A DNA stretch of 64,000 bases, from the NCBI GenBank assembly GCA_052327205.1, contig CM126208.1, forward strand, positions 71,362,001-71,426,000. Direction: 5' to 3'. The DNA is from Somniosus microcephalus. Taxonomy: Eukaryota. A program made the position numbers and the translations under genes. Each line of letters starts with the position of its first letter. Position 1 is the stretch's first letter. Under the pieces are notes generated by a model that ran no database searches, was not told the origin of the DNA, and saw only the letters and a list, made by a program, of their open reading frames with translations. Positions 1 through 64,000 of this stretch are shown here, one piece after another.

Positions 1-640
1 AAGGGGGGAGGGGTGGCGAGAAGGGGGGAGGGGTGGCGAGAAGGGGGGGAGGGGTGGCGAGAAGGGGGGGAGGGGTGGCGAGAAGGGGGGGAGGGGTGGC
101 GAGAAGGGGGGGAGGGGTGGCGAGAAGGGGGGGAGGGGTGGCGAGAAGGGGGGGAGGGGTGGCGAGAAGGGGGGGAGGGGTGGCGAGAAGGGGGGGAGGG
201 GTGGCGAGAAGGGGGGGAGGGGTGGCGAGAAGGGGGGGAGGGGTGGCGAGAAGGGGGGGAGGGGTGGCGAGAAGGGGGGGAGGGGTGGCGAGAAGGGGGG
301 GAGGGGTGGCGAGAAGGGGGGGAGGGGTGGCGAGAAGGGGGGGAGGGGTGGCGAGAAGGGGGGGAGGGGTGGCGAGAAGGGGGGGAGGGGTGGCGAGAAG
401 GGGGGGAGGGGTGGCGAGAAGGGGGGGAGGGGTGGCGAGAAGGGGGGGAGGGGTGGCGAGAAGGGGGGGAGGGGTGGCGAGAAGGGGGGGAGGGGTGGCG
501 AGAAGGGGGGGAGGGGTGGCGAGAAGGGGGGGGAGGGGGTGGCGAGAAGGGGGGGGAGGGGTGGCGAGAAGGGGGGGGCGGGGTGGCGAGAAGGGGGGGC
601 GGGGTGGCGAGAAGGGGGGAGGGGTGGCGAGAAGGGGGGA
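1..640. repeat. G-rich 21-bp minisatellite, unit AGAAGGGGGGGAGGGGTGGCG, about 30 copies, truncated by the window edge; lies in intron 1 of minus-strand gene A
   Basis: Near-perfect tandem units read directly; terminal units vary only in G-run length or A>C. Generates the spurious ORFs 13..978 and 33..941. Confidence 0.97.
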
Positions 641-861
641 GAGAGAAGCACCGGCCGCGCCGCCCCGCACTCCCGACAGCCCCGCTCTCCGAGCCCTGCC
701 CCGCACTCCCGAGACCCGCCCCGCCCCGCACTCCCGAGAGCCCCGCTCTCAGAGCTCCCCCCCCCCCTCCCCGCCTGAGCCGAGCGGGGAAGACAGAGAG
801 ACGTCGCATCTCAGCTGCGCGCGCACCCTGTGTATGTCCCGTGACCTTCCTGGCCGACGCC

Positions 862-875
862 GTTGCCCTGGGTAC
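862..875. promoter_or_regulatory. RFX X-box-like motif GTTGCCCTGGGTAC in intron 1 of gene A
   Basis: Imperfect palindrome resembling GTTGCCATGGCAAC, inside the CpG-rich region. Confidence 0.4.
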
Positions 876-916
876 CGTGACGGGGGGGGGGGGGGGGCGG
901 GGGAAGAGGAGCTTAC

Positions 917-1190
917 CAGAAGCCGTGGGACAATTACCTAGCTCGGGCGTGGCTGGGCAGGAGAGGCCCAGGCTTTGAGGCCTCGGTTCTGAGGCCTTAC
1001 AAAAACGGGGAAAGGTAGGAAAAAGAATCGTCAGGTTAGAGAAAATATTTACAAATGAATGAAGTTTTTTTTTTTAAAAGCAACTTAATAAAAGCAATTT
1101 TTTTTTTGCTGGAAATGTAGTTTTGAAAAGAAACACGCAAAAAGCGGGAAAAAGAATGGAATCAAGATGGCTGACACTCCCCTCGGTTCA
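917..1190 (-). other. Putative non-coding first exon of an unidentified minus-strand gene (gene A) that continues left out of the window
   Basis: Minus strand has 5' splice sites CTG|GTAAGC (exon end 917) and TAG|GTAATT (exon end 938), CpG-rich sequence at 650-990, and a YY1-type GCCATCTTG near the 5' end. TSS position is inferred. Confidence 0.65.
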
Positions 1191-1235
1191 AAACGATTTG
1201 GCCCGTCCACACACGCACCGATATATAAAAAAATG
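1160..1235 (-). promoter_or_regulatory. Core promoter of gene A: YY1-like motif (plus CAAGATGGCTG, 1163-1173), TTTGAA at about 1187-1192 and TATA-like TATATAT at about 1221-1228
   Basis: Motifs seen in sequence; function inferred from position upstream of the splice donors. Confidence 0.5.
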
Positions 1236-1240
1236 ACCTG

Positions 1241-2178
1241 CATATTGGAATACAGTAGAATTTCTAAATTTGCCGATGACACCAAACTTGGGGGTGTGGC
1301 AAATAGTGAGGATGATACCAATCAACTGCAACAAGACATAGAAAGGCTAGCAGAATGGGCAGACAAGTGGCAGATGGAATTTAATACAGAGTAGTGTGAG
1401 GTGATGCATTTTGCAGAAGGAACAGGGAGAGCCCATATACACTTAATGGCACAGTTTTAAAGAGTGTGCAGGGACAGAGGGACCTGGGAGTTAATGTGCA
1501 TAGGTCCCTGAAGGTGGTAGGATATATTGAGAGAGTCGTAAGCAAAGCATTTGGGATCTTGGGCTTCATAAATAGAGGTATTGAGTACAAAAGTAGAGAA
1601 GTTATGCTACACCTATATAAAGCGCTGGTTAGGCCACAACTGGAATATTGCGTCCAGTTCTGGTCACCACACTTCACGAAGGATGTGAAGGCCCTTGATG
1701 GGGTGCAGAGGAGATTTACCAGAATGGTTCTGGGGGTGGGCGATCTTAGCTACAAGGACAGGTTGGAGAAGCTGAAGTTGTTTTCATTAGCGCAAAGGAG
1801 GTTGAGGGGTGATTTGATAGAGGTGTACAAGATTATGACTTGTTTGGATAGGCTAGACAGGGAAAGGCTGTTCCCACTGCTTGATGGTAGGACTAGGGGA
1901 CACAAATTTAAGGTTTTGGGTAAGAGATAGAGGGGGGATGTGAGGGAAAACTTTTTACGCAGTGAGTGGCGAGGACCTGGAACTCGCTGCCGACGGAAGT
2001 GGTGGAAGCGGAGACACTCAATGTTTTCAAGGGGAGACTGGATAGGCACTTGAGGGAAATAAACTTGCAGGGTTACGGGGATAGAGCGGGGGAATGGGAC
2101 TGACTGGATTGCTCTACAGAGAGCCGGCACGGACTCGATGGGCCGAATGGCCTTCTTCTGTGCCATTATGACTCTATA
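1241..2178 (+). mobile_element. 5'-truncated CR1-clade LINE (RT C-terminal half plus 3' UTR)
   Basis: Peptides [54 protein letters not shown]; CR1 tail ...GATGGGCCGAATGGCCT...ATGACTCTAT; frameshifted. Same subfamily as 31680-32808. Confidence 0.95.
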
Positions 2179-3599
2179 CTGCTTCCACTATAAAGCAGCA
2201 TATTTCACTGATGGAGGCAAAGGACTGCAACTAAGGTTTAGTGAGAAGTTTTCTCAGTGGCATTTTGCAATCTTCGCCATTATATATTCTGATGATGTCA
2301 GGTTCTGTTCAGATGTGTGGAGGTACCCGATCGACAACATGGGGCTGATATAAGCTTCTTGGGACATGTTCTCTGTAAAGTGAGCTATACAAATACAAAC
2401 ACTTGTTATATGAAATATGTGTCTCTCAGAATGGATTCTGAATCAGCAATGTGAATTTTAAACTTAGACCAACACACCCCTCTGTTGACTTAGGCTGGAG
2501 GGCGAGGCTGTGGCAAAATTCTTGCTAGACCACTGAGCAATTCAACCTGAGAGAGGAGCTAACTTCCATTCTCTCAACATTCATATATAGATCCCCAAAA
2601 AAATATCCAAACAAGTATAATCACTTTGCTTATTCTGTCTACTGATAGCAACATGCAAAAGAATGGAAAAACACTTGAACCAATACACTTCAATGTTGGG
2701 CAATGTCTTGGGTGTAACATTGAATTCAATGCTTGAAACTCCTCCCACTGCGCACTGTGGTTTTCAAACCTGTAGGAGCTAACCCTAATGTAACATACCC
2801 CTGGGGACCTCCTATCCTAACTTCATAAAGATGCCATCAACTACACAAAACAGCGTTATCAGAGCAAACGATGATTTTTATTAAAAGATATACAGTTTAA
2901 ATAAAATCAGAGTACATCAACAAATACAGAAAATACAGAACTATGATGGATTAACGAAATCTAACCTGAGGGGGAGGGGGTCTGAAATCCCTTCGGGTTT
3001 GGTAATCCTAATTTGAAAATACATGTCCAAGTATTATAAACCTTCAAATGGTGTGTCCAGCCAAACTAAGTGCACACAGAATTAAAATCCCACTCACCAA
3101 GCACTGTGCTCTACTGAAGCTCTCAAGTAAAAACTTGCAGGAAAAATATCATATGCCCACCATTACTGAGTGACAAGACTAGGAATGATTATTAAAATAG
3201 TGGTCATTTCCACAGTGCTTGTGTGTGTTTTAAGTTCTTACAGTATACATTCATTTTTATTAACACTATCCAACCGATCGTATGTGTACAGCAAACCATT
3301 TAAGCAGAGGATCTATTTTGTGTTTTCCAGTGTACTTGTAAATAAATTAACTGCTTCCATTCTCAATTACTTGATGAGTTGTAATTATTTAGGATTTTTT
3401 GCCAATCATTTTTGTTGTCTTTTCATTAATGAGATGCACCATGAAGAGAATGAGGATTAAGGGTAAACAGCGAGGCTTAATGCTGCTGAATACTGATGGA
3501 ATAATCAATATCCTACAAGTGTTGAATCAGAATTCTCCCTTTCAAAGACACTTCACTTTATTATGAAAATGTGCTTTCAGGTTAAAACGACTGCAGTTT

Positions 3600-3910
3600 T
3601 GTCCCAATCTCCACTGAGTTAGCTGATCTCAATGACGTCAATGGTTGGGAATGCTAAAACTGGCATCAGAAAATTGGCTTGGGAGGGGGCAGGTGATAAA
3701 TTAAGTCAGTCACACTAAGTATTCTGGATTACTATCTAATGTCAGGACATCAGGTGAGGACAGGGTCAAGTCTGGCTGAGATACCTACTATTTTTGAATA
3801 CTTGTCGACACTCACAAATGAAGAATAGCCACCGAGGTGAGATATTGGAGTGGTTGCTAATGCCTGTTGAACCATACGCCACTGTGAGTCAGCGCATTCA
3901 GGAAGGGAAA
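3600..3910 (+). mobile_element. Degenerate AmnSINE2-like SINE (related copies near 4620-4940, 8520-8870, 36880-37060, 50845-51140, 56930-57005, 63760-63990)
   Basis: Recurrent motifs GAGTTAGCTGATCTCA, GGTGAGGACAGG, TGAAGAATRGCC shared between copies; family name from memory of the consensus. Confidence 0.5.
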
Positions 3911-4759
3911 ATTAGAAAACAAAAAGACTGCACAAAACATCAATCACAAATGCCAACCTTGAGGCACAAGGGACATCTGGTTGGTGATCCAATGCACAGT
4001 ACCACATAGTAAGGTTTCAATCTATTTCATGCTTCCAGGAGGCAGTTCTCAACAGAGACGAGGTTTTCTAGAAATAGTCTGTGCTGGCGCCAGTATTCCC
4101 AATTGCCACTCTCCATGTTTAAGTTAAAAATAAATACAATAAAGTTGTCATTTTACACTACTGTTTTATTTTGAATCTCTTACAACAAATATATTTTCAA
4201 AAGGATTAATACAGATACAGAACAATGGTTCAATGTTTTTAAGATTGACTTCCCTGATTATTTTAAAAATCATCACTTGTTTCTCTGTTCTTCCCCTCCT
4301 CCCAACACCAATGGCTGATTAGTAAATGCGCTACTTACAGGAGTTAGGCTATAGACTTACAGTAACTACTGTAAATAACAAATTCCATTTTTATTAACAA
4401 GGACTGCAGGATTTTAACTGGTGTTTTGGGACGCACATTCCTCATTTCGGTTGTTTTTCCATGAAAACCAAAAACCAATTGCCTTGGCAACAATTAATTC
4501 AAACTTGGGAAGGTTTAATACTATTAACACAGCTGCCATTTATGGAAGCAGGAGTTAGTCATTCAGCCCTTCTAGCCTGTTCCGCCATTCTATTAGATCA
4601 TGGCTGATGTGTATCTGTTTGAGTGAGCAGAGGGCATAATGAGCCTCAGCCTTGTGGCTAGAGTGGGGGGAATGGAACGCTTGTCAGGGTTCCAGCACCT
4701 CTGTTGGACGAGGACAGGATCAAAATACCTCTAAAGCCCCCCAACACCATCGTCAAATA

Positions 4760-4900
4760 ACAATCTGATGAAGGGTCCCAGACCTGAAACGTTAACGCTG
4801 TTTCTCTCTCTACGGATGCTGCCTGGCTTGCTGAGTTTTTCCAGCATTTTCTGTTGTTATTTCAGATTTCCAACATCCGCAGTATTTTGCTATTATACTG
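4760..4900 (+). mobile_element. Short Penelope-like element terminus with minimal hammerhead core, flanked by a 10-bp target-site duplication
   Basis: CTGATGA(4765-4771)-AGGGTC CCA GACCT-GAAACGTT followed by the family tail ...GATGCTGCCTG...CCAGCATTTTCTG...TTCAGATTTCC; TCGTCAAATA repeated at 4750-4759 and 4901-4910. Confidence 0.8.
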
Positions 4901-5140
4901 TCGTCAAATAGTTCACTGATATTACCCAGGCTCACACGAAGAATTTAACACATTGTGAAGCACTGCTACTTCCTGTGCACTCTACTTCTGCACAAATGAC
5001 TGAGAAAAATGACGTGGAAGGCAACAGGAGAAGAAATTGAAAAGCAAATAAAGAAACTATACTTGCAACATTGATTCTATGAACATTCCTCCAATTAAAG
5101 GACCTGTATTACATAAATTTAAGACAGCTGCAGCATGAAC

Positions 5141-5146
5141 TTTATT
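5141..5146 (-). terminator. Candidate polyadenylation signal AATAAA for gene B (further candidates at 4165-4170 and 2877-2882)
   Basis: Plus-strand TTTATT about 340 nt downstream of the putative stop at 5489. Confidence 0.45.
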
Positions 5147-5488
5147 CCTTCAATTAAAACAAAAAGTGAGGTATTCACTAACACAATTCCATGACTCACT
5201 CATCAAGCAGGTGCCATCAATGCACCGACTTCTCCTCTCCTTCAACCAAGTGACCAACAAGGTCGCCTCCTTATATGTTCGGTCCCCTCAGGGAATACGG
5301 TTATTGGCCCGGTCATCAAAGTGTGCCAAACTGTGCAATTGTACGAGAACCTCAATGTATGTATCCACAAGGGCCATGTCACCATAACACAACGACAGAT
5401 GCTTTTACACTGCGCTAGTGCTACCAGGTTCATCAAACACAGGTTTGCAAAGTTGGATCAAAGCCAAAAGTAATTCTCCACGAACTTG

Positions 5489-5716
5489 CTAAGAAGAGCA
5501 GTGGCCCGGATGACCTGCTAAAAGAGGGTCTTCATTGCAGGCGATCTTCGTGAATTCTGGCAGTTTTACATTTCGTTTGTAGCCGGCTGCACAAAACCAG
5601 TGCTTGGAAAACCCAGCAGCACAAGCACAAATCTCAGGCAATATAAATGCAGCTCGTGCGATCATGTGTGTATTGTACTGTGAGCTGAGGAACTGCATGA
5701 ATTTTTTTGTATAATA
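5489..5716 (-). CDS. Putative terminal coding exon of unidentified gene B: YYTKKFMQFLSSQYNTHMIARAAFILPEICACAAGFSKHWFCAAGYKRNVKLPEFTKIACNEDPLLAGHPGHCSS*
   Basis: Acceptor TTTATTTTTATATTGTACAG| at 5717-5718, 75 open codons of unique sequence, downstream AATAAA. No family recognised. Confidence 0.45.
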   Translation of the reverse strand, partial: YYTKKFMQFLSSQYNTHMIARAAFILPEICACAAGFSKHWFCAAGYKRNVKLPEFTKIACNEDPLLAGHPGHCSS

Positions 5717-7179
5717 CTGTACAATATAAAAATAAATCACAGAAAAACTCTGCGAAACAAATCTCTGTATAGGTAACATTTTAAATAAAGGTCTACTGTG
5801 TAAAAATTATCTGAGAGTGATCTGATGGAGGAGTTCAAAATAACAATGGGAATTGACTGGGTAGATAGGGAACGGTTCTTCCCTCTGGTAGAGGAATCCA
5901 GAGCAAGTGGCCATAACATTAGCATTTGGGTCAGGCTGGTTAAAAGTAAATCCAGGGAAAACTTTCATGAGGAAGGTTGCAAGAATGGGGAACCACTGCC
6001 CCCATCTCAAAAATAACATCGAAGTTAGTTTATCTATTAGTTTAAGAATCTGGAATATTTGAGAAACATCTCCCCCTGAGCCTTCTCTTCAGCGTCTGAG
6101 AAGAGTTTGGTTGCCCTCTTCTGCACTGCCTCCAACGTGCAAATGTCCTCGTTATGTACAATGACCACAATTGTACACCGTAGTCCAGGTGTGGTCTTGC
6201 CATATTCATCCCAGTGCCACACATTCGGTGATGGTGATCTACCCCTCGGGCTATTCAGCCCAATCAACACTTACATTTTCTTACTGTTGGTTTCATTGAG
6301 CTAGCCATCAATATTCTTAGTTCCCACTTGCTAATGTCGAAAATCTACAGGAATTTACTTTATAACTCAATTAAAATCCTACCCTAATCTCACTGAGGGA
6401 TATGGTACTGCATGAACAACCCAGAGGTTGTGAATTCAAATCATTACCACGGCAATTTGGGAAAGTGGATTCAATAAATCTGGTAATTTATTTTATCCAT
6501 ACTCAGGATGAGGAAATCACTGGCAAGGCCGGCAATTCTTGTCCATTCCTCGTTGGTGGGACAACTTTTGCTAGCAGTTTGGTACGACCGAGTAGCTAGC
6601 TAGGGCAGATGGCAGTTAAGGGTCAACAACGTTGGTATGGGACTGGAGTCACATACAAGGACAGCAGGTTTCCGTCCCTAAAACAACATTAGTGAACCAG
6701 TTGGGTTTTTACAACAATCCGACAGCGTTTTATTTGAAACCAGAATCAAATTCTTAAACTGTCATGGTGAGATTTGAACTCACTTTCTGTATTATTAAAC
6801 CAGGCCTCTAGATTACTTGTACAGTAACATAACCACTGCACTGTTATACCCTTGTATGTGAACTGGCACCAGAAAATGACACTGAAAGCTGCTGGATTGT
6901 TTTAGAAACTCAACTCGTTTTAGGGGAGGGAACTTCTCACCCCTACCTGTCTGGTCTACATGCGACTCCAAGCACACTATGAGGTTGACGCTTAATGTCC
7001 TCATAGCAACTGGGATGGGAAATAATGTCCGCACAGCAACTGGGATGGGCAATAAATACTGCCTTGCCAGTGTTGCCGACATCCCAAGAACAGAAATATT
7101 AAAAATGACCTTACATTTAATGCATTTTTCCACATAACTAGATCTCTGCATTTAGTTACCCCTTCCCTGTTTGAACAAG

Positions 7180-7720
7180 CCCAATTTGGTGACATCTGTA
7201 AACACAGATATCTTTGTTTTTGTTTCAAGCTTCAAATCATACACAGTGCACAGCAGTGGCCCAGCACTAATCTGTGGGACCCTGCTGGCGATTCCTTGTC
7301 ATATCGACGCAGCTCCATTCACAACCACTCTTCGCTTTCTCCAGTTTAACCAATTTTCGATTGATTTCAGAAGCGTGCCTCGTAGCCCAGGTCTTCCTAT
7401 CTTATGGACCAATTGCTTATTTGGCATGGTATCAAAAACATTGCTGAAACCTGAATACATCAGTGACACAAGTTCTGTTTTTAAAAATTCTGTAATTTCC
7501 TTTAAGACCTTCATTTCATGAATGCACACTTATTCCCACTTTCCGTACCATATCTATCTCTGTTTCATTTTCCCTCTTACAGAATAACTTTGAATACTTT
7601 CCCCATGACAGATGTTAGACACGCTGGCCTGTATTACCCTTTTTTAAAGATTAGTGTTCTGCTAGCTACTATCCAATCCTCAGGCACTAATCCCATTTCT
7701 CATGATTCTCTAAAGATAGT
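7180..7720 (-). mobile_element. Old degenerate CR1 fragment
   Basis: Remnant peptide FSNVFDTMPNKQLVHKI...IENWLNWRKRRVVVNG. Confidence 0.75.
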
Positions 7721-9294
7721 GGGGTGGAAATTCAAGTTGCCAACATACCCAATAATCTATTAAGGGTGAATATAAAATGACCCAGAATCCTATTTTCAGA
7801 AGCAGTATTGTTTGCCCAGTTGAAAAGGATATGACAACATTTGTTAACAACTTGGATAAGTAGATCATCAGAAAATGAACAGCCCTTAGGCACAGCTAGC
7901 CCAACACCATAACAGATTAATCCCATCTATCCATCTTCACACCGTATCCCTCAGTCACTTCAGAAATACATTCAACTGCCTCGAACCCTTTTATACTGTC
8001 CCTTTCAATCACCAGCCCCGGTAACTCGTTACACAAGTCCATGACTCTTCAGGTAAAAACATTCCATCTGACTTTCTTTCTTAGTCTTAACTTCCTCATT
8101 TTTAACTTGAGTCTGAAACCTTTGCTGTTGAACAATTCAAGTCAATCAATTTAGCAAATTTCCTTCAGAAACATGAAAACTTGAATAACCACAGTCTCCT
8201 CTTCTACATAGAAAACCCAACTTCTCCAACCTTTCTTAAAACAAACTACCAATTCCTGTAGTTATCTTCGTCGGTAAGGTGAAAAAGCAAAATCAGGGAT
8301 ATTAGTGGAAAACTATCTTCACACTGTATGGCAACAGTTGGGAACACAACACATCTTGAAAGTGCAAATCGACAAGGATGTGACACTCAACATAAAAGCA
8401 TTAGTGGAAAACAATGAGCATGGTGAGGAGCTGTGGTTATCCCAATTACGAAAGTAAGGGAGCTGAAAAGAACTCAAAATTCAGTATGGATGAAATCAGG
8501 CCTTTGGTTTTATTCCAGTTATCTCCTCTCTTCTGAATTGCTTACTCTTCCAAGAGCACAGTTCCAGGGCTGGGGCATTCCAGCACCTGGTCCAAGTGAC
8601 CCCATTCTTCATGCATGAACTTTAACAGGGGCTGTTAGCAACCTATTCCACAGAGAAGGCAACACCAGCCAAGACAAATCTTGACCTCATAGGAGCAGTT
8701 TCCAGTAGGAGTCACTGGACAGTAAGCAGGATTGGGAACCCTGGCTGAATTTTGTCCCTCCCTAGCCGAGATGGGCTCAGGCCAATTATAACATCCCAGA
8801 ATTGGAACTTGGGCTTAGATCAATCAAGTCAGCACAGACTTTCTGGTTGATGTGGCACTTGAGCATCTTCACTCAGGAAGCCATCACCAAAGTTGAATTA
8901 ATCTTAACAGTGAATTGTAAGTAATTTAATTTTCACATTGAAACTGATATCGGAAGACAAGAGTGATGAATCGAGGAGCGTGCAGGCTTCATTAAAGACT
9001 GACTGCGAAATGAGGCAATTTGATGACGGGTAAGCTGCTGTAGCAGGACCATAGAAAATTAGTACAGGGTAACTACTGCCTGGTCACCCTCTCCAAGTAC
9101 ACGACAGAGGAAAAAAAATCACACTTGTGCTAAAACGCTTTGATGTTGCGGACTTCTCTTAATTCATTATCTCAAATTGGCTCGACCACTTGTGTAACTA
9201 CCAAGGTATCATCCTAGTGAGCAACGGGTCAAACTCCATAATTGTACCATTGGGTGTTTTTCACAAATCAAGTGGACGCCACACACATCAGCAT

Positions 9295-9568
9295 ATAGTT
9301 TTTCTTGAGCACATAATCTAGGCTGACACTTCAGTGCAGTATTGGGGGAGTTGCCATCTTTCAGATGAGATGTTAAATTGAGGGCCCATCCGCTGTCTTA
9401 CATGGATGTAAAAGAACACACAGTATTTTTTTTTTTTAAAGAGCTGGGGAGTTCTCCCTGTTGTCCTGGCTGACATTTATCCTTCAACCAACACCACCAA
9501 AATAGATTTTTGGTTATTAATCTCATTGCTGTTTGTGGTACCTTGCTGTACACAAATTGGCTACCGAG
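9295..9568 (+). mobile_element. SacSINE1/DeuSINE-like SINE, 3' part missing at the LINE insertion
   Basis: Colinear with the full copy at 36073-36535 up to ...CAAATTGGCT. Confidence 0.8.
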
Positions 9569-9574
9569 TTTTAT

Positions 9575-11757
9575 TTTTATTCGTTTATGGGATGTGGGCG
9601 TCGCTGGCAAGGCCCGCATTTATTGCCCATCCCTAATTGCCCTCAAGAAGATGGTGGTGAGCCGCATTCTTGAACCGCTGCAGCCCGTGTGGCGAAGGGA
9701 GCCCCGACAGTGCTGTTAGGGAGGGAGTTCCAGGATCTTGACTCAGTGACGATGAAGGATCAGCGATATACTTAAATAGAAACATAGAAGATAGGAGCAG
9801 GAGCAGGCCATGCGGCCCCTCGAGCCTGCTCCGCCATTCAATGAGATCATGGCTGATCATCCAAATTCAATACCCTGTCCCTGCTTTCTCCCCATATCCC
9901 TTGATCCCTTTAGCCTTAAGAAATATAGCTAACTCCTTCTTGAATATATTTAAAATGAATTGGCCTCAACTGCCTTGTGTGGTAGAGAATTCCACAGGTT
10001 CACCACTCTCTGGGTGAAGAAATTCCTCCTCATCTCAGTCCTAAATGGCTTACCCCTTATCCTTAGACTGTGACCCCTGGTTCTGGACGCCCCGACCATC
10101 GGGAACATCCTTCCTGCATCTAGTCTGTCTAGTCCTGTTAGAATTTTATAAGTTTCAATGAGATCCCCTCAATCTTCTAAACTCCAGCGAGTATAAGCCC
10201 AATTGACCCAATCTCCCCTCATACGTCATTCCTGCCATCCCAGGTATCAGTCTGGTGAATCTTTGCTGCACTCCCTCCATGGCGAGAACATCCTTCCTCA
10301 GATAAGGCGACCAAAACTGCACACAATACTCAAGGTGTGGTCTCACCAAGGCCCTGTACAACTGCAGCAAGACATCCTTGTTCCTGGACTCGAACCCTCT
10401 CGCTGCGAAGGCCAACATACCATTTGCCTTCTTAACCGCCTGCTGCACCTGCATGCTTATCTTCAGCGACTGGTGCACAAGGACACCCAGCTCTCTTTGC
10501 ACTTCCCCTTCTCCCAATCTATTGCCGTTCAGATAATAATCTGCCTTCCTGTTCTTGACACCAAAGTGGATAACCTCGCATTTATCCATGTTATATTGCA
10601 TCTGCCATGCTTCTGCCCAATCACCCAACCTGTCCAAATCATACTGGAGTTTCTTGGCATCCTCCTCACAGCACACACACCCACCCAGCTTTGTGTCGTC
10701 TGCAAACTTGGAGATATTACATCTAGTTCCCTTGTCCAGATCATTAATATATATTGTGAATTGCTGGGGTCTTGGGACCAATCCCTGCAGTACCCCACTA
10801 GTCACTGCCTGCCACTCGGAAAAAGACTCGTTTATTCCAACTCTTTGCTTTCTATCTGCCAACCAGTTCTCTATCCAAGTCAATACCTTGCCCCCAATCC
10901 CATGTGCCTTAACTTTACACACTAACCTCTTAGTCAGGATGGTGTGTGACTTGGAGGGGAACTTGGAGGTGGTGGTGCTCCCATGCGCCTGCTGCCCTTG
11001 TCCTTCTAGGTGGAAGAGGTCGCAGGTTTGGGAGGTGCTGCCGAAGAAGCCTTGGAAAGTTGCTGCAGTGCATCTTGTAGATGGTACACACTGCAGCCAC
11101 GGTGCGCTGGTGGTGGAGGGAGCGGATGTTTAAGGTGGTGGATGGGATGCCAATCAAGCGGGCTGCTTTGTCCTGGATGGTGTCAAGCTTCTTGATGTTA
11201 TTGGAGCTGCACTCATCCAGGCAAGTGGAGAGTATTCCATCACACTCCTTATTTGTGCCTTGTAGATGGTGGAAAGACTTTGGGGAGTCAGGAGGTGAGA
11301 CACTTGCTGCAGGATACCTAGCCTCTGACCTGCTCTTGTTGCCACAGTATTTATATGGCTGGTCCAGTTAAGTTTCTGGTTAATGGTGACCCCCCAGAAT
11401 GTTGATGGTGGGGGCTTCAGCGATGGTAATGCCGTTGAATGTCCAGGGGCAGTGGTTAAACGCTCGATTGTTGGAGATAGTCTTTGCCTGGCACTTGTGT
11501 GGTGCGAATGTTACCTGCCACTTATCAGCCCAAGCCTGAATTTCATTCAAGTCTTGTTGCATGCGGGCATAGACTGCTTTGTTATCTGAGGAGCTGCGAA
11601 TGGCACTGAACACTGTGCAGTCTTCGGTGAACATCCCAATTTCTGGCCTTATGTTGGAGGGAAGATCATCGATGAAGCAGCTGAAGATGGTTGGGCCGAG
11701 GACACTGCCCTGAGGAACTCCTGCAGCGATGTCCTGGGGCTGTGATGATTGACCTCC
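9575..11757 (-). mobile_element. CR1/L2-group LINE (second family), 5'-truncated, split by a nested CR1 at 9777-10930
   Basis: GVPQGSVLGPTIFSCFIDDLP, WADKWQVTFAPHKCQA, LSTIYKAQIRSVMEYSPLAW; 3' tail at 9575-9640; sequence resumes after 10930. Confidence 0.9.
9777..10930 (-). mobile_element. Young 5'-truncated CR1 LINE nested in the second-family LINE
   Basis: 255-aa RT ORF 10155..10922 ([26 protein letters not shown]); tail TAGAAACATAGAAGATAGGAGC shared with the copies at 21348 and 42856. Confidence 0.95.
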
Positions 11758-12650
11758 AATGGGGATGTTCGCTGATGATTGCACAGTATTCAGTTCCATT
11801 TGCAACTCCTCAGATTATGAAACAATCCATGCCCACATGCAGCAAGACCTGGACAACATTCAGGCTTGGGCAGCTAAGTGGCAAGTAACATTCGCACCAC
11901 ACAAGTGCCAGGCAATGGCCATCTCCAACAAGAGCGTCTAGCCACCTCCTCATGACATTCAAGGAGATTATCACCAAATCCCACACCATCAACACCCTGG
12001 GAGGTCCCCATTCACCAGAAACTTAACTGGACCAGCCACATAAATACTGTGGCAACAAGATCAGGTCAGAGCCTGTGTATTCTGCAGCAAGTGACTCACC
12101 TCCAGACTCCCCAAAGCCTTTCTACCATCTACAAGGCACAAGTCATCAGTGTGATGGAATACTCTCCACTTGCCTGGATGAGTGCAGCTCCAACACTCAA
12201 GAAGCTCGACACCATCCAGTTGAAAGCAGCCTGCTTGATTGGCACCCCATCCACCACCTTAAACATTCACTCGCTCCACCACCGGTACACAGTGGCTGCA
12301 GTGTGTACCATCTACAAGATGCACTGCAGCAACTCGCCAAGGCTTCTTCGGCAGCACCTCCCAAACCCGTGACCTCTACCATCTGGAAGGACAAGGGCAG
12401 CTGGCGCAGGGGAACACCATTACCTGCAAGTTCCCCTCCATCCTAACTTGGAAATATCGCCGTTCCTGCATCGTCGCTGGGTCAACGTCCTGGAACTCCC
12501 TCCCTTACAGCACTGTGGGAGTACCTTCACCTCACAGACTCCAACAGTTCAAGAAGCGGCTCACCACTACCTTCAAAGGGCAATTAGGAATGGGCAATAA
12601 ATGCTGGCCTTGCCAGCGACGCCCACATCCCATGAAAGAATTTTAAAAAA
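11758..12650 (+). mobile_element. CR1/L2-group LINE (second family), 5'-truncated, head-to-head with the copy at 9575-11757
   Basis: GMFADDCTVF...MQQDLDNIQAWAAKWQVTFAPHKCQAM; complete 3' tail GGGCAATAAATGCTGGCCTTGCCAGCGACGCCCACATCCC. Confidence 0.92.
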
Positions 12651-13058
12651 ATTTAAAGCATTAATCTCTTTTCAGGCACATTAGCCAACTCTATTTCCTC
12701 CCCTTCAACCCCTCCAATGGATTAATATTCCATTTATCTGCTAGGTTCACTTGCACTGTCTAAATATATAGTATTTAAATAATTAAAATTTTAAACTTTC
12801 AATGTTACAACATTATTTGCTTCCGAGTAATTCCAACACCAAAGGGTAGGAGGATAGGACAGCAGCTGGTGGTAGTGAGCATAGAAAAATGAGGAAGGAA
12901 ATTTTCTGGCAATGTTTGAACTGATGGAAATTGTTTGCAAGTCTATGTGCTTTTTACCACCCTATGCAAATGTAGATTTTATGCATCACTGCCAGTTCTA
13001 ACGTTTTGCATTTGCAAAATTCTGCCATATACGTATACAAATGCTGGTTCCCACTTAC

Positions 13059-13110
13059 AGCCATTGAGGTTAACCCAGGTAGCGTTCTGTTTATCAATTT
13101 CATTTTTAAA
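13059..13110 (-). CDS. Candidate 52-nt internal exon (frame ambiguous: FKNEIDKQNATWVNLNG or LKMKLINRTLPGLTSMA)
   Basis: Strong acceptor TTTTTCTCCTTCAG| and donor |GTAAGT; the second frame joins in phase to the 5716 exon, the first joins in phase to the 22493 exon. Confidence 0.45.
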
Positions 13111-14244
13111 CTGAAGGAGAAAAATCCCACTCTTACATCCATGGTTTGGAGTTCCTCGAACTGGAAGTTAAGCTGTGTTTAGATTAGGATTGTTGTCTCT
13201 GCATGGTACCTGCTTTCCCTGACACAACTGTGATCCAGTGTTACGGCATTCATTGAAAAGCAGATTAATAGTGCTTGGATGGTGTAAAGTGTCGTGTAAT
13301 AACACTGGCCCATTGTAGAGTTGAGTACGAGTCCCCACAAAATTCTTGATCTCATCCCTGCCGTCAAGCCGGACAAGTTAACCTGGTTGCTCTCAAAGAG
13401 TGAGAGTTGGCAGTAAGTCACCCTAGCATGCAAGGGAAATGTGCACAATGCTGGGGAACAAAGAAAAGGCAAGACAGGCACATACATATAGACACATATA
13501 CAGGTGCAGAGCAGCAAAGATGATTACAAAAATAAAAATACATGTAAATGGGAAGCAGTGAGGATAAACTGGAAAATTGCTGTTTGTACAGCAGAAATTG
13601 CATCACTGTCTCGAGCAAAGGAGGGTACAATGAGGAAACTAGAAAGCAGTGCACGAACTGGAGACATGAGCAGCACAGTATTGCATGCCCCACCAATCTA
13701 ACGACAAACCACTTGGGGAAAAAAAAACTGAAACAGGAAATTAAAACCCGGCTAATTTAAGATGACTAGACAGAAGAAAATGGCACAACAAAATTATGTG
13801 CCAGTCTGCACAGTATGTTGTTCGAGTTATCCTCTATTTTTACCTTGCAATATTCTGTTAAAAGTTAAAACCTGAAGAAAAAAAAAGTTTAAAAATAACA
13901 TTACAATCGGGCTATAACACAACCTGGGATAAGAATGAACTGTTCACAAATTCTTTTTATTGGGTCAAAATTCTACAACTGGTGTTTACCAGTAAAGATA
14001 TTTCTACAGAACGAGCATATTAAGTAATCATTGAGAATAAAAAACAAGTATTTTCTTCCCTCTGAAAGTTACTCCACAGCAAGCATGACCTTGCTTCCAT
14101 GCCCCTCGCACCCCCTTAACTCTGCAACACATTCACTGGGAAGCATGCCCAAGTAACATAGCTGAATGTTCCCATTAATACATTCATCTAGCAGGTAAGC
14201 ATTACCTCCAAGAAAGGAAACAAAAAAGAGAGAGAGAGAAAGAA

Positions 14245-14965
14245 AGGACTTGCATTTATATAGCACTTTTCACGGCCACCGGACGTCCCAAAGCGCTTCT
14301 GAAGTGTAGTCACGGTGGCAATGTAGGAAACATGACAGCCAATTTGCACACAACAAGCTCCTACAAACAGCGAAGTGATAATGACCAGATAATCTGTTTG
14401 TGATGTTGATTGAGGAATAAATATTGGCCAGCACACCGGGGATAACTCCCCTGCTCGCCCTCCTGCCATCTGGGAGATGCTACAGATGCATTCGCACCCG
14501 TACGACCAGATTTAGGAACAGCTTCTTTCCCAGGGCTGTCATCCTACTGAACTCCACAAATAAACTCTAAAGCCTGCACATCTGCCAATGCACTTTATTA
14601 TGGTTATGTTATGTTAATATACTACAAGCCAAATGTATGTTGAATGTTTAAATGTCTTAATCCAAATGTACACTCTCGGGAGCTGCAAGCCTACATTTCG
14701 TTGTACTGCACTTGTGCACTAACAATGACAATAAAAAGTTGATTTGATTTGATTTGATTCTTCGAAATAGTGCTGTAGGATCTTCTCCAGCCACCCGAGG
14801 GGTGAACGTCTCATCCGAAAGACAGCACCTCCAACAGTGCAGCACTCCTTCAGCACTGCACTGGAGTGTCATCCTAGATTTTTGTGCTGAAGTCTCTGGA
14901 GTGGGACTTGAACCCACAACCTTCTGACTCAGAGGCGAGAGTGCTACCCACTGAGCCACGGCTGA
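14245..14965 (-). mobile_element. SacSINE1/DeuSINE-like SINE interrupted by a Rex1/Babar fragment
   Basis: Reverse complement of 36073-36535; sequence CTCCCCTGCTC|TTCTTCGAAATAG is split at 14456/14758. Confidence 0.85.
14457..14757 (+). mobile_element. Rex1/Babar-type LINE 3' end
   Basis: Encodes LLPSGRCYRCIRTRTTRFRNSFFPRAVILLNS, matching the Rex1/Babar C-terminal motif as I know it; AATAAA and (TTTGA)n tail. Confidence 0.75.
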
Positions 14966-14984
14966 AACTCCAATCCAAGCAGCC

Positions 14985-15250
14985 TTACAGAATTTTATAT
15001 GTTTCAGTGAGATCACCCCTCATTCTTTTAAACACTAGGGAATATATACCGAGTCTACTCAATCGCACCTCATAGGACAATCCCCCCATCCCAGGAATCA
15101 GTCTAGTGAACCTTTGTTGCACTCCCTCTATGGCAAGTAACTTCCTTAGATAAAGAGACCAGAACTGTACACAATACTCCAGGTGTGGTCTCACCAAGGC
15201 CCTATATAATTGCAATAAGACTTCTTAAATCTTATACTCCAATCCCTTTG
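14985..15250 (-). mobile_element. CR1 RT fragment
   Basis: [21 protein letters not shown]...RMRGDLTETYKIL. Confidence 0.9.
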
Positions 15251-15294
15251 TAGAAGCTGAAGATAAAGACCTTGGATACTAGCCCATGCAATGA

Positions 15295-15705
15295 AAAAAA
15301 TTGAATTTACATAGTGCCTTCCACAACCTCAGCACGGCCCAAAGCACTTGACAGTGGAGTACAGTCACTGTTGCAATGTAGGAAACACAGCAGCCAATTT
15401 GTGCACAGCAAGGTCCCATAAATGACCAGATCATCTGTATTTTCGGTGTTGGTTGAGGGTTAAATATTGGACTGGACACTGGGAGTACTCCCATACTCTT
15501 CTTAAAATAGTGCCATGGGATCTTTTATATTCACTCGAGAGGGCAGACGAGGCTTCGGTTTAATGTCTCATCCAAAAGATGCGATCTCAGACAGTGCAGC
15601 AATCCCTTAGCACTGTACTAAAGTACCAGCCTAGATTATGTGATCAAGTCTTTGAATTGGGGCTTGAAACCACTAACTTCACACTCAGACTACCACTGAG
15701 CCAAA
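15295..15705 (-). mobile_element. SacSINE1/DeuSINE-like SINE (more degenerate copies at 16365-16665, 37810-38095, 39975-40195)
   Basis: Colinear with the reverse complement of 36073-36535. Confidence 0.8.
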
Positions 15706-16079
15706 ACTGTTGCAAGATGACACTGTTAAAGTAATTGCAAAATTGAAAAAGCACTGCATGACTGAAGCACTGTGACAACAACCCAATCAAATTTCAATGC
15801 ATTCTGGTGATGCCTCCTCCGCAACATAATTTTGCAGATGAAGCCATACTTATTTTATATATGTGGGTTTTAAAAGAAATAGATTCACACGTTGTTAAAA
15901 AAAAATCCAGGACCCACTGAACACGATTCTTAACCAACAAAACGGCCAACGTCCTAACAAACTTCATAATAAAAACCTGCAAATCAGCAGATATTTTATA
16001 CGGGTTTTAATTCTACAAATGTGCCAGAGTGCAAAAACATCAACAGCACTAGGCGCATAGAGCAGGAAAAAACACTTAC

Positions 16080-16204
16080 AATTATGAATTTGCTTTGAAA
16101 TGTTACAAACAAGTTGTAGAACTGGGCCATGGAAAACAGTTTCTAATCCACAGCGAAGAACCTTACTAAACCCAAGAGTAAACACACACCAAGTCAGTCA
16201 ACAC
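16080..16204 (-). other. Candidate exon, probably untranslated at its 5' end
   Basis: Acceptor TTTCTCTTCACAG| and donor |GTAAGT; stops in all three frames in the first 40 nt, then ATG GCC... open in phase 0 to the donor. Confidence 0.3.
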
Positions 16205-17399
16205 CTGTGAAGAGAAATTATAGCCCAACATTTCAGGCTGTCTGACACATGGTCTACACCTTTCGTTTTCCTCCTCGCACGCAGACTGACCTGTTGTCTA
16301 TTTGCGCCATTGTGTTTCTTTTTCAGATTTTCATTATTTCTTGTTATAAATTTCTTTTTAACATGGCCTCTTCACTCGGTATTCTCACCTCGGAGTCAGA
16401 GATTGGTGTTCATGTCTCACTCCAGGCCTTCAGCAGATAATTTAGGCTGGCATTGTGCAGTATTGGAGGGGTGCTGCATTTATCCCCATATCAAAGTCAA
16501 TACTTGTACCTCAACCAATACAACCAAAAACTGCTCATTCATTTAAGTGCTATCTGTGGGACATTGCTTGCACATTCACTTACATAACAAAAGTGGCTGC
16601 ATTTCAAATAAATGTATTCTGTGTGAAATTCGTTTGAGTGCTTGAGACATGATGAGATGCATAAATCAGTTTTTTTTTTATGGTCACGTTTATTTCCAAC
16701 ACCAGATTTCTGATTGGTCACCTTGGAGGACAAGACACACCCAGCAGTTTCTCTGGAATGTATAATTAGATCCTGCCTGCCCAAGTAATCATTTACTTTG
16801 CAAAGTGTAATTCGAGCCATTCTGACTGACAAACTCCAGACAGAACAGAGCTTACATAGAACAGACAGGGCTCACCCTTGAGGGTCAAGACCTTCTCCCC
16901 CACCACCCCGAGTTTCTGACCTTTGCCCTCCCCAACAAGTTCCTGACTCTGACCTTAGCACCACCCCACCCAAGTTCCTGGCCGACTCTGCCTGTCCAAG
17001 TTCCTCCCCCACCCAATCCAACCCCCCCGGGTTCCTGACCTCCCCCACCCCAATAGATGGGGTATTGTGTGTGGGTCACTGATTGGCAACAGGTTTATTT
17101 GGTATGAAGTGAATAGTCAGTGTCATGACTTGCGGATTTTATCCAGTCCAATGACGACACTTGCCACACACGCACTGAGCTTTCCAAGATATCAACCAGG
17201 TCTCGGGGGAGGAGAGGGAGAACCTAGTGCAGGTGTAAAGGGGGCGGGGTTGGAAGAACGTGATCCATTTTACCATCTGGATCATATTCTCGCGCTCATT
17301 CCCTCCACCTTTAGACCTGGATCGCGTTCTTCCCCCATCTCATGTGCTCTCTGTGCTCTTCACCACCTGCATTCCTGACCTCCCCTCCAATCTTGTAAC

Positions 17400-18117
17400 G
17401 TTGAGACCAGAACTGCACGCAGTACTCAAGCTGTGGCCTAACCAGTGTTGTATACAGTTCTAGCATAACTTCCCTGCACTTATATTCTATGCCTCAGCTA
17501 ATAAAGGAAAGCATTCCGTATGCCTTTTTAACTACTTTATCAACCTGTCCTGCTACCTTTAAGGATCTGTGGACATACACTCCAAGGTCCCTCTGTTCCT
17601 CCACACCTCTCAGTATACTCCCATTAATTGTGTATTCCCTTGCCTTGTTGCCCCACCCCAAATGCATTACCTCTCATTTTTCCGGATTGAATTCCATTTG
17701 CCACTTTTCTGCCCAACTGACCAGTTCATCGATATCTTCCTGCAATCTAAGGCTTTCCTCCTCACTGCCAACCACAAGGCCAATTTTTGTATCACCTTCA
17801 AATTTCTTCATCATGCCCCCTACATTTAAGTCTAAATCATTAATATATACTACAAAAAGTAAGGGACCAAGTACTGAGCCCTGTGGAACCCCACTGGAAA
17901 CAGCCTTCCAGTCACAAAAACTCCCCTTAACCATTACCCTTTGCTTCCTGCCACTGAGCCAATTTTGGATCCAGTTTGCCACTCTCCCTTGGATCCCATG
18001 GGCTATTACCTTTTTGATCAGCCTGCCATGTGGGACCTTGCCAAAAGCCTTGCTAAAATCCATGTACACTACATCAAACGTACTGCCCTCATTGATCCGC
18101 CTTGTTACCTCCTCAAA
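17400..18117 (-). mobile_element. Internal CR1 RT fragment
   Basis: YMDFSKAFGKVPHGRL...GVPQGSVLGPLLFVVYINDLD. Confidence 0.92.
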
Positions 18118-18119
18118 GA

Positions 18120-18380
18120 TCCCCTCGCTCTCTCGCCTACTCCTCTGATCCCCTCGGTCTCATGCCTCCCCTCCGATTCCCTTGCTCTCTCTCCCCGGAG
18201 CCACCAACCGATCCAATTACCTTCTCCTTACGGAGCTGAGGAAAGCGTGGCCCACGCTGCAGGCCGCAACTGTTGGGTACTGCGCACGCACGGCTTCGGT
18301 AAACAGTACACATGTGCAGAAGGGGATCGGGTGTGCATGCACGGCTCCAGGGTGCCGCTCGCATGCGCAGAAGGCCACAG
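18120..18380 (-). promoter_or_regulatory. Possible internal promoter/first exon (NRF1-like motifs, splice donors at 18221 and 18232)
   Basis: CpG-enriched patch with TGCGCACGCA and GCATGCGCA; minus-strand AAG|GTAATT followed by G-rich sequence. Could instead be a transposon remnant. Confidence 0.3.
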
Positions 18381-20564
18381 AAGTGTTTGTGCAGATTATC
18401 ACTCCGTTTTTTAAAATCTTTCCCTACTAAGCCCAGCGCAGTAAATTTCTAATACAGCACATTAATGGGAAAACAGGCATGTCACTCAAACAACTCAACA
18501 ATATCCTGCGCTGATCATGAAACTGCATATGTTGCCAACCTACTCTTAAGTGAGGGTCAACGGTTGTTTTCTGGTTTAGCAGAGAGGGTACAGCCCAAGG
18601 CAATTTCTGATTACCACCACCCCCCCCGCCCCCCTCAGCACCAGAAAGTTTAAAACCTCAGTTCTAACAACATGCTACATATGGTTACACAAAGACAAAC
18701 ACTGTACAATGAACAGGGCTTTGACATTTCCAAAAAAAAATAAAGTTCTTATACCCTTAAATTGATGTCATGAACAAAGGGTATAAATAACTGAACCTTG
18801 CTGTCACTTGGATTTCAGAATATCTAATGGTGATGTTCACCTGAACTATGGAAAACACCAGCTGCACAATTATGTATCTTGTCTTCCAAATTTGGGTAGT
18901 GACTGGCAAGAACATTTTCCATGAAGTGCCACTGGTCACTGGTCCATCACTGGCGGTGGTTAGTATTATTTGAGGTGGCAAATAATGATGATCAGACAAG
19001 GTGCCTATTTATTGCATTTCACACCGATGCTGGGACAGAGTGTGTTGCTCAAGCAGAGAACTGTGACCATCAAGCATTGTTCTCCCCTTTTCACCAAATC
19101 AGCATGCCACCTGTCTCTGCGGGAGAACCAATAGGACATCTGACAGTCACCCTCAAAATCCAGGAAAAAGATGCTGCTGATAGAACATCTAATGTGTAAG
19201 TATATACACACACCACTTGGGCATGTTATCTGAATCCCCTCTCAGAGATCCTCATGTACTCAATTAAACCCATATACTTAGCTTCAACTAAACATTACAA
19301 GATGACAAGAAAATTATGGATGAGCAAGGCCATTTGGCTCATTGTCTTAGTTCATCGATTCACAAATACCCTACAGTTCCCCCCAACACCACATCCAATT
19401 GTTTCTTACATGATTTCAGGGTTTGTCCTGCCACTACTAATCTGGGGTCCATTCCATACATTGATCGCTCTGAAAAATTTCCTGACGACATTAATCCTAA
19501 ATTTGCCTTTCACTAATTTGAACCTGTATTTCCTCGTCTTACTCTTGCAATTTAATTTAGTCATATTCCATATTTACATTTTCCACTCCCTTAACTATCT
19601 TACACACCTCTACAAAAGATCACCTCTCTGACACCTCCTTTCCAGGCTGAAAAGCCCACAAAAAACGACCAATTCCTCTCTTCTACCCCTCCTCCCTTCA
19701 GCGGTCTAGGTCCCATGCTCTGGAAATGCCTCCCTGTACCACTCTGCCTCTCCACCCCACTCTACTCCTTTTAAGATCCTCTATATGAAGTTTGTGATCA
19801 TCCCTCCTATATCTCCATCTTTGGACCAGCATCCATTTCTTTTTGATTACACCTCTGTGAAGTGCCTAAGGATGTTTTTCTATGTTGAAAGTGCTATATA
19901 AACACAAGTAGTTGTTATTTCTAACTTTCAAAACAGTGAAACAAAAAAGAAACAGAACATTAATCTACGTTTTGTGATGGATTTCCTGTTTCTGTTCACA
20001 AGGTATTGCAGAATAATGAAATGAACTACGGTACAAAGATTTACAAACTAGCTTTTTATCTTCAGTCATAATGCTGTATTAAGGATAAACCTAACTGCTC
20101 ATTTCATCTAATGGCGTATTGGTTAAATGCATTGCATGTTTTGATGCTGAGCTATATAAACAAGAACTAATTGAAACAGAATGTTTCCTGACAAACTAGG
20201 ATGCATTTTTCACAGGATACTGAAAATACCAAGTTCAGAGTCTGTTACTGTGTGTTGAGGATATATATGAATTATGTACATGCAGGAATAAAAAGAGAAA
20301 ATGTGAAATATAAACACATGGTGCTGGAAATACACAATATCCGCTATGAAAATTGATTAATTCTTTGGCTCAAGTCATTCATCAGAACGTATTCTCATGA
20401 TCCCACCTAAAACTACAACAATTTTCATTTATCCAGTGTCTATAACGGAGCAAAACATTTCATAGGCGTAATCAAAACAAAAGAAAGCTAAGCCAAAGGC
20501 GGGGGGGGGGGGGGGGGGTGCACAGGCCATGTTACAATAGTGGAACGAGGCAGCCTTAATGATT

Positions 20565-20670
20565 AGGGGTTCTGATGAAAGGTCATCGACCTGAAACGTT
20601 AACTCTGTTTCTCTCTCCACAGATGCTGCCTGACCTGCAGAGTATTTCCAGCATTTCCTCTTTTTATTAT
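20565..20670 (+). mobile_element. Penelope-like terminus with intact minimal hammerhead motif and 14-bp TSD
   Basis: GGGGTT-CTGATGA-A-AGGTC ATC GACCT-GAAACGTT-AACTCT; TTAATGATTAGGGG (20556-20569) versus TTAATGATGAGGGG (20670-20683). Confidence 0.82.
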
Positions 20671-20879
20671 TAATGATGAGGGGAATCTGGGTTGAATGGG
20701 ACACTGAAGTTGCAAGTAGTCTGGTTCAGCCTGAGACAGTGGCTGGGGAGGGGGTGGAATCAGTAGCATGGAAATGGAGTTTAGGGTTAAAGACTTTGGC
20801 TTTGGACTTCTCAATGTTTAGCTGCCGTTCTAATGAAGAGTCTCGCTGGAAACATTAGCTTATATTATGCCTTAAAAAG

Positions 20880-21008
20880 GCAAAATACTATGAATGGTGG
20901 AAATCTGAAATATCAATAGAAAATGCTGGAAATACTCAGCAGGTCAGGCATCATCCATGGAGAGCGAAACCGTTAACGTTTCAGGTCTGTGAGCTTTTGT
21001 CAGAACTG
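20880..21008 (-). mobile_element. Penelope-like terminus of the same family, hammerhead core mutated (CTGACAA)
   Basis: Reverse complement reads CAGTTCTGACAAAAGCTCACAGACCTGAAACGTTAAC plus the family tail. Confidence 0.8.
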
Positions 21009-21347
21009 GAAAATGTTACAGATGTAAAGAGGTTTTAAGCAAGCACAGAGGCAGGTTAGATGATTGGGGACAGGGGGTGAAGATGGTTGGGGGTGGGGGG
21101 AGAGACTTCAGTTACATCTTTCAAATGCTGAACGACTGTGCATTTAAAAAATTTAATACATTTGCACTCATTTGAAATTTTCTTCATCTCTGGGACCTGG
21201 TTTCAAATCAGACTGACAGGATGAAAGTCTCCTCTTTCAGGTGCTTTAATGGCACTAGCAAAATGAAGTCAAATCCGTCCCAATTCAGCTTCCTGAGAGA
21301 GTCAGCCCACAATATAAAACTACCCACAATTCAACATGAATTGATAC

Positions 21348-22331
21348 ATAGAAACATAGAAGATAGGAGCAGGAGTAGGCCATTCGGCCCCTCGAGCCTG
21401 CTCCGCCATTCAATGAGATCATGGCTGATCATCCAAACTCAGTACCCGGTCCCTGCCTTCTCCCCATATCCCTTGATCCCTTTAGCCTTAAGAAATATAT
21501 CCAACTCTTTCTTGAATATATTTAATGAAGTGGCCTCAACTGCCTTCTGTGGTAGAGAATTCCACAGGTTCACCACTCTCTGGGTGAAGAAATTCCTCCT
21601 CATCTCTGTCCTAAATGGTTTACCCTTATCTTTAGACTGTGACCCCTGGTTCTGGACTCCCCTGCCATCGGAAAAATCCTTCCTGCATCTAGTCTGTCTA
21701 GTCCTGTTAGAATTTTATAAGTTTCAATGAGATCCCCTCTCATTCTTCTAAACTCCAGCGAGTACAAGCCCAATTGACCCAATCTCTCCTCATACGTCAT
21801 TCCTGCCATCCCAGGTATCAGTCTGGTGAATCTTCGTTGCACTCCTTCCATGGCAAGAACATCCTTCCTCAGATAAGGCGACCAAAACAGCACACAATAC
21901 TCAAGGTGTGGTCTCACCAAGGCCCTGTACAACTGCAGCAAGACATCCTTGTTCCTGTACTCGAATCCTCTCGCTACGAAGGCCAACATACCATTTGCCT
22001 TCTTAACCGCCTGCTGCACCTGCATGCTTACCTTCAGCGACTGGTGCACAAGGACACCCAGGTCTCGTTGCACTTCCCCTTCTCCCAATCTATTGCCGTT
22101 CAGATAATAATCTGCCTTCCTGTTTTTGACACCAAAGTGGATAACCTCGCATTTATCCACGTTATACTGCATCTGCCATGCATCTGCCCAATCACCCAAC
22201 CTGTCCAAATCATACTGGAGTTTCTCGGCATCCTCCTCACAGCACACACGCCCACCCAGCTTTGTGTCGTCTGCAAACTTGGAGATATAACATCTAGTTC
22301 CCTCGTCTAGATCATTAATATATATTGTGAA
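21348..22331 (-). mobile_element. Young 5'-truncated CR1 LINE
   Basis: RT ORF within 21600..22421 from FTIYINDLD onward; same tail as the 9777 copy. Confidence 0.95.
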
Positions 22332-22492
22332 TACCTCATTCAAAAACATTGTAGGATAGTAAGTATGAGAAATGGAAATACCAAATGTTTTAGGACACGT
22401 TGTTGGATTAGAGCTGAGCAAACTGAAGTCTACCCATATTGTGCCGAACCAGAGAGCATTTATTTAATACAACAATGGAGAAGTAACTTTAC

Positions 22493-22610
22493 CTCACTCT
22501 GTATCTGATCTGAACGACACAATGCACAATCTAAGTCAAAAATGCAAGAGTTCCATTCCCTGCACGGATACTCTTCACCATGAATACAAATCTCCACCAA
22601 AATCACAAAT
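22493..22610 (-). CDS. Candidate 118-nt internal coding exon of gene B: FVILVEICIHGEEYPCREWNSCIFDLDCALCRSDQIQSE
   Basis: Acceptor CTTTTTTGTTTAG|, donor GAG|GTAAAG, exactly one open frame (phase 2 in, phase 0 out), unique sequence. Confidence 0.55.
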
Positions 22611-22726
22611 CTAAACAAAAAAGACTCATGTTTTAAATTGCATGCTGTTAGTGTATTCTCCATGAGGGGGATTTTTTTTCACCAGGATATCAGTATCAAG
22701 TGCGGATTGTTCTGCAACCACAATAC

Positions 22727-22862
22727 AAAAGCAAAAACTGCGGATGCTGGAAATCTGAAATAAAAACAGAAAATGCTGGAAATACTCAGCAGGTCAGGCA
22801 GCAGCTGTGGAGAGAGATGCTATCTGGCCTAAGTGTTTCCAGCATTTTCTGTTTTTATTTAT
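22727..22862. mobile_element. Fold-back (inverted) copy of the Penelope-like terminus lacking the hammerhead
   Basis: AATAAAAACAGAAAATGCTGGAAA ... TTTCCAGCATTTTCTGTTTTTATT inverted arms. Confidence 0.75.
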
Positions 22863-23905
22863 TCTTCAATCATTTCAGCTAAACTTCACTTCAGTGTCAG
22901 CAGAAGATTCAAAGTTATCACTGTTTAGGGAGTAGTTTATATTTATTAATAGGAAGTCAGTGATTTTAACTTTGCATTTGCCCAGAACGGTCACTTGAAT
23001 TTTATCTGGAGGAAATCAACCCTAGAAAGGAATCAATGTAAATTTGGTTTAGACATGAACTAAACAGGAGATGAGTTAAATCAGAAAAGGAAGAAATACA
23101 GGAACAAAGTAGTGGAGGGAACAATGAATGATCAGAGCCTGAGGAATCAACACACCATCACACATAATTTGAAAAGCGAGTAAGTCCAGCTGTGACAAAT
23201 TTACTCAAAAACTTTTTCCACTGTAAACAAACTTCTGTCAAGATCCACTTGAAAATGTGCAATGCTTAGTAGAAACTAAAAGCTCGCTTGGACAACCCAC
23301 CCTCAGAGTTGGAACAGTAATAAGGTACAATTGGATAAGATTTCACTTGTTTGAACGGGGCGGGGGGGGGGGGGGGGGGGGGGGGGGGAAACAGAAAACT
23401 ACATTCAAGATAGGAATTGCACCGAAAAAAGACCACGCTCCATCCAGTTTGTCTTCTAACATCCTGGTAGTCTCCATGATAATGGAGTTGCTGACTTATC
23501 GTGGCAATCAATCTCTATCAATTAGTCTACAACAGACCCAGACACAACACGTGGAAAAGTTTAGGAACCATAGGTCCAAAGTCACCTGTTCCTCCCAAGC
23601 ATGCTACACTTAACACATCATGTTTCAAATTACTTATATGCTGTATCCTAAATTTTATGAAAGAATTCTATCTAACAAGGGACAGGGCTACAAGACCTAA
23701 AAAAAATTTTTTTTAATATGTATTTGCTCTTAAGATGCGGGCTTGAGAAAGTAGAGGTGTGCCTCTTATAACTTGTTTTTTTTCCAATTGAGTGGCTTGC
23801 TAGGCCACTCCAGAGGTAACCACATAACAAGAGACTGGAGTCACATGCAGGACAGGCTGGTTCCCTTCAATGAGCCAGATGTTTTTCTTACAATCAGAAA
23901 CAATT

Positions 23906-24040
23906 CAGTTCTGACGAAGGCTCCATACCTGAATCGTTAGCTTGCCTGTTCTCTCCATAGATGCTGCCTGACATGTTCAGCGTTTCTTACACCTTCTGTT
24001 TTTGTTTCAGATATCCAGCATCTTGAGTATTTTGCTTTTT
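23906..24040 (+). mobile_element. Degenerate Penelope-like terminus (CTGACGA...GAAT); a similar copy at 26678-26795 has GAAAC deleted and a rearranged copy lies at 27921-28065
   Basis: Same tail GATGCTGCCTGAC...TTTCAGAT.TCCAGCATC...GTATTTTGCTTTT. Confidence 0.75.
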
Positions 24041-27000
24041 TGTTCATCTGGGTTTTAACATCAATTTGCCTTGATGAAGGGAGACCTAGCCAGCAGTTCC
24101 ATTGCTGATCACTTCCACTTTAAGTATGCACTGCAGGCACCTGTTGAGGAATGGGTCAAGCTTGGCTGTATTCTCCTCCAGTCGGATGTCCAATCAGCAC
24201 TCTCTGCCCAGGCTCCCACAGATAATAGTTGCTTACAGGAGGTACTGGCTCACACTCATGGAACTGCACCTTGTAAGGTAGTCAATACCTTTAGCAAGAA
24301 GTGGCGGGGGGGGGGGGGGGGGGGTGGGGAGAGAATGCTGAAGCAAAAGATGGCCAAGGCAGCAATTAAGGAGAGTTGGAAGAGGAAATCTGCTTGGACT
24401 TTCACTCATCACCGTCCCAGTGAATCCTATTGGAAGGTTCAATTATATGGATGACTGGTGAGATGAGGTTTAGGCTCACATGTGATAAATGGTCACTCGG
24501 GCAAGGAGCCAGAGGGTTTCTGTAGTGTTGGCACCATGACCCAGCAAGTGTCAATGCCTTAAAGAGGGGGAGAAACTTAGATGTTTGGGGGAAGGGCACA
24601 GAAGAGATGAAAAATAGTTCCTTGACCAAGTTAATACTGGAAAATTCAGTCTCATAAGTGGTTTATATTGAAGTTCTTAATGACCCATGAACCCTAGTGG
24701 GAGGGGATTTTGTGCACCAGAATGTATCTTCCCACTCCGCATGAAAGGTGCAGCTTTTACAACAGTGCAGCCTGCACGTTACTGTAAAAACAGAACAAAA
24801 TACACCCGTACAAAGTAACTGGGTGGTACAATGGGTTTAAACAGTAACCCTTTACTTCTGAAATCTGGGCTCAAATCCAGCAGAGGCCGATTTCCTCACA
24901 GGAACAAGTTTGAAGCCATTTCAATTCAGGAAGGAGCCAACGGCACCAAGTAAAGCAGAGCGATGATGCAGAACCGGGCAGTTCCAGGATTGGTTATTAC
25001 TGAAGCATCAACGGCACCCTCGAATAGCTGCATTAACAATTCAACCAGTGGGGACAAGGCCAGATTGGAGCTGCTGTTAGATCACTATTTGCTTGTCGCG
25101 GTGCAAATGTTTTAAATATTTGTTCAATACACAGTGACACTGGCAAGGATGCATTTAATGCCCATAGTCACTCGAAAAGATGAGCTTCCTTAGCAATTGA
25201 AAAGCATGTTAGCAGTCAACCACCTAATGAAGCAGTTGGGTTTTTACAATAATCTGGCAGCTTTTAGTCATTTTTCGTAGTGCCAGCACATATTTACCAG
25301 ATTTCTTGAATTCAATTTCTCTTGGGTTATTCAGTATGGTAACCACTGCGCTACTGTACCTGATAGCATCTGAATCAGGTTTGAAGAATTCACATCAGGA
25401 TTTTACAACTTCACTTTTATGTATGCAGCTAACTGATGCTACAGTAACTCTCCATGACTAAAACTTAATACATTCAACCGCACTATTGTATTTTATTTTG
25501 CTAGTTGTTTTTTTAAGTTCCTATTTTCACATCCACAGCCATGAAAATCATGGACAAGCTAACTAAAGTCGGCTTTGACCTAGAGTCGGAGCAGGAAGAA
25601 AGTTCAATAGGAAACAGCTTTCAGCACCTCTCCCTTGGACCCCCAAGTAGAAAGAGGCAGTTACTTGCAGCTGCCACATGGATAACTGCTATGGAAAACC
25701 AAAATGTCTTACTGGTGCTCGATCTTCATTGAGCTTTGAGGAAAGGGGAGATGAATTGATCAGGCTATTCTAGGAATCACAGGGATCCAGCGATGAGCTT
25801 TGAAGGTGATGAATCTATGCTTTTTTTTGCCAAATCAATTGAGTTGAAATCCTCAGAGGTCATGCTATAGCTGTACATTGCCCTGGTCTTGTCTCAACTA
25901 GTGTGCGGCATACAGTTCCAGTTGACCTATAATTAGCCGGCCATCCAGGCCTCCAAGAGGATATTCCCTATGTCCAAGAGAAGCGGTATGAGGAATTATT
26001 TGATAAAGTAGAACTCTTTAGCCTTAAAAAGAGGGGACCTTGGAATTAGTTGATAAACTAGGCTTTTTTAGCCTCAAAAAATATTTGAGGTGACCTGAAA
26101 GAGGATAGGGAAAGTAAACCTGAAAAAATACTTTCAATACGCAGGGCAGGACAATAAGGTAAAGCTTCGGGGCTGTGAAGGGCAAGTTTGGGGCAGGTGC
26201 AGGAAGCAATTCTTCACACACAAGCTGGTCAACAGGTGGTAGTGGTGGCGACGGAGGATGGTTGAAGCCAGGGTACATCAACAGATGCTGTAATGGGAAA
26301 ACTGTAGAGTTGGCATTGCAAAAGGATGAGATCAAATTGGCTGAAATATCTTGACTTTATTCTGCATTATGTATTAATGACTAACTATTTGTCACAAGTT
26401 GCTGGAAAATTGTTGCTCTTTCCTTTGCACTGTAATGAACTTGAGTTATTTATTCTTGTGTAAGTCACAGTGAAATATGATACAGCCTGAACCATCAATA
26501 GCTGTTGCACAAATCTGACCCTGGTGGAACATGAAAAGACACTGGGGAGCCCATGGATTAACGAATAAAAATTCCCACAGCATCACAATACACAAAAAGA
26601 GAAGGTAATTTACAGCTCATGTGGTGGTGTGTCATGACTTTGAACCCCAGCCTCCTGTAACAATCCAATTTCTTTGTGTTCTGATGAAAGGTCATCGAAC
26701 TTTATTTCTCTTTCCACAGATGCTGCCTGACCTGCTGATTATTTCCAGAATTGTGTGTTTATTTCATATTTCCAGCATCCGCAGTACTTTGCTTTTGTGT
26801 TGTCCCTAATTGACAGATGGGACAAACCAGCTGGTTGATAATAGTGTTGTGTGGATGGAAAAGGAAAATATCCCCAATCCTTGTACCCTTATAAGCAGCC
26901 AGATCGGGACCGTCTCCCCTTCACTGTGAACTAAAGAACAGTTGACTGACAATTTTTTTGTCCAGGAGTTTGGAGACATGCTTCTTAAACCACCAACTCT

Positions 27001-27419
27001 CATTACTACTGACAGACCGTCAGTACTTTTCCCAAGCATTCCACAGCTCAAAATGTTCTCTCCCAAGTTTAAAAGGGTGTTTTCTGCTGCACAAGTGAAC
27101 ATGGTGTGAAAATGTCACACTCCATTCACAGCTCTTCTGTGAACGAAGCAGCCCATGCCAGCCTACAACGGGGCCTGGAAAACATTTAAGCTTGGGCTGC
27201 CTACTAGGTAGCAGGTAACATTCATGTCACAGAAAGGCCAATCACCAACCCCCGACTTTCAAAGGCTCCACTTTCACCAACAGTTACCAACATCTTAAGT
27301 CACCATTGACCAGAAATTTGATTGTACCAACCAGGTCAACACCCTGATTGCAAGAGCAGGGCAGAGACTGGGCGCTCTAGGACAAGTGGCTCATATGGAA
27401 ATGATGCATAGCAGAGGAA

Positions 27420-27620
27420 GTTGATTAGGTTGGTTAGGTTGATTGGCTATGATAAATTGACCCTTAGTGTTAGGGGGATTAGACACGTGGGGTTACAAGG
27501 ATAGGGTGGGATATGTGTTGGTGTAGGGGTTACGGGGATCGGGTGGAATATGTGTCGGTGCAGGCTCGATGGGCCGAAATGGCCTCTATCTGCACTGTGG
27601 GGTTTCTGTGATTTCTGTGA
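27420..27620 (+). mobile_element. HE1-like elasmobranch SINE, 3' half
   Basis: GTTAGGTTGATTGGCTATGATAAATTG...GGCTCGATGGGCCGAAATGGCCT...GCACTGTGGGGTTTCTGTGA; the tail resembles the CR1 tails in this window. Confidence 0.7.
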
Positions 27621-27754
27621 AGTCTGAAGATGGAGAAAAAATTAATACATATTTAAGAAAAACAACTGCAAATAAGGTGGGACATAAAGTTATTGTCTGA
27701 GATTTAGGACTGAAATCAGGAAGCACCTTTCCATGCAACGGTTAGTCGTATGGG

Positions 27755-28300
27755 TACGGTAGCAGAATGGTTAAGTTACTGGACTTATAATCCAGAGAAG
27801 GTGAATCCAAATCCCACCATGGTTTGAGAATTTGAATTCAGTTTAAAATAAAAAGCTGGTATCAGTAATCCTGACCATGCAGCTGTCAAATTGTCGTAAA
27901 ACCCAACCATTTCACTGAAACAAAAGTAAAATATTGCGGATGCTGAAAATCTTTAATAAAAGCAGAAAATGCTGAAAATACTCCCAAGAGTTAACCTGAA
28001 ACGTTAACTTGGTTTCTCTCTCCACAGATGCTGCCTGACCTGAGTATTCACAGAATTTTTTTTAAAATTCCAACTCTTTCAATAATGTACTTTAGTGCCA
28101 TCCTTATCCGGTCTGGCCTATTTGTGACTCAAGTCCCACAACAACATGGTTGACTCTTAACTGCTCTGTGTAGTACCCTAGCAAGCCACTCAGTTGTATC
28201 AAATCGCTACAATACAGTGATTCAAGGTGACCCACTAGAAATGGACAATAAATGCCAACTTCTCCACTGAAGTCCTCTCCCAAGAATGAATTTAATAAAA
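27755..28300 (+). mobile_element. tRNA-head SINE sharing its tail with the second LINE family, interrupted by a Penelope-like piece (related copies near 6380-7100, 25130-25360, 51930-52205)
   Basis: Head GCAGAATGGTTAAGTTACTGGACT...CAAATCCCACCATGG; tail ATGGACAATAAATGCC similar to 12590-12630. Confidence 0.55.
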
Positions 28301-30205
28301 ACTGGCAATCATCCCCTCCACCCCCACACACACACCGCCCCAACAAAAGGTTGTGGACGATGGCTCAATTGAAATTTCAAAATACGAACTCGGAGAGAAA
28401 AGCGGTTATTTTCTCTTAAAATTTCAATAGATTTTTGTTAGGTGAGGGTATCAAGAGCTCTGGAGCAAAGGCTGGTAAATGGAGTTGAGGTACAGATCAG
28501 CCATAATCTAACTGAATGGCGGCACAGGCTCGAGGGGCCTACTTCTGTTCCGATCGTGAGGAAAGACAGCAAACCCAGAGAGTCCCAGCTTGAAACATAC
28601 TTTTTTCAGCCAATCTATAGGACAGCTAAACTAAGCCAGTAAGGTGGACTGGAAACAGGTTTCAGGGTATATTTGGACTTTGTTCACACAATGATCGAAT
28701 TTGTTCCACAGTTCTAATTAATGTATGGGAACATACCCTGGTGCACTAAACAATTCCTGGCTCATTTTTCTAGAACCTGGTCATGGAAAGTCATTTTAAA
28801 AATACGAACTCGAAGAGAAAAGTGGTTATTTTCTCTTGAAATTTCCCATTCCGCAACTTCTGTGGCTGTGGCCCTACGTTAAGGGGTTGAAGGAAATATT
28901 TTTGAACACTGCGCCCACAAAATTCCTTCTAATTGGGTATGGGGAGAGGAAGGAAAGTCTACCTGATAAATGGAATTCAATTTAGTTACCTCTGCTGGAA
29001 GTGAACATGTGCACATCATAGAAGGAAAGGATGGACTCAACTCATTCAGATAGCGCACTACCACTCAATGCCAAGGATTATAAACCAAATAATGGGCAAG
29101 AAACCAGAGGGCAGCCACTGATTCATACATCAGTAAGGAGACAATTATTTTAGGAGGGGAGAGAAGGGGCGGGGCGAAAAATTGGTACAGGAAAATTTAA
29201 GAAGCAATATTGCAGCTTCAGGTAAGCAATACCTAATGAATTTCCATAACAACTCTCACTTATATCAGTGCCATTAGCACAAGGAAATAGCCCACGGTGT
29301 TTCACAAAGTGGGCATCAGATTCAAGGAGGGTGGGGGGGGTGGGGGGGAGAAGCGTCGAGAGGTGACAGAAGGGGTAGTGAAAGTAGGTTTTACAGTTTT
29401 TGAAGATGGAGAGTGATGCAACAAGGCAGAGGGGGTTGGCAGGAGAATTCGGCAAAGATGGTATAAGGCACTGTCACAAGGGGCAGCATATACAGAAGAA
29501 CATAGTTGAAAGAAAGGAGGATGAAAACAGGGGTTTAGGGTTGGAAATGGTCAGAATCATAGCTTTTACAGTACAAAAGGAAGCCATTCAGCCCACCCAT
29601 CTGAAGGAGCTGTCCCCTTAATCCCATTCCCTGCCCTTTCCTCATACCATTAAATTATTTTTCTTTTTCGAATATTATCCACTTTTTTAAAAGCCTTCAT
29701 AGATTCTGCTTCCATCACTATTTCTAGCCGAGCATTCCATGTCTCAACAACCCTTGGAGTTAAAACATTTTTTTTTGCCCAACTTCTACCTTTGTTCTTT
29801 TGGTGATTTATACCCTCGAGGTACAATGGAGCAAAACAATTAAGGAACTCGTAATTGAGGATAACATTTTTGAAATTAACACATTGGGTAAGGGAAGCTA
29901 ACAGGTGTGAGCAGGAATTAGTGCAGGATAGGAAACGGGCATACAAGGAGAGCGGTAGAGGTTAAGCCTGGCGGTGGGCAAAGTGCCTATCAGAGTTTCA
30001 GCAATAATAGGGGCGAGGTAGAGACGGGCGATATTTCGCAGGTAGAAGTTAACAGTTTAGATGAACAGCACCAGCTAACAACCTGCCACCTATGCAAAAT
30101 GACAGCATGTTTGCACTGCTGTTCTATGCATTTCTCAGTCCTGTACAGTATACATAACCGCACTTATAGGATCAAAGCCAGAGACATGAAGTGTCACAAA
30201 CCCAC

Positions 30206-30274
30206 CATAAACCAATTCATAAAAATCAAACACTTCTTGGCAATAATGAAACAATTCTGACACACTGCCAAAGT
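30206..30274 (-). CDS. Candidate 69-nt exon: (D)FGSVSELFHYCQEVFDFYELVY (3' boundary and frame uncertain)
   Basis: Pyrimidine tract TTTTTGTTTTCCTGTTTGAGTGCAG| and donor ATG|GTGGGT; the frame stays open to 30135. Confidence 0.35.
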
Positions 30275-30751
30275 CTGCACTCAAACAGGAAAACAAAAAG
30301 CCATTTACAAATAAGGTTTTGCTTTCAAATTGACGCCACATGGGATTGAGGGGGTAATCACATTATTTAAATTATAGCCATAAATTTCAACGTCTTTCGG
30401 ATCCAAAGTGTAAATTGAATTTAAGATTGATTGTTAATGCGAAGATGATTTTTGTAAGTGCACAGACCTCAATTTCATTTACTCTTGGAGGAGGAGGAAG
30501 GCTAGACTCCATTGGAAACTCCATGGAAGGTTTGTATACTTAAAAAGTGCTGATGCAGACAAGACACAGCTGTGTTGACTATATTGCTGCAACCAACCAG
30601 GTTAGCGACTGAACCAACTGGTAAAACTGGAGGATGAGTAATCGTTGGCTGCTCTCATGCACTGAGAAGCTGGTGAACGAGCACTGGCAGAGGTTGACTG
30701 TCTTTCCAGCTTTGGAATTTCACAGACAATTAACAAGTGATTTAAAAAGTA

Positions 30752-30906
30752 CAAAAGCAGAATACTGCAAGTGCTGGAAACCTGAAATAAAAACAGAAAA
30801 TGCTGGAAATACTCAGGTCAGGCAGCATCTGTGGAGAGAAACAGATCGATCGCTCCACAGATGCTGCCTGACCTGCTGAGTATTTCCAGCATTTTCTGTT
30901 TTTAAT
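30752..30906. mobile_element. Fold-back Penelope-like terminus with flanking direct repeat
   Basis: Arms AAAAACAGAAAATGCTGGAAATACTCAG..GTCAGGCAGCATCTGTGGAG / CTCCACAGATGCTGCCTGAC..CTGAGTATTTCCAGCATTTTCTGTTTTT; TTTAAAAAGTACAAAAGC at 30741 and TTTAAAAGTACAAAGC at 30906. Confidence 0.8.
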
Positions 30907-31679
30907 TTAAAAGTACAAAGCTCCAAAATCCAATTCCAAAGTGCTGTAACTCCTGGTTTGGGTTTTCTGCCTAGGTGACATCAGGACAAATGAGACCAGC
31001 AGAAAGTGTTGGCCTTTTTTTGGGTCTGAATTCGGTCCCCATTTCTTTGGCTCATGCTGGGGTACAGTTCTATAGCAGTCAGTTACTCCTCGCTACCTAC
31101 AGTAAGTGACCGTTCTTCACACGCAACCCTAAACAGCAAGTGTTGGAAGATTATTCAGCTGTAGGATGCATGACATCCAAGCCTAATTGTGGCCTTATCA
31201 CACATCTAGCACAAAACAGTGTACAGAAGAAATGCGTATCAAAGTAACAGAGTATGTTATAGTACAGTGCACTTCTTCACTGCTGCAGTCACTTGATGCC
31301 ATATCCTTTGGGTACTGGCATCACCACTTCTATTATCTTTTCAAATCAAGTCAGTGCCAGTATCACACAATTATGCAACACAAAAAATATTTTTAAAAAC
31401 ATCAGTAATCCAGCAACAAGTCCTTTCAGCAGCTTCAGCAGAGAGAGTTGGAAGATGAAACATTTCCCTACAAGGAGTCATTGCAGCAGAACCCATTGTG
31501 GATAAAAATTTGAAGCAAAGGAATATAGAAGACTACAGGGAGATAGAGCAGTGGAATGAGTTTGCAATTGCTCTAGCAGTGGTACAGATGTGATGGATTG
31601 AATGTCTTTCTAGTGTGCTGTAAACCTCTCTAGTTCTGTTATTGTCCATGAAGGAATACATCCTGGTTTATTACTGAAT

Positions 31680-32808
31680 TAGTCAAGGGTGCAAGGACAA
31701 TCCTAGTATTTACAGGCCGGTCAGTTTCACATCAGTGGTGGGTAAAGTTTTAGAAACAATAATCAAGGAAAAAATTAACGGGCACTTGGAGAGGTTTCAG
31801 CTAATTGAGGAGAGTCAACACGGATTTGTAAAAGGCAGATCGTGTTTGACTAATCCAATTGAATTTTTTGATGAAGTAACAGGGAGGATCAATGAAGGGA
31901 ATGCAATGGGCGTTGTCTACTTGGATTTTGGGAAGGCATTTGGCAAAGTACCACATAGAATGCTGCTTAACAAAACTGAGTCTCACAGAATAGGTGGGTC
32001 AGTGGCAGCTTGGATAAGGAATTGGCTTAAGGACAGAAAACAGCGAGTTGTGGCAAATGGCCATTTTTCAGACTGAAGGATGGTAGACAGTTGTGTTCCC
32101 CAAGGGTCAGTGCTGGGGCCACTGCTTTTATATGACCTGGATATTGGAATACAGAGTAGAATTTCTAAATTTGCCGATGACACCAAACTTGGGGTTGTGG
32201 CAAACAGTGATGATGATACCAATCGACTACAACAGGACATAGAAAGGCTAGCAGAATGGGCAGACAAGTGGCAGATGGAATTTAATACAGAGAAGTGTGA
32301 GGTGATGCATTTTGGCACAAGGAACAGGGAGAGGCAGCAATATACACTTAATGGCACAGTTTTAAAGAGTGCAGGGACAGAGGGACCTGGGAGTTAATGT
32401 GCATGGGTCCCTGAAGGTGGCAGGACATATTGAGAGAGTGGTTAGCAAAGCATGTGGGATCTTGGGCTTTGTAAATAGAGGTATTGAGTACAAAAGTAGA
32501 GAAGTTATGGGGAAAGGCTGTTCCCACTTGTTGATGGTACAAGGACTAGGGGACACAGATTTAAGGTTTTGGGCAAGAGATACAGGGGGGGTATGAGGAA
32601 AAACGTTTTACACAGCGAGTGGTGAGGACTTGGAATTCGCTGCCGACGGAAGTGGTGGAAGTGGAGACACTCAATGTTTTCAAGGGGAGACTGGATAGGC
32701 ACTTGAGGGAAATAAACTTGCAGGACTACGGGGATAGAGCAGGGGAATGGGACTGACTGGATTGCTCTACAGAGAGCCGGCACAGATGTGATGTGCCGTT
32801 ATGACTCT
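31680..32808 (+). mobile_element. CR1 LINE fragment with internal deletion
   Basis: ESQHGFVKGRSCLTN, VYLDFGKAFGKVPH, SKFADDTKLG; jumps from REVM directly to GAAAGGCTGTTCCCA relative to the 1241 copy. Confidence 0.93.
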
Positions 32809-34607
32809 CGTATATAGTTACTTAAGACCTGGCTTGTCACTGGGTTTATTTAGTGCATTCACAGCAATATGGGGGGGGGGGGGGGGGGGGCGGGGAAGGA
32901 AATTCCACTGAAACCACTAGTATTTAATGTTGTGCGGTACAGCTATCCCTACCCTTGCATTAATACCTCAAATTGTTTATATCACCATCACCAGTAAACA
33001 CTACAACCACACCCTAGTCACTCAAGAAGCTCAACATCATCCAGGACAGAGAAGGATCGGTACCCCTGCCACTGGACCCACTATCCACCTACTCTATAGC
33101 TGCAGTCTGTACGATGTATAGGATACACTGCAGCAACTCCCCAAGGTTACTTTGACAGCACCTCACTCCTCTGTGATCTCTACCTCCAAGAGACATATGT
33201 GGGAACATCACCACTTGCACGTCACAAATCATCCTGACCTAGACATATCACCTATCCTTCATCGCCACTGTGTTAATACCTTGGAATTCACAAACTAACA
33301 CCATTGTGGAAGGACCATCACAAGGACTGCAGCAGTCAAGGAGTTTGTTGTTTATCCTCTACACTGCTTATGTGGAGGATAAACACCAACATGTACTGAA
33401 TGGGCCGAACGGCTTGTTTCCAGGTTATAATTTCTACGTAATTCTAGAAAGCCCACTCCCTTAGGACAAGTGGAGATGGATAATTAATAGTCAATCCATC
33501 ATTGCTCAAAATGCTGAGGGGGGAAGAAAAAAACCTCACTCCGGGCACAATCCAAGGAGAACTTGGGATTTCACTGCTGCTTCCAGCACTCCAAAAATGT
33601 CTAGCCCGGTCAGAATTTTAGACGTTTCAATGAGATCCCCTCTCATTCTTCTAAACTCTAGAATGCCACGACATAGCTACCTTTATACTTTCCAGCTTTG
33701 TGGTATCTGGAGAGCATGTTGAGCTGCAGAACAGTCAGTCCGTCACTGGTGCAAGCAGTTTGAGGTGCTGGATTTAGAGTATCACACAACATTCAAGTTT
33801 CCTAGTATTGCTACCAGTACACTAAATAAACCTGGAGACAACATTACATTAGAAACCTCGGAGTCCAATTAACTTAAGTGGACACGTGAAAAAGAAAAAC
33901 TCCAGGGGTCTCTTTATCCAGCTCTTTCTCTCTTCCAGCATAGCAGGCATTGACATTTCAACCTCCACACTCTATTTCCTTAAATACCTGTTAAGAATAC
34001 TGCAAATGGGACCACTAAAATTTCAACTGCAGACACAGAAATGGTCCATCCATCTTGCAGTGATTAAACTCCAGGAAAATTACAAATTCACAGCCTCATA
34101 CATTTTATGTTTAACACTTGCTTCCTGCAGCATCACACTTCCTGTAATATTTTCTCCACCACACTTTGTGGATAATATCTGATTTTTATAAAAGTGTATT
34201 TTCCAACTCAGTATACAACGCCACAGGACATCTGCCAATTATTAATGTAAATTACAAGTGTTTTTCAACATCAATGCTGATTTTCCCATCTTTACATCAA
34301 ATGACTGTACAGCAGGTCTCTCAGGAATTTTTGTTTGAAATTCAGTCCAAACAGAAGTTGACTCTGGGGGTGGTAATTAATGCAATGTTTCTGTATTGCT
34401 CTGGGTGCACAAACATCTGGCTAATACTTTCCATCAATAGCGGTTCTTCAGCTCAGTAAATGTCAAAGTCCTTGACAATCCAAGAAAAACTAGCCTTGAA
34501 AATTGAAAGTGATCGTCATTAATTTGACTAGTGAACAACATGCTATTGTGGACATGTTTTTGCAGCTGTAATACCTGAATTAGATGCATTTTCACACCAT
34601 TCCTCAC

Positions 34608-35185
34608 GGAAACATAGAAAATAGGAGCAGGAGTAGGCCATTCGGCCCTTCGAGCCTGCTCCGCCATTCAATATCACGGCTGATCCTCGATCTCAATACC
34701 ATATATTCCTGCTCTCTCCCCATGCCCCTTGATGCCTTTTGTGTCTAGAAATCTATCTATCTCATTCTTAAATATATTCAGTGACTTGGCCTCCACAGCT
34801 GTCTGTGGTAGAGAATTCCACAGGTTCACCACACTCTGAGTGAAGAAATTTCTCCTCATCTCAGTCCTAAATGTCCTACCCCGTATCCTGAGACTGTGAC
34901 CCCTCGTTCTAGACCCCCCAGCCAGGGGAAACATCCTCCCTGCATCCAGTCTGTCTAGCCCCGTCAGAATTTTATACGTTTCAACTAAACTCATTCTTCT
35001 AAACTCTAGTGAATACAGGCCTAGTCGACCCAATCTCTCCTCTTACAACAGTCCTGCCATCCCAGGAATCAGTCTGGTGAACCTTCGCTGCACTCCCTCT
35101 ATGGCAAGTATATCCTTTCTGAGGTAAGGAGACCAAAACTGCACACAGTACTCCAGGTGTGGTCTCACCAAGGCCCTGTATAACT
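34608..35185 (-). mobile_element. CR1 3' fragment
   Basis: GLYSLEFRRM...NFFTQSVVNLWNSLP plus CR1 tail. Confidence 0.93.
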
Positions 35186-35544
35186 GTCTGTATAACAGGC
35201 TACGGCGAAACTGCATAATACTAATTAATAAAAATATAAGAGCTATATTATGATCACAAAAAAATCTTTCTCAATGCCTATACTGACTGACGGTTCATTC
35301 ACCCAAGAGAAGGTTGAGGGGTGACCCGATAGGGGTCTTCAAAATCATAAAGGGATTCGATAGGGTAGATGTAGAGAAGATGTTGCCACTTTGGGAAAGG
35401 GGGGGGGGGGGGGGGGAAAAGAGGCGCAGTCCAAAATTATGGTTCATAAATGTAAAATAGTCACCAATAAATCCAATAAGGAATTTAGGGTAAACTTCTT
35501 TACTCAGAGTGGCAAGAATGTGAAACTCGCAACCACATGAAGGG

Positions 35545-35877
35545 CAGGAAACTCTCGATTTACCGGCACCTAAATAACCGGAAATCTCTTAACCGGCAAA
35601 ATTCAGGAGTAGGTTCAGCTAAGTTTTACTTCATATCAGTGGCTGTTCCTGGATCTGTGGCTGTGTAACTGGGGTTCATGCACTTGTTGCTAAGCAACAA
35701 GGACGCTTAGTCTGTGGCCGGAGTTCCTGCACATGTTGCTAAGCAACAGGGAAGCCTGGATTTGTTGCTGTGTACGGAGCTCTCGTACCTTTTAACTATA
35801 CCTCTCTGTAATCCGGACTTTTTGATAAACCAGCACCACGCTGGTCCCGTCGGTGCCGGATAATAAAGAGTTTCCTG
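35545..35877. mobile_element. Tc1/mariner (Tigger-like) MITE inserted in a plus-strand CR1 remnant (35305-36065)
   Basis: TIRs CAGGAAACTCTCGATTTACCGGCACC / GGTGCCGGATAATAAAGAGTTTCCTG; CR1 sequence resumes on both sides. Confidence 0.85.
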
Positions 35878-36072
35878 CAGTTAAGATGAATAGTGTGGAT
35901 GCATTTAAGGGGAAGTTAGATAAGTACATGAGTGAGAAAGGAAAAGGATATATTTATTGGGTGAAATGAAGTAAGGCGAGAGGAGGCTTGTGTGGAGCAT
36001 AAACGCTGGTATTGAACTGTTGGGTCGAATGGCCTGTTTCTGCACTGTAAATACTATGTAATACTATGTACA

Positions 36073-36535
36073 GTGTCAGCTGTGGCTCACTGGGTAGCTC
36101 ACTCACCTCCGAGTCAGAAGGTTGTGGGTTCAGGTCCCACTCCAGGGACTTGAGCACATAAAGCAAGGCTGACACTCCAGTGCAGTGCCAAGGGAGTGCT
36201 GCACTGTTGGAGGTGCCGTCTTTTGAATGAGGTGTTAAACCGAGGCCCCGTCTGCTCTCTCAGGCGGACGTAAAAGATCCTATGGCGCTATTTCGAAAAG
36301 AGCAGGGGAGTTATCCCCGGTGTCCTGGGGCCAATATTTATCCCTCAATCAACATAACAAAAACAGATTATCTGGTCATTATCACATTGCTGTTTGTGGG
36401 AGCTTTCTGTGCGCAAATTGGCTGCCACGTTTCCCACATTACAACAGTGACTACACTCCAAAAGTACTTCATTGACTGTAAAGCACTTTGAGATGTCTGG
36501 TGATTATGAAAGGCACTATATAAATGCAAGTCTTT
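36073..36535 (+). mobile_element. Full-length SacSINE1/DeuSINE-like SINE
   Basis: tRNA-like head (TGGCTCACTGGG A box, GGTTCAGGTCC B box), Deu-domain-like GTGCCGTCTTT...GTTAAACCGAGG...AAAGATCC.ATGGC, tail AGGCACTATATAAATGCAAGTCTT. Confidence 0.85.
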
Positions 36536-37214
36536 TATGTAATATTTTCTGAAAACCAAGGCTACAGATTATACTTTTAATATCTGTTGCAAATCCAAGA
36601 GAGCTTTGAAATAAAATAGAATACTTTAAACTTGTGAATTCCTGTTGTGTCATTTGACTGCAGAGATGCTAGATGTACTGATTTCACTCCAGTACAAGGA
36701 TTTTGTATGCCAGTTATACTTTCCTGGAAATGGAGATTGCTGTTTTGATTCTGATTCCATGAGCTTTGGCAGTCCTCCAGCTTCTCACCCAAAAGGCTAT
36801 TCTCCATGTATAGCCCTAGACAATTCTACCTTGTTGGGCATTATATACTCATCCAACATTCACATTTATGCACTTTCCAGCCTGGGACACTGGATAGTGA
36901 TCAGGAACAGAAACCTAGCTATTCCACTGCACCCCCACCACTGCCTCCCCCAGCCCGAGGGCACCAAGATCAAATGCAGCACTCTTTACTGTCCCGACTG
37001 AGTTCAACTCAATACAGACTGGGAATTCAACTGGAAAATTTCTTGTCTGTATGGCTCAGACTGATTTTACCAACTCTGGCATCTATAGGTAGGTTTTTAG
37101 TTTTCTCTGATAAACAATGAATATAAAACAATAGCAAATAAAAGGTTCCCTTTGTCTAATGTTGCTAATTTGCTTGGTGTCACTGCATCACTACTTCCGG
37201 ATTTCATATAATTA

Positions 37215-37700
37215 TAGAACGATACATTGCAGGGGGCTGCCATTCAGCCCCTCGTGCTGTGCCAGCTCTTTGGTAGAGCTATCCAATTAATCACCACTGC
37301 CACTGGGAATAGTTTTTTTTCTTATTTACTCTATCAAAACCATTCATGATTTTGAACACCTCTAACAAATCTCCCCATAACCTTTTCTGCTCTAAGGAGA
37401 ACAACCCCAGCTTCTCCACATAGCTGAAGTCCCTCAATCCTGGTACCATTCAGGTAAATAGCCTCTTCACCATCTCCTAAAGGACTTGACATTTTTCCTT
37501 AAGTGTGGCGCCCAGAACTGGACACAACACAATAGCCGAGGCCTAACCTGCATTTTATGAAGGTTTAGCATAACTTCCCCTGCTTTTGTACCCGATGCCT
37601 CTATTTATAAAGTCACGGTTCCCAAGTACATTTTTTTTTTATTAACAGCCTCATCAACTTGTCCTGCCACCTACAGAGATGTATGTGAACCTGCAGGTCT
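37215..37700 (-). mobile_element. Degenerate CR1 fragment (similar remnants at 19300-19660, 29560-29810, 49670-50080)
   Basis: TCTGCTCTAAGGAGAACAACCCCAGCTTCTCC and CCCAGAACTGGACACAA motifs shared with 52265-54085. Confidence 0.8.
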
Positions 37701-40304
37701 GGAGATCGATAGCTTCCATGTGATATCTCCTGCACCACCTTTAAAATTGTACCAAAACTGTACTCAAATAAGGATGGGTAATAAATACTACCTTGCCAGT
37801 GTCCCAAAAACTAATAAAACAAAATACATGGCAGCACTGCAGCACACAATAAAAATTATTAAACAACCATCTCCATACGCAGATTATTTTCCCGGTGACC
37901 TGGTCAACATTTTTCCAACAACCAACACCATCAAAACAGAGATTAAATAGACATTCATTCCATTGCCATGGGATGTAGCTGTGTGCAAAGTGACTGCCAT
38001 ATTTGCCTACATAACAATAGTAGTCACTGCACTTCAATGTAATTCAATGTATGCAAAACCCTTGATGTTTTTGGTAAAGCATATGTGCAAGACTTTTTTC
38101 TGTTCTACATCCTTCACCATTTTACATTACCCTCCAGATAAGTAAAAACCCCTCACACAGCATTACATAGTCCTTTAAAGTATTCCACAATATTTTCAAA
38201 ATAAAACACATCACAGCTACCAACAAACTAGAAGCTGCGTTCTCACTCAGCTAACCTGACCGTAACATGGACAACACCTCAATCTGCTGCAGTTGCAACT
38301 GAAATTCACAAAAAAACACACCAATCCCATCAAGAGAGTTCAATTCAAATAACCAACTTCACCTAGACTATAGCCATAAATTTAGGACAGCACTTGTTTG
38401 GAATAGTGTCATCAGGGAGATTGCATGGTGATGTTAAGAAACAGGGTTTTTCCGAGGCTGTTTATCATCCTCAGGAGTTATCACTTGGAAGCCATCAATC
38501 TCCAGAACATCAACCCAAGGTCTCCTGGAAGTTCGAACGGCACTCTTTAACAGTACTGAGTTACAATCATAGGTACAGCAAAACCAAGGCTTTAATAACA
38601 AAAAAACTGAAGTCGACTTAAGTTATCCAACAGCCCTGCCCACTCCAAAATGAATAATCACCAAAGTCTTGTGTAATCAACACCAGATCTGCTTCAGAAT
38701 CAGATACCTTAGAAATCATGCAAGTCTCGAAGGATAGCCATGTTTTCCAAATACTAAACCACGACTGTCACTCAACAGATTCTGGTCTTTCTTGTACTCT
38801 CAAATAGAAAAACTAAATGATAGCACCCTTTCATAGACTGAATCATGGTGCCTCAGGAACTCAAAATTGTTGAACTCCTCAACTCCCTGAGTCTTCCCTT
38901 CCTCCTACAATCCACGGGCATTTAAAGCAAAGGTTGGTGTCAACTCACGGTAACTTCCTGCTTTCCCTCATCTTCTCTTCTGCTTAATCCACTTTGGTAG
39001 TGCCCTGGGTATGTCAATAAATAAAAATAATTCAAAAGATGAACCAGTTAGCTGCCGCATTGTAAGCAGCTGGAATGCAAGATGTTTTAGGAAAAATAAA
39101 AGGCTACTCGGTTCAAACGAACCCGGTTCTTTTTCATAGCTCGCCTCATCAAGCTGCTTTTTCATTATATCCCTCAATCCCTTCTCTCTAGAGAAGCCTC
39201 CACTTTTCTTTTAATCATTTATACCGTTTTATTTGATGGCCTTCCTTGGTAACTTATTCCACAACTCTTCAGCCCAACTTGCTGCCCAACTTAGTCATTT
39301 TTAATTTTTCTCAGTCGACTTTGAACGCTGCATTCAAGTGCCAATCAGCATTTTCTGTTTTGCAGAACACAAGTTAAGGGGGGTGGCAAACTGTGAGAAA
39401 GAATGCAGAAGCCTGCAACAAGACATAGGTAAGGGCTGAGCAGAGGAACAGGTTGCAAGGAGTTGCTGCATGTGAAAATTCAATGCAATAAAATTCAAGT
39501 ATTAGTAGAAATGGTCATCAATTACTACAGTTTCAGCAATTGAACCATTGACCGAGTGCAGAGTAACGAGTGGTACATTCAGTGAAAGTGGGGTAAAACA
39601 GGAGTGTTGGCTGGCAACACCCAATGGTTTACACGGTGTTTTTTGCTGTTTGTGTTGTAGATGGCTGCAACCAGCCCATCTCTATTGCTCCCACACCTCC
39701 CTGCACCACAAGTAAAGCAGCTTTCAGGGCACTAATTTGCTTTGTGATTCGCCTAAAAATTTAAAACTACAGATTCTCTTTTTTTTTAATCCTCAGAAGG
39801 GTTGCGCAACAGACAGTAAGTTGGCAGCAGCCAGGTGTTTTCTTCCTCCCACCAGTGAAGTTGTCCATGGGTAGTTTTGCTAACTAGAAGTACAAATGTA
39901 TGAAGCCATATCTGAAATCAGCTCTGTAATATAAAGGAGATACAACCTCTCCATCAAGCTCAGCAACTTCCCTCAACAAATTCCCAGGTGTCGCAGAGAA
40001 CCTTCCACGCTTAACCATAAACCAACAAAAAACTGGTTATTTATCTCATTGCTACTTGTGGACTCTTGCTGTGTACAAAGTGGCTGACATATTTTGCCTA
40101 AATAAAAGTCACTACCCTCCAAAGTAATTCATTGTGTGTGAAGTGCTGAGATGTTTCTGAATAGAATGATTCAGTGCTACGTAAATGCAAACTGTTTATT
40201 TCTCCAGTTAATTCTGCTCAGATAAGGGCAATTTTAAGCTGGACTGTGACATATCAGTGGCCAAATAGACTGCCAACATGCATGGTCCAGGCATTTAAAA
40301 AAAA

Positions 40305-41627
40305 AATTGTTTTTGGGATCTGGGCGTCGTTGGCAAGGTCAGCATTTGTTGCCCATCCCTAATTGCCCTTTTGAAGGTGGTGAGCCGCCTTCTTGAATTG
40401 CTGCAGTCCATACGGTGAAGGTACTCCCACAGTGCTGTTAGGGAGGGAGTTTCAGGATTTTGACCCAGTGATGATGAAGGAATGGCGATTTATTTCCAAG
40501 TCGGGATGGTGTGTGACTTGGAGGGGAACTTGGAGGTGGTGGTGCTCCCAAGCGCCTGCTGCCCTTGTCCTTCGAGGTAGAAGAGGTCGCGAGTTTGGGA
40601 GGTGCGGTCGAAGAAGCCTTGGCGAGTTGCTGCAGTGCATCTTGTAGATGTACACACTGCAGCCACGGTGCACTGGTGGTGGAGGGAGTGAATGTTTAAG
40701 GTGGTGGATGGGGTGCCAATCAAGCGAACTGCTTTGTCCTGGATGGTGTCGAGCTTCTTGAGTGTTGTTGGAGCTGCACTCATCCAGGCAAGTGGAGAGT
40801 ATTCCATCACACTCCTTACTTGTAAATGGTAGAAAGGCTTTGGCGAGTTAAGCGGTGAGACACTCGCCGCAGAATACCTATCCTCTGATCTGCTCTTGTT
40901 GCCACAGTATTTATGTGGCCGGTCCAGCTAAGTTTCTGGTCAATGGTGACCCCTAGGATGTTGATGGTGGGGGATTCAGCAATGGTAATGCCGTTGAATG
41001 CCAAGGGGCAGTGGTTAGACTCTCGCTTGTTGGAGATGGTCATTGCCTGGCACTTGTGTGGCGCGAATGTTACTTGCCACTCATCAGCCCAAGCGTCGTC
41101 CACATCTTGTTGCATGCAGGCACGGGCTGCTTAATTATCTGAGGAGTCGCGAATGGAACTGAACACTGTGCAGTCATCGGCACACATCCACATTTCTGAC
41201 CTTATGTTGGAGGGAAGGTCATTGATGAAGCAGCTGAAGATGGCTGGGCCGAGGACACTGCCCTGAGGAACACCTGCAGCGATGTCCTGGGGCTGTAATG
41301 ATTGACCTTCAACCATCTTCCTTTGTGGTAGTTATGACTCCAGCTAGTGGAAAGCTTTCCCCCTGATGCCTATTGACTTCAGTTTTACGAGGGCTCCTTG
41401 ATGCCACACCTTGTCAAATGCTGCCTTGACGTCAAGGGCAGTCACTCTCACCTCTGGAATTCAGCTCTTTTGTCCATGTTTGGACCAAGGTTGCAATGAG
41501 GTCTGGAGCAGAGTGGTCTTGGCGGAGCCCAAACTGGGCATCAATGAGCAGGCTATTGATGAGTAAGTGCTGTTTGATAGCACTGCCAATGACACCTTCC
41601 ATCACTTTGCTGATGATCGAGAGTAGA
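40305..41627 (-). mobile_element. CR1/L2-group LINE (second family), 5'-truncated
   Basis: AQFGLRQDHSAPDL, GVPQGSVLGPAIFSCFINDLP, MEYSPLAWMSAAPTTLKKLDTIQDKA; 3' tail at about 40310. Confidence 0.92.
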
Positions 41628-44600
41628 CACGAACTAACACATGCATAACACTCATTTGGGCAGGCGAAGTAGCACACCCCGCATCTCGTGGAACCATACA
41701 TGATCTGCAGGCGTTACCCTCAGAAAAGGAACAGACATTGAGGGGGAAAAATACTTAATTAACATTTACACACAGCACCAACCTCACAAAGTCAATGAAA
41801 AAACCCTCACTCAACATTTTCAATTTCATTACTGGTTCAGAAAAATCACCAGAGGGCTCAATTTGCCCACCAGCTCTGTTGTGTCTCTGCCTAAAAATTC
41901 TCAGTTAGTTCCCACCGATTCCTGGACTCCAAGCAACCCATGATCCTACATGTATGGGGCTTTGTGCCAGCATTTTTACAATAAACACTGGCTCCTAATA
42001 CATCTGTTGCAGAAAGGTTTCGAGGCAAAATACCAACTTGGTGTAGACATATTAGGAATAAAGACGCCACTTAATAAGGAGCCTCCAACAATATTCAGTG
42101 GGGCGATGGAAATACATTATACAATATAGAAATACATTGTTACAACAGAGAAACAGGCCATATGCCCAAATTATCCATGTTTGTTTTTGTTAGGTGTCAG
42201 CGATAGGGAGCAACAGTGGGAAAATGCAGTTGAGGTGCAGATCATCCATGATCTAATTGACTAGCAGAGCAGGCACGAGGGACCAAATGGCCCACTCTTG
42301 TTCCTTATGTTACTATATCATTCACCCTCCACACAAAGCAACAGTTCAAATTACAGTTACCAACCGTGAGCCCAATTCCCTTCATCCCCTTTTCCCTCAT
42401 CCACCTAACCAATCGAAACTTGAATGTGACATCATTTCGGCCTCAACCATTAACCCTTGGAGTGAATTTCGCAGCCTCGCAACTCTGCATGAAGAAATTT
42501 CTCCTTCCCCCTGTTCTAAATAACTTACATTTAACCTCTTATCTGCAGCCCTTCAACAAGAAACAGTCCGCCTCAATCTAAGCCGTCCCAATCTTCCAGA
42601 ATTTTAAACACCATCATATTCCCCCAATCGGTGTAGCTCTGACAAAAATGACAATTTTTCACAAAGACACGCATATAGTTGAGGGTGAAAAGACCTGGGA
42701 CACGATCACAAACAAAAGGCTAGAAATTGAAGAAATTAGTTCAAGAGGATAGAACCCTGCAAATGTACTGAAAACAGAAAATGCAAGTATAACACAGTGG
42801 GTCCACCAGTCCCATAGAGATAACGGATGAACACGATGAGTTCTAACTTAGGGTATAGAAACATAGAAGATAGGAGCAGGAGTATGCCATTCGGCCCTTC
42901 GAGCCTGCTCCGCCATTCAATGAGATCATGGCTGATCATCCAAATTCAGTACCCTGTCCCTGCCTTCTCCCCATATCGCTTGATCCCTTTAGCCTTAAGA
43001 AATATATCCAACTCTTTCTTGAATATATTTAATGAACTGGCCTCCAACGCCCTCTGTGGCAGTGAACTCCACAGGTTCACCACTCTCTGGGTGAAGAAAT
43101 TCCTCCTCATTTCAGTCCTAAATGGCTTACCCCTTATCCTTAGACTATGACCCCTGGTTCTGGACTCCCCAGCCATCAGAAACATCCTTCCTGCATCTAG
43201 TCTGTCCAGGCCTGACAGAATTTTATAGGTTTCGATGAGATCCCCTCTCAATCTTCTAAACTCCAGTGAGTATAAGCCCAATCGACACAATCTCTCCTCA
43301 TACGTCATTCCTGCCATCCCAGGTATCAGCCTGGTGAATCTTCGCTGCACTCCTTCCATGGCAAGAACGTCCTTCCTCAGGTAAGGCGACCAAAACTGCA
43401 CACAATACTCAAGGTGCTGTCTCACCAAGGCCCTGTACAACTGTAGTAAGACATCCTCGTTCCTGTACTCGAACCCTCTTGCTACGAAGGCCAACATACC
43501 ATTTGCCTTCTTAACCGCCTGCTGCACCTGCATGCTTACCTTCAGCGACTGGTGCACAAGAACACCCAGGTCTCTTTGCACTTCCCCTTCTCCCAATCTA
43601 TTGCCATTCAAATAATAATCTGCTTTCCTGTTTTTGCCACCAAAGTGGATAACCTCACATTTATCCACATTATAGTGCATTTGCCATGTTTCTGCCCAAT
43701 CACCCAACCTGTCCAAATCGTACTGGAGTTTCACGACATCCTCCCCACAGCATACCCTCCCACCCAGCTTTGTGTCGTCTGCAAATTTGGAGATATTACA
43801 TCCAATTCCCTCGTCCAGATCATTAATATATATTGTGAACAGCTGGGGTCCTAGGACCGATCCTTGCGGTACCCCACTAGTCACTGCCTACCACTCGGAA
43901 AACGACCCGTTTATTCCAACTCTTTGCTTTCTGTCCGCCAACCAGTTCTCTATCCAAGTCAATACCTTGCCCCCAATCCCATGTGCCTTAATTTTGCACG
44001 CTAATCTCTTGTGGGACCTTATCAAAAGCCTTCTGAAAGTCCAAATACACCACATCCACTGGTTCTCCCTTATCTATTTTACCAGTTACATCCTCAAAAT
44101 TCCAGTAGATTAGTCAAGCATGATTTACCTTTTGTAAATCCATGTTGACTTTGTCCGATCCTGTCACTGCTTTCCAAGTGCTCTGCTGTTACATATTTTA
44201 TAATGGACTCTAGCATTTTCCCCACTACCGATGTCAGGCTTACCGGTCTATAATTCCCCGCTTTTTCTCTACCACCTTTTTTGAATATTGGGGTAACATT
44301 AGCTACCCTCCAATCCATGGGTACTGTTCCAGAGTCTATCGGGTTCTGGAAGATGACCAGCAATGCATCTACTATTTCTAGGGCCACTTCCTTAAGTACC
44401 CTGGGATGTAGATTATCAGGCTCTGGGGATTTATCAGCCTTCAGTCCCATCAATTTTCCTCACACCATTTCCCTACAAATACTGATTTCTTGCAGTTCCA
44501 CCCTTTCATCAGACCCTATGTTCCCCGACATCTCTGGGAGGTTATTTGTGTCCTCCTTTGTGAAGACAGAACCAAAATATGTATTTAGTTGGTCTGCCAT

Positions 44601-45944
44601 TTCTTTGTTCCCCATTATAAATTCCCCTGATTCTGACTGCAAGGGACCTACGCTTGACACCACCAATTTTTTTCTCTTCACATATCTATAAAAGCTTTTA
44701 CAGTCAGTTTTTATGTTCCGTGCAAGCTTACTCTCATATTCTATTTTCCCTTTCTTTATTAATCCCTTTGTCCTCCTTTGTTGAATCCTAAACTGCTCCC
44801 AATCCTCAGGATTATTGCTTTTTCTGGCCAATTTATATGTCCGCTCCTTGGATCTTATGCTATCCCTAATTTCCCTCGTTAGCCACGGTTGAGTCACCTA
44901 TTTTGTTTTATTTTTATGCCAAACTGGGATGAACAAATTCTGTAGCTCATCCATTCGGTCTTTGAATGTTTGCCATTGCCTATCCACCGTCAACCCTTTG
45001 AGTGACATTCCCCAATCAATCCTACCCAACTCGCTCCTCAGATCATCGTAGTTTCCTTTATTTAAATTGAGGACCCTAGTCTCCGAGTCAACTACTTCAT
45101 TCTCCGTCTTAATGAAGAATTCGATCATATTATGATCGCTCCGACCCAAGGGGCCTCGTACAATAAGACTGCTAATTAATCCTTTCTCGTTACATAATAC
45201 CCAGTCTAAGATGGCCTGATCTCTGGTTGGTTCCTCGACATATTGGTCCAGGAAACCATCCCGTAAACACTCCAGGAATTCCTCCTCCACAGTATTGTTA
45301 CTAATTTGGTTGGCCCAATCTATATGAAGGTTAAAGTCACCCATGATGACTGCTGTGCCCTTATTGCACGCTTCTTTAATTTCCCTTTTAATGCCATCCC
45401 CAACCTCCGCCTTACTGTTTGGAGGTCTATATACCACTCCCACTAACGTTTTTTTCCCTTTAGTATTTCTCAATTCGACCCATACAGATTCCACATCATC
45501 AGAGCTAATATCCTTCATTACAATTGCATTAATCCCTTCTTTAACCAGTAATGCTACCCCACCTCCCTTTCCTTTTTGCCTATCTTTCCTGAATATCGAA
45601 TACCCCTGGATGTTGAGTTCCCAGTCTTGACCATCCTTGAGCCACATTTCCGTAATCCCAACCAAATCTTATTGGTTTACTTCTATTTGCGCAGCCAATT
45701 CATCCACCTTATTACAAATGCTCCTTGCATTAAGACACAAAGCCTTCAGGCTTGTTTTTTTTAATGCTCTTAGACCTATTAGAATTATTATTTACTGTGG
45801 CCACGTTTGATTTAAACCGTTGATTTCTCAGACTGCCACTTTTGTTTTTCTCCTTCCTATCTTTTGCTTTTATCCTCGTTTCCCTTTCCTCTGTCTCCCT
45901 GCTCAGGTTCCCAACCCCCTGCCATCTGACATGATTCTCTGACT

Positions 45945-46013
45945 ATTAGCACTGTTGCCTCACAGCGCCAGGGACCTCTATCTGCACTGTGGGGTTTCTG
46001 TGATTCTGTGATA
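45945..46013 (+). mobile_element. Internally deleted HE1-like SINE (head joined to tail) nested in the CR1
   Basis: TTAGCACTGTTGCCTCACAGCGCCAGGGACC followed directly by TCTATCTGCACTGTGGGGTTTCTGTGA, identical to the tail at about 27585-27611. Confidence 0.65.
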
Positions 46014-46029
46014 TAAGCTGTGTCTTTAT

Positions 46030-46165
46030 GCATTTCTCCACTTCACCTGAAGAAGGAGCAGCGCTCCGAAAGCTTGTGATTTCAAATAAAGCTGTTGGAC
46101 TATAACCTGGTGTTGTGTGACTTCTTACATTTGTCCACCCCAGTCCAACTCCGGCATCTCCACAC
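46030..46165 (+). mobile_element. Penelope-like terminus, second family, nested in the CR1
   Basis: CACCTGAAGAAGGAGCAGCGCTCCGAAAGCTTGTGATTTCAAATAAAGCTGTTGGACTATAACCTGG...; hammerhead motif followed by AATAAA. Confidence 0.75.
46042..46079 (+). ncRNA. Minimal type-I hammerhead ribozyme motif
   Basis: Stem I TCAC/GTGA, core CTGAAGA (46047-46053), stem II GGAGC-AGC-GCTCC, GAAA (46068-46071), palindromic AGCT instead of stem III, predicted cleavage after CUU (46075). Confidence 0.7.
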
Positions 46166-49100
46166 CATTTTAGTTTAAACCCTCCCTCCCCCACAGCACT
46201 AGCAAACACTCCCCCGAGGACATCGGTTCCAGCCCTGCCCAGGTGCAAACTGTCCGGTTTGAACTGGTCCCACCGCCCCCAGAACCGGTTCCAATGTCCC
46301 AGGAACTTGAATCCCTCCCCCTGGCACCATTCCTCTAGCCACGTATTCATCTGAAGTATCCTTCTATTTCTGCTCTGACTAGCACATGGCACTGGTAGCA
46401 ATCCTGAGATTACGACCTTTGAGGTCCTGTTTTTTAATTTATCTCCTAACTCCCTATATTCCGCTTTTAGGACCTCATCCCGCTTTTTACCTATATCGTT
46501 GGTGCCTATATGCACCATGACAACTGGCTGTTCACCCTCCCCTTCCAAGATGTTCTGCAGCCGCTCGGAGACATCCTTGACCCTGGCACCAGGGAGGCAA
46601 CACACCATCCTGGAGTCTCGTTTGCGGCCACAGAAACGCCTATCTATTCCCCTTACAATAGAATCCCCTATTACTATAGCTCTGCCCCAAGCCAATGCTA
46701 CATGCAAGGAACCCTTTGTCAGCACGGAATTCTGATGAATGGTCTAGATCAGAAATGTCAGCCTCCCTCCCCTTCCAATATTACCAGACCCAATCCACAT
46801 CACTAACATGCTATACCACAACGAAAATGAAGTGGAGAATTCGATCTTGCCCAGGGAGCATGGTAATAAGGGGAGAAAGGGATGGAAAAAAAGTGACAAA
46901 ATTATTTTTTTGGTCTAGCGTTGATTTGATAACTGTCCTGTAAAATTACATGTGGAGATTAGCAGCCAGCTAAAGCCAATGTTGTACTGGGCCTGTCCTG
47001 ATACTGTTTGAAGTTTCATCAGTTACAAGCCTGAGAGGCAGAGAGATCATTACACTTATTGCTGTGCGATTGAGTCAGTTTGCAGTTAACTGACATTTCC
47101 TTTTAGAATTTCAGAGGTCAGATATTTAAATTTGGGTGACTCCCTATAACTCTTTTCCATGATAAGGATGCAGCTTGAAATCTCAGAGGCCAGTCAGTTG
47201 CAGTCCATTTTCCTTCACCAAAAACACTGCACCTCTTCTAAAGTCATTTACACCAGATTAGCTCAGCTCTTAGAATTGTGATCTTTTTATAATTTTGTCC
47301 ATGACTGTAATATATAATTACACAATATTTATGACCGTTTGAGCTTGTTCAGCTTTTGTAAAATAAATATGCTGCATATTTTAAACTTGAAATAAGAACT
47401 GATGGGATATTCTATCGTCTTCGAAGATGTGAGTGAGATCTCACGAAGGCACAAGATAAATCGAGTAGCTAAAATTGAGCAGCTAAACTCGAGCAACTAA
47501 AAACAATTAGCAGACAAGGTTTGCTGTTCCTTTCCTGTGTGCATTTTTAAAAACATATACATTAGTAGAATGAAGGAGACAATCAGTTTCACTGTGTTGG
47601 TCCATATTATCGCAAAAAAATTGATCAGGCATAACTGAGCATTGACACAGAGCCAGGTCACATGAGGCATGCTAAGATTTTTGGTGACTCACTTTTTTTG
47701 GGCTGCTGTTTTTACAATCTCTCAAAGTCTCAAGTCTCAGAGCTTTTTAAAAAAAATGCTGAACAATTCATTATTCTCTGCTTGAATGTGCAGCCTCGAG
47801 TAATCAGGAGCAAGAAATTCAGCAAGTCAACATACAAGTCATCCGGCAAAGCACAGAAATCGCCGAGTGGCAGGGTGATTCTGTGGGGTGAGACTGAAAG
47901 CAGAGTTTTGGAGCTCTTTGTTCAACAGCATCAACAAACTTTCCTTGTGGAACTGCACAACTCGAGTTGTTTTGAGCCTGATGGTGCCTAAACTGATCGA
48001 CTTTCATTTATGAAGGTTTCAGCCCATTCTCAAGGACAATATGGGCATCTCCACCACAGCTATTCATTAAAAATCCCACCACTTTAATTGTACTTCCTGT
48101 CACTTGATCATAAAACATTATACTCGTGGAGAACTCTGAAGTCTAGTCTCTCCAGGCCAGGAAGTGGAACACAGATAGCATTGCACATTAACGTCAATAC
48201 ACTATGGAGATTTGTAAGTCACTTTAATACGATCTTGTACAACACTCTTAATTCTCAAATTGTTGCCACTACCAGTACTTCACCCCAACCATGGACAGCT
48301 GTTCCAAACAACCAAACATTGGAAGGACAAGAACTACAACTGCGCTGTTGGGTGTTTTCCCACATTTTTGGATTTGAGAATTTCAAACATCCACCTTGGT
48401 ACTTTATTGAAATCCTGCTGGGGGAAAAATTGTGCCTGGAGTACAACTCCATGGGAATTTCACATCTGCCATTAGGCTATACTGAAGCCCAAGCGATAGA
48501 ACTGAAGTATATATGGCAAAGAAAAGGTTTGCTGCTACAATTTTTAGCTGGAAAATTATCAGAAAGGAGCGGTTTAATCCTGAGCAAAGCTGGTAGAAAA
48601 GTCTCGTCATCACTGATCCATAACCAACTACAGGTACTGCCATAACAAACAACTCCACGCTACAAAGGGGAGATTTTACACACCACACACAAAATCAATT
48701 GTATGTTCCCCGTGCAAGAATTTCTTCCCATAAGTTCCTCTAAAACTTCTTTCCTTTATACCCTGATTTTGTTAGCTTTCCTTTACTCCTCTCCTAAACA
48801 CATGCAAATGCTTTGTCCAAGTAGCTAGTGATGAAATGTGACTCCAGGCAGTGAATACCATAGGCTAACCAATCATGGAGGTCCAGCACATCGGAGCCTG
48901 ATCCTGCACACATACAAACAGGGGTGCACTTTACAGCAAGTGTCACGGACAAACAGCAGCAGGAAGCTGGAGTCATTTTTCATACTCAGGGCACTGAGCC
49001 CAACTCCTGCACCTGCTGCCATCAGCAAATTTGGCACACACGAAAGACTGAACCCGGACCCTCCTGGTCTGTATGAGTTAACACAAGGTGGTGCCTTCAT

Positions 49101-52100
49101 CCTGTAAGCCACTGGGGAGCCAGAAAACATTTACAGGTGGATCATTTCAGCAGAGAAATGATACTGACAGTGAACAGATCCCAAAGCACTTTGACTTGTT
49201 TTAATCCAGAACTGGGCAGTGGATCGTACAGCAAAAGAAATGGCAGAGATAAGAAAACATGAAAAATACTGGAAAGCACCCACCTTTTGATTATATTCAA
49301 AGTTATACATTGACTAGAGGTAGGGATTGCCTTGTGTTTACATAATTATGTTACAAGTATTCAATATCGGCTGAAATTGGAGCTCCCATGACAGATTTCA
49401 GAAAGGAACTAAACAGTCTTCGAATATCTCTAACCAGCAGATTTGTCCAAATCTCAACCTCTGTTCGAAGCCCAGACCATGAGTATTAGCAGTATTGTTC
49501 CCCCAATTTCTTTTGGGGTGCGGACCTCTTTAAGGGGCTGCGCAGCCCATTCACAGTTATGCACGAAACTTAACCTTGGAAAAGCCGGTCCCGGGCTGCG
49601 CGTTGGGAACCCTGGTTGGCAGGTCACTGACCCATAAGAGCACCAGTCAATGCCAATCCTCTTATAATCATGAAATCATAGAATCTTAGGAGGCCATTCG
49701 GCCCTTCGTGCCTGGGCCAGATCTTTAAAAGAGCTGTCCAATTTAGTGCCACACCCAGCTTTTCCCCTCATAACACTGCAAGTCAGTCCTCTTCAAGTAC
49801 CCGTCCGATAGCTTTAGCAAGTTCCTATGGAATCTGCTTCAACCACCCTGTCATGTCGTGCATTCCAGATCTGAACAACCCTCAGTGTGACAAGATTTCT
49901 CTTCATTCCCCCTTAAGTTCTTTCACAAAATATTTTAAATCTATGACCTCTGGTTACTGACCCACTTGGAATCAGTTTCTTCCTACTTGCTCGATCAAAA
50001 CCCCTCAATTTTGAATACCTCTATTAGGTCTCTCTCTACGCCAAGGAGAACAATCCCAGCTTCACCAATCTCTCCATATAATGCCATGCAGATGCACTTT
50101 CCAGAAGAGTTACCGGATATAAAGAGGAAATGGAACCCTAGCTGATTATTTTTTACCTTCGTAGGCCAGGACAAGACGACTAATTGCAGTGTCCAAACTG
50201 TTGGCCAAAGTGCACTTGGCTTAAAGGCATAAATCAGTCGTGATGACTGCGCCCAGTCCAATGATCCTTTCTGGAAGTTCACGTCATCAGGTGTAGACAG
50301 GATTAGCCATCACTATGATATCTCCTACAACTGATTTATTTGCCAATATTCATTGACTAGGCTTACACATGAATAATGGCCTTTTATGCAAGGTATAGGA
50401 AATGACCAGCACTGGAACAAATAAACAATGCCTTCACCAGAGAGGAAGGGACAACATTTAGGAAGAGAAAAATTAATGAGGAAAAAAGTTAGCTTAAACC
50501 ATTTTTGTGTACATGCCACATAATGAGGCAATTCTGAGAAGGACAAATATTTCAAAACTCTGATCCCAGTAGCTGCTAAAAACAATAATACTTGGAGAAA
50601 CTGCAGTCGACATGAATGGGCCAGGCACAAATTTCCCACCACCCAATATATGACTCAGCGACCCTGGTTTAGACATTGATGGGTAACTCTGCATACAAAG
50701 TTCGCCCATGGGATGAGAGAGCCAAGTATCATAAGAACATAACATAAGAAATAGGAGCAGGAATAGGCCATTTGGCCCTTCGCGCCTGCTCCGCCATTCA
50801 GTAAGATCATGGCTGATCTCAAGCCAAATAAATCAAGCGCTGCCAAAATCAAATTCCTGGCCTATGCCAAGTTAACTAATCTCATTCAGGATGCGGCAAT
50901 TAGCATCAGTGGCCCTGCATAGGGGCTGTGGGGGGGGGGGGGGGGGGGAGAAGAGAGAAGAAATACCTGAAGCCAGGGCTCCCACTCCTAGCGGTTATCC
51001 AGTGACCCCAAATGGAAAGTCTGCCAATGCAGAACCAGCGATGACAGTATTAGGCTTAGTTCTGATGCCCTCAGACTGCCTGCCAAATACCTACTGTCGA
51101 GGCCCACAGATGAAGAATTGCAACCTGCGCAATGTGATAGAGATGAACTGTATCTCATTAGATTTCACAAATGGAGGGCGAAAAAATCGTAAAGGAAAAA
51201 TAAATTCTGCATGGAAGTGACGCGGTAACCAATTGGATATAAATATTTAAGTTACAAAATGCCGGTTCAGACTCTCCCCACATCACTGGAACACTGCATT
51301 GATGGAGCATTTTATTATTTGGGAAATATGATCACTTTCTTCTTACTTCACTGCATCTCCCATTCACAACTGACAACCTGAACAGTGTTTTGTTCTTACT
51401 GAAAGATACCACATCACATGCGTAAAAGGAAGTCTTTAACGAGCCGGCTACAACATCTTAGCTGTCAGTCATTACATCTTCCACTTGGTGAAGTTGCTTG
51501 CTCTCTCAAACAAGAAACTCATGAACTGGTTTTCGAAAGCGGAAAGTCTGCACAGGGGTCAAAGCAGCTGCACAATGTTCCCTTCTGACTCTTCGCCACA
51601 TATCTTCCTGAGCCTACATTTTTCTGGAGTTCAAAAATAAAAATAAATTTCACGGATTTCACGAGAAGCCAGCCAGGCTGTGATTATTGCACATGAAGAT
51701 GAAGATTGGATTCCAAAGTTTCCAAACTTAGTGAAGCTTCAAAAGTGCAAGGCGCAGTGAGGCCCCTTGCCCGATCTGTCCAAGGTACTAAAACTACAAC
51801 TCAGTGAAGTTACCTTTCTGGAAGATAGCCAATGACTTCCCCAATGTCTCAGTGTGGTTACTTAGTGAGTATATGAATCATACAGGCTAGGAAAGTCCGA
51901 GCGTCCATCAGTTTTGTTATTTGTTCTTGGGATGTTGTTGTGGTTGGGATGTGGGCAACACTGGCAAGTCCAAATTTATTGCCGGTCCCAAGTTGCCGAT
52001 GCCGTAGCGTGGGACTAGAGCCACAGGAAGGGGAGACAGAGTAGAGGTGGCACATTTCCTTCCTTGAAGGGCATTACTAAGTCAGTTGGGGTTTGATAAA

Positions 52101-52264
52101 ATGGGAGCTTTCATAATTTCTGGTGCTTGTCCACAAATCACCAGATTTATTAAATTCCATTTCACTGGGTTGCTAGTTCAGTACCATAACCACGAGGCTA
52201 CAGTACTCTCATAGTATAGATCTGAGGACTGTGCACAGTTAACCAATTTCAGCCAGGGTAGTAC

Positions 52265-54085
52265 CGGCTCTCTGCAAGAGCACTTCAGCTAGTCCCACTC
52301 ACCCGCCCTTTCCCCATAGCCCTGCAATTTTTTTTTCCTTCATGTACTTATCCAATTCCCTTTTCAAAACCACAATTGAATCTGCCTCCACCGCCCTTTC
52401 AGGCAGTGCATTCAAGATCCTAACCACTCGCTGTGTAAAAAAGTTTTTCTTCACGTCGCCTTTGGTTCTTCTGCCAATCACCTTAAATCTGTGTCCTCTG
52501 GTTCTCAACCCTTCCTCCAATGGGAACAGCTTCTCTCTATCTAGACTCATGATTTTGAGCACCTCCATCGAATCTCCTCTCAACCTTCTCTGCTCTGAGA
52601 ACAACCCCAGCTTCTCCAGCCTATCCACATAACTGAAGTCCCTCATCCCTGGAACCAATCTTGTAAATCTTTTCTGCACTCTCTCGAAGGTCTTCACATC
52701 CTTCCTAAAGTGCCCAGAATTGGACACAATACTCCAGTTGAAGCCGAACCAGTGTTTTATAAAGGTTCTTCATAACTTCCTTACTTTTGCACTCAATGCC
52801 TTTATTTATAAAGCCCAAGATCCCATATGCTTTTTAACTGCTTTCTCAACCTGCCTGGCCACCTTCAACAATTTGTGCACATATACCCCCAGCTCTCTGT
52901 TCATGCACCCCCTTTAGAATTGTACCCTTTAGTTTATATTGCCTCTCCTCGTTCTTCCTGCCAAAATGTATCACTTTGCACTTTTCTGCCTTAAATTTCA
53001 TCTGCCACGTGTCCGCCCATTCCACCAGCCTGTCTATGTCCTCTTGAAGTCTATCACTCTCCTCACTGTTCACTATACTTCCAAGCTTTGTGTAATCTGC
53101 AAATTTTGAAAGTGATCTCAAAAAAAGCAGTGTTCCTAGTAATAACTCTCAGGAACACCACTGTGTGCCTTCCTCCAGTCCAAAAAAACAACCATTCACC
53201 ACGACTCAATGTTTCCTGTATCTTAGCCAATTTCGTATCCATATTGTCACTGTCCATGGGCTTCAACTTTGCTGGCAAGCCTATTACGTGGCACTTTATC
53301 AAACGCCTTTTGGAAGTCCATGTGCACCACATCAACCACACTGCCCTCATCAACCCTCTGTTACCTCATCAAAAAACTCAATCAAGTTAGTTAAACATGA
53401 TTTGCCTTTGACAAATCCATGCTGACATTCCTTAATTAATCCACATATGTCCAAGTAACTTAATTTTGTCCCGGCTTATCATTTCTAAAAGCTTCCCCAC
53501 CACGAAGGTTAAACTGACTGGCCTGCAGTTGCTGGGTTTATCCTTACACCCTTTTTTGAACAATGGTGTAACATTTGCAATTCTCCAGTCCTCTGGCACC
53601 ACCCCATATCCAAGGAGGATTGGAAGAAAGGGCCAGTACCTCCACAATTTCCACCTTTACTTCCCTCAGCACCCTAGGACACATCCCATCTGACTTATCT
53701 ACTTTATTATGTACAGCCAGCCTTTCTAGTACTTCCTCTATCAATTTTTAGCCCATCCAGCATCTCAACTACCTCCTCTTTCACTATGACTTTGGCAGCA
53801 TCTTCTTCCTTGGTAAAGACAGATGCAAAGTATTCATTTAGTACCTCAGCTATGCCCTCTGCCTCCATGCGTAGGTCACCTTTTTGGTCACTAATTGACC
53901 CCACATCTCTTACTACCTGTTTACGGTTTGTAGAAAACCTTTGGATTCCCTTTTATGTTAGCTGCCACTCTATTCCCATACTCTCTCTTTGCCCCTCATT
54001 TCTTTTTTCACTTTCCCATTGAACTTTCTACATTCAGCCTGGTTCTCACTTGTATTCTCAACCTGCCAGCTGTCATACACCCCTG
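52265..54085 (-). mobile_element. CR1 LINE, another subfamily, many frameshifts
   Basis: LNEYFASVFTKE, PEDWRIANVTPLFKKG, SKFADYTKLG, NFFTQRVVR. Confidence 0.93.
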
Positions 54086-54480
54086 AATAATGACCATTTG
54101 GGTAAGATATACAAGAGGACAAATGATGCCCACAGAATTGTACTTTGGCATGGAGTCTTTTTCTACAAAACTTAGTCCTCTGACACTAAGAATCAACCCT
54201 GTGGCCTCGTTCTGCACCCCTTCCAGGATGTTTCCTCTTGTGTAGCATTCAAGGTGTGGCATGATCATAGTTTCTGCTTTATATTAGTTGATTCAAAATA
54301 CAAGTGTTGAGTCCAACATGATTCCCAGATATCGTTTAGCCATTTCCCCTTTTAGCCACTAACCTTTCATTAAGTATGTCTCCTTTTTTACCTTCTAGTG
54401 TGTAACACCATGCACTTCCATGTATTGAACTGCATCTACCATAATTCTGCCCAGTTGGAAATTTTGCCTCTGTCGTTTGC

Positions 54481-55845
54481 ATAAGAACATAAGAAATAAG
54501 AGCAGGAGTAGGCCATTTGGCCCTTCGAGCCTGCTCCACCATTCAGTAAGATCATGGCTGATCTTCTACCTCATCTCCACTTTCCTGCACTATCCCCATA
54601 TCCCTTGATGCCCTTAATATCTAAAAATCTATCGATCTCTGTCTTGAATATACTCAACGACTGAGCCTCCACAGCCCTCTGGGGTAGAGAATTCCAAAGA
54701 TTCACCACCCTCTGAGTGAAGAAATTTCACCTCATCTCAGTCCTAAATGGCCGACCCCTTATTCTGAGACTGTGACCCCTGGTTCTAGACTCCCCAGCCA
54801 GGGGAAACATCCTCCATGCATCTACCCTGTCAAGCCCTGTAACAATTTTGTATGCATCAATGAGATCACCTCTCATTCTTCTAAACTCTAGAGAATATAG
54901 GCCTAGTCTACTCAATCTCTCCTCATAGGACAATCCCCCCCATCCCAGGAATCAGTCTGGTGAACCTTTGTTGTACTCCCTCTGTGGCAAGTATATCCTT
55001 CCTTTGGTAAGGAGACCAAAACTGTACACAATACTCCAGGTGTGGTCTCACCAGGGCCCTATATAATTGCAGTGAGACGTCTTTACTCTTATACTCAAAT
55101 CCTCTTGTAATAAAGGCCAACATACCATTTGCTTTCCTAATTGCTTGCTGTCCCTGCATGTTAACTTTCAGTGATTCATGTACAAGGACACCCAGGTCCC
55201 TCTGAACACCAACATTTCCCCATCTCTCACCATTTAAAAAAACTCTGCTTTTCTATTTTTCCTACCAAAGTAGATAACATTTCTCCACATTATATTCCAT
55301 TTGCCATGTTCTTGCCCACTCACTTAGCCTGTCTATATCCCCTTGAAGCCTCCTTGCATCCTCCTCACAACTTACATTCCCACCCAGCTTTGTATGAGCA
55401 AACTTGGATATATTACATTTGATTCCCTCATCCAAATCATTGATGTAGATTGTGAATAGCTGAGGCCCAAGCACTGATCCTTGTGGTACCCCACTAGTTA
55501 CAGCCTGCCAACCCGAAAATGACCCGTTTATTCCTACTCCCTGTTTTCTATCCGTTAACCAATCCTCAATCCACGCTAGTATATTACCCCCAATCCCATG
55601 AGCCCTAATTTTGTTTAATAACCTCTTGTGTGGCACCTTATAGAATGCCTTCTGAAAATCCAAATACACCACATCTAATGGTTCCCCCATATCTATTCTG
55701 CGAGTTGCAACCTTAAAAAAACTAAGATTTGTCAAACACGATTTTCCTTTCATAAATCCTTGTCGACTTCGCCCAATCCTATTATGATTTTCTAAATGCC
55801 CGGTTACCACGTCCTTAATAGATTCTAGCATTTTTCCTACAACTG
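54481..55845 (-). mobile_element. 5'-truncated CR1 LINE (ATAAGAAC tail subfamily; short tail copy at 50730-50820)
   Basis: [50 protein letters not shown]. Confidence 0.95.
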
Positions 55846-57007
55846 TTGCCTCATTAGGCTCGATAAGTAGACCTTTCTTAAAATGCACCACGCTGGCCAA
55901 GCTTTTGGTCACCCTGCCCAATATCGCCGCCTTTGCTTGGCATCCATTGCTTACTTGAGCCTTTGTGAGGCGCTCCAAGAAGTTTTTCTACATTAAAGAC
56001 ACGATATTATTGTTGATTAAACAAGATCAAAATTAGACATGCCTCTGCTGTAGGGGTGTAGTCACAGAATTAGACTACTGACACTATCTACTGAACCCAT
56101 GAAGAGGAATTTTGTCTGGTCAGTGCCGAACTAAGATATGGAGCTCTTGACTCAGTTTATAGAATAAACAGCTTCAACTATACTCGTAACTAGTAAGGTG
56201 GGACAAAAGGCCCACCAACTATCGCTGAGGCACAATGACCTTGAATGCGAGCTGCCACAACACCGCTGCTCCACAACAGACCGGAAAATTACTTAGTATT
56301 AAGAGGGCACGCAACAGAAAAATGTATACTTTTTATACAACAAACTATTTAACCTTGGATGCCGGTAGACATCAAAATTTTTAAAAAGCAATGGAAAAAT
56401 AAATCTCAAGACTGTACAGGTAAACAGAGATCCAAAGAAAAGCTGATGAAATTGGGTTAGCTGCAGAACTCTACTCCTATTCAGAGTCTGGGTTAAACAG
56501 ATCCTCGATCAGCTGAAAAAAACCACACCCTTCCTTTGGCCGATTAGATCATCGCAACAAGTCAGCATGGGGTAGAGTGGGACAAGTCATACCCACAGTG
56601 GGGGGCATCATGCCAATAAAGACCACCACAGCACAATTGTTGTTAACAGTGAGCAGTTCTACTGAATTACCTTGCAATGATGCTTTTTAGAATTTTGCAT
56701 GCACTCCAGTAGACTTGTATTTTTTTGAGTTCTTATCCATCATTCCTCATCTTTCTCCCACCTACCACATTCATGAAATCGTCGTCAATCAGGATGGTTA
56801 GGCCAGAGACGCCCTGATCAACCCACGAGGAGTACAACACAATGTGCATGGGTTGGCAATGCTCTCCTTCCTTGGGCTTTTTAGTGACTCCAGTTGCTGA
56901 ACCACAGCCAATATCATGGCTTAGAATCCATAGTGTATAGGGTGCTGAGCAATATAGACCAGAAGGTTACAGGTTTGATGCCTGGTATGTACAGAGTCAT
57001 CTAGTTA

Positions 57008-57334
57008 CAGGAAACTTTGGTTTATCCGGAGGTTAACTGTCCGGAATGCTCAAGCCACCGGCAAAAATCAGGAGCCATTTCATTAGGTTTTTTTTCTTTT
57101 CATTGCTTTTTTTCCCCCACCAGTCAGGCTCTGCAAGGTCTCGCTGAAGCTGTTGCTAAGCTACAGGGACACTTGCAAGGTACGGCCGACTGTTTAGAAG
57201 CTGTTGCTAAGCAACAGGGTTTGTTGCCAGATACGGCGCTCAAAATCGCCGTATGTTTCAACATTAGCGCTGGTTTGTCCAGCAGTTTTGATGGGACGGC
57301 AACAGCTCGATCCCATATATCACAAAGTTTCCTG
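57008..57334. mobile_element. Second Tc1/mariner-type MITE of the same family, TA duplication intact
   Basis: TA|CAGGAAACTTTG ... CAAAGTTTCCTG|TA; shares ACCGGCAAAA.TCAGGAG and GTTGCTAAGCAAC with 35545-35877. Confidence 0.85.
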
Positions 57335-57594
57335 TATCTAGGGATAAAAAGAGTAAAAATCATCAGCCTAGGTTCCCACCTCTGATTACACCAGTGACTC
57401 CTGCTGGAATCTGTGTGTATATACGCGGATGATGCCAAGGACAGAATTGGAGCCATCGATGATGCCCCCCATCAAAAGGTAGGGCAGATGATCCATCCTA
57501 TCTCAGTTCATATTTCTAGAAAGAACCAACGGTCTATCACAGAATCCAACTGTTGAAGTGATTCCAAGGTTTTTGCTTGCTTCCAGTATCCTAC

Positions 57595-57697
57595 CCAGAA
57601 GTCGGTGCTATGGTCAGGTCGGCCTGTTGCCACTCTCTGTTTAGGCTCACACATGATGAACCACCACAGAGGGCTGCCAGCTTCCATGGGACTGTAC
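57595..57697 (-). CDS. Candidate exon 2 of gene B with possible start codon at 57687: MEAGSPLWWFIMCEPKQRVATGRPDHSTDFW
   Basis: Very strong acceptor with branch-like CTAAT: CCTAATTTTCTCCCCTGCAG|; CCCATGG context; donor TGG|GTAGGA (or read-through to the stop at 57508). The acceptor is more certain than the coding status. Confidence 0.45.
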
Positions 57698-58339
57698 CTG
57701 CAGGGGAGAAAATTAGGCAAAGGAGGGATTTGTAAAAATGAAAAATGATTTCACACGGTCCACCCATCAGAGATAGAGGGTGACGCCTCTTCCTTCCTTC
57801 CCCCCGTTTAGGGGACCTCAGCTATTAAATCACAACCAGAATGGTCTCCTAGCTCAAAATCTCCAGTCTCCTGGTTCAGAATCCACATGTAGATTTAATC
57901 AGTTCACTGAATGCCACCAAGGTCTGAAATATCATGAACTGATGGTAAATGCAAGGTAACAGTGCCGCAAAAGGCCAATCTATATTATGGGTTGTGTGGA
58001 CACCAGAATCAACAGATCAGCCTGATCACAGAACTGTCAAATCAAAGAACATTGGCAAATGTAAATCGGAGCATGAGGAAATAATTTAATAATTCAATTA
58101 TCTGCTGCAGAAAATAAAAATTACTGTTTTTCAAAAAAAATCTCTTCCTCCTGTCCACATGGTACATGTCATTCTTTGGCTCGTGGAGACTTGCTGCTCC
58201 ACACAGCACATGCTGATGCCCTTTTTCCCGCTCAGCTGGGGATCAGAAAGTTGTCACGTTGACTGACTGCAAGACTAAGTAGACAACTCAGTGGTACGAA
58301 ACACAGGCACACCAATAGGGTTTAATTAGATTTAATGGG

Positions 58340-58890
58340 TACCAGCAGGGGAGCCCGGCGTTGCCAGGGCAATTTTGGGCCGCGCGGTCTCCGTGCCCGT
58401 GTCCCCCCCCCTCTCTGTCCCTCTCTGTCCCTCTCCCCCTCTCCCTGCCTCCCTCCCCCCTCCCCTCCCCTCCGCCCCCCACCCTTCTGATAGCGGCCGG
58501 GCTGTCGGGCAGAGACGGACCCGAGCTGAGCTCTCTCGCGGATCGCGCGGCCGCTACCGCTCCCCCGACCGCTGTGTGTGTCGGGCTGAGCGGTTGCGAG
58601 GCACGGCCCGAGTGAGCCCAACTTACCTGCCGGTGTGGCGGGGCAGGAGCGGGATCGGGAGCCGCAATGTGAGGGTTGCTGTGGGGATGGAGCTCCCCCG
58701 CAGGTGGCGCGGTTGACGGTCGGCCGCTGCCGGTGACCCACCCGCTGCGTGGAAACTCACCTGCCGCTGCTGGAGTTGGAATGTGGGGGTTTGTTTGGCT
58801 GGTGGTGTCACTGTGGGGATTGAAAAAAATGGCGGCGAAGTTTAGGGAGACTGGAGCATTAGGTCCCGCCTGGTCAACCATCAGGTGAGT
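58340..58890. promoter_or_regulatory. CpG island at the 5' end of gene B, with RFX X-box GTTGCCAGGGCAAT (58360-58373) and YY1 motif AAAATGGCGGC (58826-58836)
   Basis: High GC and CpG density relative to flanks; motifs read directly. Confidence 0.85.
58627..58850 (-). other. Non-coding first exon(s) of gene B with alternative donors at 58761 (CAG|GTGAGT) and 58627 (CAG|GTAAGT)
   Basis: Two perfect consensus 5' splice sites in the CpG island, downstream of GCCGCCATTTT and of two CCAAT boxes. TSS is inferred. Confidence 0.7.
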
Positions 58891-58895
58891 GAACT

Positions 58896-58953
58896 GTAGG
58901 ATTGGTCAAGCAGCACATCACTCAACACTAATGAGAGGTAGGATTGGTCAAGC
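58896..58953 (-). promoter_or_regulatory. Two NF-Y CCAAT boxes within a duplicated 16-mer (GTAGGATTGGTCAAGC), 42 bp apart
   Basis: ATTGG at 58901-58905 and 58943-58947; minus strand reads GACCAATCC. Confidence 0.7.
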
Positions 58954-61514
58954 GCTAATGAGTGGATTTTTGAACGTTTTTTGTACAGTGTGCAAACCAT
59001 TTTTGCGTGACGAAAAAGTAAATACGCCTACAAGAGTCCCCTAACGATAAGCTTTCTTTTGATATAACATGTGTAGGTACGCTCTATAACTTTTAATTGT
59101 ATAGCCGGACAGAGAGACAGAAAGACAGACAGAGACATATACTGTTTTATATATATAGATATAAGATAGGTGAAATACAAATGTGGCAGGAGCCACTGGA
59201 TAATGATCAGGAATAGAAACCTCATGCAAAACTGGTCAGTTTTTTTTTTCAAAAGCCTGGTCTGAGAAGAGAAATGGGATCATGCAGTGCCTTGCCAGGG
59301 TCTTCCTTTTAATGTCACTCTCACTGAGGAAACACGGCACTGCCAATTTCAGTTCAAGTACAGTTGAGTCAGTTTAAAAAAAAACAAAAAAAGTCTCTAG
59401 TTGCAGAACGATTTCAAGAACGTAAAATGTAAGCATTATGAAAACTGCAAAATATCCAAAACTTGTGCTACAGTTTGACATACTGCTGGACACCACTTCT
59501 CCCTTCCCTGGGAGAAAGAAACTAAATTAAATTCAGCTCTAAAATAGGATGAAGATACATGTAGAAATCAATCCTTGCTAAATAATTCAGTTTAAACGAA
59601 CGGATTCAAAAAAATAAGTGGAAGCTGTTGCTGCTGCTGAGAATTTCTCTAATATGATTAAAATGGTAGCAAAAGGAAAGAGTAGAACTAACAATGGCGC
59701 AGTACAAAATAATTTATCACTAGTACAAAAGGTCATAAATTAAATGTCTGTTAGTACTCTGCAGAGCTCTTCGTCTGCTTGTTTGATTTTCGCCCAGATC
59801 AAATTAACTGGACTATATCCACTGACACAAAGTTGATATAATCCCTTTAACCTTTAAAGGCCCAAAAGCATCACAGAGAATTTTTTTAGTGCAATCTTCT
59901 CTCTGACAGCATACGTGTTGGTGTTGGGGATGGTTGGGTTGGGGGGGTGGGGGGGGTGGGGGGGGGGGGGCGAGGGGCGGTGTTGGGTGGCAGCAAGGAG
60001 GGAGAAAAGAAAAATTACAAAGTATTCTGAATTTATCAAGCACGACAAGCTGTTGAATACAGGTTCATTTGCTTCCCCTAGAAAGCACAATCAAGATCCA
60101 GAAATCATCATGCAGAGGAACTGCAGGCATTAACCACATTGGCTGTGGGTAATTGGTAAATTGAAAGAGGCCAAACATCTTTGTACTCCAACCCACAAGA
60201 TAACTCTGGACGAGGAAGAAAATTTGGCCCGTCTTAGCTTATCCATTTGAGAATTCTTTCATCCCTATCCCCAATGCAGGATCTAATTGATTTTTATGAT
60301 ACCAGAGACTTTGCTTCACTATTTATTTCACGTGTTGATTACTCTGTATGTGAAGAATTTCTTGATATCAATCCGATTTATCTGCCAATCTTTTGTCCAA
60401 TTACACATTTACCTTCACACCCATACAAAATGTGTGGTCATTTTAACCACCAACTGAAACCCCATCACGCCCAAAGAACTGTCCTGCAGATGCATTTTGA
60501 TTTTATTAAATATCCATTTCAGGAAGTATAGAGCAATAATAATGCAACGAAAAATTCTGTTTAGTAGGTGACAGCACTGAATTGACCTGAGCTTTGGGAA
60601 TCAGCGTGGGAATAAGGCACACAGAATCACCAGACAGGTAAAACCAGTCGACAAACTGGAGACCATGAATCGCTGACTGTGGTAGGTGTAACCTCCCTTT
60701 CGACTCATACACAGTTGATCCCCGAGGAAGATAACACAGCAGAAAATTGATAAATACACATGATAAATAACCTATTTAACCAGGGTGGTTACGTGTATTA
60801 ATGTGCTGGTGTCAATAAGCTATGGGGGAAAAAACAGGCACTTTAGCCAATATGTCTTAATGTTGCATAATACATTTGGCATGCAATCCTTCTAATTTGC
60901 TCCCATCCATGACAGATCTCTAATCACCAGTAGTTCACCTTACTGTTACACAGCTCAAAATATCCCTCCCTACACAACCAGAGTGTGGAAGGAACAGAAG
61001 ATTGAGTAAATTGGAGTGTTTTTCCTAGTTTCACTGAACATAGCATGACAATTTCATGCATCCAACTATTCAGGAAAACTTTAATTTTGTCAAGATTTAA
61101 TTCTGAAACATTTTCTGGTGCAGGACATGGGAGAAGGAGTAAGTTATTAGCATCTGACTGAGCCTTTTAAGTTTTACACACACATCCCAAAAATCCATGG
61201 CCGCTCGAGTGAAGACTAACTGCTCAAGTAAAACAGAGGGATTTTTTTTAGCCTTTTTCCTCATTTGGCTCAGTGTTGATGCATTATCCCTTTGATTAGG
61301 TCCTTGCTGGTTTCTAGCCTTTTGCTGGGGACTCTCCATACAGCTCCGCTGTGCGTGGCCTCTGCTCCCCAAATGTTACTTGACATGGCTGTACTAAACG
61401 TGATGTCTTTTTCTGGTTATGTGTGTTCCTGCTGTTCACTCCATATTTCACTTGCTATATTTTGCATTTTTTAATTTTTTTAAATAAAAAATATACACCC
61501 GACACCAATACAAT

Positions 61515-61609
61515 TATTTGTATATCAAAAACCTACGGTTGGAAATATTTGTATCCCAAAAACCTACGGTTGGAAATATTTGTATCCCAAAAACCTACGG
61601 TTGAAAATA
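61515..61609. repeat. 31-bp tandem repeat, about 3 copies (CAAAAACCTACGGTTGGAAATATTTGTATCC)
   Basis: Units start at 61526, 61557 and 61588; no spacers. Confidence 0.92.
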
Positions 61610-61713
61610 CTAGGTAGAAGGGGTAGCACTGTGGCTAGCCATCACACAATATGTACGATCAGTGAGCAAACTGTTGCTCTTTCCTTTTACGCCTGTCCCC
61701 ACTGTGTTTTATA

Positions 61714-62150
61714 CATAAGAACATAACATAATAGGAGCAGGAGTAGGCCATTTGGCCCTTCGAGCCTGCTCCGCCATTCAGTAAGATCATGGCTGATCTT
61801 CTACCTCATCTCCACTTTCCTGCACTATCCCCATATCCCTTGATTCCCTTAATATTCAAAAATCTATCGATCTCTGTCTTGAATATACTCAATGACTGAG
61901 CCTCCACGGCCCTCTGGGGTAGAGAATTCCAAAGATTCACCACCCTCTGGGTGAAGAAATTTCTCCTCATCTCAGTCCTAAATGGCCGACCCCTTATTCT
62001 GAGACTGTGACCCCTGGTTCTAGACTCCCCAGCCAGGGGAAACATCCTCCCTGCATCTACGCTGTCAAGCCCTGTAAGAATTTAGTATGTTTCAATGAGA
62101 TCACCTCTCATTCTTCTAAACGCTAGAGAATATAGACCTAGTCTGCTCAA
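61714..62150 (-). mobile_element. CR1 3' fragment nearly identical to 54481-54915
   Basis: FPLAGESRTRGHSLRIRGRPFRTEMRRNFFTQRVVNLWNSLP plus tail. Confidence 0.95.
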
Positions 62151-64000
62151 TTACACCATTAACCAGTAACCAAACATGACAGGAATCAAGTTTAAAACAC
62201 TATTTTCAACAGTTACAGACTGAAGACAAGAAATTCTAGGGTAACCTGCAGATACTAGTACCAAGATTCTTTTGTGCCCAACATCAACAGCATTAACTCG
62301 CTGCTGGTTCAGTGAGATCATGGGTATCCAAATTTCCATGGAGCAGCTCTGCAGAAGATGATCATTCTAGAATGGCAGAATATGGCTCATGCCTCTTGCA
62401 CACAATACTGCAATATAGTTGGAAATATACAAGCAGACGAATATTTTGCATCACAAGCTCTCCAACAGCAACTCCGCCCCCCCTCCCCCACCAGCCCTTT
62501 ATAGACTGCATTTATATTGGGGGTTTTTAGGGTGTTAGGGCTGGCCACTCGGAACATGAAGGTCTCATGCAGCCAGCAGCAAACCTCAGACTAAACTTGC
62601 TGGATTTGCTGAAGACCGCTGCCAAACAGACACCACCCCCGCTTTTTAAACTGCATTTTCCCAGCAGATAACCTGAGTTAATCATCAATTTTCCACTGCT
62701 GTGCAAGGGTGCAGTAGGTCATATCATGGTTGTGGTAGTGTACTGGCAATCCAGAGCCCTCACATTCAAATCTCAGTCTATTTCTTGAAAATCATTAAAA
62801 TAGTTATTGTCTCGTAATCCTTTGGTTTTATGGAGGAAGAGAGTTGTTCATCGCTCAGCTCTTTTTTTTTAATGATGTTCTTTCCACTGATGGAAGTCCT
62901 AGGCCAGGGAGATAACGAATGATCTCCCTGCTGCCCATGATGGCACCATGACTGAAAGCTATCAGGAAGACATTAAATTCCAATCAAGGCCATCTCCAAT
63001 TAGTCATAAAACACAGCATCAATCTATGTAATATAGGCATTGAAAAAATTTCGGAAAAAACATCTTTCTGGAAATGCTTTGGAGGACTTATACGGAGTCC
63101 CAGTAATAAGGGAGCACAATATAAATGACAAATGTATTCTGGGCAATAACGGGACTGATTGACATTTCAGCTCTATAATGCTATATTCAGTTGAAGTTTA
63201 AGAAAAGTAATTCTCAAGGGTAAAGGAGGGAGTCCAGCTGTGAAGGATGAATAGGGGAGACATTAAATAAATATTTAGTATTATACTTGTCATGCCTCTG
63301 CCTGACAAAATTATAGAGCTACTAACTACAGATGGAGCATGGGGACAGCATTTAGCGAAGAACACTACAGAACTGGATGAAACTGTGCAATTCTCAATTG
63401 CCCACTTACTCAAATATCAATCCATTTCACCCATAAATACTGTCGACCTCCACTGCTTCCTTCTGCACATGGTGGTTACATTTTAAATGCCTCTTTTTGG
63501 CTTCAACCCATCTCTCCTGCTTAGGAGAGCAAGGCAGTAGAACTTCGTTTCAATCACAAAGGAGTTGGCACTAATGTAATATGCCAATTGACATCCTCCT
63601 GTGCTGTAAACATCTATGGTTCTTGAGTTTGTGACAATGTAAACATATTTTTGGGGTTCAGTGTAGTTCCTGAAGAATCTTAATATGTCCCAAGAGCCTT
63701 CCTTTCTCTAGAGTAGACAATTCCAGGTTCTTCAACTCTCTTCACAGCTCAGATGCCTCAGTTGGGGCTACGAGTGATCTCAGCAGCCAAGGCAAGGGAG
63801 AGGAAAATAAAATCAGCCTCTCCAGAACACGATCCAGGAACTCCAGTATGTGGCTGTCAGGCAACAGATTCAGTCAGTTGTGATGCTCAAATCGCCTAAC
63901 TTAACTATCTCGTCTCACAAAGGAAAAATAACCAATTGAACGTTGTATTGGAGGGCTGCTGGGGCTCACAAAATCATGCTGCAACTAGAGTTAACACCTT

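Follow-up and report, generated by a model that had tools for sequence, protein, structure and literature searches.

The question raised by this locus is whether a hammerhead-like motif in the window (the whole 64-kb stretch of DNA analysed here) is an intact ribozyme belonging to a small mobile element of its own, or a piece of something larger. Read directly from the sequence, the motif comprises GGGGTT (20566-20571), CTGATGA (20572-20578), an extra A (20579), AGGTC-ATC-GACCT (20580-20592), which forms stem II with 5 bp and a 3-nt loop, GAAA (20593-20596), CG, TT (20599-20600) and AACTCT (20601-20606), and the letters given in the original prediction were confirmed position by position. The core elements CUGANGA, GAAA and UH are present in order around helix II; helix III is absent, positions 15.2-16.2 form the palindrome ACGU, and A20579 is the extra base before 10.1. 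The cut is predicted between 20600 and 20601, after a GUU triplet. Stem I had been drawn with 6 bp, including two G.U pairs, within limits of 20556-20683. These pairs exist and the insertion does lie inside those limits, but the 14 bp at each end are a target-site duplication (TSD): they form a direct repeat with 13/14 identical positions, a match equalled in 12/2000 random pairs, so the four Gs of the drawn stem I are host DNA, with at most the last of them shared by microhomology. The insertion proper is 100 bp long (Table 1). In this copy, stem I consists of 2 element pairs plus 4 from host DNA, and the description "intact" holds for the core but not for stem I, two thirds of which, as drawn, is host DNA. 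In long relatives, the stem I position reads CCAGTT (28-32/33 per column), giving a family-1 stem I of AGUU/AACU with 4 bp, within the 4-5 bp of helix I in minimal hammerheads.

Table 1. Positions of the insertion, its motif and the related copies in the window
Feature	Position	Strand	Remark
5' copy of the TSD	20556..20569	+	Host DNA; last four G form the outer part of stem I as drawn
Insertion, terminal 100 bp of a family-1 pseudo-LTR, tail-less	20570..20669	+	Closest relatives 95-97% identical; longer copies reach EN and RT
Hammerhead core, stem II (A-U closed) and self-complementary ACGU replacing helix III	20572..20600	+	From sequence and descriptor; cut predicted after 20600
3' strand of stem I	20601..20606	+	AACU pairs with AGUU in long copies; 6 bp locally through host Gs
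3' copy of the TSD	20670..20683	+	13/14 match to 20556-20569
Decayed family-1 copy facing the insertion, core damaged, with tail and upstream TATA-like stretch	20878..21058	-	Would pair with the insertion in read-through RNA
Nearest same-strand copy with intact core and stem II, 15.8 kb upstream, lacking the 5' strand of stem I	4764..4891	+	
Family-2 pseudo-LTR end with minimal hammerhead	46011..46165	+	Core starts at 46047; 3' limit set by eye; covariation partner

The full hammerhead descriptor had 9 matches in 580 kb of sampled genome, compared with 0-1 in each of 10 shuffles, and 2 matches in the window, namely this copy and a family-2 copy at 46047; a scan of metagenomes gave 2 matches, which look like chance. 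The Rfam search of the window returned no hammerhead match, and its four below-gathering hits are hairpin artefacts, the best of them caused by the hairpin that the insertion forms with the neighbouring inverted copy. Three head-to-head inverted pairs of family-1 stubs (22728-22859, 27921-28079 and 30751-30912) likewise form long hairpins, one of which produced a spurious mir-70 hit.

The original prediction assigned this minimal type-I hammerhead, lacking helix III, to a Penelope-like element (PLE), an assignment supported by the descriptor and by linked RT and GIY-YIG domains. The further claim of a separate mini-element was not borne out, since longer copies continue unbroken into GIY-YIG and RT coding sequence, which makes the insertion the terminal piece of an ORF-bearing element. 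Of the 30 best relatives retrieved, L015 and L017 include over 1,185 bp of upstream sequence that runs into the coding region; its frames give matches to RVT_1 (E 1.5e-5) and GIY-YIG (E 0.0015), each below the curated Pfam cut-off. An RT with a C-terminal GIY-YIG domain in one ORF linked to the repeat was found in three relatives (L032, L151 and L152), all of them broken copies, and the best Atlas matches (0.96) carry HTH_animal plus GIY-YIG. In L151 and L152, the order is partial pseudo-LTR, hammerhead and then ORF. The ATG of CUGAUGA was rejected as the start of this ORF, as long copies mostly read CUGACGA at this place (21/33).

Both families (family 2 is described below) carry a CX4CxxC linker between RT and EN, which falls within the CX2-5CxxC pattern that marks Neptune and also Nematis (PMC8557442). 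Vertebrate PLEs are described as Neptune and Poseidon only (Li 2026, bioRxiv 10.64898/2026.07.22.740005), and the element appears Neptune-type, a placement made from the Cys linker rather than from an RT tree. In a sample of young copies (the first 100 of 3,156 exact matches to a 61-nt anchor downstream of the cut site, all on contig C1), a 34-nt tail is present in 53, absent in 42 and partial in 5, and 24 copies have a head-to-head inverted partner; the 20570-20669 copy is a stub of the tail-less kind. The traits of EN+ PLEs are thus found together, namely a partial-tandem pseudo-LTR, 5' truncation, an inverted 5' partner, a tail of 30-40 bp and a short TSD. The tail and the inverted partner are standard in PLEs (PMC8557442, PMC11167929), and in the anole element, the tail marks two internal RT start sites (PMC11167929). 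Taken as a whole, the insertion is probably a 5'-truncated end of a Neptune-type PLE flanked by a TSD, whose hammerhead is the motif of its own pseudo-LTR, is predicted to cut only as a dimer and is likely inert at this site.

Compared with the minimal hammerheads in the pseudo-LTRs of metazoan PLEs, including fish Neptune (Cervera and De la Pena 2014, PMC4209133), family 1 is alike in the core, the extra base between 9 and 10.1, the palindromic 15.2-16.2, the lack of helix III, the short helix I, the pseudo-LTR location and the occurrence mostly as single dispersed copies from truncated elements; it differs in the closing pair of stem II, which is G-C in those motifs and A-U or G.U in family 1. 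The Poseidon element PAc of the green anole (Frangieh 2024, PMC11167929) resembles family 1 in having a hammerhead near the pseudo-LTR end, two 3' ends that produce a 30-40-nt tail, and uncut RNA as the apparent template. On the other hand, family 1 has the Neptune-type Cys linker between RT and EN, and the ORF of PAc starts in the ribozyme, whereas in two full-length family-1 copies an in-frame stop lies between the ribozyme and the long ORF. By the descriptor, the hammerhead is therefore of a known kind, a minimal PLE hammerhead in a Neptune-type pseudo-LTR, and the copy is ordinary.

The family to which it belongs is large. In the 6.4-Gb assembly that holds the window, a genome pattern search found 27,965 family-1 copies with intact core and stem II and none with the reversed control, as expected from the very large dispersed family that had been foreseen; a second pattern gave 23,156 matches (control 3), and 95 of the 100 listed belong to family 2. 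Family-1 ends numbered 37 in 56 evenly chosen 10-kb stretches, approximately one per 15 kb, which gives a genome-wide estimate of about 430,000 (bootstrap 265,000-600,000). The earlier count of about ten relatives in the window agrees with ten family-1 pieces, including the 20570-20669 copy, although only that copy passes the whole descriptor; the extrapolation from them was right about a large family, but the window is denser than the genome as sampled. The family had been supposed to be invisible to ORF-based annotation; repeat annotation finds it easily, and larger hammerhead counts have been published. The 27,965 copies, together with about 23,000 that are mostly family 2, exceed the minimal-hammerhead counts of coelacanth (4,000) and Xenopus (9,000) (PMC4209133), obtained by a different search method, and remain below the 126,247 canonical hammerhead motifs of axolotl (PMC7229834). 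The family-1 ribozyme region, again with this short-copy profile, also occurs in the contigs of sequencing runs X1, X5, X9 and X13, from four differently coded organisms. On contig C7, two 7.5-kb stretches at 239.69 and 241.20 Mb (L154 and L155), 99.96% identical including their flanks, contain the same long family-1 copy and may reflect a recent segmental duplication or an assembly repeat.

Family 2 is a second Cys-linker PLE, whose protein is 31% identical to that of family 1 over 336 aa. Core, extra A and stem lengths are retained, as is a palindrome (AGCU), while 7/9 stem pairs are changed on both sides between the families, compared with 0-1 in slid controls, so that covariation in stems I and II, proposed at the outset as a check, is present. 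The alignment contains 12 hand-picked rows, 11 of them distinct, and since the covariation amounts to one two-lineage comparison, the 0/500 shuffles are not a probability. Core conservation among young copies had also been expected. Inserted copies decay neutrally, and core G8, at a CpG site, differs in 8/33 long young copies; the core is nevertheless kept between source lineages, and it is only there that selection is visible. At the sequence level, selection on the motif between source lineages is seen as the kept core plus covarying stems, in one deep comparison. Every stem of the family-2 copy in the window is Watson-Crick. The closing pair of stem II is A-U in the 20570-20669 copy and G-C in family 2, and across family 1 the 27,965 matches with A-U or G.U compare with 499 with G-C and 189 with A.C; family 1 thus lacks G10.1-C11.1, which is called highly conserved and is a typical trait outside the published descriptor (PMC4209133). 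At 10.1-11.1 within family 1, G-C (499) barely exceeds its A.C background (189); the background ratio of G to A is 20:12.

L280, L287 and L288 contain runs of some 380 codons uninterrupted by stops, and family 2 seems the younger of the two. Directly after its stop codon, approximately 345-200 nt upstream of the family-2 core, lies a decayed second hammerhead with a paired stem II, a GUC triplet, three lost core positions and a family-1-like downstream part. It was seen by eye in all ten family-2 copies examined (L275, L276, L280, L287-L289, L292, L294, L296 and L300) and may be a captured or ancestral repeat end that was fixed in the source lineage, as a single event.

The positions at which copies begin carry further information. 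With core C3 taken as 0 and four inverted pairs counted as two each, 46 of the 100 young copies start in -10..+9, 4 in -20..-11 and 33 further upstream, while 7 start in +10..+24 and 10 in +25..+31. In other words, 46 of the 83 copies reaching +9 stop within these 20 nt (-10..+9), compared with 11/37 in the next 80 nt. A weaker pile-up is seen in family 2 (the first 30 of 9,084 anchor matches), where 7/26 stop in -10..+9 and 4/19 in the next 80 nt. Stops in -10..+9 occur in 16/53 tailed and 26/42 tail-less copies; since both kinds stop at one place, position rather than length decides, and a constant-length drop-off of RT is ruled out by this common stop site. In family 1, the sequence TTAAAA lies near -35 together with CCAGTTC and an initiator-like A at -4; similarly, family 2 has TATATAAG or TATATATG near -37 together with CCACTTC and an initiator-like A at -7, and the spacing from box to initiator A is about 30 nt in both families. 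Judged against the TATA and initiator consensus motifs, the family-1 box is a weak TATA match. A similar pair of box and initiator is present in a rotifer pseudo-LTR (PMC3846280).

ORF-bearing copies behave differently. In a sample anchored at the ORF start (the first 30 of 460 matches), 14 copies extend to the ribozyme on the same strand, 11 of them as far as +9; only 1/11 ends in -10..+9 (Fisher p 0.008), and the others extend 29 to 682 nt into the pseudo-LTR. With 1/11 at the proposed start, a simple run-off model needs an extra step, and the origin of ORF-bearing copies therefore lies in a template, or in a jump, reaching beyond this site. Candidates would be a circle formed by double cleavage, read-through of tandem copies, strand transfer, or a block that acts just after initiation only; a circle by double hammerhead cleavage has been proposed (PMC4209133). 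A recurrent junction from about 250 nt past the ribozyme, at the ORF start, back to the pseudo-LTR end was observed in L135 and L195 (2/100 young copies) and in one further contig, whose joint runs from 3244 to 2985 on L152; it is possibly a further RT start or a template jump.

Starts exactly at the cut site were considered as a sign of cleavage and rejected: of 10 such copies, eight share a terminal-repeat end and one more likely does, so that a single copy of the ten (L158) looks like a true end. The junction pattern at the cut site has 1,366 genome matches, compared with 0 at a control site. Both ends show a 3-bp duplication in 3/10 loci, with L231, L233 and L235 among the sites; in the remaining 7, a search of 1.5 kb did not locate the far end. 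The inserts, putatively Harbinger-type, are DNA transposons that have short terminal inverted repeats and land exactly at the predicted scissile bond of family-1 hammerheads (the window equivalent is 20598-20600), and approximately 8 or 9 of the 100 young copies carry one there. Among 23 random terminal-repeat matches, A occurs at -7 in 17 and C at -4 in 14, both of which the ribozyme core supplies. In family 2, 1/30 copies begin exactly at the cut. Because near-cut starts are mostly later insertions, the template was uncut, as was that of the anole element in vitro (PMC11167929). This transposon hot spot is a trap when cleavage is read from the ends of genomic copies.

By analogy with the anole element, the protein of the element would nick the target and start RT at an internal site of the RNA, some 100 or 135 nt past the ribozyme; RT would then copy uncut RNA and likely run off its 5' end, after which the end of the cDNA would join the target through microhomology. 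The 5' end of the RNA would lie at stem I, because the TATA-like box and the initiator are placed there. That the 5' pile-up represents run-off from the 5' end of the RNA is, in our view, slightly more likely than not. In the parent element, the same-strand 5' and 3' pseudo-LTR copies would pair through their ACGU palindromes and the ribozyme would act, probably aided by protein. The complete scheme, in which a Neptune RNA is capped at the first bases of stem I, uncut linear RNA yields hundreds of thousands of run-off stubs, and promoter-bearing full-length copies arise through a seamless template, most simply a circle made by dimeric cleavage of both pseudo-LTRs and ligation, is speculative and by our own reckoning improbable in full.

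A promoter inside the pseudo-LTR is also known for Penelope of D. virilis (Schostak 2008, PMC2377424), but that promoter is internal and has no TATA box, and transcription begins 46 bp ahead of a 75-bp intron. In D. virilis, an intron ending at helix I thus separates the start from the ribozyme, whereas the spacing in the present families points to stem I itself (PMC4209133, PMC2377424). Immediately upstream of the ribozyme, family 1 carries an acceptor-like polypyrimidine-CAG, and family 2 lacks an AG. This lack, and the absence by eye of a common upstream sequence in the stubs, led us to reject splicing to a fixed first exon as the source of the common 5' zone. Acceptor-like polypyrimidine-AG sites flank the ribozyme in a row (L152 2975-3160, window 20595-20622), one of them with a branch-point-like TTAAC that overlaps the cut site, and these could lead to exon capture in host introns.

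Instead of truncated ends of the long element, the stubs might constitute a true non-autonomous mini-element, in which promoter-bearing solo pseudo-LTRs are transcribed and mobilised in trans; this is possible, though on the unlikely side. About half of the young copies are stubs of 100-135 bp with one common 5' zone, which ORF-bearing copies do not share, and about a third retain the upstream box and could serve as sources; retrozymes, moreover, have been proposed to derive from pseudo-LTRs (bioRxiv 2026.07.22.740005). Yet by eye the stubs have no private sequence and hold their variants in common with long copies, and both ends are ragged apart from the common 5' zone; furthermore, a stub without the upstream box would not re-amplify from that promoter. 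The proposal is about which RNA served as source and does not conflict with the best explanation. Non-LTR retrozymes (Cervera and De la Pena 2020, PMC7229834; Li 2026) resemble the insertion in being short, non-coding, PLE-related and equipped with a type-I hammerhead, but they are head-to-tail tandems of 150-450 bp with two or more ribozymes, whereas the insertion is a single 100-bp piece with a TSD. As a single unit between TSD copies, with neighbours that are inverted or distant, the 20570-20669 copy is not a non-LTR retrozyme.

Another explanation, which we regard as conceivable but rather unlikely, is that the 5' pile-up arises after initiation, either because a protein-bound or dimerised hammerhead stops RT or because two RTs primed on opposite strands meet. 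The head-to-head partners in 24/100 copies, with many inverted arms ending at -1 to -9, are in keeping with such a block, as are the absence of a stop on second passage in ORF-bearing copies (the 1/11 given above) and the dependence of the anole ribozyme on protein (PMC11167929). The stop, however, lies on the far (5') side of the fold, which RT has already opened, and the promoter-like spacing in two diverged families would be left unexplained. Run-off from the RNA 5' end remains the preferred reading of the pile-up.

Less favoured again is the view that family 1 carries a vestigial motif, which has lost its cutting activity and persists for protein binding, for splicing or for no function at all; we consider it unlikely. 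Family 1 combines an A-U or G.U closing pair, a GUU triplet and a 4-bp stem I, all of which are expected to be weak, and its true 5' ends are not piled up at the cut site. The usual natural cleavage triplet is GUC (PMC1636495), eight of nine Xenopus dimers showed no cleavage (Li 2026), insertion in vitro proceeds without cleavage (PMC11167929), and Naiads thrive without hammerheads (PMC8557442). Against a vestige, the core is identical across two families whose proteins are only 31% alike, and the relic in the 3' UTR of family 2 has lost three core positions (by eye; one event).

With regard to the 20570-20669 copy itself, the hammerhead fold has -10.0 kcal/mol against a predicted minimum of -11.9 kcal/mol as a monomer, and -17.9 against -29.4 kcal/mol as a dimer. 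In the 505-nt read-through fold with the inverted neighbour, the predicted pairing probability of stems I and II is close to 0. No promoter-like box was found upstream of this copy. None of the 17 long ORFs of the window matched a host gene, short exons falling outside this test, and the hits obtained fit retroelement domains. A GDSL-esterase-like ORF (45949-46743, minus strand) adjoins an APE endonuclease ORF (44901-45668, minus strand); this is the arrangement expected of ORF1 and ORF2 in a CR1/L2-type LINE, and five further RT fragments are present in the window. Dimer cleavage of PLE hammerheads was reportedly obtained by Lunse in 2017. For published minimal PLE motifs, cleavage is weak in dimers and absent in monomers (PMC4209133). 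The 20570-20669 copy is likely inert, being promoter-less, distant from a partner and predicted to have its motif sequestered by the inverted neighbour. That it is an active ribozyme cutting a host transcript is most improbable: the core is intact and host Gs lengthen stem I to 6 bp, but helix III is missing, the nearest same-strand intact core is 15.8 kb away, the opposite-strand neighbour and the ORF results speak against it, and a single S. mansoni motif is inactive (PMC4209133).

A literature search, weak on subscription papers and Repbase, turned up no paper on these families in particular, nor one on a hot spot of 5' ends at the ribozyme; both families may appear in the supplements of PMC4209133 and of Li 2026, which sampled one chondrichthyan. 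While the single copy is ordinary, the family-level pattern is the part worth following. Two abundant families, covarying stems, a 5'-end hot spot and a predicted start make two questions testable, namely the role of PLE hammerheads (PMC8557442) and the regeneration of the pseudo-LTR (PMC2377424). If the complete scheme is true, the 5' ends recorded in the genome would give the first in vivo indication of PLE hammerheads regenerating the promoter of the pseudo-LTR.

What the first reader, a model, noticed from the sequence alone, without database searches (positions are those of the whole stretch)
46042..46090. Second, sequence-distinct hammerhead family with the same minimal fold
Seen: stems differ completely from family 1 (stem I TCAC/GTGA, stem II GGAGC/GCTCC, palindrome AAGCTT versus AACGTT), yet the core, the extra A after CUGANGA, the 3-nt loop II and the missing stem III are the same; AATAAA follows about 10 nt after the predicted cut. 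This natural covariation between two families supports a real RNA structure. Inference: different palindromes would restrict dimerisation to like partners.
Basis: partly seen in the sequence, partly recalled or inferred. Interest (0 to 1): 0.7.

Follow-up and report, generated by a model that had tools for sequence, protein, structure and literature searches.

The report
Minimal hammerhead in Penelope-type retroelement stub
This 37-base motif matches the minimal self-cutting RNA (hammerhead ribozyme) fold already described for Penelope-like jumping genes of animals and lies here in a lone 177-base stub of a high-copy repeat, likely the end of such an element, so it is an ordinary member of a known class whose cutting, predicted to need a second identical copy, is untested.

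Summary
The motif lies in a 243-base insertion inside a CR1-type LINE; 66 bases of that are a nested SINE piece. The remaining 177 bases belong to a high-copy dispersed repeat, most likely the 5'-truncated end (pseudo-LTR) of a Penelope-like element (PLE); I could not link it to a protein-coding parent. The fold, the extra base after CUGANGA, the missing helix III, dimer action and several families with different palindromes in one genome were all published in 2014 (PMC4209133); a turtle motif there has the same AAGCUU and a downstream AAUAAA. Like-with-like pairing follows from base pairing but needs no special selection. Only one family-2 copy is in the window, so this copy is probably inert; RNA reads show no pile-up at the cut. 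One small extra: with the SINE piece set aside, the stub reads TATA box, initiator 30 bases on, ribozyme, AATAAA, an LTR-like layout I did not find in print.

The parts
45926..46168 (+). Whole insertion, 243 bases (junction may slide 4 bases to 45922-46164; CCAT stands on both sides, once in the empty site)
   Evidence: Joint 45921>46165 in 908 and 1120 RNA reads and 7 and 8 DNA contigs; junction print
45926..45944 (+). 5' part of the repeat stub, upstream of the nested SINE piece; 5' junction shares CCAT with the repeat's own upstream sequence (microhomology, inferred)
   Evidence: Loose ends before 46011 in 31 and 44 DNA contigs, agreement 0.82-0.83; joint 45944>46011
45945..46010 (+). Nested 66-base piece of a SINE-like repeat: head part 45946-76 joined to tail part 45975-46010 with 8-base tandem end
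   Evidence: Joint 45944>46011 in 47 and 71 RNA reads, 5 and 9 DNA contigs; loose ends at 45946, 45975, 45976; tail also at 27583-27620; period-8 repeat. SINE label is recalled
46011..46017 (+). TATA-box-like word, complete (TATATAAG, first T at 45944) in copies that lack the SINE piece; split in this copy
   Evidence: promoter activity untested
46038..46044 (+). Initiator-like word (YYANWYY), A at 46040, 30 bases after the TATA start when the SINE piece is set aside; predicted start of transcription
   Evidence: 2 of 37 TATAWAWR words in the window have such an initiator, 0 of 37 also AATAAA
46043..46079 (+). Minimal type-I hammerhead motif: stem I, core CUGAAGA, extra A, 5-pair stem II with 3-base loop, GAAA, no helix III (AGCU self-complementary), H17 = U, predicted cut after 46075
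   Evidence: published consensus
46085..46090 (+). AATAAA, poly(A)-signal-like
   Evidence: use untested
46108..46119 (+). GT-rich stretch at the distance of a downstream polyadenylation element (inferred)
46120..46168 (+). 3' end of the stub; other copies run on past 46168, the majority letters beginning with G (which would complete an ATG), then diverge
   Evidence: 86 contigs with loose ends behind 46168, median 255 bases, agreement only 0.37 (run X2)
42946..46743 (-). Host of the insertion: decayed CR1-type LINE, esterase-type ORF1 (46166-46743) and endonuclease/reverse-transcriptase ORF2 (45668 downward); the stub sits at the ORF1 end, on the opposite strand
   Evidence: ORFs; Pfam Lipase_GDSL_2 2.5e-13, Exo_endo_phos 4.8e-11, RVT_1 2.2e-9. 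The name CR1 rests on recalled domain order

Best explanation
The motif matches the minimal type-I hammerhead consensus of animal Penelope-like elements and lies in a lone 177-base stub of a high-copy dispersed repeat, likely the 5'-truncated terminal repeat (pseudo-LTR) of such an element, where two identical copies on one tandem transcript would pair and cut each other, probably with help from the element's protein. Shown: the motif, the insertion limits, the nested SINE piece, the high copy number, the free N7. Inferred: in the parent, transcription starts near 46040 (TATA -30, initiator), so a repeat-ORF-repeat transcript carries one motif just after the cap and one just before AATAAA; copy 1 supplies core and stem II, copy 2 the U-H cut site and 3' stem I strand (AGCU pairs with AGCU as helix III), and both ends are cut after the base equivalent to 46075. 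Reverse transcription that began near the ORF start and stopped early left this stub in a LINE; a SINE piece later split its TATA box. This copy has no like partner in the 64 kb and is probably inert.
For: Descriptor 2 hits in window vs 1 of 1000 shuffles. All features equal the published consensus CUGANGAH, G10.1-C11.1, palindromic 15.2-16.2; turtle row has the same AAGCUU and AAUAAA after the cut, lamprey Poseidon row the same UCAC/GUGA stem I (compared by eye). Insertion of 243 bases with an empty site in other LINE copies; about 19,300 contigs per DNA run lie on the 501-base stretch, with summed depth over the stub like that of the LINE flanks; shared 3' end with unlike flanks. N7 reads C 51%, T 28%, A 21% of depth in run X1, and all A>C, A>T, C>A, C>G, G>C and G>T places of that run are visible, none in the motif except N7. 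Solo, 5'-truncated, many-family stubs are the published norm; TATA plus initiator 20 bases on and the first ORF codons are described for rotifer pLTRs; tails end at reverse-transcription starts inside the ORF, and the anole ribozyme cuts only with the protein.
Against: No RT or GIY-YIG parent was linked (all blank; no genome held), and the turtle row, the nearest published look-alike, is itself not marked as PLE-associated. No tandem pair seen. Nearest-neighbour energies do not favour the active dimer (-19.1 kcal/mol) over two monomers (about -22.5) or an inactive duplex through stem II (-28.9). No begin/end pile-up or dip at 46075/6 in 2 RNA runs. 50 of 90 variant rows were hidden, among them 15 DNA changes of 5% or more (10 of them C>T or G>A) that could fall in the motif; variable sites outside the motif (6 shown in about 120 bases) are not clearly denser than inside (1 in 37). 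Published in-vitro rates are low and 8 of 9 frog dimers did not cut. Rfam has no match.
Confidence: 0.85

Rival explanations
1. The stub is a monomer of a non-autonomous, non-coding hammerhead repeat (animal retrozyme or SINE-like derivative of a PLE terminus) that spreads by borrowed PLE proteins and occurs elsewhere as short tandem units.
For: Very high copy number with no ORF linked; vertebrate retrozymes derive from pLTRs, occur as dispersed monomers and were found in the one cartilaginous fish sampled.
Against: No go-back joint among the 15 best-supported joints (44 hidden) and flanks after 46168 are unlike one another; described animal retrozymes mostly carry canonical type-I motifs with a short helix III (passages); no tandem of the unit near the site.
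Confidence: 0.1
2. The fold is kept by selection but not for dimer self-cleavage: it acts as a monomeric protein-assisted ribozyme or only as a binding or processing signal next to the promoter and poly(A) signal. This can hold together with PLE membership.
For: The anole PLE ribozyme cut only when protein was added, and core mutants did not change insertion in vitro; no RNA-seq ends at the cut. Active dimer is not the favoured fold here; no pile-up.
Against: Palindromic 15.2-16.2 is kept in 40 of the 41 published rows without a longer helix III (counted by eye) and in both families here, which a monomer would not need; dimers and trimers cut while a monomer did not.
Confidence: 0.25
3. Chance match to a short motif.
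For: Folding z-score -0.95; no Rfam hit; one copy in the window.
Against: 1 of 1000 shuffles gives any descriptor hit; the motif lies in a high-copy repeat whose main variable motif site is N7.
Confidence: 0.01

Closest known systems
Minimal hammerheads (min-HHR) in the pseudo-LTRs of metazoan Penelope-like elements (Cervera and de la Pena 2014, PMC4209133; Lunse, Weinberg and Breaker 2017, seen only as a citation in PMC6765202)
   Same: Type-I topology, core CUGANGA plus one extra base, G10.1-C11.1, short stem I, no helix III, palindromic A-N-N-U, AU-rich 3' flank, mostly solo copies, several families per genome. AGCU is 5 of 56 published rows, ACGU 29 of 56; AAUAAA is visible after the cut in about 9 of 56 (by eye).
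   Different: This exact sequence family was not found in the paper's alignment or in a full-text search; no shark is named in the 2014 text. The TATA-initiator-ribozyme-AATAAA spacing is not discussed in the texts I searched.
Painted-turtle min-HHR row of Fig. S3 (PMC4209133 supplement)
   Same: CUGAAGAA core, 5-pair stem II, AAGCUU, 4-pair stem I, AAUAAA 7 bases after the cut (here 9), pyrimidine-rich upstream flank.
   Different: Stem sequences and loop II length (7 against 3). That turtle-type termini belong to the Neptune clade is my recollection, not a result; clade was not tested.
Anole Poseidon element PAc (Frangieh et al. 2024, PMC11167929)
   Same: Hammerhead in the pLTR; inserts end in a tail taken from the ORF start; no RNA-seq ends at the cut site.
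   Different: In PAc the ORF starts at stem II; here the only candidate ATG lies about 90 bases after the cut and is weakly supported.
Animal non-LTR retrozymes (PMC7229834; bioRxiv 10.64898/2026.07.22.740005)
   Same: Type-I hammerhead in a short non-coding repeat related to pLTRs; monomers are dispersed.
   Different: Defined by tandem units with a hammerhead in each; no tandem seen here.

Membership tests
Minimal type-I hammerhead (min-HHR) | Core CUGANGA and GAAA with U16.1-H17 | tested here: met
   46047-53, 46068-71, T46074-T46075
Minimal type-I hammerhead (min-HHR) | Extra base between A9 and 10.1, and G10.1-C11.1 pair | tested here: met
   A46054; G46055-C46067
Minimal type-I hammerhead (min-HHR) | Helices I and II present, helix III reduced to a self-complementary A-N-N-U | tested here: met
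   4 and 5 pairs; AGCU
Minimal type-I hammerhead (min-HHR) | Self-cleavage as a dimer | not testable with these tools
   Needs the bench; RNA reads show no pile-up at the cut, a weak negative
Rfam hammerhead families (RF00163 and kin; names recalled) | Gathering score | tested here: not met
   0 matches in the window at gathering score; none to a hammerhead family up to E 10 in 45900-46200; expected for a motif without helix III (inference)
Penelope-like element (EN+) | ORF with telomerase-like RT and GIY-YIG nuclease next to the terminus | tested here: inconclusive
   None in this stub; 0 GIY-YIG-type or PLE-specific motif hits recognised among 337 window frames of 60+ residues (regex only); parent searches blank; no assembly held
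Penelope-like element (EN+) | Partial-tandem arrangement giving two pLTRs | not testable with these tools
   One copy in 64 kb; no assembly
Penelope-like element (EN+) | Dispersed, 5'-truncated copies with hammerhead near a shared 3' end or tail | tested here: met
   Empty-site joint, high copy number, upstream family sequence cut off at 45926, unlike flanks behind 46168
Neptune clade | Cys-rich linker between RT and nuclease; RT phylogeny | not testable with these tools
   No protein in hand; only the look-alike turtle row and recollection
Non-LTR retrozyme | Two or more tandem units each with a hammerhead | tested here: not met
   At this locus a single unit; elsewhere no go-back joint among 15 shown of 59, so other loci remain open

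The most novel reading that the evidence does not exclude
This PLE family has an LTR-like terminus in which the ribozyme fills the R region: transcription starts 3 bases before stem I and the poly(A) signal lies 10 bases after the cut. Pairing of the 5' and 3' copies would strip cap and poly(A) tail in one step and join like ends only, giving a unit-length or circular template from which internally primed reverse transcription yields the repeat-plus-tail stubs; palindrome and stem I would act as a family-specific end-joining code among co-resident families.
Probability: 0.15. Interest if true: 0.55.

Novelty: new member of a known kind. Interest (0 to 1): 0.15.

Why it matters
As it stands, little: it adds one more sequence family to a class described in 2014 with thousands of copies per genome. 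The role of PLE hammerheads in vivo is still open, and two co-resident families with incompatible helix III and stem I, one of them with a clean promoter-ribozyme-poly(A) layout, would be a convenient pair for testing whether the ribozyme pairs transcript ends and competes with polyadenylation.

Tried and rejected
Rfam at gathering score over the window and by E-value over 45900-46200: no hammerhead match. No whole genome is held. Exact-pattern scans for the motif and for the downstream block: 0 in viral contigs, 0 in metagenome contigs; genome contigs (prokaryotes) not scanned. Attempts to reach the parent ORF through peptides read across the stub: sense frame leading to the candidate ATG and antisense frame, all blank; weak evidence, since eukaryotic repeats are poorly held. 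Regex look for PLE protein motifs in 337 frames of the window: only LINE-type hits. No RNA holder was listed by the run search; two raw RNA runs with the same species label as the best DNA holder were laid instead. Strand of expression could not be fixed: the two libraries show opposite mate bias on the LINE and SINE parts. The rise in DNA depth at 46038 could suggest copies starting at the initiator, but a like ramp occurs at the LINE junction, so I treat it as an edge effect. Lunse et al. 2017 is not held; it may already cover palindrome classes or mixed dimers. Literature search for heterodimer exclusion gave nothing relevant among 15 listed of 36. Searches for the motif letters in full texts (2 unrelated primer hits) and in the Craig 2021 supplement (0). 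The supplements of the 2026 bioRxiv preprint (closed) may list cartilaginous-fish families that include this one. Earlier findings by place, sequence and one word set: none.

Full report
Observation. By hammerhead numbering the cut falls after U17 = 46075, and AATAAA follows at 46085-90. The loose pattern CTGANGA..GAAA is only twice as common as chance (15 against 7.0) and the fold is not unusually stable (z -0.95), but a full minimal-hammerhead descriptor hits 2 sites in the window (20572 and 46047) while 1 of 1000 shuffles has any. Rfam has no match. The window holds one copy of this family and about a dozen pieces of family 1.

Covariation. In an alignment of this copy with 4 family-1 copies, 8 of 11 pairs change on both sides (0 of 500 shuffles; slid controls 0-1). 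The caveats: most double changes rest on the one family-2 row, and the structure was read from these sequences. Stem I differs at all 4 pairs, stem II keeps 2 of 5 pairs of the family-1 majority, so 'differ completely' is a little strong. AATAAA is not shared: 0 of 4 family-1 copies have it after the cut.

Anatomy of the site. No genome is held, so I laid two raw RNA runs and two contig sets on 45800-46300 (4 of the 24 runs listed). The strongest joint skips 243 bases (45921>46165; 908 and 1120 reads, 7 and 8 contigs): other copies of the surrounding repeat lack the insertion, and CCAT stands once in the empty site and on both sides here. The surrounding repeat is a decayed LINE on the minus strand with an esterase-type ORF1 and an endonuclease/RT ORF2, a CR1-type order (recalled). 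A second joint (45944>46011; 47 and 71 reads, 5 and 9 contigs) shows that 66 bases are a later, nested piece of a SINE-like repeat, itself missing its middle. What remains is a 177-base stub. It belongs to a high-copy family: depth over it is of the order of the LINE flanks, more than 100 contigs differ at a single site, the family continues upstream of 45926 (sharing CCAT with the target, a microhomology junction by inference), and 86 contigs of one run leave the stretch behind 46168 into unlike flanks (agreement 0.37). The repeats look like those of a cartilaginous fish; that is recollection, not a result.

Variation among copies. Within the motif the main DNA variant is N7 (46051): C 51%, T 28%, A 21% of depth in run X1. 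N7 is the free position of the hammerhead core. The table hid 50 of 90 rows; from the per-kind counts, 15 DNA changes of 5% or more are hidden in X1 (5 C>T, 5 G>A, 3 T>C, 1 T>A, 1 A>G), so CpG decay in the motif cannot be excluded, but all other transversion places are visible and none lies in the motif except N7. Variable sites outside the motif (6 shown in about 120 bases) are not clearly denser, so this is modest support. RNA reads cross the predicted cut without a dip and no begin or end pile-up is listed there; most such reads will come from lone passenger copies, and the anole study found the same blank.

What is in print. Cervera and de la Pena 2014 (PMC4209133; I read parts 1-2 of 4 of the text, and parts 1-2 of 3 of the supplement) defined this motif: no helix III, a base between positions 9 and 10.1, G10.1-C11.1, palindromic 15.2-16.2, several consensus families per genome, mostly single copies from truncated PLEs, low cleavage as dimer or trimer and none as monomer. 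Of 56 aligned rows I count by eye 29 ACGU, 5 AGCU, 5 AUAU, 1 AAUU, 1 non-palindromic and 15 with a longer helix III; Schistosoma carries both AGCU and ACGU families. The turtle row has AAGCUU and AAUAAA 7 bases after the cut (it is not marked as PLE-linked); the lamprey Poseidon row has the same UCAC/GUGA stem I; AAUAAA shows after the cut in about 9 of 56 rows, though the text never mentions it. A review repeats the dimer model and cites Lunse et al. (PMC6765202, passages; the paper itself is not held). Frangieh et al. 2024 (PMC11167929, parts 1-2 of 4) showed internal priming that makes the tail, protein-assisted cleavage, and no need of cleavage for insertion in vitro. A 2026 preprint (parts 1 and 3 of 5 and passages) ties vertebrate retrozymes to pLTRs; 1 of 9 frog dimers cut. 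Passages only: PMC8557442, PMC3846280 (TATA plus initiator and first ORF codons in rotifer pLTRs), PMC2377424 (transcript starts in the upstream pLTR), PMC7229834, PMC6515669 (nothing of use).

How it likely works. In a tandem parent, two identical termini lie on one RNA. AGCU pairs with AGCU to make helix III, stem I strands swap, and two active sites form. Like pairs make 4 of 4 helix-III and 3 of 3 stem-I pairs; mixed family-1/family-2 pairs make 2 of 4 and 0-1 of 3. Nearest-neighbour energies put the active dimer (-19.1 kcal/mol) below neither two monomers (about -22.5) nor an inactive duplex through the near-palindromic stem II (-28.9); this model ignores core contacts but fits the low rates and protein help reported. 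The copy in the window has no like partner within the 64 kb and a split TATA box, so it is probably inert.

One extra. With the SINE piece set aside the stub reads: TATA word, initiator-like A exactly 30 bases on (46040), ribozyme from +4 to +40, AATAAA at +46, GT-rich stretch at +69, end near +125 where other copies may read ATG. In the window 2 of 37 TATA words have an initiator at that distance and none also has AATAAA; the test is after the fact. This is an LTR-like U3-R-U5 layout with the ribozyme filling R. If used, the dimer would remove cap and poly(A) tail together. I found no text that states this, but Lunse et al. and repeat databases were out of reach.

Limits. No parent ORF was found, so PLE membership rests on the motif and on insertion anatomy, and the Neptune label on recollection. 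Verdict: real, a new sequence family at most, of a class known since 2014; interest 0.15.

Noticed in passing
window 4765, 20572, 21003(-), 23911 and other family-1 pieces: After the predicted cut family 1 has no AATAAA but a pyrimidine run ending in CAG followed by ATG (clearest at 20572), and a second pyrimidine run ending in CAG about 45 bases on: 3' splice-site-like words, in line with introns in PLE termini.
   Followed up: no
window 22740-22860, 27936-28059, 30772-30907: Family-1 stubs stand as adjacent inverted pairs, as described for PLE inverted termini.
   Followed up: no
window 46086: An A>G change that breaks AATAAA is in 113 of 489 and 17 of 166 RNA reads of one mate orientation, 2 of 364 and 0 of 359 of the other, and 0.13% of DNA contig depth: one expressed locus, editing, or enrichment of read-through copies with a dead signal.
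   Followed up: no
window 46042, 46043, 46048: T>C changes in 20-30% of one mate orientation in one RNA run only, including core U4; likely one highly expressed mutant copy or editing on the opposite strand.
   Followed up: no
window 46055-46067: Stem II with its AGC loop can pair between two copies over 12 base pairs; this inactive duplex is the lowest-energy dimer.
   Followed up: partly
window 45945-46010: The nested SINE-like piece joins a head part directly to a tail part across a short CC overlap; the tail recurs at 27583-27620.
   Followed up: partly
window 58288-58905: GC-rich stretch with purine-rich repeats, possibly a host promoter or CpG island.
   Followed up: no
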